This document shows positions 1 through 16,277 of a stretch of DNA of 16,277 nt, piece after piece. Source of the DNA: Planctomycetota bacterium. Its GTDB lineage: Bacteria > Planctomycetota > B15-G4 > SIAN01. The stretch covers positions 1 through 16,277 of the forward strand of contig JANNXA010000032.1 of assembly GCA_031409275.1 (NCBI GenBank), read 5' to 3'. A model generated the notes under the pieces. It saw nothing but the letters and a program-made list of their open reading frames with translations, made no database searches and had not been told where the DNA came from. Both the position numbers and the translations under genes were made by a program. Position 1 is the first letter of the stretch. Every line of letters starts with the position of its first letter.

Positions 1-261
1 GTCGACGCATGACATCGTCGGAAAACCGCGCTCCTTCCTCAGCGGGTCGGCAGACCCGCATCGTCGGAGCCGCGATTTCCCTCCTCGTCCTGCGCCGACA
101 TCCCGTCGCCTCGCGACGGGGCTCGTGAATAAACCGGGCTAGCGCTAGCGATGCCGCCCGTGTCCGATCGGCGCCCGCCCGCCGTCCAAACGGCGCTCCG
201 CCCGAGATTGGCATGAGCCGCGCCTTTGACGGCTTCGACGGCGGGCCGCATCATCCGGCGC

Positions 262-3099
262 ATGTGGAAGCCGAGAAACTCCCCCCGCGTCCCGCTCCTT
301 CTTGCCCTGGTCGCGCTGCTCGCGCTGGTCGTCGCCGCGCCGCTTGCGACCTCGCGACCGGTGGTCCGGCCTCCCGTGCACGCGGCGGAGTGCGCCGCGG
401 TCGATCCGCTCGTCGATGCGAAATGCGACTGCAAGAGCGGGTTCGGGGCGTGCCAGCACACGCTGCGGTCGCCCTGGGGGATCAGCGAGGATCCGTGCTA
501 CTGCGATCGCTGCCGCGAAGTCATCGAACACACCGGCGACGACGTGCCCGACGGCATGAACCCGCTGTGTTTCGGAAGCGGTCGTTCGGCGTGCTACCTG
601 AAGCGACACAGCGCGGCGTGGCATCTGGCCTGCAGCGAGTGTGTGCAGAACGAGAAGTGCTGCCCCGTCGCCAACAGCAAGAACTGCCCCAACTGCAACG
701 ACGCCGGACCCGGGCCGCTCGACAAGGACGACATGGGGCGGCCGGCGAAGGAGACGGTGCTGGCGCGATTGAAGGCGGAGGCGACGCTCGCCGACAACGA
801 CCATCTGATCCTGATGTACAACCGCCACTTCTACCTGTGCAGCGACGTGCGCGACGTCAAGGTGAAGATGCGCAACGGCTTTCGCGTCTTCAACGGACAT
901 GAGTACGCGCACCTGATGCTCGAGCGCGCCGAGATGGCGCGCAAGGAGTTCGTGCAGGCGTTCGGCGATCGCCTGGTGCTGAAGAAGCCGGTGGCGATCT
1001 TCCTGCCCGCGCAGGAAGGCGATGCGGCGTCGTTCCAGGGCGCCTACATGGGCTCGCCGAAAACCAATCAGCTCTACGGCGTCGGCGATGGCCCGAGCTT
1101 CGTCGGCGGCTTCTGTGGCAACGGCTTCTGCTCGTCCGGACAGAAGTATCGACCCGACGAGGGGCTCCACTTCGTCATGCGGCACATGATCGGCCACTCG
1201 CTGATCTCGGCATGGGTGGTCGGCGACGGCAACAATCGCACGTTGCCGCGCTGGCTGTTCGAAGGCGTGGGCCACTGGCTGTCGCGCCACCAGAAGCGCT
1301 TCAAGGACCTCGTGACCTACTGCGCCGACGAAGGGCAACCGGTGTCGGGCAGCGGCAAGGGGTGGGAGGCGGACTGCGCGAAGATGGCGGGACGCGCCAA
1401 GCTCGATTCGATCGAGAAGCTCTTCGGCAAGACGGCCATCGGCCAGCTGACCTACGAAGATCACCAGCGCTCCTGGAGCTACCTCGACCTCTGCCTCGAG
1501 GAGTGGCGCGAGCCGTTCGTCGCGATGCTGGCCGACCTGCGCCAGCAGAAGGAGGTGCGCGACTCCTTCATGAAGCACCTCGAATGCACGCCGGAGATCT
1601 TCGATCAGCGCTGGCGCGAGCGGTTGACCGGCAAGCGCCGCACGATGGACCCGAAGAAGGTCGAGGAGGGCGTCCTCGCCACCAACGAGACCCCGGGCTC
1701 GCGCGAGCGCAAAGGGCTGAAGAGCGAGCTCGAATTGCCCGCGTTGGCGGCACGCATTCGCGCGCTCGGCACGGTGGACGATCCGGCGACGGTCGACACG
1801 CTGCTCGATCTGCTGAGCAAGGACAGCGAGCTGGTGCGCGAATCGGTCATGGTCTCGCTGCTCAAGATGAAGGAGACGGAGTGCGTCGCCCGGATCGACG
1901 AGTACGGGCTCGTCCACGCCGAAGCGATCGTCCGCGCCTACTCGGCGCGCGCCTGCGGCAAGTTCAGGGTCGTCGCGGCGCTCGAGAAGCTGCGCGCGAT
2001 GTTCGCTGGCGACCGCAACTGGCTCGCGCGCGCCGAAGCGGCCATCGCGTGCGGCCGCATGAACGACACGGTGTCGATCGGCGCGCTGGCGAAGATGGTC
2101 GCCACCGACTCCGCGCAGAAGGCGCAGCTCGCCGCGATGGATGCGCTGGGGATGTTGGGGACCGAGGCGGAGGAGTCGATCCCCGAGGTCGCGAAGAACC
2201 TCGCCGCCGAGCCGTGGCAGCTGCGCGTCGCCGCGTGCCAGTCGCTTGGCGAGATCGGCAGCATGAAGGCGGTCGACGCGCTGATCGCCCGCATGGAAGT
2301 CGAGCAGGGCCACGTCCACGAGGAGATCCACGACGCGCTGAAGAAGATCTGCCGCTACGACCAGGGGCAGTTCGTCGCCGAGTGGAAGAAGTGGTGGGAG
2401 CGGGAGAAGGCCGCGCGCGGCGGCGGCCTGCCCGAGCGGCCGAAGACTCCGGCCAAGGAGGCGGCCGACCGCTACGCGACCGCGCCGCGCTACTACGGCA
2501 TCTCGATCTACTCGAACCGGATCGGCTTCGTCCTCGACACCTCGTTGTCGATGGACTCGAACTTCGAGCCCGATCCGAAGGCGACCAAGTCGTTGTCGCG
2601 CGACTACTCCGGCTCGACCAAGCTGCAGATCTGCAAGGAGGAGATCGCACAGACGCTGACCAACCTCAGCTCGCGCGCCCACTTCTCGATCATCGTCTTC
2701 AACACCGGCATCAAGTCGTACGACAAGACGCCGGTCGCGGCTTCGCCCGGCAACGTGGAGGCGGCGAAGAACTGGCTGCAGTCGTTGCCGCCCGTCGGGG
2801 AGACCAATTACTACGGAGGTCTGCGCGCGGCGCTCAACCTCGACGAGAACAGCAACGAGTGGCAGGCCAACTTCGAGGCAACCCCTGACACGCTGACCTT
2901 CCTCACCGACGGCATGCCGACGCAAGGCGAGATCACCGACGCCGACACGCTGCTCGAGTGGTACACCGCGCTGAACCGCTATGCCCGCATCCGCACACAC
3001 GTCATCGCGTTCGGCACCAAGGGCGTCGACATCCAGATGCTGCAGCGGATGGCCGAGCAGAATGGCGGCAAGTTCGTGATGGTGCCGGAGAAGGGCTGA
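262..3099 (+). CDS. Exported multidomain protein: signal peptide, Cys-rich region, zincin (peptidase MA)-like region, HEAT repeats, C-terminal vWA domain (~945 aa)
   Basis: ORF 226..3099. ATG at 262 gives a basic N-region plus hydrophobic stretch (MWKPRNSPRVPLLLALVALLALVVAAPLA). 15 Cys at 391-696. HEYAH at 898-912; HMIGH at 1183-1197 followed by LPRWLFEG. HEAT-like repeats (WLARAEAAIACG, WQLRVAACQSLG) ending in WKKWW. vWA MIDAS elements DTSLS (2536-2550), GETN and LTDG. Strong GC3 codon bias in this frame. Confidence 0.88.
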   Translation: MWKPRNSPRVPLLLALVALLALVVAAPLATSRPVVRPPVHAAECAAVDPLVDAKCDCKSGFGACQHTLRSPWGISEDPCYCDRCREVIEHTGDDVPDGMNPLCFGSGRSACYLKRHSAAWHLACSECVQNEKCCPVANSKNCPNCNDAGPGPLDKDDMGRPAKETVLARLKAEATLADNDHLILMYNRHFYLCSDVRDVKVKMRNGFRVFNGHEYAHLMLERAEMARKEFVQAFGDRLVLKKPVAIFLPAQEGDAASFQGAYMGSPKTNQLYGVGDGPSFVGGFCGNGFCSSGQKYRPDEGLHFVMRHMIGHSLISAWVVGDGNNRTLPRWLFEGVGHWLSRHQKRFKDLVTYCADEGQPVSGSGKGWEADCAKMAGRAKLDSIEKLFGKTAIGQLTYEDHQRSWSYLDLCLEEWREPFVAMLADLRQQKEVRDSFMKHLECTPEIFDQRWRERLTGKRRTMDPKKVEEGVLATNETPGSRERKGLKSELELPALAARIRALGTVDDPATVDTLLDLLSKDSELVRESVMVSLLKMKETECVARIDEYGLVHAEAIVRAYSARACGKFRVVAALEKLRAMFAGDRNWLARAEAAIACGRMNDTVSIGALAKMVATDSAQKAQLAAMDALGMLGTEAEESIPEVAKNLAAEPWQLRVAACQSLGEIGSMKAVDALIARMEVEQGHVHEEIHDALKKICRYDQGQFVAEWKKWWEREKAARGGGLPERPKTPAKEAADRYATAPRYYGISIYSNRIGFVLDTSLSMDSNFEPDPKATKSLSRDYSGSTKLQICKEEIAQTLTNLSSRAHFSIIVFNTGIKSYDKTPVAASPGNVEAAKNWLQSLPPVGETNYYGGLRAALNLDENSNEWQANFEATPDTLTFLTDGMPTQGEITDADTLLEWYTALNRYARIRTHVIAFGTKGVDIQMLQRMAEQNGGKFVMVPEKG

Positions 3100-3123
3100 G
3101 CGGGAGGCGGTACCAGCCGGCGG

Positions 3124-5397
3124 CTACTGCGCGCCGCGCACCTTCGCCAGCACCGACCGCGCCTTCTTCGCCAGCGCGGGAGAGGGCTCGCCGACCAGCA
3201 TCGCCTCGATGGCGGCGATCGCCGGCTCGCCGTGGGCGGCGAGCGCTTCGACGGCGTCGAGCGCCTCGTCACGCACCCGACGGTCGGGATCGCGCAGCTG
3301 CTCCGAGAGGGTCACCACGGTCGCCGGCTCGGGGGCCGCGATCGCCGCGAAGGCGCCGATCGCCGCCGCGCGCACCTCCGGATCGTCGTCGTGGAGCCGC
3401 TCCGTCAGTCGCGACAATGCCGCCGCGGAGCTTCGATCGATGCGCTCGATCAGCCAGCACGCCCACTGTCGAACCGAGCCGTCGACGTCGTCGAGCGCCC
3501 GCGTCGCCGGCGCGAGCCAGGAGAGTCGCTCCGCCTCCTCGAGTGCGTCGTCGAGGCGATCATTGAGTTGGCCGAGCGCCCACTCGCGATGGATCGCGTC
3601 AGGCGCTTCGAGCTCGCGCAGCAGCCGCGCTCGAGCCGGCTCCGACTGGCCCTGATGGATGCGCAGCAGCGCCAGCGCGCTGTTCGTGGCGAGATCGATC
3701 GACGTGGTGTCGTCGCTCACCAGCAGCTCGAGCGCGCGCGTCGCGCCACGTGCGGACGGCCCGACTTTGCCGAGCGCCAGGACCACCTCGGCGCGCACGT
3801 TCGGGTCATCCTCTTTCGTCACCATCTGCTGCAGCGTCGACAAGGCCGCCTCAGCGGCGGACGGGTGGGCCGTGAGGACGGTCGCCGCCGCGACGCGGAC
3901 GCGCGCCTCGCGGTCCTTCAGGGCCTTCTGCACCGGCGCCCGCAGATCGGCGGGCAGGCGGTCGAGCTTCGCCATCGCGTCGAGCGCCGCGCATCGCACC
4001 GCGAGGTCGTCATCGCGAGCGCCGGCGGCCAGCAGCGGCAGCGCCGCCGTCGGCGCGAGGTCATGCTCGCGCAAGGTCTGAAGCGCGGCGAGTCGCACTT
4101 CGGGGCTGCGATCACTCGCGGCCTTCTGCAGCGCCTCGCTGAGCGGTTCCTCCGCGTCGTCTTCGGCGGCCCCGATCGCGCGGATCGCCGCGGCACGCAG
4201 CAGCGGCTCCTTGGCGCGGGCGAGTCGCAGCAAGGGCTCGGTGGCGTCGCGTCCACGGAACGGATGACCGCGGGTGGCGCGCAAAGCGGCGATGCGGATC
4301 GGCAGCAGCTCGTCCTCGAGTTGCGCGACTTGCAGCAGCGCGGCTCGGACCCGTTCCGAATCGTCGTTGAAGTCCGCCAGAGTGGCCGCGACGGCTTCGC
4401 GCAGCGCCGCGGGCTCGGACGGTTCGGCCAGCAGTCGGAGCAGGGTGGGAAGCGCCGCGTGCCCCTCCCACTCGAACTCCTTGGCCGCCTCGACCGCACC
4501 GACGCGCGACTCGAGCGGGAGCGTCGCGTCACCGGCGATCTCGACCAGCAGCGCCATCGATTGCGCGGCGGCGCGGTCGAGCCAGGAGAGGACGTTGAAC
4601 GCGACGCGCCGGACCCGTTGGCGCGGCGAACGGGCGCACTCGGCCAGCACCGGCCAGACCTCGGGAGCCTCGACGGCGCAACGCTGCAGTCCCCAAAGTG
4701 CGCTCGCAGCGACCTCGTCATCCGCGTGGCGAGTCGCGGCCATCAACGCCTCCTTCGCGACCAGCCCGAATCGGGCGAGCTCCTCAGCCGCCGTCTGCCG
4801 GACGCGGGGCCGTTCGCTGTCGAGGAACGGGAGGAGCGTCGCGAGCGTCTCCGGTCGCCACTCGCCGAGCAGTTGCAGCAGCGCTGCCGCTGCTCCGTCG
4901 TCGCGCTCCTCGCGAGCCGCCGCCGCCACCGCCTCCATGCCGTCGCGCGCCGCGCCCGGGTTGCGCCGCAGCGCCGCCGCCGCCATCCGTCGCACTCGCG
5001 CGGAGCGGTCGCGCAGCGCGGCGAAGAGCGACGCACGGACCGTTGCGTGGGGCAGGCCGAGGTGGTCGAGCGCCGCGATGGCGCCGAAGCGGACCTCCTC
5101 CTCGGGATCGGCCACGGCGGTGGCGAGCGCGTCGAGGGCGTTCGTCGACGGTTCCGTCAGTCGGCCGAGATCGTGCACGGCGCGCGCTCGCGTGGCGGCG
5201 TCACGGGAGGCGAGCTGTTCGATCAGCTCGACCTCCTTCGCCGCCGCGGCGCGCTCCTTGGCCGCGGCGCTCTTGCCCTGCGGAGGACTCAGGGCGGCGC
5301 GGGCATCTCCGGCCCCCGCCAACACCACCGCCACCCCGGTCGCTAGCAGCAGCGCTGCGTGGCGCGTGGCCGCGAAACCTCGACGAGCGCGTTTCAT
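3124..5397 (-). CDS. HEAT (PBS-lyase-type) repeat protein with N-terminal signal peptide (757 aa)
   Basis: Many repeats of the form D..P.VR.AA..AL (DPEEEVRFGAIAAL, DRSPEVRLAALQTL, DDDPEVRAAAIGAF, DPDRRVRDEALDAV). N-terminus MKRARRGFAATRHAALLLATGVAVVLAGAGDARA has an AxA cleavage site. Confidence 0.88.
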   Translation of the reverse strand: MKRARRGFAATRHAALLLATGVAVVLAGAGDARAALSPPQGKSAAAKERAAAAKEVELIEQLASRDAATRARAVHDLGRLTEPSTNALDALATAVADPEEEVRFGAIAALDHLGLPHATVRASLFAALRDRSARVRRMAAAALRRNPGAARDGMEAVAAAAREERDDGAAAALLQLLGEWRPETLATLLPFLDSERPRVRQTAAEELARFGLVAKEALMAATRHADDEVAASALWGLQRCAVEAPEVWPVLAECARSPRQRVRRVAFNVLSWLDRAAAQSMALLVEIAGDATLPLESRVGAVEAAKEFEWEGHAALPTLLRLLAEPSEPAALREAVAATLADFNDDSERVRAALLQVAQLEDELLPIRIAALRATRGHPFRGRDATEPLLRLARAKEPLLRAAAIRAIGAAEDDAEEPLSEALQKAASDRSPEVRLAALQTLREHDLAPTAALPLLAAGARDDDLAVRCAALDAMAKLDRLPADLRAPVQKALKDREARVRVAAATVLTAHPSAAEAALSTLQQMVTKEDDPNVRAEVVLALGKVGPSARGATRALELLVSDDTTSIDLATNSALALLRIHQGQSEPARARLLRELEAPDAIHREWALGQLNDRLDDALEEAERLSWLAPATRALDDVDGSVRQWACWLIERIDRSSAAALSRLTERLHDDDPEVRAAAIGAFAAIAAPEPATVVTLSEQLRDPDRRVRDEALDAVEALAAHGEPAIAAIEAMLVGEPSPALAKKARSVLAKVRGAQ

Positions 5398-5553
5398 GGG
5401 ACCATCTCCCGCTCATGGCGCCGCCGAGCGTCGGCACGCTGCCGCATGATGCGCCAACGGAGCCGACGACCGGCACCGCCGTCGCGGTGGCACGTACCAT
5501 CGTCGCGCCTCTCTTTCGAGTGCGGCGGCACGCCGCGATCGCCGGAGCCTGCG

Positions 5554-5976
5554 ATGCCCCGTTTCGACGACCTGGTCATGCGATTGCGCGAGATCTGCCG
5601 CGCCCTGCCCGACACCAAGGTCACGATGACCTGGGGAACGCCGCACTTCCGGGTCGGCGAGAAGATCTTCCTCGGCTGCAACGACGAGGCCGGTCGGCTG
5701 ACCATCGGCTTCAAGCTCGACAAGGCGCACGCCGCCGAGCTGGTGCGTAGCGACTCGCGTGTCCGGATCGCGCCGTACGTCGGAAAACATGGCTGGGTCG
5801 AGCTCGACGTCGGCGGCAGTGTCGATTGGGACGAGGTGCGCGGCTACGTGCTGGAGAGTTACCGCCGCATCGCGCCGAAGCGGTTGCTCGCCCGCCTCGG
5901 CCTCGAGGCACCGCCCTCGCGCATGGCGCCGCCGCGGGCTCCAACGAAGCGCCAGCCGTCGAAGCGACCGCGGTGA
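5554..5976 (+). CDS. MmcQ/YjbR family putative DNA-binding protein (~140 aa)
   Basis: Motifs ICRALP..TWGTPHFRVGEKIF, APYVGKHGWV and DWDEVRGYVLESYRRIAPKRL are typical of YjbR (PF04237). GGAG at 5544-5547 precedes ATG 5554. The longer ORF start at 5359 overlaps the divergent gene and is unlikely. Confidence 0.88.
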   Translation: MPRFDDLVMRLREICRALPDTKVTMTWGTPHFRVGEKIFLGCNDEAGRLTIGFKLDKAHAAELVRSDSRVRIAPYVGKHGWVELDVGGSVDWDEVRGYVLESYRRIAPKRLLARLGLEAPPSRMAPPRAPTKRQPSKRPR

Positions 5977-6114
5977 TGCTCCTCCTCCCGGCGGCCGCTT
6001 CCGGGACGTAGACTCCCGCCGCTTCGGGAGTCCCGGCGCCGCCGCATTGGCCCGCCCCCTCCCGGCATAGGAGCCGGCAGCGCCGCTCGCGCGCGCTCGC
6101 CGCATGCGACGACC

Positions 6115-7470
6115 ATGATCGTCATGAAGTTCGGTGGCACCTCGGTGGGCGACGCGGCGAACATCGGTCGCGTCGTCGAGTTGGTGCGAGCGCGGCTCGC
6201 CGATCGGCCATGTGTGGTCGTGTCGGCCCACTCCGGCGTCACCGACGCACTGCTCGAACAGGCGCAGAAGGCGGTCGCGGGCAAACACGACCTCACTCCT
6301 CTTCGCGAGCGCCACCAGAAGATCTGCGATGAGCTCGGCGTCAAGGTGCCGGAACACGACGGACTGTTCCAGGAGCTCGGCGATCTGCTGCGCGGCATCT
6401 CGCTGGTCGCCGAATCGACGCCGCGCCTGCTCGACCATGTGGCAAGTTTCGGCGAGCGCCTTTCCGTGCAGACCATCGCCGCGGCATTGCGCCACGCCGG
6501 AGTCGGAGCGGAGGCCGTGATGGCGTACGACGCCGGCCTGCGCACCGACTCGCGCTACCAGCGCGCCCGTCCGCTGCCGGAGAGCTACGCCGCGATCGAG
6601 GCTCAGCTCGCCAAGCGCGATGCGGTGTGCGTGGTCACCGGCTTCATCGCCAAGGATGCGACCGGCTCGATCACCACCATCGGCCGCAACGGCTCCGACT
6701 ACAGCGCCTCGCTGTTCGGCCGCGCGTTGCACGCCAGCGAGATCCAGATCTGGACCGACGTTCCCGGGGTGATGACGGCCGATCCGCGCCTCGTCCCTGA
6801 TGCGCGCCCGATCGAATCGATGACCTACGACGAAGCGGCCGAGATCGCCTTCTGCGGCGGCAAGGTGCTCCATCCGGCGACGCTGCAGCCGGCCGTCGAA
6901 GCGGACATCCCGGTCCGCGTGCTCGACACGCGCAATCCCAACGGTCCCAACACCGTGATCTGGCGCGAGGTGTCGTCGTCGCGACCGGTCGTGCGCACCG
7001 TCGTCCAAAAGCGCGGCATCTGCCTCGTGAACATCGTGACGCCACGCATGCTCGGCGCGCACGGCTACATGGCGCGCATCTTCGACGCCGCCGCTCGCCA
7101 CGAAGTGGCGCTCGACATGATCGCGACCACCGAGATCTCGGTCTCCGCGACGGTCGAGGACGATCGCCGCCGCCTGCCCGCGCTGCTAGCCGAGCTGCAG
7201 CAGCTCGGCGAGGTGACCATCGATCGGCAGGTCGCCGCCGTCGCGGTCGTCGGCCACGCCGTTGGCGAATCGCCCGAGACCCTTGGCACGCTCTTCTCGA
7301 CGCTCGCCCGCGAAGGCATCGCGTTGCGCATGGTGTCGATGGGCGCGCGCCGGACCAACGTCGGCATCGTCGTCAACGAGGCCGACACCGCCCGCGCCGT
7401 GCAGTCGCTCCACGCCGCGCTCTGCCTCGAGCCGCAGCTCGCCAAGGCGAAGGCCGCCACCGCACGCTGA
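6115..7470 (+). CDS. lysC: Aspartate kinase, monofunctional, with two ACT domains (LysC/AKIII-like, 451 aa)
   Basis: VMKFGGTSVGDA, GRNGSDYSA, WTDVPGVMTADPRLVP and KVLHPATL motifs. ACT1 (MLGAHGYMARIFDAAARHEVALDMIATTEISVS) resembles the lysine-binding ACT domain of E. coli AKIII. Confidence 0.93.
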   Translation: MIVMKFGGTSVGDAANIGRVVELVRARLADRPCVVVSAHSGVTDALLEQAQKAVAGKHDLTPLRERHQKICDELGVKVPEHDGLFQELGDLLRGISLVAESTPRLLDHVASFGERLSVQTIAAALRHAGVGAEAVMAYDAGLRTDSRYQRARPLPESYAAIEAQLAKRDAVCVVTGFIAKDATGSITTIGRNGSDYSASLFGRALHASEIQIWTDVPGVMTADPRLVPDARPIESMTYDEAAEIAFCGGKVLHPATLQPAVEADIPVRVLDTRNPNGPNTVIWREVSSSRPVVRTVVQKRGICLVNIVTPRMLGAHGYMARIFDAAARHEVALDMIATTEISVSATVEDDRRRLPALLAELQQLGEVTIDRQVAAVAVVGHAVGESPETLGTLFSTLAREGIALRMVSMGARRTNVGIVVNEADTARAVQSLHAALCLEPQLAKAKAATAR

Positions 7471-7519
7471 GGCGCTTGCGGCCGCTATGACGGGCGCGCG
7501 TTGCTTCTCGGAGCTGCGA

Positions 7520-9226
7520 ATGCGCGCGATTCCCTCGATCTTCGACGTTCTTCTCGGGGCGCTCCTCGCGCCTTGCCAGTCCGTCGAACGCAACGCTTCG
7601 ATGGACCCGATCAGCCGGATGCTGCTCTTCCCGAGCGACTTCGAGCTTGCCGACGCCGAGTTCGCAGCGCTGCAGCCGACGACGGTGAACTTCGAGAACG
7701 CCAGCGGCAGCGTGCTGCGCGGCCTCTGGTACGAGTCGACGGCGAGCGACCGCACCGTCCTGGTCTGCATGGGCAACACCGGCAACTGCAGCTGGTTTGC
7801 GCCGTATGCCGCGATCCTCCAGGGCGGCGGCTGCGACGTCCTGCTCTTCGACTACCAGGGTTATGGCGCGAGCGAGGGAACGGCGTCGCTGTTGTCGCTG
7901 CCAGGCGATGCGCAATCGGCGTGGCGCTTCGTCACCGAGACGAAAGGGCGTCGACCCGATCAGATCGGTCTGCTTGGTATCTCGCTCGGCTCGGTGCTGG
8001 CGTTGCAGCTCGCGGCGACGACGCAGCCGGCCGGGTGCGCGGTCGAGGACGTTTTCTTTCCTGAAGAGCAGTTGGCCGCGGCAACGGGCTCGCCCGAGTC
8101 GATGACGGCGCGAGTGGCGCTGACCGCGTTGAAGGCGCTGGTGCTGCCGCAGATCGATCCGCGCGCCAACGCGAAGCGCTACGGCGGGCCGCTCTTCCTG
8201 CTGCATGGCGACGCCGACTGGCTGCTGACGCCGATGGCGACGCTGCGCCTGCTCGCGCAACGACCCGACCACACGCGCACCTGGATCCTCGCGCAGACCG
8301 GCCATTCGCCCGATTCGTTGCAGGTCGACGAGTGGGAGTACCGCGATCAGCTGCGCCGCTTCTTCGGCGATGCGTTCGCTGCAGCCGAGGAAAGCGCCGC
8401 GCTGCCGATCGAGCCGCGCGCGACGGTGGCGGTGGCGCAGGCGGCGCCGCTGCGGCTGCGCGTCGAGGTGACGGCGGCGCGCGCAGCAGCGGTCCAGATC
8501 GCGCTGGTGCGATCGCGTCCGGATGCCGCGCCGCTCGACGCCTTCTACGAGCGCCGTTTCGTTCCGGCCGGCACCTCGACGTTCGAGTGCGACGCGCCGT
8601 TCCTGCCCGACCATGTCGTCGCGACCGAGATGGTCCACGCGCTGCCGCGGGGCGACGGGACCTTCGAGCCGGAGCTCTCGCCAGCCTCGCAGTCGCTTGC
8701 GGACTACGCGGAGCTCGAACGCGAATGGGGGACGCACGCGGGCTCCGTGAAGTTGCGCGTCGACCTCGCGGCGGCGTCGGGGCGCGGCCACGAGGTGTCG
8801 CTGCGCGGCGCGCGGGAGTGGGAGTGGCTGAAGCCGAGGCTGCCCGACTTCGAGGAGGTCGACCCGCGCATCCGCCCGCGCTACGCCGAGTTGCTGGCGT
8901 TTCTCGCCCACGACCTCGCCGTCAGCGAACGCTTCGGTGCGTACACGGCGTTGCGCGAAGTGCGACGCGCGATGATCGACTTCCTGCCGCCCGACCCGCG
9001 CCGCTTCGTCACGCTCGGCAACGCGCGCATCGTGGTCGGCCTGCCGGCCGGCCTCGTCCTCGGTCACCTTGTCGCGGCGTGGTCCGATGCCGTCGCCGCA
9101 GGCGACGTCGCGAATGCGCAGCAGCTGTGGCAACTGATGAAACGCTTCGAGCTGCCGCTCGACGAAGCGACGCAGCTGCCCGCTCCGCCTCAGCCGGCGA
9201 TCAGCTCCGGCGCGTCCGGCAAGTAG
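7520..9226 (+). CDS. Alpha/beta-fold hydrolase (ABHD13/17- or YfhR-like) with C-terminal extension of unknown function (~568 aa)
   Basis: MGNTGN (HGNAGN-like), FDYQGYGASEG, nucleophile elbow GISLG (7976-7990), LLHGDAD (Asp at 8216) and GH (His at 8303). GGAG at 7510-7513 precedes ATG 7520. Alternative starts at 7487 or 7601. Confidence 0.82.
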   Translation: MRAIPSIFDVLLGALLAPCQSVERNASMDPISRMLLFPSDFELADAEFAALQPTTVNFENASGSVLRGLWYESTASDRTVLVCMGNTGNCSWFAPYAAILQGGGCDVLLFDYQGYGASEGTASLLSLPGDAQSAWRFVTETKGRRPDQIGLLGISLGSVLALQLAATTQPAGCAVEDVFFPEEQLAAATGSPESMTARVALTALKALVLPQIDPRANAKRYGGPLFLLHGDADWLLTPMATLRLLAQRPDHTRTWILAQTGHSPDSLQVDEWEYRDQLRRFFGDAFAAAEESAALPIEPRATVAVAQAAPLRLRVEVTAARAAAVQIALVRSRPDAAPLDAFYERRFVPAGTSTFECDAPFLPDHVVATEMVHALPRGDGTFEPELSPASQSLADYAELEREWGTHAGSVKLRVDLAAASGRGHEVSLRGAREWEWLKPRLPDFEEVDPRIRPRYAELLAFLAHDLAVSERFGAYTALREVRRAMIDFLPPDPRRFVTLGNARIVVGLPAGLVLGHLVAAWSDAVAAGDVANAQQLWQLMKRFELPLDEATQLPAPPQPAISSGASGK

Positions 9227-10533
9227 TCGCGCGTCAAGTTCTCGCAGCCCTTCGCGCGCACCACGAGGTCATCCTCGATGCGCACGCCGCCGAACGGCGT
9301 CAGCGCCTCGACCAGCTTCCAGTCGATGGCGGCGCCGGCCGGGCTCGCGCGCAGCTCGGTCAGCATCGAGTCGATGAAGTAGACGCCGGGCTCGATCGTG
9401 AAGACCTGGCCCTCCTCGATCCGCGTCGTGTTGCGCAGGAACGGGTTGTTCGTCTTCGGCTGCACGTTGCGGCAGCCGACGTCGTGGGTCTGCAGACCGA
9501 GCGAGTGGCCGAGTCCGTGCGGCAGGAACTTGCGAGTGGTGCCGTTGGCGACGAGCTCGGCTGCGCTCGACTTGGCGATCCCGACTTCGCGCAGCAGCGG
9601 CGCCAGCAACTCGTGCGCCTGCTCGTGCAGATCCTCGTAGGGGCGCCCGATGGTCGCGGCCTGGCACAGCCGCTGTTGCAACGTTTCGAGACCGGTGGCG
9701 AGCTGGCCGAAAGCGGCCGCCGCCGCGCCGCGACCCTTGACCGCGGTGCGCGTGATATCGCTGTCGTAGCCGAGGCACTTGGCGCCGGCATCGAGCAGCA
9801 GGGTCTGCGCGCGGCTCTTCGCGCGGCCGTAGCCGACGTGATGGAGGGTCGCCGCGTTCTTGCCCAGCGCCACGATGTTCTTGTAGGGCGTCTCCGGGTC
9901 GTCCTGGCTGGTGGCGCGCAGGTAGGCGAGGTGCAGCTCGAACTCGCTGCATTCGCCGCCGCGGAAGGCGTCGAGCACGGCGCGGTGGCCCGCGGCGGCG
10001 CGCAGGTTCGCTTCGCGCAGGCAGAGCGTTTCGTAGGGCGTCTTCTTCACGCGCAACGCGTCGAGCCGCGTCAGGAGTTCGCGCGCGTTGAAGGCCGCAT
10101 CGGGCAGGCCCCACAGCGAGCAGTCCCCGCGCTCCTCCCCGATGAACGCGAGGCGACGCCCGGCGGGCAGCAGCTCGCGGATCCGCGCCGGGTCTTTCAC
10201 TTCGCGCACGTCGAACGACGGCCAGAAGTGGTCCGACTCCGGCGCCTTGGCCTGCTCCCAGAAGTCGACGACGTTGAACCAGAAGAGTGTCGGCTTCTTG
10301 CCCGCCTCGATCAGCAGCGCGGAACGGCTGGTCTCGAGCGGCAGCCAGTGGTGGAAGTGAGGGACGGGGCGCAGCGCGAAGAACTGGTCATCGAAGAGGC
10401 TGCGCGACTTCGGGGCTCCCGAGTGGATCACGACGCCGTCGAAGCCCGCCTCGCTCAGCACGCGCCCGTACTCGCGCCCGAGCCACGCCACGTGGTCGCG
10501 GTAGGTTGCGGTGAGCGCGGTCTGGTCGAGCAT
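9190..10533 (-). CDS. pepQ: Xaa-Pro dipeptidase (prolidase), M24B family (~447 aa)
   Basis: Metal-ligand motifs LLDAGA, SDITRT, PHGLGHSLGLQTHDVG, FTIEPGVYFID and GGVRIEDD. N-terminal FDDQFFALRPVPHFHHWLP resembles E. coli-type PepQ. Start ATG at 10533 (MLDQTAL). Confidence 0.92.
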   Translation of the reverse strand: MLDQTALTATYRDHVAWLGREYGRVLSEAGFDGVVIHSGAPKSRSLFDDQFFALRPVPHFHHWLPLETSRSALLIEAGKKPTLFWFNVVDFWEQAKAPESDHFWPSFDVREVKDPARIRELLPAGRRLAFIGEERGDCSLWGLPDAAFNARELLTRLDALRVKKTPYETLCLREANLRAAAGHRAVLDAFRGGECSEFELHLAYLRATSQDDPETPYKNIVALGKNAATLHHVGYGRAKSRAQTLLLDAGAKCLGYDSDITRTAVKGRGAAAAAFGQLATGLETLQQRLCQAATIGRPYEDLHEQAHELLAPLLREVGIAKSSAAELVANGTTRKFLPHGLGHSLGLQTHDVGCRNVQPKTNNPFLRNTTRIEEGQVFTIEPGVYFIDSMLTELRASPAGAAIDWKLVEALTPFGGVRIEDDLVVRAKGCENLTRDYLPDAPELIAG

Positions 10534-10777
10534 GTTGATCCCCGTGGGTTTGGCGCGGCGCCGCCATCCTCGTGCGCGTTCCGTTCGCCTGATCGCGTCG
10601 GGGCGCCGGGGCCACTGTAGCGTCGATGGCATCGGCAACGTGGGATTGGCGGATGCTGCGCCGGATGTCGTTCAGGCGCGTGTGACCATCGGTCTTTCGG
10701 CCCTGCAGCCTTGCCACTACCTCGACGTCGAGCCAACGTTGGACGTCGCGCATGCCGCGATTCGGAGAGCGACGGCG

Positions 10778-11338
10778 ATGGCGTCCGACGACGACGCAGT
10801 GAGGGAGCTACTGGCCGCGTTCGATCGCGGCGACGAAGAGGCCCGCGCACAGCTCTTCACGCTCCTCTACGACGAGCTGCGCGCCCGCGCGGGCAAGCTC
10901 GCCGGCCGTCACGGCCGCCACGAGACGCTGCGGGCGACCGCGATCGTGCATGAGGTCTACATGCGCCTCGTCCACGCGGGCGTCGGCGGCTGGAAGGATC
11001 GCGCCCATTTCCTGGCCGCCGCCGCGCGTGCGATGCGGCATGTGCTGATCGACTACGCCCGCAAGCGCGGCCGCCAGAAGCGGCAAGCCGATGGCGTGCG
11101 CGTGGCGGTCGAGGAGCTGCTGGACAGCTACGAGGATCGCGCCATCGACCTCGAGGCGCTCGACCTTGCGCTGACGAAGATGGCCGAGTTCAACCCCGAG
11201 ATGGCGCAGGCGGTCGAACTGCGCTTCTTCGGCGGCGCGAGCGTGGAGGAGGCGGCAAAGCTCCTGGGCATGACGAAGCGCACCTTCGAGCGGCGCTGGG
11301 AAGCGGCGCGCGCGTGGCTGCGGACCGAAGTCGGATGA
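10778..11338 (+). CDS. ECF sigma factor, TIGR02999 / PF07638 (ECF43-like, kinase-associated, ~186 aa)
   Basis: LYDELRARA, TLRATAIVHEVYMRL, DRAHFLAAAARAMRHVLIDYAR, VELRFFGG..VEEAA and RRWEAARAWL. GGAG at 10764-10767 precedes ATG 10778. Confidence 0.92.
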   Translation: MASDDDAVRELLAAFDRGDEEARAQLFTLLYDELRARAGKLAGRHGRHETLRATAIVHEVYMRLVHAGVGGWKDRAHFLAAAARAMRHVLIDYARKRGRQKRQADGVRVAVEELLDSYEDRAIDLEALDLALTKMAEFNPEMAQAVELRFFGGASVEEAAKLLGMTKRTFERRWEAARAWLRTEVG

Positions 11339-14046
11339 ATCCGGAACGCTGGGCTCGGGTCGAGGCGCTGTTCGAGCGCGCGAAAGCGCTGCCCGAGTCG
11401 GAATGGCCGTTGTTCCTCGCCAACGAGGCGGCGGACGACATCGAGCTCGTCGACCTCGTGCTCTCGATGCTGCGCGCTCGCGCAGGGTCGAACTTCATCG
11501 ACCCCCCGGGTAGCGGGCCGCACGCGCCGCCGAGTGGTCCCGACTTGTGGATCGGTCGCAAGCTCGGCGACTTCGAGCTGGTGGAACGGATCGGCGCGGG
11601 CGGCATGGGGCTGGTCTACAAGGCGCGCCAGCTCTCGCTCCGGCGCGACGTCGCCGTGAAGGTGCTGCCATTCCAGACGCTTTCGAGTCCGAACCAGGTC
11701 GCCCGGTTCGAACGCGAGTCGCAGATCGCGGGACGGCTCCATCACAAGAACCTCGTCGAGATCCATGCCGTCGGCCAGGACGGCGACGTGCACTGGTTCG
11801 CGATGGAGCTGGTCGACGGCGTCGACCTTTCCGCGGAGATCAAGCGCCTTCGCGGTGAACGCGAGGCGCGCGGCGGTCGCCCGGGCCTGCTCCCGTTCGA
11901 TTCGAAGGAGTTCCTCGGCGCGGTCGCGGCGCTGATGGTGCAGGCGGCCGATGGGCTGGTGTGCGCCCACGCGGCCGGCGTCGTCCATCGCGACATCAAG
12001 CCGAGCAACCTGCTGCTCGATCGCGCGGGCACGATTCGCATCGTCGACTTCGGCCTCGCGCGCGACGAGGTCAGCGATCGCTTGACCAAGAGCGGCGAGC
12101 AGCTCGGCACCGCGCACTACATGAGCCCCGAGCAGGTGCGCCGTCGCGCGCACCGAGTCGACGAACGCACGGACATCTACTCGCTCGGCGTGGTGCTGTA
12201 CGAATTGCTGACCTTGCGGCGGCCGTTCAACGGCAAGACCTCCGCCGAGATCTGGTGGAGCATCACGCACCACGAGCCGCGCTCGCTGCGCAAGGTCGCG
12301 CCGCGCGTCCCGCGCGACCTTGCCACCATCTGCGAGACGGCGATGGCGCGCCGTCTTTTCGATCGATACCAGAGCGCCGCGGCGTTTCGCGACGACCTGC
12401 AGCGCTTCATCGATCGCGAAGCGATCGCCGCGAAGCCGTTGCCGCTGCACCGGCGAGCCGGGCGCTTCGTCGGAAAGCACCGCGCCCTGTTCGCCGGCGC
12501 CGCGGTCGCGCTGCTCGCGCTCGCGCTCGCGGGAGGAATCGGGGGCAGCCGTTGGAGCCATCGCCAACGGCGGATCGACGCGTGGCTGCAGCAGTTCCAG
12601 GTCGCCCTCGATCTGCGCGATTGGAGTGGACTGCCGGAGCCGGGCGCTGCCGCACGCCGTGCCCTCGTCGAAATGGACCAAGGAAGTGTGGACCTCGGGG
12701 CTTCGGGTCGGCAGCTCGCGGACCAGCTGCGCCGGCGCCTCGAGGTCCATCGCTCTTTCGAGCTGGAGCGCGGCCGGGCGCTCCTGGCGGGCGGCAAGGC
12801 CGATCATCAGCGCTGGAAGGGTCAAGACCGCGAGTTCAGGGCGTCCTTCTCGTCGCTTCAAATCGGTGAGGCGCTGCGGCGGCTGGGTGACCTGGCGACG
12901 ATCTTTCCCGACGACGTCGAAGTCGTCGCGGCGGCCGCGGTCGAGAACAGCTTCCCGCGAGTGACACTGAGCCTTGCCGCGGAGACGCTCGCGGCCGCGC
13001 CGCTCGCCGGTCAGGCACGTGCGTGGCGGCGGCCGATCGACGACCTCACGGAGACGGTCGGCTCCGCCATCGACATGGGGCCGCTGCCGATCGACGACGC
13101 GGCCGTGCCTCCTGGCCATTGGCGCTTCGTCGTCGAAGTACCTGAGTGGGGCTTTGCCGAGCTGGTCCGCGATCTCGTCCCCAGCGTCACGACTTGTCGG
13201 CTGGTGGCGCGTGTGCTGGCCGCGCCGGTCGCGATGCGCCGCATCGAGGGCGGGACGTTCGAGTTCCGACGCAACGCCGACTCGTCGCTCGGGTGCTCGC
13301 AGACCGCCGCCTCCGCCCCGTTCGAGACCTTCTGGATCGACGAAGCGGAGCTTTCGAACCGGGAGTTCGTCGCCTACCTCGAGGGCGCGCAGGCGCCGCC
13401 GCCGATTCACTGGAGTCATCTCGGCTACGGTGGCCGCGACTGGCGGGAGCTGCCGTTTGGCGACGGGCCCGATGCGGACGGCTGGCGCGAGCGCTGGCTC
13501 GACCTGCCGGTGGTCGGGCTCACGTATGCCGAAGCGACGGCGGTCGCCGAGTGGTACGGCAAGCGACTGCCGACCCACGTCGAGCTCGAACGGGCGCAGC
13601 GCGGCGCGGCGGGGCTCTACCTGCCGTGGGAGGGGCTCGAGCGCCGCGAGGACGCCGGCGCCTGCAACGTCGATCAGCCGCTTTGGTACCTGATTCCGTC
13701 CGATCTGTCGGCACCGAAGCCGACACCCACCGACCTCCATCGCGCCTACTACCGCAACTACCTGCGCTACGCGGTGCCGACTCGCGCGGACGGCTACCGC
13801 CACGGTCCCGAGCAGCTCTTCCACGCCTTCGGCAACGTTGCCGAGTGGTCGTCGACGCTCCTGCTCGAAGAGGTCGAAGGGCGTTTGGAGCCGAAGCGCT
13901 TCGATCGCCAGGTGCTTGGGGGTGGCTGGGATGCGATGGCGTCGTCGATGACGCTCGCGTCGCATGTGCGCGTTGGAATCGGTGCCGCTGACGTCAATGA
14001 CCACACGGGATTGCGCTGCGCACGGAGCGCGGCCGCAAAGCCCTGA
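11335..14046 (+). CDS. Membrane Hanks-type Ser/Thr protein kinase fused to a C-terminal FGE-sulfatase (SUMF1/EgtB/PvdO-like) domain (~903 aa)
   Basis: ATGA overlap with the sigma stop codon. Kinase motifs GAGGMGLV, VAVK, RFERE, HRDIKPSN, DFG, GTAHYMSPE and DIYSLG. TM segment ALFAGAAVALLALALAGGIGG (~12484-12546). FGE-fold motifs MRRIEGGTF, FWIDEAELSNREF, PVVGLTYAEA, KRLPT, GNVAEW, GGGW and GLRCAR. Confidence 0.92.
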   Translation: MNPERWARVEALFERAKALPESEWPLFLANEAADDIELVDLVLSMLRARAGSNFIDPPGSGPHAPPSGPDLWIGRKLGDFELVERIGAGGMGLVYKARQLSLRRDVAVKVLPFQTLSSPNQVARFERESQIAGRLHHKNLVEIHAVGQDGDVHWFAMELVDGVDLSAEIKRLRGEREARGGRPGLLPFDSKEFLGAVAALMVQAADGLVCAHAAGVVHRDIKPSNLLLDRAGTIRIVDFGLARDEVSDRLTKSGEQLGTAHYMSPEQVRRRAHRVDERTDIYSLGVVLYELLTLRRPFNGKTSAEIWWSITHHEPRSLRKVAPRVPRDLATICETAMARRLFDRYQSAAAFRDDLQRFIDREAIAAKPLPLHRRAGRFVGKHRALFAGAAVALLALALAGGIGGSRWSHRQRRIDAWLQQFQVALDLRDWSGLPEPGAAARRALVEMDQGSVDLGASGRQLADQLRRRLEVHRSFELERGRALLAGGKADHQRWKGQDREFRASFSSLQIGEALRRLGDLATIFPDDVEVVAAAAVENSFPRVTLSLAAETLAAAPLAGQARAWRRPIDDLTETVGSAIDMGPLPIDDAAVPPGHWRFVVEVPEWGFAELVRDLVPSVTTCRLVARVLAAPVAMRRIEGGTFEFRRNADSSLGCSQTAASAPFETFWIDEAELSNREFVAYLEGAQAPPPIHWSHLGYGGRDWRELPFGDGPDADGWRERWLDLPVVGLTYAEATAVAEWYGKRLPTHVELERAQRGAAGLYLPWEGLERREDAGACNVDQPLWYLIPSDLSAPKPTPTDLHRAYYRNYLRYAVPTRADGYRHGPEQLFHAFGNVAEWSSTLLLEEVEGRLEPKRFDRQVLGGGWDAMASSMTLASHVRVGIGAADVNDHTGLRCARSAAAKP

Positions 14047-14073
14047 GCCGACTCGTTCAGAGAGGGAGAACGC

Positions 14074-14709
14074 ATGTCCGACCTGCCCAAGCGTTGTTTC
14101 CAGTTGGAAGCCAGCCTGGTGACGACGTCGCAACGCCCGACCTTCGATGGATCGGTGTCGATTCGCGAGATCCCGATGAGTGAGCTGCAGCTCGTCGAGG
14201 CGCGTCTCGACGGCCAGCCGCTCGAGGTCCACGCGCTCGCCAACGACGTGCGCCGCGAGCTGCGCAAGGCGGCGAATGCGCTGGTGGCCGCCCTCCTGCC
14301 GAACTCGCCGGTGAAGGGCTTCGTGGTCAACGAATCGAAACCGATCGGCCCGATCTGGATCATCATTCCGGGCGACTACTACCTCCATCCCATCGACACG
14401 AACGGTGCGGTGTGTGTTTCCACGGTGTCGGACGCGAACGGCACCGTCTGGATCCAGCTCGAGCTGCGCGCGCTGCCGATCACCTGCCCCGAGCTTTCGG
14501 CGTCGACGTCGGCGGCGAAGCTGGCGATGAAGCCGTCGAGTGCGAAAGCGAGCCAGAACCCCGCGGCGAAGTCGACCGGCAAGAAGCGCGTTTCCAAGAA
14601 GAGCACGAAGAAGGTCGCGAAGAAGGCTCCGAAGAAGAAGGCCAGCAAGAAGGCCAGCAAGACGGTCCGCAAGACGATCAGCAAGAAGGGTGGCCGCGGT
14701 GTTCGCTGA
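14074..14709 (+). CDS. Hypothetical protein with histone H1-like Lys/Ala/Ser-rich C-terminal tail (211 aa)
   Basis: Starts 27 bp after the kinase stop, with purine-rich AGAGGGAG upstream. About 145 aa globular-looking N-terminal domain, then a 65-aa tail with 21 Lys, 4 Arg and no acidic residues. GC3-biased codons. Confidence 0.78.
   Translation: MSDLPKRCFQLEASLVTTSQRPTFDGSVSIREIPMSELQLVEARLDGQPLEVHALANDVRRELRKAANALVAALLPNSPVKGFVVNESKPIGPIWIIIPGDYYLHPIDTNGAVCVSTVSDANGTVWIQLELRALPITCPELSASTSAAKLAMKPSSAKASQNPAAKSTGKKRVSKKSTKKVAKKAPKKKASKKASKTVRKTISKKGGRGVR
14635..14661 (+). repeat. Tandem 12-bp repeat AAGAAGGCCAGC x2 (encodes KKAS) within the Lys-rich tail
   Basis: Exact copies at 14635-14646 and 14647-14658, followed by a partial AAG. 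Confidence 0.8.
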
Positions 14710-15670
14710 CGAGGTGCCGCCGGACTCGGCGGCGTCGGCGGGGTCGGCGCCCCAGCCGAGTCCGCCGCCACGCCGCCCGACGAGCCCGACCGAGTGGAAG
14801 GCGATGTTCAATGCGCGGGCGGCGGCGCTGAAACCGTCCGATCGCGCCCGCCGCTTCTTCCTCCAGTTCGACGCCTGGACCAGTTCCGAGTTGCTGGCGC
14901 TGCTCGACGACCCGGGCTTCGTCGCGTCGCTGCGCCCACCGACGCGACGACTCTTCGCGACCGTCCGGCCGACGCTGCCCTTTTCGCGGCCGACCGCGTT
15001 CTTCGAGATGGCGTTGATGCTCTCCAAGCAGGCGGTCTCTCGTGCTGAGCGCATGGTTCGCGGGATGGAGCTCACGCCGCCGCTGCCGGAGCCGATCGAC
15101 GAGCGGCCGCCGCTGCCGTGCGCCAGCCATCCGCAAGCGCTGCTGCGGATGGCCAAGTACCTCGAACGGATCTTCGAACACGGTTTTCCGGGAGTGCACG
15201 CCGCCCCCAACGACGGCGCGCCGTGGCGAGCGTTCGTCGCGGCGTTCGCGGCGTTTGGTTCGGGCGCTCTGGCGACGCTTGCGCCAACACCGCTTGGCGG
15301 ATGGCCCACACCGCTCAACACCGAACCGGACGGTGCCTACTTCTTCCTCTTCGCAGAGTTCGCGTTGCGGCGCGTCGAGCTCGCGTGGTCGCCGTTCTGG
15401 TTCAGGACGGCGCGGCTCTTCGTGGCGCTCGAGGACCTCTTCGACGCGGCCTACGAGTGGCCGATGATGCGGCGCAATCTGCAGGAGTACTCGCGCAAAC
15501 CTGGGCCAGCCAAGCCGCGGATCGACGCGTTCATGCAACACCTCGCGCGCTTCGAGGCGGACTTCAAAGGCCGCGCGACGTTGACGCGATTGACGCGGGT
15601 CCACGCCTTGAACGTGTGCCACGCCAACCGCGACGAGATCGTCGCGGGGTTCCCTCCGCAGAGCGGCTGA
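14690..15670 (+). CDS. Hypothetical protein, probably mainly alpha-helical (~290-326 aa; start uncertain)
   Basis: ORF 14540..15670. Plausible starts are GTG 14690 or 14699 (overlapping the upstream gene, preceded by AAGAAGG) or ATG 14804 (preceded by GGAAGG). Protein-like composition (FLQFDAWTS, EPDGAYFFLFAEFAL) after a Pro-rich N-terminus. Confidence 0.7.
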   Translation: MAAVFADEVPPDSAASAGSAPQPSPPPRRPTSPTEWKAMFNARAAALKPSDRARRFFLQFDAWTSSELLALLDDPGFVASLRPPTRRLFATVRPTLPFSRPTAFFEMALMLSKQAVSRAERMVRGMELTPPLPEPIDERPPLPCASHPQALLRMAKYLERIFEHGFPGVHAAPNDGAPWRAFVAAFAAFGSGALATLAPTPLGGWPTPLNTEPDGAYFFLFAEFALRRVELAWSPFWFRTARLFVALEDLFDAAYEWPMMRRNLQEYSRKPGPAKPRIDAFMQHLARFEADFKGRATLTRLTRVHALNVCHANRDEIVAGFPPQSG

Positions 15671-15990
15671 GGGGGAGCGCGCGAGGTCGCGCGGATTGCG
15701 CTCGGCGCGAACGCAGGCGCCAATTGCACTAGGACCGCGGAACGCGCGGGGCAAAGCGGCAGCCTGCATCGCTTGAGACGTTCACGACGTCGGAAGAGGC
15801 TTTCGGGCGAACGTGACGATCGGCCGGACAACGCCTTGACGCCCTGCAACACCGCGCTACTCATGAGCCTCGCCGGATCGACCCGCAGCGCTACCGACGG
15901 TCGGAACGCAGCGGGATGCTCAACCTTGCGAAGCAGCGGATCGAGGGAGCAGGCTCTCATCAGGGGTAGACGCGGCGGATCGCGCCGCGA

Positions 15991-15996
15991 AGGAGG
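15991..15996 (+). promoter_or_regulatory. Shine-Dalgarno sequence AGGAGG
   Basis: Perfect AGGAGG 7 nt upstream of ATG 16004. Confidence 0.7.
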
Positions 15997-16003
15997 GCGA
16001 GCG

Positions 16004-16277
16004 ATGAGGACGAATCAGGCAGTGGCCGACGTGTTGTCGAGCGCTGCCCTAGTCGGCGGAATCGTCGAGCCGCAGCAAAAGAGTGCGGGGGGGGCGCACT
16101 TCGACACGAAGCTGATTCGCGGGCGAGGCCGGGCGCCTGGTGGCCGCTGCTCGTCGCGTTGCTGCTGAGCGTCGCGTCGACTCATTCGATTCGCGGGCAA
16201 ACCAGCATCACTTCGTACTACGTCAATGACGGTCGCAGCGGGGCCTACGACTTCACGGCAGGCGAGATCGCAGTCGA
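16004..16277 (+). pseudogene. 5' end of a probable secreted-protein gene, frameshifted at a G8 tract (16087-16094) and truncated by the window edge
   Basis: The frame from ATG 16004 stops at 16168. The -1 frame after the G8 tract reads ..RARPGAWWPLLVALLLSVASTHSIRG/QTSITSYYVNDGRSGAYDFTAGEIAV.., open to the window edge. That frame has no ATG/GTG/TTG between its stop at 15967 and TTG 16159, which lies inside the hydrophobic core. Confidence 0.55.

Follow-up and report, generated by a model that had tools for sequence, protein, structure and literature searches.

The window analyzed, a stretch of 16,277 nucleotides, represents one whole contig from the 5.6-Mb genome of a Planctomycetota bacterium. 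Four co-oriented genes lie on its plus strand: an ECF43-type sigma factor gene (10778–11338, 186 aa), a gene for a Hanks Ser/Thr receptor kinase (11335–14046, 903 aa) and two orphan genes, ORF3 (14074–14709), encoding a folded core and a basic tail, and ORF4, which ends at 15670 and has candidate starts at GTG 14690, GTG 14699 and ATG 14804. All reading frames were confirmed, as was the near-zero spacing described in an earlier sequence-only reading of this DNA. The sigma factor and kinase genes overlap by ATGA at 11335–11338, a 27-bp gap (14047–14073) holding the ribosome-site-like motif GAGGGAG separates the kinase gene from ORF3, and ORF3 overlaps ORF4 by 20 bp with GTG 14690 or by 11 bp with GTG 14699. 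The database gene call for ORF4 (P0001) begins at 14804; since the homologs P0002 (66% identical) and L074 are 20–30 residues longer at the upstream side, a GTG start is favored. GC content at the third codon position was 0.86–0.92 across the four frames, including the ORF3 tail. A promoter scan of the window found no sigma-70 site, and an alignment of four sigma upstream regions revealed no convincing common motif. Terminator-like matches on the plus strand fell within the kinase gene (one) and within ORF4 (two), the matches being near chance level (7 versus 3.5 ± 2.0).

The gene divergent from the sigma factor gene encodes PepQ, a Xaa-Pro dipeptidase (9190–10533, minus strand). The same neighbor was found at the loci L006, L074 and L085; in L074, the sigma factor gene is missing between the PepQ and kinase genes. 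Further upstream in the window, a gene for a 957-aa protein (226–3099, plus strand), Cys-rich at its N-terminus, containing HEAT repeats and ending in a vWA domain, is convergent with a gene for a 757-aa HEAT-repeat protein (3124–5397). Downstream of ORF4, a 131-aa ORF (15773–16168) has non-coding-like codon GC, and the start of a gene for a probable exported protein (about 16098–16277, plus strand) is cut at the contig end.

The sigma factor matched TIGR02999 with 190 bits (cut-off 126) and PF07638 with E = 3 × 10−44. Its region 2.2 reads RATA, an uncharged motif replacing DAED, and includes Thr54 (codon 10937–10939), which was placed at the phospho-site position of region 2.2 by motif, without alignment to EcfK itself. 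A Thr is kept at this position in 21 of the 23 sigma factors of the module. According to the ECF43 literature, this Thr is the site phosphorylated by the kinase encoded at position +1 (PMC8999054; PMC13147305; PMC7826278, supplement part 13), and the consensus of region 2.2 in ECF43 is QTTA (PMC13147305).

The kinase consists of a kinase domain (PF00069, aa ~80–365), a hydrophobic segment (aa ~385–403), a helical and beta-rich middle part and an FGE-sulfatase-like domain (PF03781, aa 634–897). The catalytic residue K109 was present in all 45 aligned kinases, and D220, N225 and D238 each in 44 of them (the alignment was made without L052, L055, L092, L095, L108 and L113, which are split, truncated or redundant). 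By hydropathy criterion only, a single membrane segment was predicted, with a peak of 2.3 preceded by basic residues. The beta-rich stretch before the FGE domain is presumably PEGA-like. Pfam searches of the 903-aa protein found neither a PEGA match nor any domain beyond kinase and FGE, and a STAND NTPase was absent. The pair of ECF43 sigma factor and Hanks kinase-FGE receptor recognized in the earlier reading therefore stands, by TIGR02999 above cut-off, PF07638, Thr54, PF00069 and PF03781. The FGE (sulfatase-modifying-factor) domain is the third most common kinase-associated domain in Planctomycetota and mostly periplasmic in single-span kinases, as stated in PMC11032199; PMC8195603 treats it as a C-type-lectin-fold recognizer.

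In its core, the locus resembles the pairs EcfK-PknS of Xanthomonas citri and EcfP-PknT of Vibrio parahaemolyticus, which share with it a TIGR02999/PF07638 sigma factor with an uncharged Thr motif in region 2.2 and, in PMC8999054, PMC13147305 and PMC7826278, a +1 kinase with one membrane segment and no nearby anti-sigma gene. The described ECF43 kinases carry extracytoplasmic TPRs (PMC7826278, supplement), whereas the kinase in the window carries an FGE-like domain. Conserved neighbors resembling ORF3 or ORF4 are not listed in the accessible ECF43 entry (PMC7826278, supplement part 13). Planctomycetota single-span FGE kinases show the same architecture, and the accessible part of PMC11032199 does not mention a coupled sigma factor or downstream partners. 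A likeness also exists to the FGS counter-invader systems (Kaur et al. 2021, PMC8195603), which combine an FGE/FGS lectin fold with a signaling domain and variable effectors; the sensors described there are intracellular and contain a STAND NTPase, whereas in the window the FGE domain follows a membrane segment and no STAND NTPase is present. A literature search, with most subscription papers outside its coverage, found no description of the module. The locus is a variant of a known signaling scheme, with two undescribed partner families added.

ORF4 (14699–15670, core 14804–15667) encodes an all-alpha orphan domain, for which AlphaFold gave a model with pLDDT 95.1 and pTM 0.93. A profile search retrieved 352 representatives at E ≤ 0.001, and no Pfam family was common to the 116 aligned members. 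Numbered from 14804, the conserved residues are D23, R80, F151, G154, P175, E185 and W199. D23, R80, E185 and W199, retained by 91–100% of the 116 members, suggest a candidate binding or catalytic site, as judged by conservation. Many homologs carry an extra N-terminal domain of ~110–140 aa, which the copy in the window does not have; a search for long ORF4 fusions (826–2355 aa) found none. Counting its own genome, ORF4 homologs occur in 20 of 401 genomes of the phylum and in 17 of 42 of the class (one profile row, G396, with E = 10−4 and 12 stops, was left out of the fetched loci).

A kinase gene adjoins ORF4 in 28 of the 31 Planctomycetota genome loci, 27 times upstream on the same strand and once convergently; two of the remaining loci are cut by contig ends, and one (L061) has no kinase. 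These loci come from 23 genomes of nine families and are kin rather than independent trials. Two metagenome loci, L074 and L085, also pair ORF4 with the kinase. The linkage holds amid different chromosomal neighbors and outlasts rearrangement, with a convergent sigma factor gene in L058 and L059 and a convergent kinase gene in L093.

A small gene lies between kinase and ORF4 in most ORF4 loci. In L043, L051, L060 and L062 this slot and ORF4 form a single reading frame, and in L045, L048 and L049 the small gene is located downstream of ORF4 instead of upstream. For comparison we used 20 kinase loci that scored highly and for which no ORF4 was known beforehand, 17 of which were in the alignment; no ORF4 match was found at these loci among the matches listed, and a class-wide search likewise returned nothing there. 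Defined as a same-strand gene of 100–220 aa 3′ of the kinase gene, a small partner was detected for 33 of the 45 kinases of the clade and for all 17 ORF4-less controls, versus 3 of 24 further kinases encoded in the own genome. The 12 clade kinases without such a gene comprise four fusions, three loci with ORF4 first, one rearranged locus, three lower-GC loci in which the rule fails, and one late start. At one locus (L102:2593-3965), the small partner gene is duplicated in tandem. The own genome has a second kinase-FGE locus on contig C24, with neither an adjacent sigma factor gene nor ORF4, where a small partner of 174 aa is encoded (G000:C24:39492-40016, minus strand); L098 and L106 are orthologous to it.

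The sigma factor proved less constant. Among the 28 kinase-linked ORF4 loci, 21 contain a TIGR02999-like sigma factor and two a TIGR02984-like ECF instead; in the others, the sigma factor is absent within the stretch or the locus is truncated. Several ORF4-less control loci contain a divergent TIGR02984-like sigma factor. TIGR02999 sigma factors are also a widespread background, with matches above cut-off in 39 of 42 genomes of the class. Within this kinase clade the sigma factor is exchangeable, unlike in the described ECF43 pairs, and the small partner and the kinase are more constant than the sigma factor. In a quick tree, 46 kinases formed one group (SH-aLRT 90) over which ORF4 presence was scattered, requiring eight changes. 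In L052, L055 and L108 the kinase gene is broken into two reading frames, by frameshift or assembly error.

Taken together, the four genes very probably constitute a conserved module. The proposal that two orphans extend the sigma–kinase pair was borne out by the neighborhoods of their homologs (28 of 31 kinase-linked, small gene in 17 of 17 controls). As a four-gene unit, the locus is looser than proposed: the orphans are a conserved extension, but ORF4 is optional and the sigma factor may be a TIGR02984-like ECF or absent.

The ORF3 core (aa 1–140, 14074–14493) is a fast-evolving alpha/beta domain, as indicated by the AlphaFold model (pLDDT 94.9, pTM 0.86), orthologs and fold search. Orthologs were found in L006, L074, L085 and L008. 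Beyond these, relationships within the slot are blurred: 13 of 48 ORF3-slot sequences link pairwise to that of the window at E < 0.05, a level at which eight decoy matches also appeared. An hhalign comparison of two sets of slot proteins gave probabilities of 0.9 and 6 and detected no homology, so the slot may contain more than one family. Pfam searches of 20 slot proteins yielded a single weak match, ORF3, ORF4 and six slot proteins matched nothing in PHROGs, and the atlas held no usable match for ORF3. Identities were 23–33% for ORF3 and 32–39% for ORF4, versus 59–71% for the sigma factor, 57–71% for the kinase and 45–66% for the FGE domain. The helical middle region of the kinase (28–43%) diverges about as fast as ORF3; fast change therefore need not signal conflict.

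Fold comparisons gave weak leads only. For ORF3, Foldseek returned no match at E ≤ 0.001 and no chain reached Z ≥ 5, which does not imply a novel fold. The best rows belonged to the gp25 family, namely 2ia7 (Z 4.7, a weak match with 86 residues aligned at rmsd 4.0), TssE (Z 4.0) and IraD (Z 3.7). Approximately 13 of the top 50 rows were baseplate or gp25-type chains, judged from titles; on the level of the model, these are one weak fold match and not many. IraD, which bears an EPRI motif and in which the gp25 fold has been co-opted to regulate a sigma pathway, provides a regulatory precedent for the fold (PMC6546054). ORF3 differs from IraD, gp25 and TssE by the low Z, by identities of 5–9% and by an extra long N-terminal strand; its core lacks the EPRI motif (no EPR), and no contractile-tail genes were recognized near ORF3 loci. 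For ORF4, neither Foldseek against PDB and BFVD (E ≤ 0.001) nor a comparison with 48,161 chains (Z ≥ 5) gave a match, again without implying a novel fold. The best row was the TetR-family protein RamR (Z 4.6, rmsd 4.2, 138 residues aligned; weak), and weak rows for HEPN and nucleotidyltransferase four-helix folds covered residues about 160–280 (Z 3.0–3.7). In the atlas, the nearest clusters to ORF4 were unnamed (0.93–0.94), the nearest named one being DUF2600 (0.91).

The tail of ORF3 (aa 141–211, 14494–14709) is rich in Lys, Ala and Ser, with 30% Lys and a net charge of +25. A comparable Lys-rich window was found in only 5 of 4,863 called ORFs of the genome, on unrelated proteins. The three closest orthologs (L006, L074 and L085) stop directly after the folded core, and none of the 47 other slot sequences had a Lys-rich tail, the maximum being 6 Lys in 30 aa, compared with 14 here; five of the 47 are N-terminal parts cut out of fusions, some have trimmed starts, and the set is without the neighbor of P0002, the nearest ORF4 relative. 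To judge from these sequences, the basic tail is a local, lineage-specific addition and not conserved.

The ORF4 domain is not restricted to kinase loci. A motif scan of metagenomes detected 24 loci, including three false positives (L078, L080 and L087). Two of the 21 true matches lie in the kinase module and 19 (13–14 distinct) have no kinase, FGE or sigma factor nearby, a ratio that is no census because the motif favors the kinase-free subfamily. Orphan homologs independent of ECF43-kinase loci would, by the earlier reading, refute it, and for ORF4 this is partly the case: its core occurs without kinase or sigma factor in 19 of 21 true metagenome matches. In the kinase-free metagenome proteins, the ORF4 core is C-terminal; among seven kinase-free proteins scanned, four had an OmpA domain, one PG_binding_1 and two neither. 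Genes next to kinase-free ORF4 genes encode GH25, CHAP/DUF2272 and PLD proteins as well as proteins resembling trypsin or beta-lactamase; many of these neighbors begin with an acidic leader.

Gene clusters recurring in L064, L065, L066, L068, L069, L077, L079 and L084 encode proteins that combine an acidic N-terminal leader rich in Glu, Gly and Phe with an OmpA or PG-binding domain and, at the C-terminus, one of various hydrolases. Conserved genes lacking annotation lie next to them, often along with genes for an amidohydrolase and for an activator of sigma-54. These clusters look like an uncharacterized cargo or secretion system. In L073 (2030–8112), an ORF4-domain gene is part of a compact same-strand cluster with transglutaminase-like, trypsin-like, BTAD regulator and several unannotated genes, which we take to resemble a virus-like element; the cluster had no match in PHROGs. 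Other arrangements include ORF4 domains following pentapeptide repeats (P0086, P0144) or fused to unannotated N- or C-terminal domains (P0139, P0090).

For very few kinase-activated ECF sigma factors, to our knowledge, have the signal and the outputs been established. What the analysis observed directly is the order and coupling of the genes, the intactness of the catalytic residues, the presence of the Thr and the counts of linked loci. The locus likely represents a module for envelope surveillance that has not been described before and whose output can be swapped. More specifically, we tentatively favor, at somewhat less than even confidence, a kinase–sigma receptor with ORF3 as adaptor or modulator and an optional, probably envelope-directed ORF4 output. 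An outside ligand would be sensed by the lectin-fold FGE domain of the membrane receptor kinase, which would phosphorylate the coupled ECF43 sigma factor on Thr54; the phosphorylated sigma factor would then direct transcription of ORF3 and, where present, ORF4. ORF3 would act as a cytoplasmic protein-binding adaptor or modulator of the kinase clade that also docks ORF4, and ORF4 as a swappable effector domain, its target probably being the cell envelope or an attacker. The effector reading draws on the position of ORF4 elsewhere, in the C-terminal slot held by hydrolases in neighboring genes; the absence of a visible signal peptide from ORF4 in the window fits badly with envelope action. A complex prediction of the ORF3 core with kinase residues 60–903 (score 0.00, mark 0.32) gave no evidence either way.

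Alternatively, ORF3 and ORF4 could be regulated outputs only, with ORF3 accompanying effectors such as ORF4 in the manner of a chaperone or an immunity protein and exerting no feedback on kinase or sigma factor. The four fusions, the adjacency of the small gene to ORF4 even where the order is swapped, and the similarly high divergence of both proteins agree with this, but the small gene is kept in 17 of 17 kinase loci without nearby ORF4, and we consider the alternative somewhat unlikely. A role of ORF3 as an exported cognate ligand or co-receptor that would meet its own kinase on the periplasmic side, in many variable pairs for self/non-self recognition, is decidedly less probable. The slot is tied to an FGE-bearing kinase clade, its sequences are very variable, and the FGE domain is described as a C-type-lectin-fold recognizer in PMC8195603. 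Two slot proteins, L099 (4218–4805) and the second copy in L102, have apparent lipoprotein signals, which fit badly with a cytoplasmic ORF3; by a simple hydropathy rule, however, no signal peptide was detected in ORF3 of the window or in nearly all other slot proteins screened. That the orphans are passengers inherited alongside an ordinary ECF43-kinase pair seems very improbable: TIGR02999 sigma factors are common in the class and the loci share ancestry, but linkage spans nine families, varied chromosomal neighbors, inversions, order swaps and fusions, and the 28 of 31 kinase-linked ORF4 loci and the small gene in 17 of 17 ORF4-less controls argue against hitch-hiking. Finally, the histone-H1-like chromatin effector of the sequence-only reading, with the kinase phosphorylating a basic Ser/Thr-rich tail, is scarcely credible since that tail, although real, coding-like, rare in the genome and perhaps able to bind nucleic acid non-specifically in one lineage, is absent from the closest orthologs and from 47 of 47 other slot sequences.

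Beyond the adaptor model, the kinase clade might comprise variable receptor-plus-cognate-partner pairs, in which a lectin-fold sensor would detect a predator, phage or rival, ORF3, as a repurposed baseplate-fold protein, would couple this sensor with sigma factors and effectors that can replace one another, and ORF4 would represent a new envelope-attacking enzyme class shared with the undescribed acidic-leader cargo system; as a whole, this extension appears unlikely. With the chromatin-effector idea removed, the module supplies two conserved, well-folding partner families open to direct testing, and it links a regulatory operon with a mobile orphan domain that is carried, in other settings, by cargo proteins anchored to the cell wall.
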